From: a virus
Taxonomy: Duplodnaviria; Heunggongvirae; Uroviricota; Caudoviricetes
IMG/VR virus record: IMGVR_UViG_2917881069_000002
Location: 1-8,840 of that record
Direction: 5' to 3' (one strand)
Length of the DNA: 8,840 nucleotides
Within the stretch, counting starts at the first letter, position 1, and the number at the start of each line of letters is the position of its first letter. Below, in pieces: positions 1 to 8,840 of the stretch. Both the position numbers and the translations under genes were made by a program. The notes under the pieces were generated by a model. It searched no databases. It worked only from the letters and a program-made list of their open reading frames with translations, and was not told where the DNA came from.

Positions 1-1038
1 TTAACGCTTATCCGCTACCAGTTTGAGCGCATGTTCCAGCACGTTAATGTCAGCGCCCGCTTTATGGGCATTTTCACTTAAATACCGCCGCCACTGCCGC
101 GCACCAGGAATCCCCTGGAACAGCCCCAGCATATGCCGGGTGATATGACCGAGATACGTCCCCTGGCTGAGTTCACGCTCAATGTACGGATACATAGCTC
201 GTACCACCGCCACCGGATCGGCATCGGTATCCGAGGAACCAAATATCTCTCGATCCACTGCCGCCAGAATGCCTGGGTTTTGATACGCTTCACGCCCGAC
301 CATCACGCCATCCATATGTTGCAGGTGTGCTTTAGCCTCTTCCAGCGACTTGATACCACCGTTAATTGACATAGCCAGATGCGGGAAATCACGCTTCAGT
401 TGATAGACGCGCGGGTAATCGAGCGGCGGGATCTCACGGTTTTCTTTTGGGCTTAAACCGGAGAGCCAGGCTTTACGCGCGTGGATGATAAACATCTCGC
501 ATTCGCCTTTGCCGGAAACGGTGTCGATAAAATCACAGAGAAATTCATAGCTGTCCTGGTCGTCAATGCCAATACGCGTTTTCACCGTCACTGGAATCGA
601 CACTACATCGCGCATCGCTTTTACGCAGTCAGCCACCAGTTGCGCATTCCCCATCAGGCACGCGCCAAACATGCCGTTCTGTACCCGGTCTGACGGGCAG
701 CCGACATTCAGGTTGATCTCATCATATCCGCGCGCTTCTGCCAGCTTCGCGCACTGCGCCAGCGCCGCCGGATCGCTACCGCCCAACTGTAACGCCACCG
801 GATGCTCTTCTTCACTGTATGCCAGGTAATCACCTTTACCGTGAATAATCGCCCCTGTGGTCACCATTTCGGTATAGAGCAACGTATTACGGGAGAGCAG
901 ACGCAGGAAATAACGGCAGTGTCTGTCCGTCCAGTCGAGCATAGGAGCAATGCTAAACCGAGAATTCCAGTAAACACCAGTTTTTTCAGGCATCACGCTG
1001 GTTTGATTAATTTTTTGTGTTTCATGATTATCGTGCAT
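1..1038 (-). CDS. dusA: tRNA-dihydrouridine synthase A (DusA), complete, 345 codons
   Basis: Minus-strand ORF with TAA stop at 1-3 and ATG at 1036-1038. Translation ([44 protein letters not shown] ... [21 protein letters not shown] ... ending ALKLVADKR) is recognisably enterobacterial DusA. No strong SD before the ATG at 1038; an in-frame ATG 45 nt downstream (MPEKTG...) is an alternative start. Confidence 0.95.
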
Positions 1039-1070
1039 TTTTGAACATTTCAGGCTATTTTTCTCGCGTT

Positions 1071-1106
1071 AGGTTCCCGCACAGGTTCCCACGTTTTATG
1101 GGAACC
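1071..1106. promoter_or_regulatory. Repeat cluster in the dusA-int divergent intergenic region: direct repeat AGGTTCCC (1071-1078, 1083-1090) and inverted repeat GGTTCCC-N9-GGGAACC (1084-1106)
   Basis: Read directly from the sequence aggttcccgcacaggttcccacgttttatgggaacc, 21 bp upstream of the int ATG. No T-tract on either side, so not an intrinsic terminator. Function (operator, integrase or accessory-factor site) is inference. Confidence 0.3.
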
Positions 1107-1126
1107 CGAAATAACGAGGTCGTGTA

Positions 1127-2224
1127 ATGGCGTACTATAACATAGAGAAACGACTAAAATCCGATGGCACACCACGCTATCGCTGTAATGTGATTATCAA
1201 AGAAAAAGGGGTTATCACTTACAGGGAAAGCAAAACATTCCCTAAACATGCTCATGCCAAAACATGGGGCACACAGAAAGTGATGGAATTAGATCTACAT
1301 GGCATTCCATCATCAAATGCTGTTGACGGGCTTACAGTCCGTGACTTACTACGCAAATATTTAAATGACCCAAATGCCGGAGGTAAAGCAGGCCGTACTA
1401 AAAGATATGTGCTGGAACTACTTATGGATAGTGACATTTCTGCGATCAGACTATCTGAATTAACAGAAAATGACGTAATAGAACATTGCAGGTTGAGAAA
1501 CAACGCCGGTGCAGGTCCAGCTACTGTTAGCCACGATGTTAGTTATCTTGGCAGTGTTCTGGATGCAGCCAAACCTGTATACGGAATTAATTACACATCA
1601 AACCCAGCAAAAGCCGCTCGTCCATATCTACTTAAACTTGGTTTAATTGGTAAATCAAATCGTCGTAATCGTAGACCAGCATCTGATGAACTAGACATGC
1701 TCATTGAAGGCCTTCAACAACGATCTACTCATAAATGCTCAAAAATTCCGTTCGTTGATATCCTCAAATTTTCTGTGTGGTCCTGTATGCGAATCGGAGA
1801 AGTATGCCGGTTACGATGGGAAGATCTCGACCAGGAACAAAAATCTATACTAGTAAGAGACAGGAAAGATCCACGTAAAAAGGAAGGTAACCATATGAAA
1901 GTGGCCTTGCTTGGGGAAGCCTGGGATATCGTCCAACGACAACCCAAAAAATCTGAATTCATTTTTCCATACAACAGCACTTCTGTTACCGCAGGATTTC
2001 AGAGGGTAAGAAGCAAATTAGGTATTAAAGATCTGCGATACCATGATTTGCGTAGAGAAGGGGCAAGTCGCTTATTTGAGGCTGGTTTTAGTATTGAGGA
2101 AGTCGCCCAGGTTACAGGGCATCGTTCATTAAACGTGCTATGGCAGGTATATACCGAACTGTATCCAAAATCTTTACATAATCGTTTTGAAGAACTCCAA
2201 AGGAGCAGAAATAAGACCTCTTGA
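1127..2224 (+). CDS. int: Phage tyrosine integrase (site-specific recombinase), dusA-associated type, 365 codons
   Basis: ATG at 1127 preceded by GAGG (1116-1119, 7-nt spacer). C-terminal catalytic region carries tyrosine-recombinase signature residues: Arg in CMRIGEVCRLRWEDL, H-x-x-R in YHDLRREGASRL, His in TGHRS and Tyr in LWQVYTELY. Divergent and 88 bp from dusA; lower GC than dusA. Confidence 0.92.
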   Translation: MAYYNIEKRLKSDGTPRYRCNVIIKEKGVITYRESKTFPKHAHAKTWGTQKVMELDLHGIPSSNAVDGLTVRDLLRKYLNDPNAGGKAGRTKRYVLELLMDSDISAIRLSELTENDVIEHCRLRNNAGAGPATVSHDVSYLGSVLDAAKPVYGINYTSNPAKAARPYLLKLGLIGKSNRRNRRPASDELDMLIEGLQQRSTHKCSKIPFVDILKFSVWSCMRIGEVCRLRWEDLDQEQKSILVRDRKDPRKKEGNHMKVALLGEAWDIVQRQPKKSEFIFPYNSTSVTAGFQRVRSKLGIKDLRYHDLRREGASRLFEAGFSIEEVAQVTGHRSLNVLWQVYTELYPKSLHNRFEELQRSRNKTS

Positions 2225-2272
2225 CACTGTTTATTCATACAGTTAAAAATAATACTGTATACAAACACAGTA
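2221..2272 (+). promoter_or_regulatory. SOS-regulated promoter: -35 TTGACA (2221-2226), -10 TAAAAT (2245-2250), two LexA boxes (CTGT-N8-ACAG) at 2225-2244 and 2253-2272
   Basis: Box 1 cACTGTttattcatACAGtt; box 2 taCTGTatacaaacACAGta, which differs from the consensus TACTGTATATATATACAGTA at only three central positions. The -35 overlaps the int stop codon (TGA 2222-2224). The GAGGGA RBS at 2275-2280 and dinI ATG at 2286 follow. Confidence 0.8.
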
Positions 2273-2285
2273 TAGAGGGATTTTT

Positions 2286-2534
2286 ATGCGTATTGAGATC
2301 TGCATAGCCAAAGAGAAAATGACTAAAATGCCAAACGGTGCTGTGGATGCGTTAAAGGAAGAATTAACTCGACGCATCAGTAAGCGTTATGACGATGTAG
2401 AGGTGATCGTAAAAGCCACCAGCAACGATGGCCTTTCTGTTACGCGCACCGCCGATAAAGATTCAGCTAAAACTTTTGTTCAGGAAACTCTGAAAGATAC
2501 CTGGGAGTCTGCTGACGAGTGGTTTGTTCATTAA
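2286..2534 (+). CDS. dinI: DinI-family (DNA-damage-inducible protein I-like) protein, 82 aa, prophage-encoded
   Basis: Translation [31 protein letters not shown] ... [10 protein letters not shown] ... [17 protein letters not shown] follows the E. coli DinI pattern as I recall it (MRIE..IAK...GA.DAL..EL.RRI...LSV...QETWESADDWFV; recalled, not verified). Good RBS and tandem LexA boxes immediately upstream. Confidence 0.88.
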
Positions 2535-2600
2535 TTAATACGTAAAATCGATAACGGCTGGAAATCATTCAATACTCGCACTATCGGAAGTTCACCAGCC

Positions 2601-2641
2601 AGCCGCAGTATTCTGCCATGACAAGTTGCTGCGGCTTTTTA
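2601..2641 (+). terminator. Putative rho-independent terminator downstream of dinI, between convergent genes
   Basis: Stem 2601-2610 (agccgcagta) pairs with 2627-2636 (tgctgcggct), 16-nt loop, followed by TTTTT (2636-2640). The long loop makes it weaker than a canonical terminator. No U-tract on the minus-strand side. Confidence 0.4.
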
Positions 2642-2644
2642 TGT

Positions 2645-2932
2645 TTAACGGATAAACAGCCAGACCAGCAGACACGCCACCACCGGCACAGCAAAATCCA
2701 TCAGACTTGCCATATCCCACACGCGCGGATCAAAACCACCCCACCACGGCATATTCATACGCTTGCCATGCCCGAACATTTCAATCCAGCGATATTCTGC
2801 CTGGGTATGTTCACGCGCAATGAAGAACGTACAACCGGCTATCGCTCCGTAAGCCCAGTTCCCGGTAAAAAGACCAACCAGTACCTGCGCAGCCACAGCA
2901 CAAAGTGCATGAAGGAAAGGTGTTATATCCAT
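2645..2932 (-). CDS. Small integral membrane protein (95 aa, 2-3 predicted TM helices), function unknown; candidate moron / superinfection-exclusion-type protein
   Basis: ATG at 2930-2932 preceded by AGGAGGAG (complement of 2934-2941), 10 bp after the stop of the upstream 227-aa gene. Hydrophobic segments FLHALCAVAAQVLVGLFTG, AYGAIAGCTFFIA and LMDFAVPVVACLLVWLFI. The opposing plus-strand 158-aa ORF (2618-3094) is His/Arg/Cys-rich junk with no RBS. Confidence 0.65.
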   Translation of the reverse strand: MDITPFLHALCAVAAQVLVGLFTGNWAYGAIAGCTFFIAREHTQAEYRWIEMFGHGKRMNMPWWGGFDPRVWDMASLMDFAVPVVACLLVWLFIR

Positions 2933-2942
2933 TACTCCTCCT

Positions 2943-3626
2943 TTATCCGATATCGCTTCGGGAAGTTGATAACAGCTTTAATTCTGACTCAAGTTCATCA
3001 ACTCTTTCTGTCAGTTTCTGGATATGGTGAATCAGTGGAACAACCAGACGTTCGTACATCACACCTTCGGCAACAAGGCCATTGCTGGAAATAGCTTCCG
3101 GTGCATCATCTTCGTTAGCTGGTCGCCAGTGTACAAACTGAGGGGCAATTTCTCCTACTTCCTCGGCAATCAATCCGTAGAATCCCCAGTCACGCCTGTC
3201 ATTTTCGCATTGCGACCTGTACCACACAGGGCGCATCTTGAAAATGAGATCGGCGTGCTCTGAATCTATCGTCTCTACTGAATGTTTATAGCGGATAGAC
3301 GATGTTGACCGCAGCACAGACGAAATTGCGGGGTCAGGATTAAGATAAAGGTTTGCCGCCGCTGTAGTCGTGCCCAATCCCCACAAATAAAACGCTTCAC
3401 GACCAGTCAGCGGGTAAAAATCTCCACCATAACGACCACTTTCCAGATCGTTCACTTCCACTTTGTTTTTCAGCTTATTATCAACTTCAGTTTTTGTGTA
3501 TCTGGAGCTGATATCCTGCTTTGCACTGGTCATCTCAGTCTGAAGCGTTGATACTTTTCCGTTAATTGAGGAAATATCTCCCTTTAGCTTGGTGATATCT
3601 CCTGGAATTACTGTCGATATAGCCAT
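2943..3626 (-). CDS. Tail-fibre-like protein: N-terminal coiled-coil plus C-terminal intramolecular chaperone (Peptidase S74 / endosialidase-chaperone type) domain, 227 aa
   Basis: ATG at 3624-3626 preceded by GGGAGA (TGA-GGGAGATAA-ATG). C-terminal half carries S74-type motifs: S109-S-I-R-Y-K114 (S-x-x-R-x-K, candidate autocleavage Ser/Lys dyad), MRPVWY, GLIAEEVGEIAPQFV, and a terminal helix PLIHHIQKLTERVDELESELKLL. N-terminal ITKLKGDISSINGKVSTLQTEMTSAKQDISSRYTKTEVDNKLKNKVEVNDL is heptad-like. Confidence 0.8.
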   Translation of the reverse strand: MAISTVIPGDITKLKGDISSINGKVSTLQTEMTSAKQDISSRYTKTEVDNKLKNKVEVNDLESGRYGGDFYPLTGREAFYLWGLGTTTAAANLYLNPDPAISSVLRSTSSIRYKHSVETIDSEHADLIFKMRPVWYRSQCENDRRDWGFYGLIAEEVGEIAPQFVHWRPANEDDAPEAISSNGLVAEGVMYERLVVPLIHHIQKLTERVDELESELKLLSTSRSDIG

Positions 3627-3635
3627 TTATCTCCC

Positions 3636-3917
3636 TCACATCCAGCCACGAAGTTGATGTTCAACTACAACCGCGTATTCATCGAATAATGACGATATTT
3701 GCGTATCATTAATGATGCGCACGTTTACAAAATATCCGTCTTCCTTAACACATACCGGATCGCCATCTTCAGTAAGTTCTCCGGTTTCTTTGTACACGTT
3801 ACCTATCACGTCAATGAGAATATCATCCTGCATCGACTCGTCATCATAATAGCCGATACTCTCCATAAAGGCCGAAAAGTCGGCTCTGTCGGCAAATTTG
3901 AGTGTTAAATCTTTCAT
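3636..3917 (-). CDS. Highly acidic 93-aa protein of unknown function, translationally coupled to the side tail fibre gene
   Basis: ATG at 3915-3917 overlaps the fibre stop (ATGA) and is preceded by GGGGAGAG inside the fibre 3' end. About 28% Asp+Glu with very few basic residues; no signal peptide or TM segment. Does not resemble lambda Tfa-type assembly proteins by eye. Confidence 0.65.
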   Translation of the reverse strand: MKDLTLKFADRADFSAFMESIGYYDDESMQDDILIDVIGNVYKETGELTEDGDPVCVKEDGYFVNVRIINDTQISSLFDEYAVVVEHQLRGWM

Positions 3918-6289
3918 TTAATACTCTCCCCGATTTGCGCATCAGTTAATTCTTTATGCCATATTCTGAAATTTCTAATATGACCGAATAAGTGACGTTC
4001 ACCCGTTGAAGTTTGCCCACCAAAACGAATGCTTGTATTCTTAGTTACATATCTCCACGCGGTTTTTTTAGGAACACTAGGAGGAATATCACCATTCAAA
4101 ACAATATGAACACCATAATCTTTAGTAATTCTAAATCCAGCAACGAACTTTCTCTCTTTCGTTACCAGGTAACTATTAACGCGTCCAGCATCTGCACCAA
4201 CATCAATATAAGGGCTACCAGTATTTGCGGCAGTACCGCCACGGCAACCAAAAATAACGGCCTGGCCAGTTGGCACACCGGAAAAATCCATTATACGTGG
4301 TGCTGCATTAGGAGGAAGTTCCCATTCCCAATTTCGATGAACTTCGGCTAAAACTGTAATAGGTGCGTCATACATATTATTCTTAACAGGAATGTTAACC
4401 AAATCACTAGCGCGGGTAGCTGGTACGTCGTTAGTTATGATTAATGATGTTGCATGAGAACATTTCTCTACCTGAGCGGTTGCCGCCTTTATGTAATTTC
4501 CTGCGACCAATTCGCCGCCACTTTTAGCAAGCATTTCAGTACGAGCATAAACGCTCATATCTTCGGTGGCTTTAAATGTCGATTGGAAAAAATACCATCC
4601 ACTAGCAGGATCATAATCAACGCGACTAGACAAAACATCACTAACTAGTTTAGCGGTATCAAGATCCAACATAGCATCAGCAATAAATGTGTTTCCGTTC
4701 CCGTCATCATTTAATTTTGAAATACGATGGCGAGCGCGACAACCAGCCCCCTTAACACGAATAGATATAGTAACATATTCACCACCAACAACTGGAATCA
4801 CACGGGATGTCCCAGTAGAAATCAACGTAACTGGCCCAGTGTCGGATGATTCTTTATAAGTGAATGTTGCTTGAGTAAAACCAAATTCATCAATAGAGTT
4901 TTCACTAACAGATAAACGGTTTGTATTTCTGTTCCAGTTCGCTGGTGAGTTACTATTAATAAAGTTATTAGTCGTAGTACCTTCAATCAACAAACCATTT
5001 TTTTCGAAGCGTGGTTCGTCAATTGCAGCCTCCGTCAGTACACCAGATTTGTTAATGTAGGTTGCTTTCGATGCGCGTTTAAACTTTACAACCTTATCGC
5101 CAGGCATTGTTATTTCATCATCACCAATAACAATCTTTTTATATGATGGCGAAAAGCCCGTAATCATATCCAGTGAATCGTTAAACGGTATCCACACATC
5201 GGGAAGCGGCTGCAAAACTTGTTTATACGGCTCCGCAGCCTGGCTTGCATACTCTCTGGCTGCGTCTTCACTTGCTTTTGCAGCCGTCTGGCTTGCAGCG
5301 GATGCTTTCGCCGAGTTAGCCGCCGCAGTCTCGCTCGCCTTTGCGTTGGTTTCACTGGTTTTTGCAGCTTTTTGACTGTTGGCTGATGCAGTGGCAGAAG
5401 AAGCCGCCGCACTTGCAGAACCAGCTGCGGCACTCTCGCTTTGGGCTGCTGCATCCTGACTGTTTTTCGCCGCAGTTTCGCTGGCTTTGGCATTCGTTTC
5501 GCTGGTCTTCGCTGCCGTCTGGCTGGACTTTGCGTTAGTTTCACTCGTCTTCGCAGCTTTCTGGCTGTTAGCCGCAGCAGTTGCTGATCCAGCTGCTGAA
5601 GTCGCAGAACCGGCTGCAGCACTCTCGCTTTCGGCTGCTGCAGCCTGACTGCTTTTCGCCGCAGTTTCACTGGTTTTGGCATTCGTTTCGCTTGTTTTCG
5701 CTGCCGTCTGGCTGGACTTTGCGTTAGTTTCGCTCGTCTTTGCGGCTGTCTCGCTGTTTTTCGCATTGGTTTCTGATTTTTTGGCTGCTGTCGCGGAGTT
5801 TGCCGATGCAGTCTGTGAGGCCGCTGCCGCCTGTGCGCTGTTAGCTGCATTCGTTTCTGAGGTTTTCGCCGCGTTCTTCGATGATGCCGCTGCAGTTTCG
5901 GATTTCTTTGCCGCCGCTGCGCTCTGAGAGGCGGCTTCGGCGTTGCGTGCCGCTTCTTCCACCATTTCCTCAAAACGACGCAATGCCTCCGGCATGACGT
6001 CCTCTTCCGTCATGGCACCGAGAAAATCATTCAGCGTACCTGGTCTGGAACCTTCATAGACGGTAATGGTCCCGGCATGTGAAGGCGGAAAACCTTCAAC
6101 CAGCAGGGTGACGCTGTACTGGCCATACTCAACATCCATACTGTAACGCCCGGCTTCATCCGGATTTTCAGATGCCACCGTGTTCACCAGTACCGTGGTG
6201 CTGTTACGCTTTGCCTTCAGTTGAATAGTGCAGTTCTGTATTGGTTTTCCCGCACCATCTTTCAGCACACCTGAAATCTGTACTGCCAT
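3914..6289 (-). CDS. stf: Side tail fibre protein (lambda Stf-like N-terminal domain, Ala/Ser/Thr-rich repeat shaft, distinct C-terminal jelly-roll/LamG-like putative receptor-binding domain)
   Basis: Start taken as ATG 6287-6289 (GGAG 5 nt upstream); the track start at 6295 is a GTG inside the SD. N-terminus MAVQISGVLKDGAGKPIQNCTIQLKAKRNSTTV ... EAGRYSMDVEYGQYSV ... GFPPSHAGTITVYE matches the lambda Stf N-terminal domain as I recall it. C-terminal ~400 aa are AT-rich DNA, starting EPRFEKNGLLIEGTTTNNF and ending RFGGQTSTGERHLFGHIRNFRIWHKELTDAQIGESIK. Confidence 0.9.
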   Translation of the reverse strand: MAVQISGVLKDGAGKPIQNCTIQLKAKRNSTTVLVNTVASENPDEAGRYSMDVEYGQYSVTLLVEGFPPSHAGTITVYEGSRPGTLNDFLGAMTEEDVMPEALRRFEEMVEEAARNAEAASQSAAAAKKSETAAASSKNAAKTSETNAANSAQAAAASQTASANSATAAKKSETNAKNSETAAKTSETNAKSSQTAAKTSETNAKTSETAAKSSQAAAAESESAAAGSATSAAGSATAAANSQKAAKTSETNAKSSQTAAKTSETNAKASETAAKNSQDAAAQSESAAAGSASAAASSATASANSQKAAKTSETNAKASETAAANSAKASAASQTAAKASEDAAREYASQAAEPYKQVLQPLPDVWIPFNDSLDMITGFSPSYKKIVIGDDEITMPGDKVVKFKRASKATYINKSGVLTEAAIDEPRFEKNGLLIEGTTTNNFINSNSPANWNRNTNRLSVSENSIDEFGFTQATFTYKESSDTGPVTLISTGTSRVIPVVGGEYVTISIRVKGAGCRARHRISKLNDDGNGNTFIADAMLDLDTAKLVSDVLSSRVDYDPASGWYFFQSTFKATEDMSVYARTEMLAKSGGELVAGNYIKAATAQVEKCSHATSLIITNDVPATRASDLVNIPVKNNMYDAPITVLAEVHRNWEWELPPNAAPRIMDFSGVPTGQAVIFGCRGGTAANTGSPYIDVGADAGRVNSYLVTKERKFVAGFRITKDYGVHIVLNGDIPPSVPKKTAWRYVTKNTSIRFGGQTSTGERHLFGHIRNFRIWHKELTDAQIGESIK
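5341..5760 (-). repeat. In-frame tandem duplication, period 189 bp (63 aa), about 2.2 copies, containing 42-bp (14-aa AAKTSETNAKSSQT-like) sub-repeats, within the stf shaft
   Basis: Copy at about 5425-5556 is near-identical to 5614-5745 (offset 189 bp); unit starts at about 5341, 5530 and 5719 (partial). Encodes the repeated block AAKTSETNAK(S/A)S(Q/E)TAAK..SESAAAGSA...ANSQK. Confidence 0.75.
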
Positions 6290-6300
6290 ACTCACTCCAC

Positions 6301-6328
6301 AAATAAAAAAGGCGCCATTTCCGGCGCC
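6301..6328 (-). terminator. Rho-independent terminator between J and stf
   Basis: Minus strand reads GGCGCC-GGAAAT-GGCGCC (6-bp all-GC stem, 6-nt loop; 6328-6311) followed by TTTTTTATTT (6310-6301). It sits 22 nt after the J stop, and its T-tract abuts the stf SD. Confidence 0.6.
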
Positions 6329-6349
6329 CGTATTGGGGTTATAAATATT

Positions 6350-8107
6350 TCAACGGATACTGATACCGGAAGCAGCTTTTTTGGTCACAATCACTGTACA
6401 GTCTGTGATGTTACCTGCGCCCTGATTGCCTTTCTGGAAAATCTTAAACTCCAGAGTGACGCTACCACCACCACTCGGCATATCAATAACCGCACTGTAA
6501 CTACCGGGAATGGCTCCTTTAGTTTCTCTGGTTGCGATTAATACGCCGTTTTTGCGAACTTCAAAACCATAACCCGTGTATCGCGTACCTCCCGGGTTAT
6601 TACCGCTCCCCGGATCGTCATACGCCACACCATTAAAAATAATGGGCGGAATAATAATCTGACGGTCAAAGTTATGATCATCGTAAATGGTGACTGTAAC
6701 CGTCCCGCCTGGTGTTTCCGTATCGCCCCACGAGCCAGTTTTTTTCGGGAATGGCTTAGATACAGCTTTGACGAAGTCACCTCTGACCTGAGTTGCCTCC
6801 AGCATTCCCTTAATCGTACAGTTCTCATTTATCGTGACGTTGTTGAGCGTCCCGGAGTTCGCGTTCACGTTACCGCTGATATCCGCATTTTTCGCCGTCA
6901 GCCGCCCGTCCGGTGTCAGGGAAAATGCCGGAGGATTACCGCCGCTGGTAATGGTGGGAGCCGTCAGATACTTCAGGAACACTTCGTTCATGAATATCTG
7001 GTTGCCCTGCGCCACAAACATCGGCGTTTCATTCCCGTTTGCCGGGTCAATAAACGCGATACGGTTAGCGGCAACCAGGAACTGGCTCAGTTTGCCTTCC
7101 TCCGTATCCTCCATACTAAGGCCAAGCCCCGCGACATAATGCCTGCCGTCTTCGGTCTGCTCAATTTTGACGCCCCACATGGCATTCCATTTATCGTTGG
7201 CGTCCTTCCACTCTTTCGAAAACTCCTCCAGTTTGCTGGCGTTATCCTCCGTCAGCTCGACTTTTTCCAGCAGCTCCTTGCCGAGATGGGATTCGGTTAT
7301 CTGGCCTTTGAAAAAATCCAGGTAACCTTCCGCATCATCGCTCGCCCGACCGACAGCCTCCACGAATGTCGATTTGCCGACGGTGTTCACACTGCGAACG
7401 TAAAAATAATAATCATGGCCCGGTTTGATATTGATACTGGCGGCTATCCAGTACAGCGCCGTGCCAAGATAGCGGGCTGTGGTTTCAACCTGCCTGATAT
7501 CCGCAATCCGCTTTTCCGAGAACCAGAACTCAAACTGTACAGTCGGATCATAAACCGCAAGATGCGGCGTGGCGGTTATCTGAAAATAGCCCGGCGTCAG
7601 CTCAATCCGCGATGGCGCTGCCGGTGCGGCAATCCGGAACGATACCGACGCCGGATCGCCCTGCTGCCCCCACGCATTTACCGCCCGGACTGTCAGACTG
7701 TAATTTCCCAGAGCCAGCTGCCTGAAGCGGTATGTGGTTTCCGTCGTCCGGGCCGTGCTGACCAGCCGCTCACTGCCGTCATCCGCTGCCACGGTCAGGC
7801 GAAGCATAAAGCTCACGCCCTTCACCACCTTCGGCGTATCCCAGCGCGCCAGCACCTGGTATTCCCCGCTGTCTGCGGTGACTTCTGCGGTCAGGTGTTG
7901 CACTGCTGGCGGAGTGACACCATTCACCGTGCCGCTCTGGTCGCCGTCAAAGTGCGCCCCGTTATCCACGATGGCTTCTTTCTCCGGCACATGCTGCACG
8001 GCGGTGATGGCATACGTACCGTCATCGTTCTCACGGATACTCACGCAGCGGAACAGGCGCTGGCGCAGCGTCGGCAGCTTCAGCCCCCACCACGCTGTAT
8101 TCTGCAA
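6350..8107 (-). CDS. J: Host-specificity protein J (central tail fibre / tail tip), C-terminal 585-codon segment; its upstream end is a frameshift point, not a true start
   Basis: Long minus-strand ORF ending ...[13 protein letters not shown] with TGA at 6350-6352. Translation from [41 protein letters not shown] onward reads as a lambda gpJ-family protein. The track M at 8107 is a TTG; the real continuation is in the overlapping upstream frame. Confidence 0.85.
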
Positions 8108-8840
8108 CGCCGTCAGGAACCCGTCTCACTTTCACCTTCACGCCGTCGGTGACGGACTGGACCTCCACGCTGACCGGATTCCCCTGTCCGTCAACCAGGC
8201 TTATCAGCGTGGTGCCGGAGGATGGCAGCGTGATTTCACGGTCGAGCGTCAGTGTCCGCGTCTGGCTGTTCACCGCCAGCACGCGCCCGCCGATGCTGAT
8301 ACCCGCATAGTCATCATCACAGATTTCAATGACATCGCCCGGTACATGGCGAAGCCCTTCTGCACCCACGCTGAAGTCCACGGTCTGCGTTTCCAGCAGC
8401 TCCGTTTTAATCAGCCACAGCCCGGCGCGGTGTGCCTGCCCCCGGCTGGTACAGCCAAAGGCATCCATCTTCGTGACGTTACGACCGTAACGGAGAATGG
8501 CCTGCGTATCTTCAACAAGCTCTGTCGCCGTCTCCCAGCCGTTATTCGGGTCAATCCAGTTCACCTCAACGGCATTATGGCGGTCCTTCAGGGCGCTGAA
8601 GCTGTAGCGGAACGGCGCGCCATCATCCGGCATCACCACATTACTGCGGTTATAGGTCCACACCTTATCCGACGGTCGGTCCTGCACGAACGTCAGCGTC
8701 TGCCCGTTCCATACCGGCATACAGCGCATCGCCGAGCAGAAATCACTGAGAACATCCCACGCCTTACGCTGTGTGGTCAGGTAGGCATTACGAGGTGATG
8801 CGCGGCTCCGTGCCACCAAAGCCATCCGGCACCGACTGGT
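8031..8840 (-). CDS. J: Host-specificity protein J, N-proximal segment (5' end beyond the window), terminated by an apparent frameshift
   Basis: Frame is open to the window edge (codons TSRCR precede the track's ATG at 8823-8825). Translation ...[72 protein letters not shown]...[17 protein letters not shown] is J-like. It then degenerates to [19 protein letters not shown] and stops at 8031-8033 while the J-like reading continues in the other frame. Confidence 0.85.

Follow-up and report, generated by a model that had tools for sequence, protein, structure and literature searches.

A prophage junction inside dusA that is very probably the attL of an mEp460/1720a-02-group lambda-like phage

When a phage integrase gene lies divergently beside dusA, where does the host gene end and the prophage begin, and which of the two supplies the first codons? 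Annotation pipelines usually set such a prophage boundary at the integrase gene. The question is raised here by a window of 8,840 nucleotides, the whole stretch of DNA that was analysed, which corresponds, in reverse complement, to the final 8840 bases of contig PDIG01000015.1 (GCA_004745185.1); there the prophage is cut by the contig end, short of its far junction. A first-pass annotation had proposed that the prophage junction falls within dusA, and that the element supplies both a surrogate 5′ end and a promoter for the gene. The comparisons described here leave little doubt that the interval 930-1126 is the attL of a lambda-like prophage of the mEp460/1720a-02 group, integrated within dusA by its own integrase.

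The dusA gene occupies positions 1-1038 on the minus strand, with its start codon at 1036-1038, and encodes a protein of 345 aa (Pfam Dus, E = 1.7e-104). The dusA-specific tyrosine integrase gene (int; 1127-2224, plus strand, start codon at 1127) encodes 365 aa, of which residues 189-346 match the Pfam family Phage_integrase (PF00589; E = 9.6e-21). The two genes are divergent and separated by an 88-bp spacer (1039-1126), as the first-pass annotation had stated, and the DusA N-terminal peptide that it quoted also matches the translation. A DinI-like gene (2286-2534, plus strand; PF06183, E = 1.2e-19) is part of the int-dinI module conserved in this group of phages and holds the same position across all the related lysogens and phages. 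From 2645 to the contig end at 8840, the minus strand carries the prophage body, with ORFs for tail fibres and for J, the tail-tip gene. The window protein encoded at 2943-3626 itself matches Pfam Peptidase_S74; the phage_tail_N match comes from the equivalent tail-fibre gene in locus L003, and GpJ domain matches are recorded only for the J genes of related loci (L005-L013). The J gene of the window itself matches the L005 J protein by tblastn, with 69% identity in the C-terminal part. This lambda-type tail module, composed of tail-fibre and J ORFs beside the att-int region, places the element with the lambdoid siphoviruses.

The dusA-associated integrases were defined by Farrugia et al. (2015; PMC4482086), in whose elements the 5′ end of dusA is replaced by element sequence, the insertions are flanked by semi-conserved repeats of ~21 bp, and the β1 strand of the TIM barrel is retained. 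The same study lists the mEp460 integrase among its bacteriophage hits, Escherichia among the over-represented genera, and Rci as the nearest characterised family. The integrase of the window is identical to that of a prophage in Escherichia coli DFL.5 (365/365), and matches those of phages 1720a-02 and mEp460 at 361/365 and 356/365 residues, respectively. With this homology to a listed member, its adjacency to dusA and its association with the 5′ end of that gene, it belongs to the family to which the first-pass annotation had assigned it. Motif inspection, as opposed to structural alignment, places the catalytic residues at R222 (RIGE), H306/R309 (HDLR), H332 (GHR) and Y342, the last of these ten residues past H332, giving the RHRH tetrad along with the nucleophilic tyrosine. 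The annotation of the mEp460 integrase notes an INT_Rci-type domain, consistent with Rci as the nearest characterised family in the defining paper. No specific NCBIfam model was found for this integrase, the only matches being weak ones to Xer or integron models, below the cut-off. The identical protein adjoins dusA in thousands of assemblies, mostly of E. coli; the divergent int-dusA arrangement recurs in 10/10 examined contigs that encode it, and 740/5426 complete E. coli genomes carry this int-dusA junction.

Judged from its dusA, the host of the window is a non-coli Escherichia lineage, because the best identity over dusA 1-920 among complete E. coli genomes (n = 5426) is ≤92.6%, and the K-12 gene differs at 95/1041 positions, chiefly third codon positions. 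The host part of the gene is 91.3-91.6% identical to that of E. coli, lysogen or not. A DusA-based scan of species representatives found no prophage-free genome of the same host lineage, and an exact 52-mer from the dusA body had no match in the species-representative genomes. In that scan Escherichia sp. E1V33 (94.9% over the gene body) came closest among prophage-free representatives; the top match was Escherichia sp. MOD1-EC7003, but this genome is a lysogen too, and its gene body reaches just 91.7% identity. Because the host has diverged from E. coli, the junction could be tested more sharply than with a same-species prophage-free reference.

The window was compared with E. coli lysogens, prophage-free E. 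coli K-12, the far junction of one complete lysogen and four free-phage genomes. Against four E. coli lysogens it shows 78-80 mismatches in 1-919 and only 0-1 in 943-1300 (358 bp), a contrast with Fisher p = 1e-10 to 2e-12. The last host-lineage substitution is at position 919; the next stretch, 920-942 (TGTCTGTCCGTCCAGTCGAGCAT), is the same in all lysogens and in prophage-free K-12 in the alignment; and from 943 onward, one sequence is common to all lysogens and absent from K-12. This switch in mismatches within 920-942 bears out the claim of a prophage junction within dusA. The first-pass annotation had also called for an alignment with dusA from prophage-free strains of the same species; in prophage-free K-12, a different species, 943-1126 proved not identical, as this strain differs from the window at 18/96 positions in 943-1038 and loses all homology at 1041.

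The crossover can be placed more narrowly. The 8-bp TCGAGCAT (935-942) is the only stretch identical in attB (K-12), attL (the window and DFL.5), attR (DFL.5) and attP (mEp460 and SKA5), and strand exchange must therefore fall in 935-942. The complement of this core or overlap region, ATGCTCGA, covers codons M33 and L34 and the first two bases of D35, and the core lies inside the attB sequence TCCAGTCGAGCATGGGAGC, which holds the 7-base core reported for phage 1720a-02. On the minus strand, 1-934 is the host's share of dusA, which starts inside codon 35, runs to the stop codon and carries host-lineage substitutions up to 919; its positions 920-934 agree with attB and not with attP. The semi-conserved att repeat, whose attL copy at 920-942 encodes DusA M33-H40, is the counterpart of the 21-bp repeat of Farrugia et al. 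(2015; PMC4482086), and its attR/attP copy, AACGGTACATCCTATCGAGCAT, is an imperfect match to the attL copy. The crossover falls within the 930-1040 range predicted at first pass, at its lower edge. It was expected to lie near, and before, the strongly conserved block of DusA; the proximity was correct, but not the order, as the crossover is inside MLDWTD, at codons M33-L34-D35. Strand exchange at this site means that the phage contributes DusA residues 1-32, RFSIAP included, and not the ~25 codons anticipated.

The surrogate 5′ end contributed by the phage (943-1038, minus strand, 96 nt) is in frame, has the length of the K-12 N-terminus, and differs by 0-1 mismatches from the E. coli lysogens. 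It lies beside the core in free-phage genomes: in mEp460, mEp460_4F5 and SKA5, one unbroken stretch runs from the attR-side arm through the core, the dusA-like 96 nt and the 88-bp spacer into int. The interval 943-1126 as a whole is common to the E. coli lysogens and the attP of the free phages, and absent from prophage-free K-12 and from genomes with the short type of dusA 5′ end described below. DNA from 943 onward is thus of phage origin, and its contiguity in attP, along with the displaced host 5′ end of a complete lysogen, upholds the proposal that the element supplies the 5′ end of dusA.

That complete lysogen is E. coli DFL.5 (NZ_CP104843.1), in which an intact lambdoid prophage of ~39 kb, with head, tail, lysis, Q and repressor genes, lies between this same junction and a truncated dusA fragment. 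The fragment is annotated as a truncated tRNA-dihydrouridine synthase and stands beside a DUF2713 gene and zur. The attR of DFL.5 carries the displaced native 5′ end, composed of a K-12-type promoter and the first 32 codons; attB homology is lost immediately left of TCGAGCAT, where the sequence runs on as phage DNA (…GGTACATCCTA). The attR copy of the repeat is 39 kb from attL in this genome, the attL copy of the window's own element being that at 920-942. A PrtN-family gene is found near attR or attP in both relatives in which it was located, the DFL.5 prophage (L016, 38693-38974) and mEp460 (mEp460_025).

These comparisons strongly support a model in which the phage attP recombined with host dusA in the 8-bp core. 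Host dusA remains to the left of the core, and phage DNA to its right comprises the 96 nt for DusA 1-32, the 88-bp spacer and int; the original promoter and first 32 codons of the host would be moved ~39 kb, to the other end of the prophage. A full-length hybrid DusA reading frame of 345 aa is restored, because the phage segment is in frame and the RFSIAP β-strand is kept. The existence of free-phage genomes with attP implies that phages of this group excise as a circle that regenerates this site, as has been demonstrated for 1720a-02, whose module is near-identical (PMC6328086).

The condition of the copy in the window is less certain. Set against three intact J genes, that of the window has gained 1 bp at each of two places, near 8090 and near 8792. 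Either this prophage may for that reason be unable to assemble tails, or the draft sequence may be wrong so close to the contig end. It is possible, if rather unlikely, that the junction is real but the copy is a decaying and immobile remnant, in which the dusA frame is restored yet no infectious particles are formed and perhaps no excision occurs. Two independent insertions in J would fit such decay, as would the source assembly, which calls no gene there, and related prophages at this site are sometimes truncated: in strain 201609, where attR was sought and not found, the prophage is cut by IS100, followed by a defence island. Against this, the integrase shows no truncation and has the sequence of the commonest allele, the core, surrogate 5′ end and spacer repeats are intact, and the J insertions could be sequencing errors, given that the assembly is a draft and a contig end is close by. 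No damage is seen in the integration module, and the preferred reading is of a prophage that would still be able to excise.

The spacer (1039-1126), which forms the P′ arm of attP, is identical in all the lysogens and phages and has no K-12 homology beyond 1041. It is presumed to be the site of the expression signals for both hybrid dusA and int. Within 1072-1106 it holds three GGTTCCC repeats, at 1072-1078 (plus), 1084-1090 (plus) and 1100-1106 (minus), which are probable protein-binding sites, whether arm-type or regulatory. In 4.6 kb of mEp460 there are five GGYTCCC matches, each of them within one of the two attP arms; 0/200 shuffles reached that count. The left attP arm carries GGTTCCCAATAGGCTCCCAC. 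Elements of Phytobacter and Kosakonia, with integrases 82-83% identical, have the same layout and nearly the same repeat. In a Pluralibacter element (70% identical), the layout of an inverted pair with a third copy is kept while the repeat itself is changed (GGTACACCA / GGTGTAC). A layout that persists although the repeat differs points to protein-binding sites specific to each element. Their ligand could be the integrase, in which case they would be arm-type sites, a PrtN-like excision factor or a regulator of int; the model favours one of the first two.

How the hybrid dusA might be expressed is harder to read from the sequence. A promoter and terminator scan found no sigma-70-like site in 850-1350, a relaxed sigma-70 scan (8/12 matches) of the 360 bp before the hybrid dusA ATG was likewise negative, and no Shine-Dalgarno sequence precedes that ATG. 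For int, the one promoter candidate is weak (TTGATT-17-GATTAT, 1003-1031) and lies within the surrogate coding segment. The phage-supplied dusA promoter of the first-pass annotation thus finds no support in the sequence and depends on analogy with the Vibrio island IMEVchUSA3, for which a dusA′-lacZ fusion remained active, at a reduced level, from a new promoter after integration (PMC8409611). The scans themselves say little about dusA, since strong consensus signals are missing from the native K-12 and short-type genes as well, upstream of which the relaxed scan gave just weak 8-9/12 matches. Expression of the hybrid gene is unproven, because neither a sigma-70-like promoter nor a Shine-Dalgarno sequence is detectable upstream.

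The surrogate 5′ end might then do no more than restore the frame, dusA being silenced in lysogens and this being tolerated because the gene is dispensable. The empty upstream scans and the missing Shine-Dalgarno sequence would suit such silencing, as would the fall in expression seen after integration of IMEVchUSA3, the only tested case (PMC8409611). It nevertheless seems improbable: the fusion in that same case stayed expressed (PMC8409611), the scans are as uninformative for native genes as for the hybrid, and every element-linked 5′ end examined has kept an open frame, M1 and RFS(I/V)AP, even where the integrases are only 64-83% identical. This conservation argues for selection on coding function. 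In several of the element-linked 5′ ends position 16 is not a methionine, an indication that translation of long-form DusA truly starts at M1. The favoured reading is that hybrid dusA is transcribed, presumably from signals in the phage arm.

Finally, the notion that dusA is native throughout, with the element inserted upstream of its start codon near 1041 and the N-terminal differences due to allelic divergence, draws on the ungapped K-12 homology of ~81% that extends 3 nt upstream of the ATG and ends at 1041, but is refuted for practical purposes by the 0-1 nt that separate 943-1038 from the E. coli lysogens despite 8.5% divergence in the dusA body, by the presence of the same 96 nt in free-phage attP, and by the second, K-12-type copy of these codons at attR in DFL.5.

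With attL so placed, the exact boundary of the prophage is fixed at 935-942, and codons 1-32 of what is annotated as host dusA belong to the phage. This bears on the delimitation of prophages, on dusA-based typing schemes and on the interpretation of N-terminal variants of DusA.

The 5′ end of dusA is itself variable. Across 80 enterobacterial species representatives, the 96 nt that precede the MLDWTD codons are of two unrelated types, short and long. Most representatives have the short N-terminus (e.g. MSAESQTAYPAYRFSIAP), including E. albertii, E. whittamii, Escherichia sp. E1V33, Citrobacter, Klebsiella and Enterobacter, and zur lies directly upstream of the short type in loci of the Escherichia group (L019, L020, L022 and L023). 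The long type, MHxNxE…QTS…RFS(I/V)AP, adjoins a related integrase in Escherichia sp. MOD1-EC7003, Pluralibacter, Intestinirhabdus, Phytobacter and Kosakonia, and is also found with no integrase beside it in K-12, Citrobacter rodentium and some genomes of Kosakonia and Silvania. Inserts upstream of dusA are also found in Kosakonia, Silvania and Superficieibacter. E. coli is polymorphic, with 1123 short-type genomes, in which zur is adjacent, and 4303 of the K-12 type making up all 5426 complete genomes. The two E. coli allele types part at the nucleotide of the phage crossover, with the serine codon changing from AGC to TCG. The K-12-type segment is 81% identical, ungapped, to the phage-borne segment, and the surrogate N-terminus of IMEVchUSA3 has the K-12 length and 61% identity to that of K-12 (PMC8409611).

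The short and long types, their shared nucleotide of divergence and the integrase-linked long N-termini in four other genera suggest that residues 1-32 of K-12 DusA could, along with the yjbM/DUF2713 insert that separates dusA from zur, be the fossil of an earlier element that targeted dusA and later lost its integrase and far junction by deletion. On these sequence comparisons, the fossil reading is on balance slightly favoured. Searches of the K-12-type interval found no ancestral dusA 5′ fragment between yjbM and zur and no core-like or arm-like motifs, so that a secondary deletion must be assumed; no homologues of YjbM were found in phages. Alternatively, the phage may have captured its dusA segment from a host of the K-12 type. 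No paper stating the fossil idea was found in the literature, and it may be the sole potentially new part of this analysis. If true, it would mean that present phages integrate into a site rebuilt by a predecessor, and that about four-fifths of E. coli, the reference strain of biochemical work included, express a DusA whose N-terminus derives from a mobile element. Repeated occupation and decay at one att site could then permanently remodel a host gene, and this side observation would, if confirmed, outweigh the junction itself in importance.

Among known systems, the ICE SXT in prfC is an analogy only, as target gene, integrase family and element type all differ. The dusA-specific genomic islands and prophages of Acinetobacter baumannii D1279779 and Pseudomonas protegens Pf-5 share with the window a divergent integrase and the insertion into, and replacement of, the 5′ end of dusA (PMC4482086), but their integrases are distantly related, their cargo is different, and their att sites, of 26-28 bp, differ in sequence. 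IMEVchUSA3 of Vibrio cholerae (Durand et al. 2021; PMC8409611) enters the dusA of E. coli K-12 and likewise provides a new N-terminus of identical length, and its excision needs the PrtN-like factor RdfN (PMC8409611); mEp460 and the DFL.5 prophage likewise have a PrtN-family gene across attP. Unlike the window's element, IMEVchUSA3 is no phage but an SGI1-like island mobilised by IncC plasmids, and its promoter evidence is not directly transferable, the phage-arm sequence being unrelated.

The closest relatives are phages. mEp460 (JQ182728 / NC_019716) has an attP with the same core, surrogate segment and GGTTCCC repeats; it differs from the window in being a free phage, hence with attP in place of attL, and in a few substitutions in the surrogate coding segment. 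Reviews of Stx phages include dusA and its neighbours yjbM and zur among their insertion sites. For one such phage, 1720a-02 (Stx2d-act; KF030445.1), PCR and sequencing confirmed attL and attR in 2019, and excised circles were deep-sequenced to establish attP; the phage integrates ~100 bp into dusA, with a 7-base core within TCCAGTCGAGCATGGGAGC, and creates an in-frame ‘phi-dusA’ ORF (PMC6328086). Its record starts at the same core, has an identical surrogate 5′ end and spacer, and shows 44 mismatches to the window over 1367 bp. It differs in carrying stx2 and in having been studied in Citrobacter rodentium, whereas the host of the window is by its dusA a non-coli Escherichia; no stx gene is present in the available 8.8 kb, and the tail-fibre and J genes differ. 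The finding reported here is thus correct but already known, down to this specific module, because near-identical integrases are those of mEp460, listed in the paper that defined the family (PMC4482086), and of 1720a-02, whose att sites were determined by experiment (PMC6328086). The module that carries Shiga-toxin phages in E. coli is the same one, and its presence in a non-coli Escherichia lineage documents its host range.

The "native" dusA 5′ end of K-12 itself resembles the dusA 5′ segment carried by the phage. The two are of equal length and align without gaps at 81% identity over the stretch encoding K-12 residues 1–32 (window 943–1041 against 1744–1842 of the K-12 record, L001). This K-12 5′ end is unrelated to the short N-terminus that other Escherichia species have in common with most Enterobacteriaceae, in which zur is the immediate upstream neighbour of dusA (records L019–L097 compared). 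E. coli genomes divide exactly between the two types, with 1123 carrying the short form and 4303 the K-12 form. The nucleotide at which the short and K-12 types diverge is the same as that of the phage crossover, in a comparison that included the short-type strain E. coli 25DN (L103, 4240–4460). The K-12-type dusA 5′ end may be the fossil of an earlier insertion.

Further records bear on the core sequence at the crossover. The "circular" record of phage Lys8385Vzw (L098) holds the core as a tandem duplicate, TCGAGCATTCGAGCAT, at the join to the left of int (columns 117–140 of alignment A4). This tandem core is an annotation artefact, and the record was likely made by joining the prophage ends with both att copies retained; the duplication nonetheless serves as an independent marker of the same 8-bp repeat. 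A core variant, TCAAGCAT, which differs at the equivalent of window position 937, is found in both the attP of phage mEp460_4F5 (L100) and the short-type attB of E. coli 25DN. Its occurrence in one phage attP and one short-type attB fits a placement of this position within the exchanged overlap region.

The arms of attP contain GGTTCCC repeats, with three copies located between int and the dusA start (window 1072–1106) and a further two in the other arm (regions 1440–1457 and 1638–1672 of record L017 were compared). The layout, two copies inverted relative to each other and one additional copy, is kept in the int–dusA spacers of more distant elements (L031, L075 and L078), while the repeat sequence changes together with the integrase. 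This combination of a conserved layout with a repeat sequence that varies with the integrase suggests that the repeats are element-specific sites of protein binding.

Within the tail region, the tail-tip gene J, encoded on the minus strand, is broken into out-of-frame pieces by two single-base insertions at window positions ~8090 and ~8792, as judged against the intact J of three relatives (L005, L008 and L009). These insertions represent either a real pseudogene, and hence a defective prophage, or an error of the draft assembly close to the contig end. J is also mosaic (window 6350–8089 compared with 8085–8789): residues 326–560 share 99% identity with the J protein of L005, and the C-terminal 600 residues, which form the receptor-binding part, share only 69%. 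The side tail-fibre protein (window 3914–6295, minus strand) is 69% identical. It contains a long, highly repetitive Ala/Ser/Thr/Lys-rich region with SETNAK…TAAKTSE repeats, owing to which several long, spurious ORFs appear in other frames on both strands (e.g. 5164–5973 and 5676–5927).

In E. coli, pspG–dusA is flanked by qorA. The source contig has no qorA call in the host DNA just outside the window (L003, 9216–10471), and a second assembly of the host lineage presents qorA as two ORFs (L004, 2926–3908). In the host lineage studied here, qorA has probably become a pseudogene.

The same dusA site is occupied by a related prophage in E. coli 201609 (L015; NZ_CP048107.1, 4420000–4458000). There, the prophage is truncated by IS100 and then adjoined by a large defence-gene cluster, including type II Zorya, a JetD-domain protein, and genes for a phosphorothioate-dependent restriction enzyme, a DEAD-box helicase and a methyltransferase.

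Follow-up and report, generated by a model that had tools for sequence, protein, structure and literature searches.

Tandem LexA boxes at the promoter of a DinI-like gene point to a LexA-repressed, SOS-induced moron in an mEp460-like prophage at dusA of Escherichia coli

A stretch of 8,840 nucleotides (the window, meaning this whole stretch at its full length) was found to consist of E. coli chromosome with a prophage end. The gene adjoining the prophage integrase is best explained, with considerable confidence, as a LexA-repressed, SOS-induced DinI moron in an mEp460-like prophage at dusA, and the SOS control by tandem LexA boxes claimed for this gene in the original prediction is very likely on the evidence of the sequence. 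The evidence consists of the observed anatomy of the locus (Table 1), the strength of its two LexA-type sites, their conservation among diverged homologues and the modular mobility of the gene with its promoter.

The prophage in the window can be identified as an mEp460-like lambdoid prophage of E. coli sitting in dusA. The tyrosine integrase (Pfam Phage_integrase, E=1e-20; also matched by PHROG integrase families) adjoins dusA likewise in E. coli 201609 and ST648; a dusA-associated integrase family has been described, and such elements insert at the 5' end of dusA (PMC4482086). Positions 1040-2700 matched E. coli strain 201609 at 100% identity, many other clinical strains at 99.9% and lambdoid phage mEp460 and its relatives, Stx2k and Stx2d phages among them, at approximately 95%; no match covering at least 80% of the whole window was found in the complete-genome set. 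The mEp460 genome runs from the side tail fibre through the DinI-like gene and int, both on the opposite strand, to the attP region, and the adjacency of int and tail-fibre genes in the prophage follows from this order, which places attP beyond int. The DinI-like gene accordingly sits between int and the tail-fibre genes and its transcription opposes the latter; the convergent tail genes 3' of it encode a 95-aa protein, a fibre with an S74-chaperone domain, a side tail fibre and J.

Close relatives of the prophage in the window are either intact (a 39-kb prophage at dusA in ST648) or truncated (201609). In strain 201609, IS100 has reduced the prophage to int, dinI, head and tail genes and part of a terminase; its whole regulatory half is gone and it has neither repressor nor lysis genes, while the int-dinI region of this remnant is 100% identical to the window. 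The related intact phages (mEp460 and the ST648 prophage) carry a repressor of the S24 (LexA/CI) type that RecA presumably cleaves. It was also observed that they encode, in the early-right operon, a protein of 108-109 aa that consists only of a LexA N-terminal domain (mEp460_046; ST648 FH07_RS01790). This protein shares 43% identity with the LexA DNA-binding domain, keeps most of the recognition helix and is without the S24 cleavage domain; its gene lies outside the window.

The predicted product of 82 amino acids, protein WP_001217539, can be regarded as a genuine DinI homologue, and its length fits the family's size of about 80 aa. It matched Pfam PF06183 over profile positions 1-63 of 63 (E=1.2e-19; 70.8 bits versus a cut-off of 24.2), PHROG 189 ('RecA filament binding protein DinI', E=4e-31) and the DinI structures PDB 1GHH/7YWA (E=8e-13), and was 46% identical to K-12 DinI from end to end. 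The alignment of homologues indicated a reading frame clearly under protein-level constraint, and the C-terminal WE.AD.WF motif was invariant (positions 73, E74, A76, D77, W79 and F80) among 11 homologues, enterobacterial relatives and K-12 DinI included. The acidic C-terminal helix of DinI reportedly contacts RecA, an established role described by Voloshin et al. in 2001 (cited in PMC3121763). Longer database proteins labelled DinI-like (108-122 aa) were uninformative, as they represent internal duplications, extensions by frameshift or stop read-through, or a divergent C-terminal tail.

Table 1. Features of the dusA-integrase-dinI region, in coordinates of the 8,840-nt window
Feature	Position	Strand	Basis or remark
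dusA, 5' part	1-1038	-	
Tyrosine integrase, dusA-targeting type	1127-2224	+	ORF; Pfam; PHROG; dusA adjacency
-35 hexamer TTGACA	2221-2226	+	Promoter scan; mEp460 GenBank annotation; doubles as the cassette's upstream mosaic boundary
Putative LexA box 1, CACTGTTTATTCATACAGTT	2225-2244 (core 2227-2242)	.	Pattern search; HI-type score 5.5
Alternative -10 TAAAAA, 17-nt spacer	2244-2249	+	mEp460 GenBank annotation
Probable -10 AAAAAT, 18-nt spacer	2245-2250	+	Promoter scan
Putative LexA box 2, TACTGTATACAAACACAGTA	2253-2272 (core 2255-2270)	.	Pattern search; HI-type score 2.8
Shine-Dalgarno-like AGAGGGA, 5 nt before ATG	2274-2280	+	Sequence read; purine-rich block conserved in alignments
dinI-like gene, 82 aa	2286-2534	+	Pfam; PHROG; K-12 DinI alignment; PDB match
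Conserved 3'UTR	2535-2600	+	Alignments; stem GGCTGG (2556-2561)/CCAGCC (2595-2600)
Terminator-like hairpin and T-run	2601-2641 (hairpin 2601-2636, T-run 2636-2640)	+	RNA fold; covariation; downstream boundary of the cassette

When both strands of all 8840 bases were searched, the pattern CTGT-N8-ACAG occurred exactly twice (CTGTTTATTCATACAG at 2227-2242 and CTGTATACAAACACAG at 2255-2270), and a reading of the sequence together with the pattern search placed the surrounding 20-mers exactly where the original prediction had put its two sites. Both match the E. coli-type SOS-box core exactly, within a 20-bp site that resembles TACTGTATATATATACAGTA. By chance 0.10 such patterns would be expected per window, and two or more were seen in 1 of 200 shuffles. 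The sites were also scored with a matrix of the heterology-index (HI) type (Berg-von Hippel/Lewis formula) built on 18 E. coli K-12 LexA boxes (PMC3009722, table 4), which yields scores from a re-derived matrix and not the original values of Lewis et al. 1994. The known K-12 boxes, each left out of the matrix in turn, scored 0.6-12.6, a range of proven operators that takes in both box 2 (2.8) and box 1 (5.5). Box 2 was the best site of the window, and after the two boxes the next-best 20-mer scored 13.2; a site of 5.6 or below was found in none of 300 shuffles of the window. In a control search of 49.5 kb of E. coli ST648 chromosome, which holds lexA and the prophage end, only the two lexA operators and these two boxes scored 8.5 or below. 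Two further strong LexA-type sites were seen in mEp460, one of them within the repressor gene.

A promoter scan identified TTGACA-18-AAAAAT (10 of 12 consensus matches) over the two boxes, and the GenBank record of mEp460 annotates TTGACA-N17-TAAAAA at the same place, without LexA boxes; the -10 hexamer is weak in either form. As had been predicted, this sigma-70-like promoter holds the int stop codon in its -35 hexamer: the integrase ORF ends at 2224 and TTGACA spans 2221-2226, so the TGA (2222-2224) falls within it. Box 1 occupies the spacer between the -35 and -10 hexamers and touches both, while box 2 starts three bases past the -10 and stops 13 nt short of the ATG, with the AGAGGGA close behind it. 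Transcription would start near 2257, inside box 2, and a LexA dimer at either box should exclude RNA polymerase. The centres of the boxes are 28 bp apart.

Conservation of the boxes was assessed in two sets of homologues. A scan of genome contigs with the single protein returned only four near-identical loci, and diversity was instead drawn from an alignment-based scan of viral contigs, which reached dinI-like genes with as little as 50% protein identity. The 66 near-identical copies collected from viral contigs and genomes had 30 distinct upstream sequences, representing at least five unrelated contexts (a dusA-type int, a terminator-like GC stem with a T-run, two different flanks with GCCCCAT repeats, and one other). 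Both boxes were kept in every one of these contexts, with homology beginning at the -35, and most of the variation among the copies fell inside the N8 spacers or in the stretch separating the boxes. BLAST matches in many phages (Stx2c phages, 2H10, CP-1639, PhiR63_1) likewise begin at window positions 2220-2222.

Among 27 readable diverged loci (50-82% protein identity), 16 had two boxes, lying 39-42 and 12-16 nt before the ATG. A single box 14-19 nt before the ATG was found at 10 loci, including a Gifsy-like class with one near-perfect box (score 0.7) 19 nt before the ATG, and the distal box alone was found at the remaining locus, a decayed copy. A box in the position of box 1 (39-42 nt before the ATG) recurs in DinI-like genes of 56-82% protein identity, and a box in the position of box 2 lies 12-19 nt before the ATG in homologues. 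An alignment of 24 diverged two-box sequences showed no change in the ACTG and CA columns of box 1 or in the CTGT and CAG columns of box 2, and at least 90% conservation of the last G in box 1; the -35 was conserved only to that level (as TTGA, at least 90%) and the ribosome-binding site less. The CTG/CAG half-sites were thus the most conserved columns upstream of the gene, above both the -35 and the ribosome-binding site. The A-rich block between the boxes was also conserved in alignments. The distance between box centres ranged from 24 to 29 bp among homologues; because it is variable, there is no support for two LexA dimers binding cooperatively in a fixed helical phase. The variation argues for boxes positioned by reference to the promoter and not to one another, and each may act independently. 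Taken together, the strength of the sites and their persistence in diverged homologues with unrelated flanks are strong arguments for functional LexA operators at both boxes.

The region 2221-2641, which comprises the promoter, the two boxes, the gene, the 3'UTR and the terminator hairpin, can be read as a self-contained mobile unit, that is, a moron, because its boundaries are sharp at the -35 and just after the hairpin and its flanks are unrelated. It has its own promoter and its own terminator, and only some relatives carry it. The 3'UTR of approximately 70 nt and the hairpin are common to the copies, and homology to at least 12 different neighbours stops just past the hairpin. With the cassette as query, matches were obtained in 3379 of 5426 complete E. 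coli genomes (approximately 62%); matches covering at least 80% of the cassette were present in 1512 of the 5426 (28%), and there were as many as 8 places in a single genome. The 3'UTR was conserved as well as the coding sequence in homologues of 69-77% nucleotide identity, and its stem encloses an invariant 21-nt core, CATTCAATACTCGCACTATCG (2566-2586). The hairpin had an RNA fold z of -2.98, and in an alignment of 18 3'UTR sequences seven predicted pairs, six of them in the hairpin, were maintained through changes on both sides; some hairpin variants were without the T-run. No plus-strand ORF of 20 aa or more was found in the interval from the dinI stop (2534) to the hairpin (2601-2636). A Gifsy-like antirepressor gene 3' of dinI is thereby ruled out, and the cassette does not belong to the class of Gifsy-type dinI-antirepressor operons.

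The palindromes could be chance products or relics without LexA function, with the gene expressed constitutively or by read-through from int, as the AT-rich centre of an SOS box can be mimicked by promoter regions of similar composition. This was considered extremely improbable, given the chance expectation and the shuffles reported above, scores like those of proven operators at both sites, and half-sites that do not vary although the bases around them and the flanks do. It is also very unlikely that the boxes serve mainly int, with LexA as a roadblock or as a control on its 3' end (or on an antisense promoter), which would couple integration and excision to the SOS response and leave the regulation of dinI secondary. 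The int stop does lie inside the -35, and since there is no terminator between int and dinI, transcription of int must run into the LexA-occupied operators. However, the promoter and boxes travel with dinI and not with int, at least four other unrelated sequences being found upstream, homology starts exactly at the -35, and the promoter scan found no minus-strand promoter at the locus.

An RNA could be the key product instead of, or besides, the protein, as a small RNA derived from the 3'UTR (2535-2641) by analogy with DinR, for which the DinR of Klebsiella dinI is a precedent (PMC10907235). The conservation of the 3'UTR at the level of the coding sequence, the invariant core in its stem-loop and the compensatory changes that keep the hairpin 3' of the core paired would all fit such an RNA. 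Against it, no Rfam family was matched in positions 1000-3000, the 3'UTR included, several variants are without the U-tail expected of Hfq-dependent small RNAs, and the DinI frame is clearly constrained at the protein level. The 3'UTR element was also observed at other prophage ends that have no dinI, a distribution pointing instead to a junction or terminator module. A DinR-like small RNA acting on ftsZ was tried as a candidate and rejected, as its duplex energy with the start region of E. coli ftsZ was no better than that of shuffled sequences. On balance an RNA product was judged unlikely. In E. coli K1 RS218, sRNA-17 is reported to lie in an mEp460-like prophage (PMC7719688).

A LexA-repressed dinI-like gene that encodes a DinI protein, the preferred reading, was compared with known systems. 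The chromosomal dinI of K-12 belongs to the same family and likewise has a LexA box (ACCTGTATAAATAACCAGTA) overlapping the promoter just upstream; there, a TTGTCA -35 is followed by a single box which contains the -10 and ends 19 nt before the ATG, whereas the prophage gene has a consensus TTGACA, two boxes bracketing the -10 and a different 3'UTR, and lies on mobile DNA. The lexA gene resembles the locus in having more than one box on its promoter, one lying within or close to the -35/-10 spacer and the other covering the start site, but its boxes are 21 bp apart from centre to centre, a shorter distance than the one in the window or any among the homologues. recN has three LexA boxes and the colicin genes have two. 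By analogy with such genes, a multi-box layout should make repression tight and the response steep.

Among prophage genes, the dinI homologues of Gifsy-1, -2 and -3 are LexA-boxed and their product is damage-induced (PMC3121763). In a genome-wide study of Salmonella each had one box 19 nt from the ATG (HI 3.9-5.3) and was induced 4.6- to 23-fold by nalidixic acid (PMC8072944); induction by mitomycin or nalidixic acid has been described (PMC3121763; PMC8072944). The Gifsy dinI heads an operon with a prophage-inducing antirepressor, and non-polar deletions of dinI left induction unchanged (PMC3121763). The gene in the window is alike in being a prophage-borne DinI homologue whose own promoter is overlapped by a strong LexA box near the ATG. 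It differs in having two boxes instead of one and in its surroundings: the Gifsy gene shares its operon with the antirepressor (gfoA/gftA) and irsA near replication genes, whereas here no further gene would fit downstream, the UTR of approximately 105 nt up to the hairpin holding no ORF, and the intact relatives of this prophage use a cleavable S24 repressor and not an antirepressor.

In Serratia phage OS31 a DinI-like gene that lies opposite tail genes has a LexA box 14 bp before it, and PhiKO2 (in which the dinI-like gene is reported to be LexA-regulated), 186, Gifsy and Fels-2 are cited as further cases (PMC7556043). PhiKO2, OS31 and the tum gene of 186 are thus similar to the gene in the window as DinI-like genes of temperate phages with a LexA box a few nt upstream (PMC7556043, PMC3121763), and in OS31 the gene lies 3' of the tail cluster in opposite orientation, as it does here. 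They differ in that one box is reported for each, in their hosts and genome types (a linear plasmid prophage, a P2-like phage) and, in the case of Tum of 186, in being a fusion of an antirepressor with a DinI domain. At the Klebsiella dinI promoter, LexA occupancy has been detected by ChIP (PMC10907235).

A mechanism can be proposed in which LexA binding, induction by DNA damage, the transcription start site and the interaction with RecA are predicted from sequence. In an undamaged cell, host LexA dimers would sit on box 1 in the promoter spacer and on box 2 over the start site, and with both occupied the binding of RNA polymerase and initiation would be blocked, giving tight repression. Upon DNA damage, RecA filaments would form and LexA would cleave itself, both operators would be vacated and the promoter, with its consensus -35, would fire. 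The 82-aa DinI-like protein would then engage RecA filaments via its acidic C-terminal helix, like E. coli DinI, and modulate filament stability and co-protease activity. The regulatory part of this proposal, tight repression by LexA at two independent operators and derepression by damage, is highly probable, while any specific physiological benefit is put forward with much lower confidence.

The beneficiary may be the phage, through the timing of cleavage of a CI-type repressor, or the host, through an extra dose of DinI. As the related phages have a repressor with an S24 peptidase, their induction presumably depends on RecA filaments, and a LexA-controlled RecA modulator could plausibly shape the signal that triggers induction, as was suggested in the original prediction, which offered a fitness moron as the other possibility. 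The 201609 remnant and the Gifsy deletion result weigh against a strictly phage-centred role. A further and doubtful suggestion is that the tandem boxes are read in turn, by host LexA in the lysogen and, after induction, by the uncleavable LexA look-alike encoded by related phages. If this were true, the look-alike could, after the destruction of host LexA, re-occupy the boxes together with the SOS boxes of the host, again silencing dinI and the SOS regulon during lytic growth.

Control of phage dinI genes by LexA is already known from Gifsy-1/2/3, PhiKO2 and 186 tum, and in this respect the locus is ordinary and well supported; it leaves current concepts unchanged. The searchable literature yielded no account of the two-operator layout seen in the E. 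coli lambdoid class, and the layout represents a small variation. The locus provides a clean and widespread example of a phage gene wired into the SOS network of its host. The cassette is often multicopy, and prophage load may raise the dose of a RecA modulator exactly upon DNA damage. Such a higher dose could bear on SOS dynamics, on mutagenesis and on the timing of prophage induction, that of Stx phages included, under antibiotics. The two-operator design, conserved in diverged phage dinI genes, would offer a convenient natural test case for the relation between operator number and the threshold of repression.

Conservation of the 3' untranslated region of the dinI-like gene was found, on comparison with diverged homologues, to equal that of the coding sequence. 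The region contains an invariant 21-nt core, CATTCAATACTCGCACTATCG, enclosed by a GGCTGG/CCAGCC stem, and downstream of this stem lies a hairpin whose pairing is preserved among the homologues via compensatory changes. A search of this region against Rfam matched no family and no pairing with ftsZ was found for it; it is reminiscent of DinR, the dinI-derived sRNA of Klebsiella (PMC10907235). The element was also identified without any dinI gene at two E. coli loci, lying in E24377A between ybhB and a diguanylate-cyclase moron, near tail-fibre assembly genes, and in MLI023K1 directly downstream of intS, a prophage integrase gene. It looks like an independent junction/terminator module at the ends of lambdoid prophages. 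With regard to the coding sequence, some of the proteins entered in databases as 'DinI-like', 108-112 aa in length (P0001-P0003), were found to be internal tandem duplications, of 26-30 residues, in the same gene; either genuine variation or faulty assembly may account for them.

The insertion point of the prophage is the 5' end of dusA. Next to the integrase end, the dusA reading frame is full-length (345 aa), and in E. coli ST648 the opposite end of the intact prophage is marked by a short leftover fragment annotated as 'tRNA-dihydrouridine synthase, missing C-terminus'. Integrases which target dusA supply a replacement 5' end of the gene (PMC4482086), and the full-length copy together with the leftover fragment match this pattern, as expected. 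E. coli 201609 has an int-dinI region that matches window bases 1040-2700 with 100% identity. What this strain carries is a prophage remnant: the large terminase gene is truncated beside IS100, and defence genes (Zorya type II, a Wadjet JetD protein and a phosphorothioate-dependent restriction enzyme) have taken the place of the genes for regulation, replication and lysis. At the equivalent site, ST648 carries its intact prophage of approximately 39 kb.

In the tail region of the window, an S74-chaperone tail-fibre gene is flanked by two small conserved phage ORFs, neither of which gave a match when searched against Pfam. The side tail fibre protein has a long, strongly repetitive stretch rich in Ala, Ser, Thr and Lys (KTSETNAK-type repeats), which is probably the reason for the fragmented coverage of the whole window by BLAST.

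Location of features in the window and in related loci (a lower LexA-type score is stronger)
Feature	Location	Strand	Details
dusA end of the prophage	window 1-1126		
dinI-like 3'UTR element	window 2535-2641		comparison with diverged homologues
Invariant core	window 2566-2586		
Small ORF	window 2645-2932	minus	95 aa, hydrophobic, PHROG 1443
Small ORF	window 3636-3917	minus	93 aa, PHROG 1361
Side tail fibre protein	window 3914-6295	minus	793 aa
3' element, E24377A	L170 3001-3101		
3' element, MLI023K1	L171 3001-3067		
Remnant prophage, 201609	L172 22718-26094		
Leftover dusA fragment, ST648	L173 8866-8970		
LexA-DNA-binding-domain protein	L088 36425-36751 (mEp460); L173 17669-17995 (ST648 dusA prophage)		108-109 aa, PF01726, E=3e-19
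LexA-type site TACTGTTTTTACATACAGTA	L088 31970-31989		score 2.1, within S24 repressor gene mEp460_038
LexA-type site TACTGTAAAAATAAACAGTG	L088 41021-41040		score 5.3, first codons of DNA methylase gene mEp460_053

Two more strong predicted LexA-type sites were identified in the related phage mEp460. Both mEp460 and the ST648 prophage, as related intact phages, also encode, from a gene that lies outside the window, a protein which consists solely of a LexA DNA-binding domain. Against host LexA (residues 1-86) the protein shows 43% identity, a match that takes in most of the recognition helix; it lacks the S24 self-cleavage domain. This phage protein could be an uncleavable mimic of LexA at SOS boxes.

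Follow-up and report, generated by a model that had tools for sequence, protein, structure and literature searches.

A predicted three-helix membrane protein with an invariant polar core, encoded at the end of a lambdoid fibre operon and recurring beside phage receptor-binding protein genes

The window, by which we mean the entire stretch of 8,840 nucleotides analysed here, carries on its minus strand an ATG-to-TAA reading frame of 95 codons (2645-2932), as seen both in the ORF list and by direct reading of the sequence, which encodes a protein of 95 amino acids. It is the last of a co-oriented series that runs from the gpJ gene through the side tail fibre gene stf, an ORF for a 93-aa acidic protein and a gene for a 227-aa fibre-domain protein (Table 1), and with it the tightly packed minus-strand fibre series closes, just as the first-pass annotation had stated. 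Its ATG at position 2932 is separated by a 10-nt gap from the upstream stop codon, and within this gap an AGGAGG hexamer directly abuts the TAA (2945-2943) of the 227-aa gene and precedes the ATG by 4 nt. This constitutes a strong Shine-Dalgarno sequence for the 95-aa gene and confirms the perfect match that had been noted earlier. On its other side the gene faces a convergent dinI-like gene, followed by genes for a tyrosine integrase and DusA, and from this gene order it is clear that the window represents the right-hand end of a lambdoid prophage that has dusA as its integration site.

Table 1. Features of the window, in order of position
Feature	Position	Strand	Basis or remarks
dusA	1-1038		beyond the integrase gene
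Tyrosine integrase	1127-2224		beyond the dinI-like gene
dinI-like gene	2286-2534	+	next gene in the window, convergent on the 95-aa gene
Hairpin 3' of the 95-aa gene, GC-rich stem of 8-10 bp	2601-2636	.	folding
95-aa three-helix membrane protein gene (predicted), PHROG 1443 member	2645-2932	-	ORF, profile match, AlphaFold2, dN/dS
Helix 3, residues 74-94; D79 and P83 conserved; practically no C-terminal tail	2651-2713	-	hydropathy, alignment, AlphaFold2
Mosaic block from the Shine-Dalgarno sequence to near the stop codon, 94-96% DNA identity	2655-2944	-	blastn
Invariant polar Trp-rich core, residues 40-72, REHTQAEYRWIEMFGHGKRMNMPWWGGFDPRVW	2717-2815	-	alignment, dN/dS, hydrophobic moment
Hydrophobic part of helix 2, residues 26-39; W26 and G29 conserved	2816-2857	-	hydropathy, alignment, AlphaFold2
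Helix 1, residues 4-23; variable except H8, Q16 and G20	2864-2923	-	hydropathy, alignment, AlphaFold2
Ribosome-binding region of the 95-aa gene: AGGAGG (2942-2937) and 4-nt spacer AGTA	2933-2942	-	read from the sequence
227-aa fibre-domain protein with C-terminal Peptidase_S74 intramolecular chaperone domain	2943-3626	-	PF13884, E 6e-6; phrog_3299 and tail-fibre PHROGs
93-aa acidic protein, phrog_1361; 4-nt overlap with the stf stop codon	3636-3917	-	ORF and PHROG
Side tail fibre Stf, 793 aa, first gene of the fibre module	3914-6295	-	PF08400, E 7e-67
gpJ gene	6350-8107	-	first of the co-oriented series ending in the 95-aa gene

Hydropathy analysis revealed three hydrophobic segments in the 95-aa protein, at residues ~4-23, 26-39 and 74-94, and an AlphaFold2 model derived from an alignment of 57 sequences (mean pLDDT 95.9, pTM 0.82) places helices at 4-23, 26-53 and 74-94, with the intervening loop 54-73 also ordered. 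The first-pass annotation had proposed a small membrane protein with two or three hydrophobic helices, and both methods agree with it in favoring three; furthermore, the annotators of phage 21 had recognized transmembrane segments in the homologue from that phage by means of TMHMM. The product is hence predicted to be a small integral inner-membrane protein with three transmembrane helices.

Conservation was computed on the 57 sequences, which share less than 80% pairwise identity. In this alignment the hydrophobic segments vary freely, while a polar, aromatic core of about 35 residues, predicted to lie at the membrane surface, stays constant. Structurally, helix 2 is prolonged into this core as an amphipathic helix (residues 40-53, hydrophobic moment 0.51), and the ordered loop follows. 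The invariant columns are R40, E41, Q44, A45, E46, Y47, R48, W49, G56, R58, P62, W64, G65, G66, F67 and W72, and in a wider definition of the core H42, T43, I50, G54, N60, M61, W63, D68 and R70 are also invariant or nearly so. Beyond the core, D2, P5, H8, Q16, W26, G29, D79 and P83 are conserved. The most conspicuous constellation is formed by H8, R40, E41, E46, Y47, R48, D68 and D79 together with five tryptophans, and the core at residues 40-72 is presumed to be the functional site. Copies residing in the chromosomes of Aeromonas and sphingomonads (see below) keep this core as RE.TQAEYRWI...G.G.R.NMPWWGG.D..W...D...P. Given that they do not conserve H42, this histidine is not essential.

Counting outward from the tight G24-N25 turn, H8 of helix 1 and R40/E41 of helix 2 come to lie at equal depth, with D79 near the same face, and this helix register suggests that H8, R40, E41 and D79 form a polar cluster at one membrane interface. 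Lysine and arginine residues average 5.8 on the side bearing the N-terminal tail and the core, as against 0.56 on the other side, and from these charge counts a cytoplasmic core, with the N-terminus inside and the C-terminus outside, is more likely. Counter to this reading of the charges are about four acidic residues in the core and loop, and the presence of Arg in the helix 1-2 turn of the sphingomonad copies.

Sequence searches recovered 581 homologues (after clustering at 90%) with E-values down to 2e-58, and a deep profile search delineated 444 clusters at 50% identity, each of them a stand-alone protein of ~63-146 aa; no domain fusions were found among these 444 clusters. The protein matches the phrog_1443 profile over its full length (E 7e-58, residues 1-94 on profile positions 1-94 of 97). 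A scan of 38,880 PHROGs at E<=1 drew in only this family, its fragment family PHROG 34165 and two chance-level matches, with no match to any exclusion-annotated or lysis PHROG. Neither Pfam, NCBIfam nor PADLOC gave anything above noise for the 95-aa protein, and the same was true of Pfam for all 57 members of the alignment. A profile search of PDB sequences returned a single chance match (E 0.8). No fold relative and no enzyme or transporter fold was recognized for the protein, and similarity to GtrA, acyltransferases or Wzy-type proteins was sought in Pfam, NCBIfam and PHROG with a negative outcome. PHROG 1443 itself has no functional annotation, Pfam model or structure, and its members are everywhere annotated as 'hypothetical protein', or as 'putative membrane protein' by the annotators of phage 21. 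The family was likewise absent from the literature searched, which covered the invariant motif, genome descriptions of phage 21 and screens for small membrane exclusion proteins. The first-pass annotation had allowed that homology might place the protein in an unrelated, well-characterized family; the searches assign it to none, the unannotated PHROG 1443 being its only family.

Members of this family were detected in 1,904 of 5,426 complete E. coli genomes (35%), with a median of 2 and a maximum of 6 copies in each, and also in phage 21, Perceval, Tritos, Gally and many gut coliphages. The window gene, which is 92-95% identical to thousands of E. coli copies, is an ordinary member of a widespread, uncharacterized family. 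Compared with other Escherichia copies its dN/dS is 0.13-0.18 overall, falling to 0.05-0.09 for residues 39-72 as against 0.16-0.32 elsewhere, and in distant copies the synonymous sites are saturated, with no change in the core peptide. Purifying selection acts on the gene, and with 581 homologues, 444 clusters and a low dN/dS in the face of saturated synonymous sites, the reading frame stands far above chance.

We then considered the genomic neighborhoods of the family, taking neighbors from profile-confirmed genes (naive ORF calling is noisy in GC-rich loci). All phage contexts examined have the gene immediately 3' of a gene for a receptor-binding protein (RBP), or of the small companion ORF of such a gene, and on the same strand; the gap between the RBP-side gene and the family gene ranges from -4 to a few tens of nucleotides. 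This adjacency spans at least six lineages, namely lambda-, SSU5-, P2/HP1-, P22- and epsilon15-like phages and a jumbo phage, and the family is hosted by phages of all three tail morphologies. The lambda-like examples include the window, phage 21 (stf, 92-aa ORF, gene) and the SF-468, Escherichia ruysiae and LF82 prophages; loci L002, L012, L013 and L083 belong to this group. PhiR41_1 represents an SSU5-like phage-plasmid, a Citrobacter prophage a tailspike-bearing siphovirus, and prophages of Leclercia and Aeromonas salmonicida the P2/HP1-like myoviruses, in which the fibre stop codon and the start of the gene abut or overlap. Among podoviruses, the P22-like Gally shows the order tailspike, gene, integrase, with a 240-nt gap upstream of the gene, and the epsilon15-like phiv142-3 the order fibre, gene, holin, endolysin. 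The gene sits between two fibre genes in the Aeromonas jumbo phage ACP1 and between an Mtd-like target gene and avd in a DGR-bearing prophage; other prophages with the family come from Comamonas, Chelativorans, Pantoea and Desulfovibrio.

The adjacent RBPs are mutually unrelated, encompassing LamG-type Stf tips, S74 fibres, a pectate-lyase spike, Mtd-like and gpJ-like proteins, and the downstream neighbor changes each time (dinI and integrase, sitDCBA, pinQ, holin, avd, umuD or further tail genes). Several candidates for a recurring partner were rejected: the S74 domain is upstream in only 7 loci, including that of the Desulfovibrio prophage; the 93-aa acidic ORF is found at 7 of 81 loci, all of them Escherichia lambdoids, and is not an obligate partner; and with downstream genes being heterogeneous a lysis cassette is not a regular neighbor either. 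Coliphage 6947 and a Kuttervirus have the gene only as unannotated fragments, right after an RBP gene. These remnants show that fibre cassettes take the gene with them when they move and that it can degenerate in virulent phages, and it follows from this decay that it is dispensable for lytic growth in these two backgrounds. The RBP adjacency could amount to no more than hitch-hiking with the most frequently exchanged phage module.

Local blastn comparisons of window positions 4000-2200 with phage 21 and two Escherichia ruysiae prophages (L001, L012, L013) defined the mosaic block listed in Table 1. The DNA upstream of it is unrelated: the window has the gene for the 227-aa S74 protein there, phage 21 and L013 each have a 92-aa ORF, and L012 has a gene for a 346-aa fibre protein. 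Judging from these alignments, the block 2655-2944 is the unit that moves, as a cassette with fibre modules. Since the Shine-Dalgarno sequence marks where the shared block begins, the gene takes no promoter along when it moves, and a consensus scan of 2200-4000, which covers ~1 kb upstream, detected no sigma-70-like promoter on the minus strand; a similar scan of the same interval detected no intrinsic terminator. The hairpin at 2601-2636 is followed by a U-run on the plus strand only, and its folding energy (z -0.98 and -0.56) is not significant relative to shuffled sequences; it looks like a terminator of the convergent dinI-like gene, not of the 95-aa gene.

The next block shared with the window corresponds to its positions 2608-2537, and in phage 21 it lies beyond an insertion of sitABCD. 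Both in phage 21 and in Perceval, sitABCD is situated between the family gene and this next block. Given that the insertion point of the variable cargo comes after the gene, the latter is part of the backbone of the fibre module, indeed its last backbone gene, and falls outside the variable tail-fibre-to-integrase interval to which it had earlier been allocated. By blastn, the conserved block of ~290 bp forms a mosaic joint where fibre modules end on their 3' side, and along with the conserved N-terminus of Stf it could provide a recombination anchor for fibre exchange.

Information on expression comes from published RNA-seq data on homologues of the window gene, available in the supplementary tables of Misson et al. 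(PMC9928086). E. coli LF82 carries three copies, GALLYPH_17 (LF82_765) in Gally, PERCE_24 (LF82_183) in Perceval and TRITO_22 (LF82_259) in Tritos; the reads were filtered at MAPQ 30, and look-alike copies may be under-counted. None of the three appears in the moron table for LB (PMC9928086), so that the expression check in lysogens suggested by the first-pass annotation returned 0 of 3 copies above the moron threshold in this medium. LF82_183 reads amounted to 9-14, against a Perceval median of 7.1 and a moron cutoff of 35.6, and LF82_259, with raw counts of 1-17 in all 10 samples, was silent across five conditions (PMC9928086). In overnight LB cultures the values of log2(fpkm+5), for which the floor is 2.32, were 3.19 and 3.79 for LF82_183, 3.75 and 4.53 for LF82_765, and 2.82 and 3.79 for LF82_259 (PMC9928086). 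The sitABD genes stood 5- to 13-fold above background in LF82 (PMC9928086).

In macrophages, the Perceval and Gally copies rise 8- to 30-fold, only alongside their adjacent fibre or tailspike genes (PMC9928086). Relative to LB, the log2 fold change at 6 h was 3.0 for LF82_183, with 4.85 for stf, 3.73 for the 92-aa ORF, 2.05 for J and -2.07 for lom among its neighbors, and that for LF82_765 was 4.9, with 4.42 for the tailspike gene. The Tritos copy has the architecture closest to that of the window, and it stays silent (0.2) though its upstream fibre genes rise 40- to 200-fold (5.4 to 7.85). This implies that read-through from fibre genes is not guaranteed, with the reservation that the MAPQ 30 filter may have removed shared reads. 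On the evidence of the LF82 homologues, the family appears to be near background in LB-grown lysogens. Being apparently silent in lysogens, the 95-aa gene is probably not a lysogenic-conversion gene. The label of moron or exclusion gene given in the first pass therefore survives only in part: a small membrane protein is indeed encoded at the end of the fibre operon, while the moron or lysogenic-conversion component is contradicted by the want of an own promoter and by the near-background levels of the homologues.

The family is not confined to phages. In Sphingomonas arvum a copy lies between ligA and prmA, and other alphaproteobacterial copies follow genes for a NadB-like oxidase, AMP nucleosidase, DAHP synthase, PNPase or cytidine deaminase. 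In several Aeromonas species the copy is flanked by genes for pirin and a RIO1 kinase, at a single syntenic site. Phage genes are absent from the surroundings of the chromosomal copies at these sphingomonad, other alphaproteobacterial and Aeromonas loci. The sphingomonad and Aeromonas copies argue that the basic activity of the family is cellular and not anti-phage.

Small phage inner-membrane proteins that effect superinfection exclusion are typified by HK97 gp15, P22 SieA and T4 Imm, which are expressed from the prophage or early in infection, act specifically on certain phage types and have a narrow distribution; the gene for HK97 gp15 lies within the tail-gene region. The 95-aa protein resembles them as a predicted small, phage-encoded integral inner-membrane protein. 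However, its family shows no sequence or profile similarity to them, is near-silent in lysogens, retains the same invariant core in different classes of Proteobacteria and has relatives in cellular genomes. The combination of extreme conservation, purifying selection and chromosomal relatives is unlike known exclusion proteins; exclusion that acts in the lytic cycle would be compatible with the data.

A parallel in principle is offered by Cor and Llp, receptor-blocking lipoproteins encoded beside the RBP genes of T1-, T5- and phi80-like phages (PMC11990801). The position beside an RBP gene is common to both, as is a possible logic of protecting the infected cell or its progeny from adsorption to debris. 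Cor and Llp are nevertheless lipoproteins matched to one outer-membrane receptor, whereas the 95-aa protein is predicted to span the membrane three times and shows no co-variation with the RBP. It lacks a lipobox, its sole N-terminal cysteine, C11, occurring in the context H-A-L-C (residues 8-11) and being unconserved across the family. The cargo genes lom, bor and sitABCD are, like the 95-aa gene, non-structural and located in the lambdoid tail-fibre-to-integrase region, but they are autonomous units expressed in the lysogen, in contrast to a promoter-less gene upstream of the cargo insertion point with homologues at background in lysogens.

The gtrABC genes of P22 and the seroconversion genes of epsilon15 sit downstream of the tailspike gene, and the family occupies an equal slot in Gally and in the epsilon15-like phage. 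Unlike these genes it has no similarity to GtrA or further conversion proteins, is kept in hosts with unrelated surface glycans, including sphingomonads, and is not expressed from the Gally prophage. The Tai tail-assembly-interference systems were also considered and rejected, as they comprise cytoplasmic proteins and occupy other hotspots. The set of features seen here, namely an invariant polar core, a position after the RBP gene, cellular homologues and silence in lysogens, matches no described class of phage accessory genes.

We tentatively interpret the 95-aa protein as a promoter-less accessory inner-membrane protein of the RBP operon, encoded outside the variable moron region, and give this reading slightly less than an even chance. 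It is about an even proposition that the fibre operon encodes it as an accessory protein whose target, in the lytic cycle, is a conserved part of the envelope. In such a scheme late or fibre-operon transcripts would yield the protein along with the fibres, and its helices would serve purely as an anchor. The core, along with H8, Q16 and D79 near the same membrane face, would bind or act on an envelope component found throughout Proteobacteria, for which a lipid-linked intermediate or a conserved inner-membrane protein is a candidate, and the effect would be general, not matched to a particular fibre or receptor. In the version that we prefer, an envelope function would be altered or blocked late, such that the infected cell and its debris neither take up nor waste phage; as a specific proposal of late exclusion or progeny protection this is rather unlikely. 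It is similarly improbable, to our minds, that the protein is a minimal membrane-anchored enzyme or ligand-binding partner of receptor-binding modules, borrowed from bacteria by phages of every tail type, which would use the polar constellation and five tryptophans named above to act on a universal envelope intermediate (a polyprenyl-phosphate-linked glycan or a core inner-membrane machine) and be co-expressed with fibres to reprogramme the envelope independently of the receptor.

Against this accessory reading must be set the possibility that the gene is physiological cargo of host origin, acquired by phages: a cellular membrane protein that serves envelope homeostasis as an enzyme, regulator or small channel and benefits the bacterium in certain circumstances, for example inside macrophages. 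The sphingomonad copies surrounded by housekeeping genes and the Aeromonas copies at a site that is syntenic in several species, the resemblance of the invariant polar cluster and five tryptophans to an active or ligand site, and the 8- to 30-fold increase of the Perceval and Gally copies in macrophages all favor it. However, this increase goes in step with that of the fibre genes and does not extend to the Tritos copy, neither an enzyme nor a transporter fold is recognized, the gene has no own promoter in phage contexts, and the strict position after RBP genes is left unexplained; we consider it unlikely. Superinfection exclusion or lysogenic conversion from the prophage, with a protein that is made in the lysogen and keeps out the DNA of related phages or changes the surface that they meet, is quite unlikely. 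Its locus, with a small inner-membrane protein beside RBP genes, is of the type known for exclusion factors of small siphoviruses (PMC11990801), and the Gally copy, behind its 240-nt upstream gap, fills the tailspike-to-integrase slot held by gtrABC in P22; decay of the gene in two virulent phages and the domesticated look of the chromosomal copies also agree with it. Yet the cassette brings no promoter, the core is invariant under purifying selection beside RBPs that are mutually unrelated, neither exclusion-annotated PHROGs nor PADLOC models show similarity, and a genome may hold up to 6 copies.

A role in lysis, as a holin, antiholin or timing factor, might be entertained for a small protein with three predicted transmembrane helices and probably late expression, whose gene in phiv142-3, the one context with linkage to a holin, directly precedes the holin-endolysin cassette and whose family includes 2 of 57 members with a sub-threshold match to Phage_holin_8 (best E 0.0027). 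We nonetheless regard it as very unlikely, for the protein lacks a charged C-terminal tail, ending 1-3 residues past helix 3 with a family mean of 0.5 K+R in the C-tail, and has no match to lysis PHROGs, while lysis genes are absent from its vicinity in the lambdoid (including the window), P2-like and P22-like contexts and are unlinked to the chromosomal copies. Least credible is a factor for assembly or maturation of the adjacent RBP, such as S74-type fibres. The intimate spacing, with stop and start codons that abut, overlap by 4 nt or lie ~10 nt apart, and the S74 chaperone domain directly upstream in seven loci would fit such a factor, but most loci have no upstream S74 domain, and the RBPs are structurally unrelated (LamG-type fibre, pectate-lyase spike, Mtd-like, gpJ-like). 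Moreover, in coliphage 6947 and the Kuttervirus the RBP gene persists next to what is left of the decayed family gene, the chromosomal copies lack phage neighbors, and a chaperone is expected to be soluble whereas this product is a predicted membrane protein.

These observations caution that position alone is insufficient for labeling small membrane ORFs near integrases as 'morons' or 'exclusion genes'. They also bear on phage engineering, in that fibre-swapping designs which copy 'stf plus downstream accessory genes' carry the 95-aa gene along, and the conserved 290-bp block is a likely 3' recombination anchor for natural exchange of fibre modules. The family has an unusual and well-defined signature that merits experimental work, and if it acts on a conserved envelope component, it would point to a general step in late infection or envelope biology that is exploited by phages.

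In the Escherichia coli LF82 prophages Perceval and Tritos, stf, the 93-aa ORF behind it and the distal fibre genes are upregulated 30- to 200-fold in macrophages (PMC9928086, supplementary tables S1 and S4). However, gpJ, just upstream of stf, increases by no more than about 4-fold in Perceval and has flat values in Tritos, and lom in Perceval shows no rise under the same conditions (PMC9928086). Given that the fibre genes rise so far beyond gpJ and lom, this suggests an internal promoter before stf, or selective RNA stability, in these two prophages. The Tritos signal ends abruptly ahead of the membrane gene (PMC9928086). Within the window, the long tandem-repeat region of stf gives rise to numerous spurious, overlapping ORFs when read in other frames.

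We also observed that interchangeable distal fibre proteins occupy a slot flanked by the 93-aa ORF on one side and the membrane gene on the other (see table), and that this slot is empty in phage 21 and in Perceval. The mature part of the 227-aa occupant found in the window would comprise only about 100 residues once its self-cleaving chaperone domain is removed.

Features of the window and of related loci (L, locus handle; coordinates in nt)
Feature	Locus	Coordinates	Strand	Remarks
dusA start	window	1038	-	
Tyrosine integrase	window	1127-2224	+	88 nt from dusA start
Promoter-like site	window	2221-2250		10/12
DinI-family gene	window	2286-2534	+	PF06183, E 1e-19; convergent with membrane gene
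Hairpin (2601-2636) plus U-run	window	2601-2647		
227-aa S74-chaperone protein	window	2943-3626	-	slot occupant
Ala/Ser/Thr/Lys-rich long tandem repeats, …AAKTSETNAKSSQTAAKTSETNAK…	window	about 5300-5970	-	inside stf
346-aa fibre protein	L012, E. ruysiae prophage	3918-4958		slot occupant; phrog_4563
346-aa fibre protein	L083, LF82 Tritos	2918-3958		slot occupant; phrog_4563
C-terminal half of membrane gene	L010, coliphage 6947	4965-5120		truncated, unannotated remnant
N-terminal half of membrane gene	L011, Kuttervirus KFSST3	3980-4105		truncated, unannotated remnant
Region holding membrane-gene homologue	L040, L042; Comamonas nitrativorans, Pigmentiphaga humi	3785-5691		between Mtd-like variable tail protein (phrog_2889/5302) and Avd gene

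Both remnants of the membrane gene lie directly behind the RBP genes of virulent phages, and are footprints of fibre modules gained from temperate phages. In the copy from the LF82 prophage Gally (GALLYPH_17, L082 5001-5288), the otherwise invariant W64 is replaced by a cysteine (motif NMPWCGGFD), and this copy may for that reason be functionally impaired.

In the window, just 3' of the membrane gene, the hairpin with its U-run looks like the terminator of the DinI-family gene rather than that of the membrane gene. The prophage is inserted at the 5' end of dusA. Given that E. coli genomes match the whole window at only about 93%, with coverage in one place of at most 64%, its host probably belongs to an Escherichia species other than E. 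coli, or else to a divergent lineage.

Further afield, a 2.8-kb contig attributed to a Collinsella MAG (L014) holds the Escherichia-type S74 gene together with the membrane gene, whose product shares 94% protein identity with the 95-aa protein of the window; this contig is almost certainly a binning contaminant. The Comamonas and Pigmentiphaga homologues, given their neighbors, lie within the cassette of a diversity-generating retroelement (DGR). In Aeromonas, a syntenic chromosomal homologue has a pirin gene on one side and a RIO1 kinase gene on the other (L004, L017, L019, L022 and L027), with two lipid A acyltransferase genes beyond the kinase gene in L004. This chromosomal copy may represent the membrane-gene family in a cellular form, either domesticated or ancestral.

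Follow-up and report, generated by a model that had tools for sequence, protein, structure and literature searches.

Do the four genes lying between J and the integrase region of this prophage form an autonomous fibre operon whose three small members serve one purpose, or do they represent a known type of tail fibre followed by a gene of other origin? The locus was examined in a window of 8,840 nucleotides, which is the whole stretch of DNA analysed (IMG/VR record IMGVR_UViG_2917881069_000002), and comprised the following features:

6350-8107, minus strand: J (tail-tip host specificity), C-terminal 585 codons, identified with Pfam.
6301-6329, minus strand: intrinsic terminator between J and stf, identified by terminator scan, sequence and fold.
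3914-6289, minus strand: stf, proximal side tail fibre of 791 aa with an ATG start.
3636-3917, minus strand: orf93, acidic alpha/beta protein of 93 aa (phrog_1361), coupled to stf via an ATGA overlap.
2943-3626, minus strand: orf227, probable miniature distal fibre of 227 aa.
2645-2932, minus strand: orf95, three-helix membrane protein of 95 aa (phrog_1443).
2601-2636, strand-neutral: hairpin 3' of orf95, 8 nt past its stop codon.

The layout, which E. coli prophages and lytic coliphages frequently share, was mostly ordinary and consisted of a two-piece side tail fibre and two small uncharacterised proteins. Its best explanation, in which we place moderate confidence, is a modular two-part side tail fibre with one unrelated passenger gene (orf95), the cassette closing the late (tail) transcription unit of a lambda-like prophage inserted at dusA.

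As claimed in the preliminary description, all four open reading frames were co-directional, on the minus strand, and tightly packed, with a 4-nt ATGA overlap between stf and orf93 and spacers of 9 nt (orf93/orf227) and 10 nt (orf227/orf95). The strong ribosome-binding site attributed to each gene was also present: GGAG five nt before the ATG of stf, GGGGAG for orf93, GGGAG for orf227 and AGGAGG for orf95. The GTG at 6295 selected by the ORF finder as start of stf is located within this GGAG, and the ATG was taken as start. The four genes are almost certainly co-transcribed, but the term operon conferred too much autonomy on them, because the T-run of the upstream terminator ended only ~11 nt before the stf ATG and the minus strand had no sigma-70-like site with a score of at least 9/12. 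Since this gap leaves no room for a promoter, the genes are probably reached by read-through, as the last part of the late transcript. All four genes would then be expressed across the terminator that abuts the ribosome-binding site of stf, presumably from a Q-antiterminated late transcript.

Both boundaries had been described as terminators. The upstream one was real and canonical, with a stem (6329-6310) of eight pairs, six of them G-C, a T6 run (6310-6305) and then ATTT, directly abutting the GGAG of stf (6298-6295). It was kept in related prophages (loci L002 and L003), with a compensatory pair change from G:C to A:T in L015; L014 and L021 harbored a different hairpin with a T6 run at the same position, after lom. 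The feature at 2601-2641 was a real hairpin too (stem 2636-2629 / 2608-2601, -17.6 kcal/mol, z = -2.1), but the T-run (2637-2647) that yields its U-run exists on the plus strand only, which makes it a canonical terminator for the converging int/dinI transcript. On the operon strand the hairpin is followed by UGGCUGGUG, with no U-run, and for the fibre transcript it is at best a non-canonical 3' hairpin. It travelled with orf95 in prophages at dusA, prfC and zinT. On the other side of the cassette, the C-terminal part of J displayed the Pfam domains Ig_J, Ig_J_second, Phage_Tail_Tip and Ig_GpJ_C; its upstream part was found in other frames, with frame changes near 8085-8089 and 8794-8797 (tblastn with intact J queries), so that this copy may build no tails.

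Stf was composed of three parts. The N-terminal anchor domain (aa 1-131, nt 5897-6289) matched PF08400 (E = 6.6e-67); NF048003 was also matched (E = 3e-15), and phrog_1419 over the full length. The shaft (~nt 5240-5900) was rich in Ala, Ser, Thr and Glu with a periodicity of 7, 14 and 63 residues, which appeared in the gene as tandem repeats of 21, 42 and 189 bp. A conserved lectin-like domain of ~440 aa (aa 352-791, nt 3917-5236) formed the C-terminus and included a GTA_spike_fiber match (aa 434-627, nt 4409-4990); it was 48-54 % identical to fibres of IrisVonRoten, KarlJaspers and JenP2 and 36 % identical to that of rV5-like FFH2. The first domain would anchor the fibre to the tail tip, the shaft would form a heptad-periodic coiled coil, and a surface glycan is the probable ligand of the lectin-like domain. 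Tfa was absent, as had been noted: no Tfa/Caudo_TAP family was matched by any of the four proteins.

The product of orf93 was acidic as announced, with 21 D/E against 7 K/R counted on the translation, and the overlap of its start with the stf stop confirmed the coupling. The pair formed by the Stf C-domain and orf93 recurred in five lineages (lambdoid, T1-like, T5-like, Nonagvirus and rV5-like) with its translational coupling conserved. We infer that this stop/start overlap keeps synthesis of orf93 in step with that of Stf, and that orf93 is the dedicated partner of the C-domain, most likely an assembly factor replacing Tfa; a role as small structural adaptor seems less likely. Identities of the two partners did not closely track each other, orf93 being 90-95 % identical where the C-domain was only ~53 %, and any contact must therefore involve the conserved ends of the domain.

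The preliminary description presented orf227 as a stand-alone S74 protein, a label that does not fit: the protein is probably a small fibre in its own right, which carries its chaperone in cis. PF13884 (Peptidase_S74) was found above the gathering score at aa 109-165, within a chaperone region covering aa 109-227 (nt 2946-3302), and was preceded by a predicted docking peptide (aa 1-16, nt 3579-3626), a heptad coiled coil (~aa 10-60) and a short tip (aa 61-108). The protein matched the C-terminal 240 positions of the long-fibre family phrog_3299 and the C-terminal S74 region of PDB chain 8hqz_d (1076 aa, deposited as 'L-shaped tail fiber assembly'). Its predicted cleavage site T108|S109 (S109 at nt 3300-3302) and K114 (nt 3285-3287) were invariant, as T108-S109-x4-K114, from E. 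coli prophages to T1-like phages, and the T|S....K spacing was that of T5 pb1, T1263|S1264...K1269 (PMC4690869). Indels in the shaft were of exactly seven residues. The position after orf93 is an exchangeable distal-fibre slot, occupied by proteins of 227, 345-348 or 574-589 aa of which orf227 is the smallest allele; all started with M-[AV]-T-x-T-[VI]-IP-x-DI-[TK]-x-LK and all ended in an S74 domain. The N-terminal peptide would dock onto the proximal fibre and the coiled coil would trimerise, aided by the S74 chaperone, which would then cut itself off at T108|S109 to leave a mature stub of 108 residues.

Two observations count against a distal fibre: the predicted mature protein is very small for a receptor-binding tip, and the annotation of the T1-like homologue reads 'putative lateral tail fiber chaperone'. 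Orf227 could instead be a detached S74 domain with a coiled-coil handle, acting in trans to help Stf trimerise and then discarded, without becoming structural. The shortness of the stub would suit such a function, as would the annotation of homologues (also 'chaperone of endosialidase'), the share of the S74 domain (more than half of orf227) and a Stf that has neither S74 domain nor Tfa. Against it, S74 domains of T5 pb1, K1F endosialidase and phi29 gp12 act in cis and then self-cleave (PMC4690869), and the catalytic T|S....K was kept in orf227, which is sensible only if an upstream product is released. The N-terminal peptide is moreover common to genuine long distal fibres with receptor-binding domains (PMC11990801), and Stf-type fibres with orf93 exist with no orf227-like gene nearby, which indicates that Stf does not require orf227. 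We consider action in trans unlikely and retain a small distal fibre as the more probable reading of orf227.

The small genes had further been proposed as a possible functional unit. The block as a whole did recur in many E. coli prophages at dusA, prfC and zinT, but the distributions of its genes were nested and independent, and orf93, orf227 and orf95 were not co-conserved; the cassette is modular, not one fixed unit. Among 5,426 complete E. coli genomes, 746 contained the orf227 allele (959 places), 990 that of orf93 (1,531 places) and 1,904 that of orf95 (3,769 places); all three were under purifying selection (dN/dS 0.09-0.43). The Stf C-domain and orf93 were found without orf227 and orf95 in rV5-like FFH2, paired with other distal fibres of 345-589 aa, or with orf95 directly next. 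A single dedicated unit for maturation, host range or exclusion, co-conserved with the fibre, could account for the constant company and spacing of the four genes at the three integration sites, for a remote metagenomic phage that keeps StfC-like, orf93-like and orf95-like genes in the same order, and for one contig displaying orf95 between two StfC-like proteins. It appears very improbable in view of the occurrence of each gene without the others and the ~four-fold differences in allele prevalence. Relative to phage 2G7a, orf95 of the window was 90 % identical and the adjacent orf93 50 %, a break that indicates a recombination joint between them. No orf95-like gene followed the cassette in any inspected T1-like, T5-like or Nonagvirus fibre locus; tblastn of orf95 against the phage collection retrieved Escherichia, Aeromonas and Salmonella records, and among the matches listed those from Escherichia were lambdoid or other temperate phages.

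Orf95 was confirmed as a predicted membrane protein with three helices (4-23, 26-53 and 74-94; AF2 pLDDT 94.4). Its family comprised 428 clusters at 50 % identity, all of ~70-145 aa, with no Pfam family and with an invariant R40-E41...W72 core (motif AREHTQAEYRWI...GKRxNMPWWGGFDPRxW); Pfam, NCBIfam, PADLOC, PDB and BFVD gave no functional clue. In 12 of 14 contexts the gene stood behind a receptor-binding-protein gene or its accessory gene; in other genera it followed P2-like fibres, pectate-lyase, GDSL and NosD tailspikes, and a giant J-like protein. Trailing so many unrelated receptor-binding-protein genes, it is not specific to this fibre. Orf95 may be a small inner-membrane protein that is co-transcribed behind such genes of many kinds and whose target, rather than this fibre, is a conserved component of the cell envelope or cytoplasmic membrane.

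Size (~95 aa) and three hydrophobic helices would also be compatible with a holin-like or lysis-timing protein placed by chance behind the tail genes. Two multi-TM proteins, an endolysin and spanins lay directly downstream of orf95 in a metagenomic phage and in a Comamonas prophage, and single family members weakly matched Phage_holin_8 (best E = 0.0036). These two lysis-adjacent cassettes already have holin-like proteins of their own, however, and in the window and most other contexts orf95 was far from lysis genes. No holin family exceeded any cut-off, and the nearly invariant polar loop of 35 residues differed from holin loops: it held 5.5 K/R on average against at most 0.7 at each end, which predicts an N-in/C-out topology opposite to that of class I holins. 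A lysis function is rather improbable.

Exclusion or receptor masking is somewhat less doubtful, while still tentative. Orf95 would change the envelope (e.g. a component of DNA entry or the export of glycans), with the result that phages would be neither taken up nor trapped by lysogens or lysing cells, in a logic analogous to that of Cor/Llp or T4 Imm. The linkage to receptor-binding proteins extended across siphovirus, myovirus and Ackermannviridae-like tails, and in epsilon15, T5 and phi80 conversion or exclusion genes adjoin receptor-binding-protein genes. Orf95 was far more conserved than its neighbours (60 % identity between E. coli and Comamonas), which points to a conserved host target, and occurred mostly in temperate elements and bacterial chromosomes. 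Yet no separate promoter for orf95 was detected, and the gene was packed 0-65 nt behind late genes, so that expression in the prophage state is only putative; its sequence had neither lipobox nor signal peptide, PADLOC gave no match and the conserved loop is predicted to be cytoplasmic.

Compared with known systems, the absence of Tfa sets the cassette apart from lambda J-lom-stf-tfa, as do a different C-terminal domain, a second fibre gene and the membrane-protein gene. The difference from lambda had been overstated in one respect: the cassette is no alternative to J-lom-stf, as other prophages have J and lom before the same genes. The PF08400 N-terminal domain and a position behind J, closing the late operon, were shared with lambda, and some relatives keep lom in front. 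Orf227 resembled the S74 chaperones of T5 pb1 and K1F endosialidase (Garcia-Doval et al. 2015, PMC4690869) in its Pfam domain above cut-off, its Thr|Ser scissile pair with Lys at +5 and its C-terminal coiled-coil helix; its chaperone sits on a product of 108 residues (cleavage predicted), in contrast to fibres or spikes of >900 residues. The T1-like (Drexlerviridae) phage KarlJaspers carries the same three genes in the same order (bas06_0037-0035; fibre C-domain 50 %, orf93 55 % and orf227 62-63 % identical), but it is virulent, has no orf95 and displays a different fibre N-terminus.

Among described systems, the nearest is the two-protein lateral fibre found in T5-like phages (IrisVonRoten Gp22/Gp24; DT57C LtfA/LtfB). 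In the branched fibres of DT57C and DT571/2 (Golomidova et al. 2016, PMC4728585; Ayala et al. 2023, PMC10713586), LtfB is attached to LtfA by means of an N-terminal docking peptide of 45 aa (PMC4728585). Attachment of the second protein through a short conserved N-terminal peptide, predicted here, and an autocleaving S74 end are common features; there both proteins have S74 ends, whereas Stf terminates in a lectin-like domain and has orf93 behind it, and the DT57C text searched makes no mention of an orf93-like gene between LtfA and LtfB. For IrisVonRoten (Bas32), Humolli et al. 2025 (PMC11990801) describe a proximal fibre, Gp22, from which a galectin-like domain protrudes, and the attachment to it of Gp24, a distal 'T-shaped' fibre encoded downstream; Gp23, the homologue of orf93, is not discussed in the passage on this proximal-distal connection. 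The two systems differ in the anchor (lambdoid PF08400 here, T5 collar-binding end there), in the distal fibre (574 aa there; 227 aa here, lacking any Gp12-like or T5-like receptor-binding domain), in the orf95 gene coming next and in the temperate nature of the present element. They share a fibre, a protein of 92-93 aa overlapping the fibre stop and a second fibre 9 nt further on; the Stf C-domain was 49 % identical to the C-terminal region of Gp22, orf93 was 37 % identical to Gp23, and the first 28 residues and S74 end of orf227 matched Gp24.

The window covers one end, the integrase-proximal one, of a lambda-like prophage that is integrated at dusA in an Escherichia chromosome. The features are as follows.

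1-1038, minus strand: dusA
1127-2224, plus strand: tyrosine integrase gene
2286-2534, plus strand: DinI-like gene
2645-2932, minus strand: orf95
2943-3626, minus strand: orf227
3636-3917, minus strand: orf93
3914-6289, minus strand: stf, encoding the proximal side tail fibre (791 aa)
ending at 6350, minus strand: C-terminal part of J

Complete E. coli genomes contained closely related arrangements at dusA, prfC and zinT/yodB. The four ORFs of the fibre cassette were confirmed with the coordinates and spacing of the preliminary description (stf and orf93 overlapping by 4 nt at ATGA, followed by gaps of 9 and 10 nt), as were a GGAG-type ribosome binding site 4-8 nt upstream of every gene and the acidic character of orf93 (21 D/E against 7 K/R). 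The real start of stf is the ATG at 6289; the GTG at 6295 proposed by the ORF finder falls within the GGAG box (6298-6295). All three small ORFs displayed purifying selection (dN/dS 0.09-0.43) and are genuine genes. An Rfam scan of the window returned no family. J was split over three frames of the minus strand, frame -3 carrying residues ~310-324, frame -1 residues 326-560 and frame -2 residues 559-1137; the junctions lie at 8085-8089, in a G5 run, and at 8794-8797. These frame changes reflect either a defective prophage or indel errors of the assembly. If they are real, this copy would yield no tail tip, despite its intact fibre cassette.

The cassette had been described as an operon bounded by a terminator at each end, which held for the upstream side only. 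There, at 6301-6329, a canonical terminator (stem 6329-6310, T6) was found with only ~11 nt between its T-run and the stf ATG. The downstream hairpin is real (2636-2629 paired with 2608-2601), but its U-run follows on the plus strand only, so that it would act as a terminator on the converging int/dinI transcript; in the fibre transcript, the 2601-2636 element is at most a 3' stabilising hairpin. It accompanies orf95 in prophages at other integration sites and is therefore part of the phage module. In related genomes, this region (window 2590-2640; 4032-4112 of L002, a lambdoid relative) bears a RefSeq annotation as a 'capsid protein' pseudogene fragment of 81 nt, which is probably an annotation artefact or a relic.

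A consensus scan of the minus strand revealed zero sigma-70-like sites scoring at least 9/12 in the whole window. Considered as a moron, orf95 was found to have no site of at least 8/12 in the 570 nt upstream of it (2933-3500, minus strand), in a type of scan that can miss weak or non-sigma-70 promoters, and to be followed by a hairpin devoid of a U-run on its own strand. With an empty promoter scan and a gap of this size before stf, the cassette appeared to be the last part of a late transcription unit rather than an autonomous operon, and since the terminator abuts the Shine-Dalgarno sequence it would be reached by terminator read-through only. The terminator-SD-ATG arrangement was kept in all lambdoid relatives examined (L002, L003, L014, L015 and L021); the stem of L015 (phage 2G7a) displayed a compensatory G:C to A:T change, and prophages with lom before stf displayed a different hairpin and T6 at the unchanged position. 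The pattern resembles that of an insulator kept by selection, whereby stf expression would depend on antitermination. In lambdoid phages, late terminators are read through by Q-modified polymerase, and the same polymerase would presumably transcribe the cassette.

The N-terminal 131 residues of Stf constitute the prophage tail fibre N-terminal domain PF08400 (E = 6.6e-67), which, together with the place of the gene after J, characterizes a lambdoid Stf. Its middle is an Ala/Ser/Thr/Glu-rich repeat with periods of 21, 42 and 189 bp (7, 14 and 63 residues), which fits a coiled-coil shaft. At the DNA level, the shaft includes a 189-bp tandem repeat of 2.3 copies with nested 42- and 21-bp periods (5321-5758), and the stf homologues of two relatives, SF-468 and ETEC6333, are annotated as fragmented by RefSeq. 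The last ~440 residues (StfC) include the NCBIfam 'GTA/phage head spike fiber' domain. StfC displayed 48-54 % identity with C-terminal regions of lateral fibres from IrisVonRoten and mar004NP2 (T5-like), KarlJaspers (T1-like) and JenP2 (Nonagvirus), and 36 % with a fibre of rV5-like FFH2; a conserved segment within Stf is QPLPDVWIPFNDSLDMITGF. The counterpart of StfC in Gp22 of IrisVonRoten was modelled as a galectin-like domain that juts out at the end of a proximal fibre, and was proposed to be an extra receptor-binding domain (PMC11990801). None of the three downstream proteins matched Tfa/Caudo_TAP in Pfam or NCBIfam, in agreement with the lack of Tfa reported initially; a Stf-Tfa pair of lambda type was thereby ruled out.

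The orf93 product belongs to phrog_1361 and had no meaningful match in Pfam, NCBIfam, PADLOC or PDB (GAPDH, its best PDB match with E = 0.011, was considered noise), while 105 relatives scanned one by one against Pfam gave scattered sub-threshold matches only. Its genomic position was more informative. In all ten loci examined, representing five phage lineages, the orf93 homologue came directly after a StfC-type fibre gene, the start codon of the one overlapping the stop codon of the other. It was also present with no distal fibre behind it in FFH2, 2G7a, 4C10 and PhiR41_1, which ties its function to the lectin-ended fibre and not to the distal fibre. The simplest reading is that orf93 encodes a dedicated assembly factor in place of Tfa. 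It might otherwise be a structural cap or adaptor; the available virion proteomics (PMC6563131), with 8 proteins, is too shallow to place the homologue as structural or not. Among E. coli prophages, orf93 was 90-95 % identical where StfC was ~53 % identical, and it is far more conserved than the middle of StfC; any contact of the candidate assembly factor should thus be with the conserved ends of the StfC domain. The proposal that StfC and orf93 co-vary tightly was set aside as weakly supported, given these identities and a Spearman coefficient of 0.72 (n=10). A 193-aa orf93-orf95 fusion (P0319) from one metagenome contig looks like stop-codon read-through in a single sequence and was not counted as evidence.

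The orf227 product matched PF13884 with 26.9 bits (cut-off 22) over residues 109-165, corresponding to positions 1-57 of the 58 of the model, and also, in PDB, the S74 region at the C-terminus of chain 8hqz_d (deposited as 'L-shaped tail fiber assembly'). S109 is the first residue of the S74 domain and lies within T108-S109-S-I-R-Y-K114, a stretch invariant in five out of five homologues including that of a T1-like phage. The catalytic serine and, five residues on, the lysine thus stand at the start of the domain, with the same spacing as the scissile Thr1263|Ser1264 and Lys1269 of T5 pb1 (PMC4690869). It is not the stand-alone S74 protein that had been proposed; its N-terminal motif is common to the whole slot after orf93. 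Residues 1-16 read MAISTVIPGDITKLKG, and this motif was found at the N-terminus of six out of six distal genes in the slot (227-589 aa). Occupants with this motif and an S74 end were a 225-aa T1-like protein, the 345-348-aa fibres of 2G7b and JenP2, and the 574-589-aa fibres IrisVonRoten Gp24 and mar004NP2; their middles were unrelated. Residues 1-28 of orf227 and Gp24 were 50 % identical (BLASTP). A second fibre gene directly downstream, and a conserved putative docking peptide on otherwise unrelated distal fibres, characterize a bipartite fibre. Gp24 is the 'T-shaped' distal fibre for which attachment to Gp22 is predicted (PMC11990801), and attachment of LtfB to LtfA in DT57C is likewise argued from a short conserved N-terminal peptide (PMC4728585).

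Over residues ~10-60, alleles of orf227 differed by insertions or deletions that were exactly seven residues long, the pattern expected of a heptad coiled coil. From these features, the predicted mature form of orf227 is a 108-residue stub that trimerises and docks on the proximal fibre, with the chaperone (109-227) cut off; its tip would either bind a receptor or serve only to cap the docking site. Some homologues are annotated as trans-acting chaperones, a role that fits poorly with the conserved predicted cleavage site and the putative docking peptide of orf227, and with the existence of Stf/orf93 pairs devoid of orf227.

The orf95 product was modelled with a pLDDT of 94.4 and three helices (4-23, 26-53 and 74-94). 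A profile search gathered 428 clusters at 50 % identity, with proteins of roughly 70-145 aa; the 150 representatives listed were 58-146 aa long, and no multidomain relative was found among them in a Rosetta-stone fusion search. This family is missing from Pfam, all its members belong to phrog_1443, and no meaningful match was obtained in Pfam, NCBIfam, PADLOC or PDB. R40, E41 and W72 were invariant and H8, Q44, A45, E46 and P83 nearly so; the E. coli protein was ~60 % identical to Comamonas and Aeromonas homologues. The conserved loop carries 5.5 K/R on average against at most 0.7 at the termini, which by the positive-inside rule places it in the cytoplasm; a periplasmic loop, guessed from basic C-termini, was dropped on these counts. 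A receptor-blocking lipoprotein of Cor/Llp type was also rejected, the N-terminus MDITPFLHALCAV lacking both a basic n-region and an L-[AS]-[GA]-C box.

In 12 out of 14 contexts, orf95 came immediately after the gene for a receptor-binding protein or after the accessory gene of such a protein. It followed S74-ended distal fibres (window, 2G7b, ETEC6333), orf93 (2G7a, 4C10, PhiR41_1), P2/HP1-like fibres (Leclercia and Aeromonas), a pectate-lyase tailspike (Citrobacter lambdoid prophage), GDSL-esterase and NosD-type tailspikes and a 2,520-aa J-like protein (Comamonas); it was also situated between tailspikes in an Agtrevirus-like 160-kb contig (L018) and beside StfC-like proteins in two metagenomic phages, and one Aeromonas copy was stand-alone. 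Between the window and phage 2G7a, orf95 was 90 % identical (dS 0.15) where the adjacent orf93 was 50 % identical (dS saturated), indicating a recombination joint between the two genes. This joint and the unrelated contexts make orf95 a passenger of receptor-binding-protein genes generally and not part of this fibre. A restriction to temperate phages was ruled out by the Agtrevirus-like contig.

In that contig the homologue occupies 5001-5297; the closest isolated phage, Salmonella phage pSal-SNUABM-02, has the two tailspike genes adjacent, with no orf95 homologue there, which suggests that orf95 arrived together with a tailspike module. Metagenomic contig L023 (2761-6690) displayed the order StfC-like (405 aa), orf93-like (174 aa, similar over the N-terminal 66 residues only) and orf95-like (62 % identical), with two multi-TM proteins, a GH108 endolysin and spanins encoded immediately behind; orf95 was much better conserved than its neighbours. 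In contig L025 (3226-6392), the homologue is flanked on both sides by StfC-like lectin-domain proteins, of 421 and 434 aa, and the locus lacks an orf93-like gene. The position immediately after orf95 serves as a cargo site, harboring a SLATT and reverse-transcriptase pair in E. coli GPEC1337 (3258-5157 of L003) and the sitABCD manganese/iron transporter in 4C10 and 2G7a; the fibre gene of 4C10 is interrupted by insertion-sequence genes.

A holin-like role for orf95 is a guess that we consider quite improbable. The gene stands beside a lysis cassette only in the Comamonas prophage and L023, and the window harbors no lysis genes. The window protein matched no holin family, and its relatives gave single weak matches only: 2 x 69 relatives scanned singly against Pfam yielded scattered sub-threshold hits (PhoR, cytochrome b561, Phage_holin_8). 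A class I holin was rejected, the charge distribution favouring the opposite of its N-out/C-in topology. That orf95 is an exclusion or envelope-modification factor is likewise a guess, and an unlikely one, if less so.

Allele counts were obtained by megablast against 5,426 complete E. coli genomes and are lower bounds for each family, diverged alleles such as the 50 %-identical orf93 of 2G7a escaping detection.

Occurrence of the three small genes in complete E. coli genomes
orf227: 746 genomes, 959 places
orf93: 990 genomes, 1,531 places
orf95: 1,904 genomes, 3,769 places

The orf93 allele was thus found in about one sixth of the genomes and that of orf95 in about one third. These distributions are nested and not equal, which speaks against the single functional unit initially proposed for the three genes.

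The host range of coliphages, like that of the lambda-based delivery vectors now being engineered, is set by their side and lateral fibres. One plug-in fibre system is common to lambdoid prophages, which are temperate, and to lytic phages of the T1, T5 and Nonagvirus types. It consists of a lectin-ended proximal fibre, the 93-aa partner of that fibre, and a distal fibre that can be exchanged and is presumably recognised through a 16-residue N-terminal peptide; the rV5-like phage examined displayed the fibre end and the 93-aa partner with no adjacent distal fibre. Such a system would provide a simple rule for distal-fibre swaps, and orf93 probably must accompany the lectin-ended fibre as an accessory gene.

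The locus is mostly ordinary, a common and modular fibre locus, and its two uncharacterised families, above all phrog_1443, are the sole parts that could hold a surprise. It is possible, though doubtful, that the small, extremely conserved three-helix membrane proteins of phrog_1443 make up a class not described before, with a general late task, and, jointly, that phrog_1361 is a new assembly factor for lectin-ended fibres unrelated to Tfa. Under this joint reading, phrog_1443 would be co-expressed with lectin-type fibres, S74 fibres and beta-helix tailspikes in siphoviruses, P2-like myoviruses and an Ackermannviridae-like phage. Its task would be independent of the fibre and performed at the membrane, for example by stopping surface-glycan export or phage DNA entry at a conserved step, and might spare progeny from loss on the producer cell.

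Compared with lambda stf-tfa, the cassette is devoid of Tfa, as first described; it is no alternative to J-lom-stf, however, since relatives carry lom ahead of the same cassette. Among described systems, the two-protein lateral fibre of T5-like phages (Gp22/Gp24 of IrisVonRoten, LtfA/LtfB of DT57C) comes closest, and the lateral-fibre locus of T1-like phages is the same three-gene module. The window displays its lambdoid temperate version, with a PF08400 anchor, an extra membrane-protein gene and a distal allele (227 aa) at the short end of the known range, next to the 225-aa T1-like protein.

Follow-up and report, generated by a model that had tools for sequence, protein, structure and literature searches.

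The gene for a trans-acting fibre chaperone is usually located directly 3′ of the fibre gene, as is the case for T4 gp38, Tfa of Mu and lambda, and gp27 of phage V22 (PMC7289586). The prophage analysed here raises the question of what function is served by a small and strongly acidic protein of 93 residues, the gene of which occupies this position behind a side tail fibre gene. An original prediction made from the sequence had taken the protein to be a new fibre-specific chaperone or adaptor standing in place of Tfa, with a DNA-mimic or immunity-like role as the alternative.

The window, i.e. the whole stretch of 8840 nucleotides that was analysed, covers the left end of a lambdoid prophage inserted at dusA in E. 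coli. It contains dusA (1–1038, minus strand) and genes for a tyrosine integrase (1127–2224, plus strand) and a DinI-like protein (2286–2534, plus strand), whereas the end of the late operon is encoded on the minus strand in the order J (to 6350), fibre, 93-residue ORF, a 227-residue protein and a 95-residue membrane protein. In a sister prophage, the last four carry the RefSeq names 'prophage tail fiber N-terminal domain-containing protein', 'hypothetical protein', 'tail fiber domain-containing protein' and 'hypothetical protein'. Integration at the 5′ end of dusA, with a tyrosine integrase gene alongside, is a known arrangement of dusA-targeting prophages, and the sister locus of E. coli CFSAN018748 is organized identically. 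Between the DinI-like and membrane-protein genes, the sister prophage holds a short fragment annotated in RefSeq as a 'capsid protein' pseudogene (3332–3412, equivalent to approximately 2535–2640 of the window), which points to earlier rearrangement at this end of the prophage. The central tail fibre gene J is broken into two overlapping ORFs (6350–8107 and 8031–8825; split at approximately 8085–8095, minus strand) by a 1 bp insertion in a run of C nucleotides, which reads CAGCCCCCACCACGC here and CAGCCCCCA-CACGC in the sister prophages. This reflects either a prophage that is defective for J or an error in sequencing.

The small gene and its protein family

The gene for the acidic protein (3636–3917, minus strand) was delineated from the ORF list, its PHROG profile, an AlphaFold2 model and dN/dS analysis. 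The fibre stop codon (TGA, 3916–3914) and the start codon of the small ORF (ATG, 3917–3915) share a 4 nt ATGA overlap (3914–3917, minus strand), and the junction reads AAATGAAAG on the minus strand. A Shine–Dalgarno sequence, GGGGAGAG (3924–3931, minus strand), is embedded in the last fibre codons and ends 6 nt upstream of the small-ORF ATG, while a scan of the junction sequence revealed neither a promoter-like nor a terminator-like site between the two genes. The prediction of an acidic ORF of 93 residues starting within an ATGA overlap was therefore confirmed, and its translational coupling to the fibre was borne out by the same overlap. On the other hand, the stoichiometric co-expression that had been read into this coupling is not implied by such an overlap, especially given the independent Shine–Dalgarno sequence.

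A terminator-like element composed of a GC-rich hairpin and a T-run is found further upstream, between J and the fibre gene (6310–6329, minus strand), and is the only convincing one; the phage 21 record has an annotated terminator at the equivalent place. As a consequence of this hairpin, expression of the fibre, the small gene and the distal fibre may depend on read-through or antitermination.

The encoded protein (10.6 kDa) contains 13 aspartate and eight glutamate residues versus seven lysine and arginine residues, resulting in a pI of 4.05 and a net charge of approximately −14 at pH 7. Its size of 93 codons is by itself not beyond chance, as there are many spurious ORFs of 80–100 amino acids in the window. 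The ORF can be considered real because the entire protein is matched by PHROG 1361, a family of unknown function (residues 1–93 against positions 1–92 of a 92-position profile; E = 1.8e-45), because there are hundreds of homologues of the same length (equal-length homologues in 179 records in a phage collection search, and matches to 227 protein clusters of a large protein collection) and because it is under purifying selection, with a dN/dS of 0.22 over 32 distinct alleles and of 0.31 in the phage 21 clade. As judged from these sequence features, it is a translated gene and not an untranslated reading frame.

No Pfam or NCBIfam model matches the 93-residue protein, and no relevant Pfam model was matched by any of 30 diverse family members, the window protein included. 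Likewise, PADLOC models returned no families at E ≤ 0.1, and searches of PDB sequences with the single protein and with a 30-member profile gave no meaningful match. An exhaustive profile search of 1.84 billion representatives retrieved only 87 clusters at E ≤ 0.001, nearly all of them composed of proteins of approximately 85–125 residues; the exceptions are a few TPR and cell-wall-binding repeat proteins with large multi-stretch matches (P0170, P0180 and similar), which were judged to be spurious. For ten subfamilies, the cluster names are invariably 'hypothetical protein' or 'prophage protein', and a full-text literature search for 'phrog_1361' returned no paper. Although catalogued and abundant, the family is functionally uncharacterized according to the searchable literature and was passed over when fibres were modelled recently.

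The family shares an N-terminal MKDLxLKF strand, the motifs D-x-I-G and G-Y-x-V-N-x-R, and a C-terminal P-x-R-x-W-x motif that is present at the terminus of 34 of 47 full-length cluster representatives. Acidity is also conserved family-wide (median pI 4.33, median net charge −10), and neither a signal peptide nor a transmembrane segment was found in the sequence of the small protein. Since a broad alignment of 30 sequences was devoid of any conserved 7-mer, narrower alignments were used for the locus scans described below. AlphaFold2 confidently predicts a small α/β domain (mean pLDDT 81) comprising a first β-strand (2–8), two α-helices (11–20 and 27–32), four β-strands (33–68) and a last α-helix (75–81), with a disordered extreme C-terminus; the C-terminal tail of the window protein, L-R-G-W-M, is conserved despite its predicted disorder. 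Among the structural matches, the predicted α/β sandwich resembles no Tfa, gp38, gp57A or DNA mimic. The claim that the protein is not a Tfa was upheld: no Caudo_TAP or other Pfam or NCBIfam match was obtained for the 30 members, the protein is half the size of Tfa and its predicted fold is unrelated. Indeed, the profile searches and structure prediction that had been proposed as checks revealed no clear homology to Tfa or to any known chaperone family.

The fibre module and its association with the small gene

The 793-residue side tail fibre (3914–6295, minus strand; ORF list and profiles) is composed of a phage_tail_N tail-attachment domain (3–133), an Ala/Ser/Thr-rich repeat shaft extending to residue ~360 and a C-terminal module (361–793). 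Residues 436–629 of the module (4409–4990, minus strand) match the gene-transfer agent (GTA) head-spike-fibre domain NF048003 (NCBIfam, E = 3e-15), residues ~441–760 (4016–4975, minus strand) form a receptor-binding cassette found to be hypervariable by comparison with sister prophages, and the last 33 residues (…RHLFGHIRNFRIWHKELTDAQIGESIK; 3917–4015, minus strand) are conserved in all lineages examined. The fibres that precede homologues of the small gene are homologous over their C-terminal ~430 residues (33–46% identity), with unrelated N-terminal parts. NF048003 was found above its curated cut-off of 36 bits in all nine fibres tested, namely the window fibre and eight further upstream fibres from seven lineages (E = 1e-20 to 3e-10). 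Homologous fibres have been assigned to O-antigen recognition (PMC8594841, PMC11990801).

The window fibre also matches Rcc01080, the head-spike fibre of RcGTA, which has been structurally solved, binds capsule and has been used as a recombinant binding protein (PMC10218006). While the 325-residue RcGTA fibre ends approximately 40 residues past the matching region, the window fibre runs approximately 150 residues further. Given that the RcGTA fibre, which is devoid of this extra C-terminal domain, has no comparable neighbour, the NF048003 domain as such needs no small protein, and the latter may accompany the extra C-terminal domain. The gene next to that of the RcGTA fibre, rcc01081, was considered as a homologue of the small gene and rejected, since it is a capsule-biosynthesis gene (PMC10218006).

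Profile searches detected Peptidase_S74 in neither the 793-residue fibre nor the small protein, and Tfa/Caudo_TAP was likewise absent from all protein-sized ORFs that follow the fibre in the window. A Tfa is not to be expected, because the fibre tip is not of the lambda Stf type, a fact that was missed when the locus was initially compared with lambda-type stf and tfa. Also overlooked was the nature of the next gene (2943–3626, minus strand; ORF list and profiles), which starts 9 nt after the small ORF with its own Shine–Dalgarno sequence and encodes a second (distal) fibre-like protein of 227 residues equipped with its own chaperone domain: an N-terminal TVIPGDITKLK sequence is followed by a coiled coil and by a C-terminal Peptidase_S74 domain (residues 109–165, E = 6e-6). 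Only the first fibre is thus left without a known chaperone, as it contains no S74 domain and has no Tfa, while the next gene provides its own S74. The 227-residue protein is minimal, since the expected self-cleavage of S74 near residue 108 would leave a coiled-coil stub with no recognizable binding domain.

A distal-fibre gene is found 9–12 nt downstream of the small gene in most lineages. Its product is 227, 234 or 346 residues long in E. coli prophages, 245 in tunus, 388 in VogelGryff, 574–576 in IrisVonRoten and L6jm, and 332 or 243 in a Leclercia-type clade, in all cases with S74 at the C-terminus; a 287-residue Leclercia-type variant has Phage_tail_C_2 in place of S74. The N-terminal motif TVIPxDITKLK is common to the enterobacterial distal fibres (lambdoid, Drexlerviridae, Queuovirinae and T5-like) and, from its sequence, looks like a docking peptide. 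The last operon gene before the prophage end (2645–2932, minus strand; ORF list and PHROG) encodes the 95-residue membrane protein (PHROG 1443, function unknown), which is 92% identical in mEp460 and may serve in lysogenic conversion or exclusion. In the phage 21 clade, the PHROG 1443 gene directly follows the small ORF.

The association of the small gene with the fibre module is invariant across phage families and extends into Alphaproteobacteria. The small ORF overlaps the preceding fibre gene by 1 or 4 nt in 79 of 83 E. coli dusA prophage loci (43 with 1 nt and 36 with 4 nt), and junctions with the same 1 or 4 nt overlap were found in 74 of 75 loci of the Leclercia-type clade (Leclercia, Silvania and Atlantibacter), the small proteins of which are only ~29% identical to that of the window, and in 47 of 48 loci of the phage 21/mEp460 clade. 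The junction is also overlapped in every one of the loci inspected singly, i.e. phage 21, mEp460_4F5, Dhillonvirus 'rolling', the T5-like phages L6jm and IrisVonRoten, Seuratvirus VogelGryff, Warwickvirus tunus and the rV5-like pangalan. Overlaps of 1, 4 or 8 nt were seen across the homologues examined, and the lineages displaying the pairing comprise lambdoid, Dhillonvirus, Queuovirinae, Drexlerviridae, T5-like and rV5-like phages, as well as Martelella. In the latter (Rhizobiales, Alphaproteobacteria), a three-gene unit encodes a spike base (NF048002, Rcc01079 family), an NF048003 protein and a small-protein homologue that is 28% identical to the window protein and overlaps by 8 nt. This unit is present in two or three copies per genome, one located between xseA and dnaA and one in a prophage-like tail/lysis region; in M. 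lutilitoris the xseA–dnaA copy is a stand-alone island, and another lies beside genes for an XkdW/DUF4376 protein and a lysozyme. The Martelella units may provide a GTA or a prophage with alternative sets of head spikes or fibres. Several records labelled as Campylobacter or Listeria phages (e.g. MG065676 A116, MG065654 C15 and OR847733 LM 4-11-1) have sequences identical to those of E. coli T5-like or rV5-like phages and are probably mislabelled or contaminant assemblies.

The distal fibre is not part of this fixed association, as the small gene is kept with no distal-fibre gene in the phage 21/mEp460 clade, Dhillonvirus 'rolling', the rV5-like pangalan and the Martelella units. For this reason, the invariant partner of the small protein is the C-terminal module of the first fibre and not the distal fibre.

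Comparison of the window with 80 sister prophages revealed identities of 94–97% over the first 440 fibre residues and of 92–96% in the small protein, but of only 33–51% over fibre residues ~441–760, the flanks of this cassette being 92–97% identical. The loci can be sorted into eight receptor-binding allele groups that are 28–71% identical to each other, of which five share one and the same small-protein variant. The window allele stands alone in its group and is only 33–39% identical to the other seven. Distal-fibre types are distributed independently of the receptor-binding alleles of the first fibre. A constant block, composed of the last 33 fibre residues, the small ORF and the first 15–20 residues of the distal fibre, is enclosed between two exchangeable cassettes. 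The region 4016–4975 is a clear recombination cassette, of which the small ORF forms the 3′ constant arm. The small protein is independent of both the receptor-binding allele and the distal fibre, and, since it does not co-vary with the receptor-binding cassette, it must touch the invariant frame of the module if it touches the fibre at all.

Possible roles of the small protein

The reading that we favour, although we would put it slightly below an even chance, is that the small protein is a dedicated and allele-independent fibre accessory, most likely a trans-acting assembly chaperone or holdase, with the GhsB/NF048003 domain and the C-terminal β-sandwich ('galectin-like' in the homologous Gp22 of IrisVonRoten) as its client. 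It is preferred because the first fibre has neither Tfa nor S74, whereas the distal fibre brings its own S74. Synteny, the NF048003 partner, the conserved acidity and C-terminal motif, purifying selection and retention in units with no distal fibre are all in its favour, and small acidic α/β proteins encoded beside their client are typical of dedicated secretion chaperones. The role of a fibre chaperone or adaptor, as originally predicted, is accordingly retained as the best reading, in view of the fixed synteny with one fibre module in at least seven lineages; it was not upheld as 'fibre-specific' in the sense of Tfa or gp38, because one small protein serves alleles that are only ~30–50% identical.

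According to this proposal, coupled translation from the late transcript shared with the fibre would yield a soluble, cytoplasmic and strongly acidic α/β protein of ~10 kDa. This protein would bind the invariant frame of the module, through the conserved 'neck' (fibre residues ~361–440) and/or the last strand rather than the variable sugar-binding surface, and its invariant C-terminal R-x-W tail may take part in binding. Binding would help the three chains to fold, to trimerize or to stay soluble, and the small protein would probably leave before or at fibre attachment, thereby filling the role that belongs to Tfa or to the intramolecular S74 domain in other fibre types. We infer that the small protein physically binds the fibre, that it does so at this site, that it acts as a chaperone and that virions do not contain it. 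Four points weigh against a chaperone: the small protein, unlike chaperones of the Tfa/gp38 type, does not co-vary with the receptor-binding cassette; the RcGTA fibre has no such neighbour; the position between proximal and distal fibre genes equally fits a structural joint; and a homologous fibre is confidently predicted to trimerize on its own, as described in the following.

T5-like phage IrisVonRoten (Bas32) contains a proximal fibre with a galectin-like C-terminal domain, Gp22, and a T-shaped distal fibre, Gp24 (PMC11990801). Residues 363–796 of the proximal fibre are 46% identical to residues 361–793 of the window fibre. Between the two lies Gp23 (bas32_0023, MZ501075), a homologue of the small protein (92 residues, 37% identity, E = 2e-24), the gene of which overlaps that of the proximal fibre by 4 nt and is annotated in GenBank as 'tail fiber protein'. 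Identity to the window protein is approximately 37–52% across Gp23 and the phage 21 homologue CPT_21_23. Only Gp22 1–359, Gp22 339–796 and Gp24 are listed in S7 Table of the structural study, Gp23 being neither modelled nor discussed (PMC11990801). The homotrimer predicted for Gp22 339–796 with no Gp23 included is of high confidence (pLDDT 95.4, ipTM+pTM 0.94; PMC11990801, S7 Table). The same paper designates the proximal fibre as Gp22 in the figure legend and S7 Table and as Gp23 in the main text, whereas the real Gp23 is the 92-residue small protein.

The main rival, which we nevertheless regard as doubtful, is a structural subunit that stays on the finished fibre, where it would cap the end of the proximal fibre or act there as a hinge. 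If a distal-fibre gene follows, the small protein would form or stabilize the joint for docking of the TVIPxDITKLK peptide of the distal fibre, as a counterpart of T4 gp35/gp36 in a branched or two-segment fibre. The order of the genes for proximal fibre, small protein and distal fibre would then mirror the physical order, as happens with T4 genes 34-35-36-37. The S74-terminated fibre gene that closely follows in most lineages and the constant block of fibre end, small ORF and distal N-terminus between two independently exchanged cassettes are compatible with such a joint, as are the location of Gp23 between Gp22 and Gp24 of IrisVonRoten, for which the published models show no attachment of Gp24 to Gp22, and its GenBank name. 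However, purifying selection keeps the small gene in the phage 21/mEp460 clade, where a distal fibre is missing, and the gene is likewise retained in the 'rolling', pangalan and Martelella units. A joint for a second fibre cannot therefore be its general role, although it may be a cap. In addition, phage AnnaHegner reportedly joins its proximal fibre Gp9 to its distal fibre Gp10 although the two genes are adjacent (PMC11990801). A virion proteome covering the small-protein family was not found, those of rV5 and W70 appearing to carry other fibre alleles or PHROGs. The LtfA/LtfB/LtfC proteins of DT57C were also considered and proved uninformative for comparison, since LtfC is the collar protein and ltfA and ltfB of this phage do not flank a small gene.

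A function unrelated to the fibre, such as that of a DNA mimic, an anti-restriction or anti-defence protein or an immunity-like moron carried at a fibre recombination hotspot, is improbable. The strong negative charge conserved throughout the family, the small size and the proximity to the prophage end, where morons accumulate, could be taken to point in this direction. Yet the gene is locked by overlap to a single module in virulent and temperate phages of at least six families and in Martelella, a degree of conservation not seen for morons, and it belongs to the late structural operon, in which no separate promoter was detected for it, so that its product would come too late for action at DNA entry; there is also no PADLOC match. 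Of the DNA-mimic or immunity-like role originally envisaged, only the charge fits, the late fibre-locked gene having neither a PADLOC match nor structural matches to mimics. Slightly less probable still is a mask for the receptor site, i.e. a polyanion that transiently covers the sugar- or LPS-binding face in the cell or at lysis, prevents sticking to envelope debris and is displaced by the receptor: an acidic surface could imitate an anionic polysaccharide and the partner module is a glycan binder (RcGTA fibre, PMC10218006; O-antigen, PMC8594841, PMC11990801), but the binding surface is hypervariable, whereas the small protein stays the same with alleles that share only 28–71% identity, and the module is near-neutral rather than basic (median pI 6.4).

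Significance and comparison with known systems

Taken as a whole, PHROG 1361 may represent an unrecognized and fold-novel class of fibre accessory, obligatorily paired with GhsB-type lectin modules that have an extra C-terminal β-sandwich, both in the tails of enterobacterial siphoviruses and myoviruses and in alphaproteobacterial spike-base/spike-fibre units. By recognizing the invariant frame of the module, it would provide a constant 'socket', as a chaperone or as a hinge, which lets receptor-binding cassettes and distal fibres be swapped by recombination. We consider this broader proposal to be evenly balanced between holding and failing.

Some of the most frequent lateral fibres of E. coli and Salmonella phages contain this module and are assigned to the recognition of O-antigen or glycans. 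If such fibres need the small protein for their folding or completion, its co-expression would be required when phages or phage-derived delivery particles are retargeted with these domains, and its allele independence implies that a single copy should be sufficient for every cassette of the family, a convenience for engineering. The Eligo paper on lambda-STF chimeras mentions no accessory protein for this fibre module. The proposal, if true, would also explain a gap in current fibre models, which skip Gp23 of IrisVonRoten and show no joint between distal and proximal fibre, and would establish a mechanistic link between coliphage fibres and GTA-type head spikes. Should it prove dispensable, the gene would count as one more conserved hypothetical gene. 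For specialists, its strict pairing, allele independence and link to GTAs are noteworthy rather than paradigm-changing.

Several known systems bear a partial likeness to this one. The Tfa/Caudo_TAP proteins (lambda Tfa, Mu U, P2 G and T4 gp38) are also encoded by a small gene directly downstream of a fibre gene, but are ~175–260 residues long and possess a tip-binding domain that co-varies with the fibre tip, whereas the small protein has 93 residues, displays no such co-variation and has neither a sequence match to them (none of 30 members) nor, among the structural matches of its predicted fold, any similarity to their solved structures. T4 gp57A is likewise small, acidic and not allele-specific, and the small protein would, as gp57A does, act in trans and be absent from virions. 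However, gp57A is a helical protein whose gene lies away from those of its clients. For the small protein, which has no sequence relation to gp57A, a mixed α/β structure is predicted, and its gene overlaps that of a single client.

In Alteromonas phage V22, gp27, described as belonging to no known family and encoded just downstream of the receptor-binding fibre, is essential for fibre function and is not part of the final complex (PMC7289586). It was rejected as a relative, since it is a 21.8 kDa member of the DUF4376 family with another client fibre, as opposed to 10.6 kDa and no Pfam match for the small protein. Peptidase_S74 performs the job presumed for the small protein, the C-terminal folding and trimerization of fibres, and occurs in the next gene of the locus; in contrast to the small protein, which is dissimilar to it, S74 is covalently attached and self-cleaving. 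The hinge proteins gp35 and gp36 of T4 are similarly encoded between proximal and distal fibre genes, but share neither sequence nor size with the small protein, the gene of which also occurs where there is no distal fibre. With the anti-restriction DNA mimics Ocr and ArdA it shares a strongly acidic character, but neither their sequence or fold nor their early or leading-region expression. Whether as a chaperone or as a hinge, the small protein would constitute a new and structurally unrelated variety of an already known sort of phage accessory protein, distinguished by an unusually broad and strict association with the GhsB module.

Follow-up and report, generated by a model that had tools for sequence, protein, structure and literature searches.

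A mosaic lambda-type side tail fibre with an exchangeable head of predicted lectin fold

Within an 8,840-nucleotide stretch of viral DNA (hereafter, the window), a tail fibre gene passes abruptly from GC-rich alanine-codon repeats into AT-rich sequence that continues to its stop codon, raising the question of whether the gene is a mosaic and, if so, what its distal part contributes to the phage. The gene encodes an Stf-like side tail fibre, and the lambda-like prophage to which it belongs is integrated at dusA. It occupies 3914..6289 of the minus strand, which also carries the fibre segments and downstream genes described below, and according to the open reading frame list and phrog_1419 it encodes 791 aa from an ATG at 6289, with the stop codon at 3914-3916. 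An alternative in-frame GTG at 6295 would give 793 aa; the ATG is the likelier start, in agreement with the lambda Stf start in PDB 9e7m, and an exact-sequence look-up returned the identical 791-aa product from GCA_004745185.1 and no record for the 793-aa product. Residue numbers used herein are counted from the GTG at 6295, and two must be subtracted to obtain numbering from the ATG at 6289. The protein matched phrog_1419 ('tail protein') over the full length of the profile (E = 0, 1264.8 bits, residues 3-792 on profile positions 1-793 of 793). Upstream, the gene for J, which has Ig_J, Phage_Tail_Tip, and Ig_GpJ_C domains, ends at 6350, 60 nt from the fibre.

The proximal half of the fibre proved to be of lambda type. 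Its N-terminal virion-attachment domain (5984..6289) matched PF08400 phage_tail_N ('Prophage tail fibre N-terminal') with 224.1 bits against a cutoff of 26.6 (aa 3-133), as well as the 94-aa lambda tail fibre chain in PDB 9e7m/9mgh (E = 8.8e-49), and together with the position directly downstream of J this identifies a lambda Stf-type module. The domain is followed by an Ala/Ser/Thr-rich repetitive shaft (aa 105-354; 5234..5983; GC 0.565), in which the alanine fraction was 0.28-0.45 in 40-codon windows. The alanine-rich repeats expected here were recovered by TRF at 5321-5758, as 2.3 copies of a 189-nt unit with 84% identity and nested 42- and 21-nt periods. About 315 nt of the shaft region were missing from the E. 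coli relative P0001/L007.

The composition of the gene was not uniform, and it changed where the original prediction had placed an abrupt switch, near 5160-5230. GC in 200-nt windows fell from 0.54-0.60 (5201-6000) to 0.37-0.44 (3901-5200), and a single change-point fit within the fibre gene located the GC switch at 5228 and the GC3 switch at 5150, with an LLR of 20.9, whereas 500 shuffles averaged 2.4 and never exceeded 7.8. By segment, GC3 was 0.52 in aa 1-104, 0.48 in the shaft (aa 105-354), 0.40 in aa 355-435, and 0.27 in aa 436-793 (chi-square p = 8e-10 for aa 1-354 versus aa 436-793). The value for the distal segment, the head, was the lowest among the gene segments measured in the window, and the genes downstream of it had a GC3 of about 0.43.

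Joining shaft and head is a strongly conserved neck. In an alignment of 33 homologues with differing N-termini, it contained dozens of invariant columns. Its first 72 aa (aa 355-426) separate the shaft from EPRFE, and the conserved region as a whole (aa 355-439; 4980..5233; PLPDVWIPFNDSLDM...FKRAS.ATYINKSG...DEPRFE..GLLIEG) forms the 5′ flank of a variable cassette. The neck was found in the fibres of lambdoid, T1-like, T5-like, and Nonagvirus phages and, in a shortened form, in rV5-like fibres. The head cassette itself (aa 440-768; 3989..4979; GC3 ~0.27), delimited as a blastn gap between matching flanks, is the segment that is swapped between otherwise near-identical prophages. Both motifs that had been quoted as the beginning and end of a C-terminal domain were present, EPRFEKNGLLIEG at aa 427-439 (window positions 4979-5017) and LFGHIRNFRIWHKELTDAQI at aa 769-788 (3932-3991), and they are the conserved flanks of the exchanged cassette; the domain, taken from EPRFE onwards, spans about 365 aa rather than the roughly 400 aa that had been estimated. 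In the head alignment, aa 454-603 and 679-753 had high column entropy, in contrast to the flanks, where it was low, and two variable blocks between conserved flanks are the pattern expected of a diversifying binding surface.

Comparisons with close relatives established that the fibre gene is a mosaic. E. coli 806883-9-2019 carries a prophage at the same dusA site, and this prophage matched the window at 1-3988 (96%) and at 4980-6306 (93%), with no blastn match between 3988 and 4980. Nucleotide identity to E. coli SF-468, phage Tritos, and E. coli 806883 ended exactly at 4980, and the breaks relative to these three relatives were sharp on both sides (4980 and 3988-4030). A larger unit was delimited by a mismatch map against the prophage of E. 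coli L007 (GCA_049878535.1), in which a neck-plus-head tract (3977..5278) was 99.6% identical to the window (5 mismatches in 1302 nt) within flanks that were 5-19% divergent, providing direct evidence of recent exchange. The composition switch at 5160-5230, which had been interpreted as the mosaic junction, lies near a junction only in the comparison with GCA_049878535.1 (5279), and the other three comparisons place it at 4980.

The two halves of the gene also had different nearest relatives. The N-terminal 1260-1316 nt were 93-100% identical to E. coli SF-468, phage Tritos, and others, while SF-468/Tritos-type heads shared ~42-45% protein identity and ~50% DNA identity with the head in the window. 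For the C-terminal part, the best phage match was to T1-like Warwickvirus (59.5%), and near-identical heads were located only in two other Escherichia genomes; megablast detected the head cassette in none of 50,697 phage records and in none of 5,426 complete E. coli genomes. Of the proposal that the cassette was horizontally acquired and foreign, exchange is supported by the 99.6% tract, whereas 'foreign' must be read as an allele pool shared by coliphages, with no exotic donor.

What the cassette encodes appears to be a head of two beta-sandwich domains. Domain 1 (aa 436-629; 4409..4990) is predicted to be a beta-sandwich like that of the gene transfer agent (GTA) head spike fibre and of CBM4, based on NF048003, PDB 6tb9, and AlphaFold2. 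Specifically, aa 436-629 matched NF048003 GTA_spike_fiber with 57.1 bits, above the NCBI curated cutoff of 36, and profile A4 matched RcGTA Rcc01080 (PDB 6tb9 chain F3) at E = 1.5e-15. These matches assign the domain to the NF048003 family and make it a homologue of the head spike fibre with which the gene transfer agent of Rhodobacter capsulatus binds capsule. Additionally, one member of the head family matched Pfam CBM_4_9 (E = 6.5e-5). Domain 2 (~aa 633-790; 3926..4399), which ends in LFGHIRNFRIWHKELTDAQI, is a putative LamG/ConA-like beta-sandwich. Here, Pfam Laminin_G_3 (PF13385) aligned with aa 716-788 at profile positions 82-150 of 151, and with 20.4-21.2 bits the head sequence did not reach the gathering threshold of 27.6; sub-threshold matches to the same family were seen in 23 of 33 and 8 of 9 homologues (best E = 9.1e-6).

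Structure prediction gave a similar picture. An earlier AlphaFold2 run (aa 355-793, 33 sequences) yielded confidence in domain 1 only, the last domain having a pLDDT of 40-63, while the whole head (aa 424-793), modelled from a diverse alignment of 44 rows, had a mean pLDDT of 79 and formed two beta-sandwich domains, with values of 85-94 in domain 1. Since confidence in domain 2 was moderate and the pTM was 0.58, the mutual arrangement of the two domains is uncertain. The predicted fold is consistent with a jelly-roll beta-sandwich of the ConA-like superfamily and agrees with the lectin-type jelly-roll ending that had been anticipated. None of the three conditions named in advance as refuting the proposal (uniform composition, the same relatives for both halves, and lack of a lectin-like fold) was observed. 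The best structural match to the head was Pa193 gp46, a baseplate wedge protein. Lateral fibres that end in a member of the head family were identified in T1-like, T5-like, Nonagvirus, lambdoid, and rV5-like phages; the family is thus already widespread in coliphages, and its observation here is correct but ordinary.

The head-bearing fibre is the first gene of a conserved module. A gene for a 93-aa protein (3636..3917; match to phrog_1361, 1.8e-45), whose start overlaps the fibre stop codon, had no match in Pfam, NCBIfam, PADLOC, or PDB, and its homologue was always the next gene after a head-bearing fibre, including those of Tritos, SLUR29, PhiR55_1, IrisVonRoten, FFH1, JenP2, and Lambda_ev203. 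It is followed by a short second fibre of 227 aa (2943..3626; PF13884, phrog_3299), which begins with the conserved peptide MAISTVIPGDITKLK, contains a coiled coil, and ends in a Peptidase_S74 intramolecular chaperone domain. This protein matched PF13884 with 26.9 bits against a cutoff of 22 (aa 109-165), and it also matched the C-terminus of phrog_3299. In alignment A3, which comprised distal fibres of lambdoid, T1-like, and T5-like phages, M1, T5, V6, I7, P8, D10, I11, L14, and K15 were invariant, as were S109 and K114, which we take to be the Peptidase_S74 catalytic dyad. The above-threshold match and the conserved Ser and Lys identify a Peptidase_S74 intramolecular chaperone. In lambdoid relatives, the module ends with a 95-aa hydrophobic protein (2645..2932; match to phrog_1443, 7e-58), for which syntenic copies were present in Tritos, PhiR55_1, Lambda_ev203, and L007.

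The order of fibre, 93-aa protein, and S74 short fibre was also found in T1-like, T5-like, and Nonagvirus phages, and synteny was verified among the window, Tritos, SLUR29, PhiR55_1, IrisVonRoten, FFH1, and JenP2 (alignments A2 and A3). Judged by gene order, the locus belongs to the type of module formed by Gp22, Gp23, and Gp24 of IrisVonRoten. In Lambda_ev203, the head and a 92-aa protein were kept and the distal fibre was absent.

Considered as a whole, these data are probably best explained by a four-module lambda-type side fibre with an exchangeable, two-domain lectin-fold head. The Stf-type N-terminal domain anchors the fibre at the tail tip and is succeeded by an alanine-rich shaft, the length of which varies by repeat units, then by the neck that is conserved in several phage families, and finally by the head. 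The head, sometimes along with the neck, behaves as an allelic cassette, exchanged by homologous recombination within two conserved flanks, one being DEPRFE..GLLIEG and the other LFGH(I/V)RNFRIW together with the gene that follows. Its variable surfaces may bind surface polysaccharide (O-antigen, capsule, or LPS core), such that the head would mediate reversible primary adsorption and J would engage the terminal receptor. The branch point is probably made up of three elements, namely the neck, the 93-aa protein, and the invariant peptide with which the 227-aa S74 fibre begins, so that a lectin head and a short distal fibre would be borne by the same fibre. That the head probably binds host surface sugars is extrapolated from a GTA protein of 20-25% identity and from the fold class. 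The papers found give no experimental receptor for any member of the head family, nor any direct characterisation of the head in lambdoid phages beyond the BASEL description.

Several other explanations were weighed against this one. If the gene had evolved as one unit, the composition switch could be a by-product of amino-acid content, specifically the GCN alanine codons of the shaft. Amino-acid content does add to the raw GC contrast, with GC2 being 0.68 in the shaft and 0.46 in the head, and low GC3 is partly a family trait, being lowered in the heads of related coliphages as well (0.33-0.37, with 0.36-0.37 in Tritos/SF-468-type alleles versus 0.27 here). However, the shift is not merely an alanine effect, because GC3 drops too, from ~0.50 to 0.27, about half of its value in the proximal segments, and the change point is far outside those of the shuffles. 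Given also the discrete identity breakpoints and the nearly identical tract amid divergent flanks, evolution as one unit has next to no probability.

A role in binding is not the only one conceivable for such a fold, as ConA-like sandwiches also act as purely structural or protein-binding modules, which counts against reading the head as a glycan binder. It might then be a docking or branching platform for the 93-aa protein and the distal S74 fibre, with host range arising from the distal fibre and J. Conservation of the three-gene module across phage families favours such a role, as do the presence of a tail-fibre attachment loop in Pa193 gp46, the baseplate wedge protein that is the closest solved structure, and the attachment of the distal fibre to a homologous proximal fibre in the published IrisVonRoten model. 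Yet the N-terminal peptide of the distal fibre is invariant while heads are only ~40-55% identical between alleles, so the docking partner should be the neck or the 93-aa protein, not the head. Moreover, E. coli 806883 has a different head and yet 96%-identical downstream genes, and Lambda_ev203 retains the head and its small partner without any distal fibre to dock. We consequently regard the platform role as unlikely, although the downstream S74 fibre may share or dominate receptor recognition, or be the main host-range determinant. An enzymatic head, whether a polysaccharide lyase or a glycoside hydrolase of jelly-roll fold, able to degrade O-antigen or capsule in the manner of a tailspike, seems very improbable, since the higher-scoring structural matches were non-catalytic binding modules, no enzyme family was matched in Pfam or NCBIfam, and direct reading of the head sequence revealed no GH16 ExDxxE motif. 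Furthermore, the invariant residues were in a conserved inter-domain core common to the GTA spike fibre and not in a variable cleft.

The cassette boundaries are clean and can be given at the base level: one end lies at 4980 or 5279 and the other at 3977-3989, all in conserved sequence, and such boundaries are useful for designing chimeric lambda-type fibres to retarget phages or delivery particles. The surface glycans to which a temperate phage can hold on are set by the heads of its side fibres, which therefore affect the strains to which a prophage can spread. One lectin-head family with a small partner protein is common to at least five coliphage groups. More tentatively, the neck (PLPDVWIPFNDSLDM...), the phrog_1361 protein, and the distal MAxSTVIPxDITxLK N-terminus could constitute a universal 'socket and plug' across lambdoid, T1-like, T5-like, and Nonagvirus phages, perhaps also rV5-like phages, that accepts any lectin head and any S74 distal fibre, with the 93-aa protein as adaptor or assembly factor. 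If true, each fibre would carry two host-range modules that can be swapped independently of each other, the head cassette and the distal fibre. Tail-fibre mosaicism, the head family, and its likely role have already been described, and the locus opens no new question.

Among known systems, Ur-lambda Stf resembles the window fibre in having an N-terminal attachment domain, in being located directly after J, and in being an accessory side fibre. Its C-terminus, a relative of T4 gp37, depends on the Tfa chaperone. The window fibre instead has a lectin-fold head, followed by the 93-aa protein and the S74 fibre, and no Tfa or gp37-type family was matched in Pfam, PHROGs, or NCBIfam; it departs from Ur-lambda Stf at the C-terminus. 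Gifsy-1 Stf, reported to bind LPS core Gal II, was described in the same paper as an Ur-lambda Stf orthologue (50.65% identical) and was for this reason dropped as functional support for the head. The lateral fibre of an E. coli HS phage (preprint) was likewise ruled out as having the same head, its tip being T5 pb1-like. Gene 57 of phage U136B (2373 nt), in which mutations affect adsorption, may belong to the head family. Branched fibres are also formed by DT57C LtfA/LtfB, an analogy only, as LtfA carries its own S74 domain. Pa193/E217 baseplate wedge 2 protein gp46 (PDB 9b45, 8env) is part of a Pseudomonas myovirus baseplate, with one copy per wedge; it has N-terminal wedge and fibre-attachment parts and, unlike the window head, is not at the end of a fibre.

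For the binding function, a comparison is offered by Rcc01080 (GhsB), which when fluorescently tagged bound better to capsulated than to non-capsulated cells (PMC10218006). It shares the domain 1 motifs PRF(D/E)...LL(I/L)E..TN and Q.E.G...SS.I.T....TRA.D with the window head, and it can be likened to the window fibre in that its N-terminus is attached and its beta-rich part is free. However, Rcc01080 is on capsid vertices rather than the tail, is 325 aa long with low identity, lacks a shaft or neck of the window type, and its match ends before the LamG-like domain 2.

The full module finds its counterpart in the T5-like phage IrisVonRoten (Bas32), where the proximal lateral tail fibre Gp22 occurs with Gp23 and Gp24 (Humolli et al. 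2025, PMC11990801). A galectin-like domain was predicted to protrude from the C-terminus of Gp22 as a possible additional receptor-binding domain, and a branched fibre was proposed in which the proximal fibre carries a distal T-shaped fibre (PMC11990801). Like the window fibre, Gp22 has the neck and two-domain head at its C-terminus (41% identity over 366 aa), and in both the head-bearing fibre is followed by a small protein (92 aa in IrisVonRoten) and a distal fibre that starts with the same peptide and ends in an S74 chaperone domain. The two systems differ in that the N-terminus is of T5 Ltf type in IrisVonRoten and of lambda Stf type (PF08400) in the window, and in that the IrisVonRoten distal fibre has 574 aa, is T-shaped, and bears two receptor-binding domains, compared with 227 aa in the window and ~108 aa after the predicted S74 cleavage. 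Moreover, IrisVonRoten is virulent, while the window belongs to a dusA prophage. The same full-length architecture is seen in the Stf-like fibres of the lambdoid phages Tritos, 2G7b, HannyBb, and the PhiR-series and of E. coli prophages such as SF-468 (PHROG 1419). The DNA encoding their N-terminus, shaft, and neck is 93-100% identical to that of the window up to 4980; their downstream genes are the same and their head allele is different. The window fibre is thus a new allele of a PHROG 1419-type architecture that is already known.

A lambda-like prophage was integrated at dusA (1-1038, minus strand), and the window covered its left end. The prophage end adjoined the 5′ end of dusA and was followed by a tyrosine integrase gene (1127-2224, plus) and a DinI-like gene (2286-2534, plus; dusA to DinI-like gene, window 1-2534), so that the fibre module lay next to the integrase and not at the opposite prophage end. 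On the minus strand lay the genes for tip protein J (its C-terminal part, from 6350), the fibre (3914-6289 from its ATG, or 6295 from a GTG), a 93-aa phrog_1361 protein (3636-3917), a 227-aa Peptidase_S74-domain protein (2943-3626), and a 95-aa hydrophobic protein (phrog_1443; 2645-2932). The last of these, which ends the fibre module in lambdoid relatives, had no match in PADLOC, Pfam or NCBIfam. Between J and the fibre gene (6290-6349) lom was absent, as in the E. coli prophage SF-468 and in Tritos, while E. coli 806883-9-2019 and PhiR55_1 carried an Ail/Lom gene in this interval. The C-terminal, receptor-binding end of J (6350-7265) was also mosaic, being 96.8% identical to SF-468 but 80-81% identical or unmatched in E. 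coli 806883-9-2019 and PhiR55_1, although J further upstream matched these at 93-94%. Downstream of pspG the source contig differed from E. coli 806883-9-2019. Long alternative-frame or antisense ORFs (269-492 aa) overlay the shaft and J, one on the minus strand in another frame (5164-5973) and two on the plus strand (6674-8152, 7734-8798). Judging from their translations, which are of low complexity and rich in Arg, Pro and Ala, they seem to be by-products of GC-rich coding sequence and not genes.

The exact 791-aa fibre starting at ATG 6289 was recorded in contig PDIG01000015.1 (assembly GCA_004745185.1), and this start also lined up with where the lambda Stf chain of PDB 9e7m begins. Residues are numbered here from the in-frame GTG at 6295 (ATG numbering is lower by 2). 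The lambda-type N-terminus (PF08400, aa 3-133, 224 bits) matched the lambda Stf fragment of known structure (E = 8.8e-49) and led into a repetitive, Ala-rich shaft (aa 105-354) and a neck (aa 355-439; PLPDVWIPFNDSLDM...FKRAS.ATYINKSG...DEPRFE..GLLIEG). The neck was nearly invariant across 33 homologues and occurred in lambdoid, T1-like, T5-like and Nonagvirus fibres, with a shorter version in rV5-like fibres. The C-terminal head passed the cutoff for the NCBIfam 'phage head spike fiber domain' (NF048003, aa 436-629; 57 bits, cutoff 36), while Pfam Laminin_G_3 matched aa 716-788 at 20-21 bits, below its 27.6 threshold; such sub-threshold matches also occurred in 23 of 33 and 8 of 9 family members. 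PHROG 1419 covered the entire protein (profile positions 1-793 of 793), so the architecture is already catalogued.

The Ala-rich repeats of the original prediction were real: the shaft held a 189-nt (63-aa) tandem repeat at 5321-5758, present in 2.3 copies that were 84% identical, and periods of 42 and 21 nt were nested within it. In E. coli GCA_049878535.1, whose fibre is otherwise a close relative, ~315 nt were missing from this region (686 versus 791 aa), and shaft length therefore varies by repeat units. In two complete E. coli genomes (806883-9-2019, 6935-9283; L002, 4402-6774) the annotation broke the homologous gene into three or four pieces, a pseudogene among them, which implies frameshifts or stops in the repetitive shaft; unlike these, the window's copy was a single intact ORF.

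Relatives of the two gene halves, compared separately, differed as an exchanged C-terminal part would have it. Close matches in the phage collection (93-97% DNA identity) covered only the first 894-1316 nt of the fibre gene, and no record there covered 80% of it, while the C-terminal 428 aa reached at most 59.5% protein identity, to the T1-like Warwickvirus SLUR29. Against SF-468 and Tritos, identity was 90-100% to gene nt ~1260 and then ~50%, recovering only in the final 60-100 nt. The cleanest case of mosaicism is E. coli 806883-9-2019, in which dusA is the integration site of the same prophage: identity was 96% over window 1-3988 and 93% over 4980-6306, with no match between. The break at 4980, seen in three independent comparisons, fell at the last codon of EPRFEKNGLLIEG (aa 427-439), and a second, at 3988-4030, at the start of LFGHIRNFRIW. 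Both peptides quoted in the original prediction were present (the other being LFGHIRNFRIWHKELTDAQI, aa 769-788), and since the breaks coincide with them, they are conserved sequences bordering a replaceable cassette of 991 nt (3989-4979). A second junction type emerged against E. coli GCA_049878535.1, in which a tract spanning neck and head (3977-5278) differed at 5 of 1302 positions inside flanks with 5-19 differences per 100 nt, which indicates a recent transfer of this 1.3-kb tract. The head allele is rare. It was absent from all 5,426 complete E. coli genomes searched; copies 98-99% identical occurred in GCA_049878535.1 and Escherichia sp. E1V33, and in E1V33 the whole fibre gene matched at 96.5%.

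The abrupt compositional switch proposed near 5160-5230 was borne out by GC and codon-usage analysis, and the upstream end of the shared tract (5279) lay within ~50 nt of it. In 200-nt windows GC fell from 0.54-0.60 (5201-6000) to 0.37-0.44 (3901-5200); a single change-point fit placed the switch at 5228 for GC and 5150 for third codon positions (log-likelihood ratio 20.9; 500 shuffles averaged 2.4 and peaked at 7.8). The shift could merely mirror amino-acid content, and alanine does account for part of the raw contrast, as shaft GC2 was 0.68. However, this leaves part of the contrast unexplained: GC3 shifted too, from 0.52 (N-terminal domain) and 0.48 (shaft) to 0.40 (aa 355-435) and 0.27 (aa 436-793; chi-square p = 8e-10), and synonymous choice visibly changed (e.g., CTG to TTG/TTA, GTG to GTT). 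The GC3 drop, the change point and the identity breakpoints all contradict an explanation from amino-acid content alone. The head had the lowest GC3 of the gene segments measured in the window, with the following genes back at ~0.43. Because heads of the same family in five other phages or prophages also had lowered GC3 throughout (0.33-0.37), the cassette appears to come from a lower-GC pool that phages share and not from an exotic donor.

The proposed lectin-type jelly-roll fold was supported by structure prediction. A first AlphaFold2 model resolved the first domain alone; a second (aa 424-793, broader alignment; mean pLDDT 79.4) predicted two beta-sandwich domains joined near aa 625-633, their mutual orientation being uncertain at a pTM of 0.58. 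Sequence profiles show domain 1 to be a homologue of two proteins, Rcc01080 (E = 1.5e-15), which is the head spike fibre of the gene transfer agent (GTA) of Rhodobacter capsulatus, and chain 9occ_C (E = 1.1e-8), a phage 'tail fiber protein gp17'; capsule-dependent cell binding has been shown for Rcc01080 (PMC10218006). Among 44 family members, variability was concentrated at aa 454-603 and 679-753, with conserved flanks and a conserved inter-domain core (aa 604-663). The head might instead be purely structural, its top structural match being a baseplate protein, but such a role fits poorly with this hypervariability; we infer that its ligands are sugars of the O-antigen, capsule or LPS. An all-against-library search with the head returned 364 clusters at the 50% identity level (E <= 1e-3), and full-length matches were always C-terminal, in proteins of 370-1481 aa.

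Every head-bearing fibre examined was directly followed by a ~92-aa phrog_1361 gene, usually overlapping the fibre stop codon, and in most cases then by a second fibre with an invariant peptide at its N-terminus (MAxSTVIPxDITxLK) and an S74 intramolecular chaperone domain at its C-terminus. The order was shared by Tritos and PhiR55_1 (lambdoid), SLUR29 (T1-like), IrisVonRoten and FFH1 (T5-like), and JenP2 (Nonagvirus). The distal T-shaped fibre of IrisVonRoten is predicted to attach to its proximal fibre Gp22 (Humolli et al., PMC11990801), a homologue of the window's fibre protein; the same paper describes a galectin-like domain at the Gp22 C-terminus that may serve as a further receptor-binding domain. 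Given this homology and the conserved gene order, the window's fibre would be a lectin-headed proximal side fibre, with a very short distal fibre next. The 227-aa distal fibre is predicted to undergo S74 cleavage at the conserved Ser109, leaving ~108 aa. The 93-aa protein, without a match in the family and structure libraries searched, may be an adaptor or assembly factor. Docking of the distal fibre would more probably involve the neck, the 93-aa protein or both than the head, because the head is hypervariable but neither the neck nor the N-terminal peptide of the distal fibre varies, because E. coli 806883-9-2019 carries another head with downstream genes 96% identical, and because Lambda_ev203 keeps the ~92-aa gene despite lacking the distal fibre.

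The original prediction was correct in its observation and main interpretation. To it we add the exact cassette boundaries, evidence for a recent 1.3-kb transfer, a two-domain fold assignment for the head, and the finding that neck, head and small partner protein move together across at least five coliphage groups. The head family itself is already known from PHROG 1419, NF048003 and the BASEL collection paper, and the fibre is a new allele of a catalogued kind, a textbook instance of modular exchange in tail fibres.

Follow-up and report, generated by a model that had tools for sequence, protein, structure and literature searches.

The lambda-type J tail-tip gene at the end of the window (the whole 8,840-nt stretch of DNA analysed here) carries two surplus single bases, each of which breaks its reading frame. 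Both breaks are very probably single-base insertion errors in an Ion Torrent consensus, with J continuous in the real genome; this reading draws on base-by-base comparison with intact J genes, on the source of the contig and on the errors found elsewhere in it.

As deposited, the gene appears as two overlapping minus-strand ORFs that are consecutive pieces of one J gene: ORF 8031–8825 (264 aa) reads ...PDGVAEYSV and then 21 out-of-frame codons before a TGA stop at 8031–8033, and ORF 6350–8107 spans 585 codons (585 aa). Checks of translations and positions bore out the coordinates and sequence given for this pair in the earlier note, and with them its reading of the pair as a single J gene split by a 1-nt excess; both pieces match J at overwhelming significance. 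The upstream piece holds Phage-tail_3 (PF13550, E = 1.6e-43) and the downstream piece Ig_J, Ig_J_second, Phage_Tail_Tip and Ig_GpJ_C. Every domain from Phage-tail_3 onward exceeds the Pfam cut-offs, the N-terminal FNIII-A part lying beyond the contig end; the end of the window is also the end of the contig, and J therefore runs off it. The full series (FNIII-A_GpJ, Phage-tail_3, Ig_J, Ig_J_second, Phage_Tail_Tip, Ig_GpJ_C) is present in an intact relative (L057), and the order from Phage-tail_3 to Ig_GpJ_C is that of lambda gpJ (TipJ, the tail tip attachment/host specificity protein, found also in E. coli prophages such as the one integrated at dusA in HCM-25C-3). The possibility that the two segments are separate genes was checked against intact homologues; J is a single ORF there, and the two pieces are therefore not normally separate. 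The best homologues of the C-terminal piece (93–97% identical) all reach N-terminally past the junction.

A single continuous frame is recovered only when two bases are removed. The DNA from 7700 to 8840 matches annotated gpJ in 4,583 of 5,426 complete E. coli genomes, at a median of three places per matching genome and with identity of up to 99.2%, and the best of these matches align 1139 nt of the record with 1141 nt of the query, i.e., two bases fewer. The deposited gene has two breaks; deletion of both 8091 and 8792 yields one uninterrupted ORF of 828 codons, which enters at the end of the window, has its stop at 6350 and is collinear with residues 310–1158 of an intact 1159-aa J. The segments and lesions of the gene are collected in Table 1, together with the other features of the window.

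Table 1. Features of the window, with the surplus bases of J in square brackets (ranges given on window numbering)
Position	Strand	Feature	Basis or remark
8791..8840	-	J in its true frame, upstream of the C at 8792; runs to the window/contig end	Frame 3 translation, alignment to intact J
8792	-	Surplus C, ATCACCT[C]GTAATG; frame shift, TAA at 8790-8788	Alignment to intact J; absent from homologues
8092..8789	-	Middle J segment, true frame, ...PDGVAEYSV, Phage-tail_3; inside ORF 8031-8825	Translation, Pfam
8090..8091	-	GG with one G surplus, CAGCGT[G]GTGGGGG; the frameshift of the earlier note	Alignment; homologues read GTG/GTA-TGG
8084..8088	-	G5 run, TGG GGG = Trp-Gly; length unchanged in closest intact homologues	Alignment
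6350..8089	-	C-terminal J segment, true frame, ...GISIR and stop; Ig_J, Ig_J_second, Phage_Tail_Tip, Ig_GpJ_C receptor-binding domain; inside ORF 6350-8107	Pfam, homologues
3914..6289	-	Stf-like side tail fibre gene, intact, 791 aa, directly downstream of J	
1-1038	-	dusA	Chromosome side of prophage junction
1127-2224	+	Tyrosine integrase gene	Neighbours dusA
2286-2534	+	DinI-like gene	

To place the lesions, we aligned the window's J base by base with the intact gpJ of HCM-25C-3 and with the 5'-truncated J copy of E. coli MB98; over the first 1.5 kb of J as it lies in the window, two insertions of 1 nt came to light, and no more. Site 1 lies within the 19-mer AGCGTGGTGGGGGCTGAAG (minus strand, 8096–8078), which contains the G5 run at 8088–8084. 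Intact genes read CAGCGT-GTGGGGGCTG at this point, encoding S-V-W-G-L with the same G5 (GTG TGG GGG CTG = V-W-G-L), whereas the window reads CAGCGTGGTGGGGGCTG, which can be written by its surplus as CAGCGT[G]GTGGGGGCTG. The additional base is thus one G of the GG at 8091–8090, between the Val and Trp codons, a placement that is settled because some homologues use GTA for the valine (GTA-TGG). The earlier note had ascribed the frame change to the length of the G5 run; in the closest intact J genes the run is equally long, and the surplus G is found on its 5' side, which rules out G5 slippage as the lesion. Its proposal that removing one nucleotide from the run restores the frame is correct for site 1 as regards frame, but would give V-V-G-L in place of the conserved V-W-G-L.

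Site 2, which the earlier note overlooked in describing a single frameshift, is the surplus C at position 8792, 49 nt short of the end of the window, in the context ATCACCT[C]GTAATGCC, where intact genes encode I-T-C-N-A-Y. This insertion throws the frame out a second time, which gives rise to an immediate TAA stop. The deposited forms that carry the extra base are GTGGTGGGGG and CCTCGTAA; the forms lacking it at the two sites are GTGTGGGGG and CCTGTAA.

Neither insertion recurs in other J copies. Across the 5,426 complete E. coli genomes, a 61-nt query centred on site 1 found no exact match among 5,603 places (best 60/61, differing by that base alone), and a 79-nt query spanning site 2 found none among 1,503 places (best 78/79, again differing by that base alone). 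Among J loci taken from GTDB representatives and further assemblies, the site 1 insertion was absent from all 31 and the site 2 insertion from all 37. A scan of the GTDB representative genomes with the 264-aa fragment gave mainly intact Escherichia J genes and lambda-like J contigs of unrelated assemblies; the source of the window was not among the representatives. Both are therefore variants private to this assembly, in flanks that otherwise match the homologues. A homology search with the C-terminal fragment returned no identical J elsewhere for comparison, the top identity being 97%.

As an exact look-up of its DusA protein showed, the window corresponds to the terminal 8840 nt of the NCBI draft contig PDIG01000015.1 (GCA_004745185.1, 36,662 nt), such that window position p is contig position 27822+p and the surplus bases at 8091 and 8792 lie at contig positions 35913 and 36614. 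(In the sequence L051, which begins at the end of this contig, the window is the reverse complement of positions 1–8840.) PDIG00000000 is the assembly of Escherichia cryptic clade II strain E2661, isolated from Hong Kong intertidal sediment (PMC6639607). Its reads were Ion Torrent single-end reads of 35–400 nt at ~40x coverage, from a flow-based and indel-prone platform; MIRA and SPAdes served for assembly, and gaps at contig extremities were closed by hand (PMC6639607). There is no J protein on record for PDIG01000015.1, which would fit annotation of J as a pseudogene on this contig.

An independent view of the neighbouring sequence is available from the Logan assembly of SRR6148326, one contig of which (L052) overlaps the adjacent 9.8 kb (dusA, pspG, qorA onward) with 0 mismatches and four 1-nt indels. 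From the 0-mismatch overlap we infer that SRR6148326 belongs to strain E2661, whose announcement paper gives SRX rather than SRR accessions (PMC6639607). All four indels are extra bases in the NCBI contig. Three of them fall in qorA, a conserved housekeeping gene 1.5 kb beyond dusA (L051 9565–9570 and 9814; L052 3111–3113 and 3357), where the reading frame of E. coli qorA can serve as referee. The NCBI contig has two spurious bases in TTCCCT[C]G[C]CAAGG, which break qorA and are lacking in the Logan contig; conversely, at GC-GGGGCA elsewhere in the gene it is the Logan contig that is a base short and the NCBI contig that keeps the frame. As qorA is broken differently in each, both assemblies carry indel errors, resolving ambiguous flow calls differently; the NCBI contig has no recorded qorA protein.

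The fourth difference is a T5 run in the NCBI contig (L051 12603) against T4 in the Logan contig (L052 6146), towards the 3' end of a gene for an Nramp-family transporter. Its product ends in a hydrophobic, helix-like C-terminus in the Logan version and in a hydrophilic tail, encoded in overlap with the following gene, in the NCBI version, and in Pfam searches of both the domain stops before the indel; judged by the predicted proteins, the T5 of the NCBI contig may be another insertion error. The two assemblies thus disagree by indels only, and the indels break conserved genes, in what the 0-mismatch overlap suggests is a common read set.

The contexts of these errors recall those of the two J sites. 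The qorA context CCC-T-[C] resembles CC-T-[C] at site 2, and at site 1 a 1-mer is called as a 2-mer, one base from the G5 run; on these grounds the two J insertions would appear to share an error class with the neighbouring indels. On the Ion Torrent PGM, errors are mostly indels, among which insertions outnumber deletions; short and zero-length homopolymers are over-called, and roughly every kb of reference has a high-frequency indel error, with frameshifts in assemblies as a result (Bragg et al. 2013, PMC3623719). The J sites match this pattern in that both are single-base insertions (a 1-mer read as a 2-mer, and a zero-length flow read as 1), and the contig matches it in that the assemblies differ by indels without substitutions and conserved genes are frameshifted, the assignment being made here by context and analogy and not from flow values. 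In mechanistic terms, a single G at site 1 would have been over-called as GG just before T-GGGGG, and a zero-length flow at site 2 would have been over-called, inserting a C just after CC-T. Both errors could then have persisted in the consensus at ~40x single-end coverage, within 750 nt of the contig end and in a gene often present in several copies per Escherichia genome.

Exact look-ups were also made for protein and gene records that could bear on the frame of J in the Logan data. No truncated J product is on record among those sought, namely the 264-aa ORF, ten DNA-referenced variants (with GTG/TTG starts possibly not converted to M) and ten M-start variants. For the tail-fibre gene the exact look-up returned the NCBI contig alone, and for the 227-aa gene no SRR6148326 contig appeared among the ten places shown; the remaining contigs are short.

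The dusA, integrase and DinI-like genes (1..2534) mark the prophage end and its junction with the chromosome, the same end by dusA as in the HCM-25C-3 prophage, with which it shares integrase and DinI genes of 100% DNA identity. In contrast, dusA is 92.3% identical to that of E. coli, which fits the assignment of strain E2661 to cryptic clade II; the disparity between a divergent chromosomal gene and identical phage genes therefore points to a very recent transfer of the phage between Escherichia species. Relative to a gpJ of the HCM-25C-3 type, the window's J has the two surplus bases as deposited and is divergent in its C-terminal third, receptor-binding domain included (78% overall protein identity to that J, against 97% for the best database match).

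J also occupies the expected place in the tail module, with stf directly after it and the upstream tail genes off the contig. A lom gene (Ail/Lom outer-membrane protein) is absent from the interval between J and stf (6290–6349 of the window); related prophages (L001, L056 and L057) have a lom of ~600 nt here, and homology resumes cleanly on either side. The tail-fibre gene contains long Ala/Ser/Thr/Lys-rich repeats with a recurring KTSETNAK motif, and these repeats create spurious shadow ORFs on both strands (5164–5973, minus; 5676–5927, plus). On two metagenome scaffolds (L059 and L060), the same 227-aa and 95-aa tail-fibre-associated genes form an inverted duplication that flanks ParA/SopB-like partition genes, an arrangement that suggests either a plasmid-like prophage or an assembly palindrome. 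In many draft genomes of unrelated bacteria (L006–L050; e.g., Pseudomonas, Chromatium, Oceanobacillus, Kitasatospora, Shewanella and Vibrio), short or low-coverage contigs hold J genes 96–99% identical to this one over the matched stretch, apparently because the assemblies are contaminated with phage lambda.

We then considered whether both insertions could be real, such that two independent +1-nt frameshifts inactivated J and the functional tail tip was lost. Both lesions are present in the deposited sequence, the one consensus that covers these positions; decay of tail genes into pseudogenes is frequent in prophages, as in E. coli MB98, whose J is a 5'-truncated pseudogene; and two insertions in ~2.5 kb of J are somewhat more than the roughly 0.3 errors per kb of the neighbouring 9.8 kb. 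Against this, real mutations would have placed two frameshifts within 700 bp of each other in a prophage that otherwise shows no decay, neither insertion recurs in the thousands of J copies compared, and spurious single-base insertions of similar context occur in qorA of the same contig, on an Ion Torrent platform. Neither the substitution pattern nor the neighbouring genes gave any indication of accompanying decay or relaxed selection in the prophage within the window, as would characterize a pseudogene: comparison of the repaired J with two E. coli J genes (1488 nt) gave synonymous to non-synonymous codons of 16 to 5 and 12 to 6, and the other prophage genes of the window (integrase, DinI, the 95-aa, 227-aa and 93-aa genes and the 791-aa tail fibre) are intact, the 227-aa tail-fibre protein being residue-identical to copies on 21 contigs, several independent assemblies among them. 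We accordingly regard inactivation by real mutations as unlikely. A more specific scenario, in which a lambdoid prophage newly crossed from E. coli into cryptic clade II Escherichia and was disabled almost at once by two frameshifts in J, is likewise improbable; if true, it would be an example of rapid domestication/inactivation following cross-species transfer.

A biological switch, by programmed frameshifting or by slipped-strand mispairing at G5 turning J on and off, is brought to mind by the position of the G5 run 2 nt from the frame change, yet the surplus base is outside a run whose length is unchanged in the closest intact homologues. J is in a single frame in every homologue examined, neither frameshifted sequence occurs in any other J copy examined, and the second, unrelated insertion with its immediate TAA would need to be bypassed as well. 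With the arrangement unshared among homologues and the second insertion introducing a stop, programmed frameshifting and phase variation are effectively refuted, and we assign a switch of either kind a negligible likelihood.

The reading we prefer remains that of insertion errors in the consensus: the break in J, one of two stray single bases close to where an Ion Torrent draft contig ends, is most likely a sequencing artefact. The earlier note had left the choice between a sequencing error and a real mutation, and error is now the favoured option, albeit not as an error of the G5 homopolymer. What it drew from the second of these options, a prophage incapable of making functional tails, is unwarranted because a second insertion is present and both lie at a draft contig end on an indel-prone platform, the first of them outside G5. 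The frame break in J holds no new biology and is an ordinary finding. It does call for caution, in that broken frames in draft genomes produced on flow sequencers should not be equated with gene inactivation unless the reads are inspected; conclusions on tail formation by this prophage, or pseudogene counts in the cryptic clade II Escherichia genomes of the E2661 study, would mislead wherever such indels are trusted. For the prophage itself, the break in J says little about its ability to build tails.
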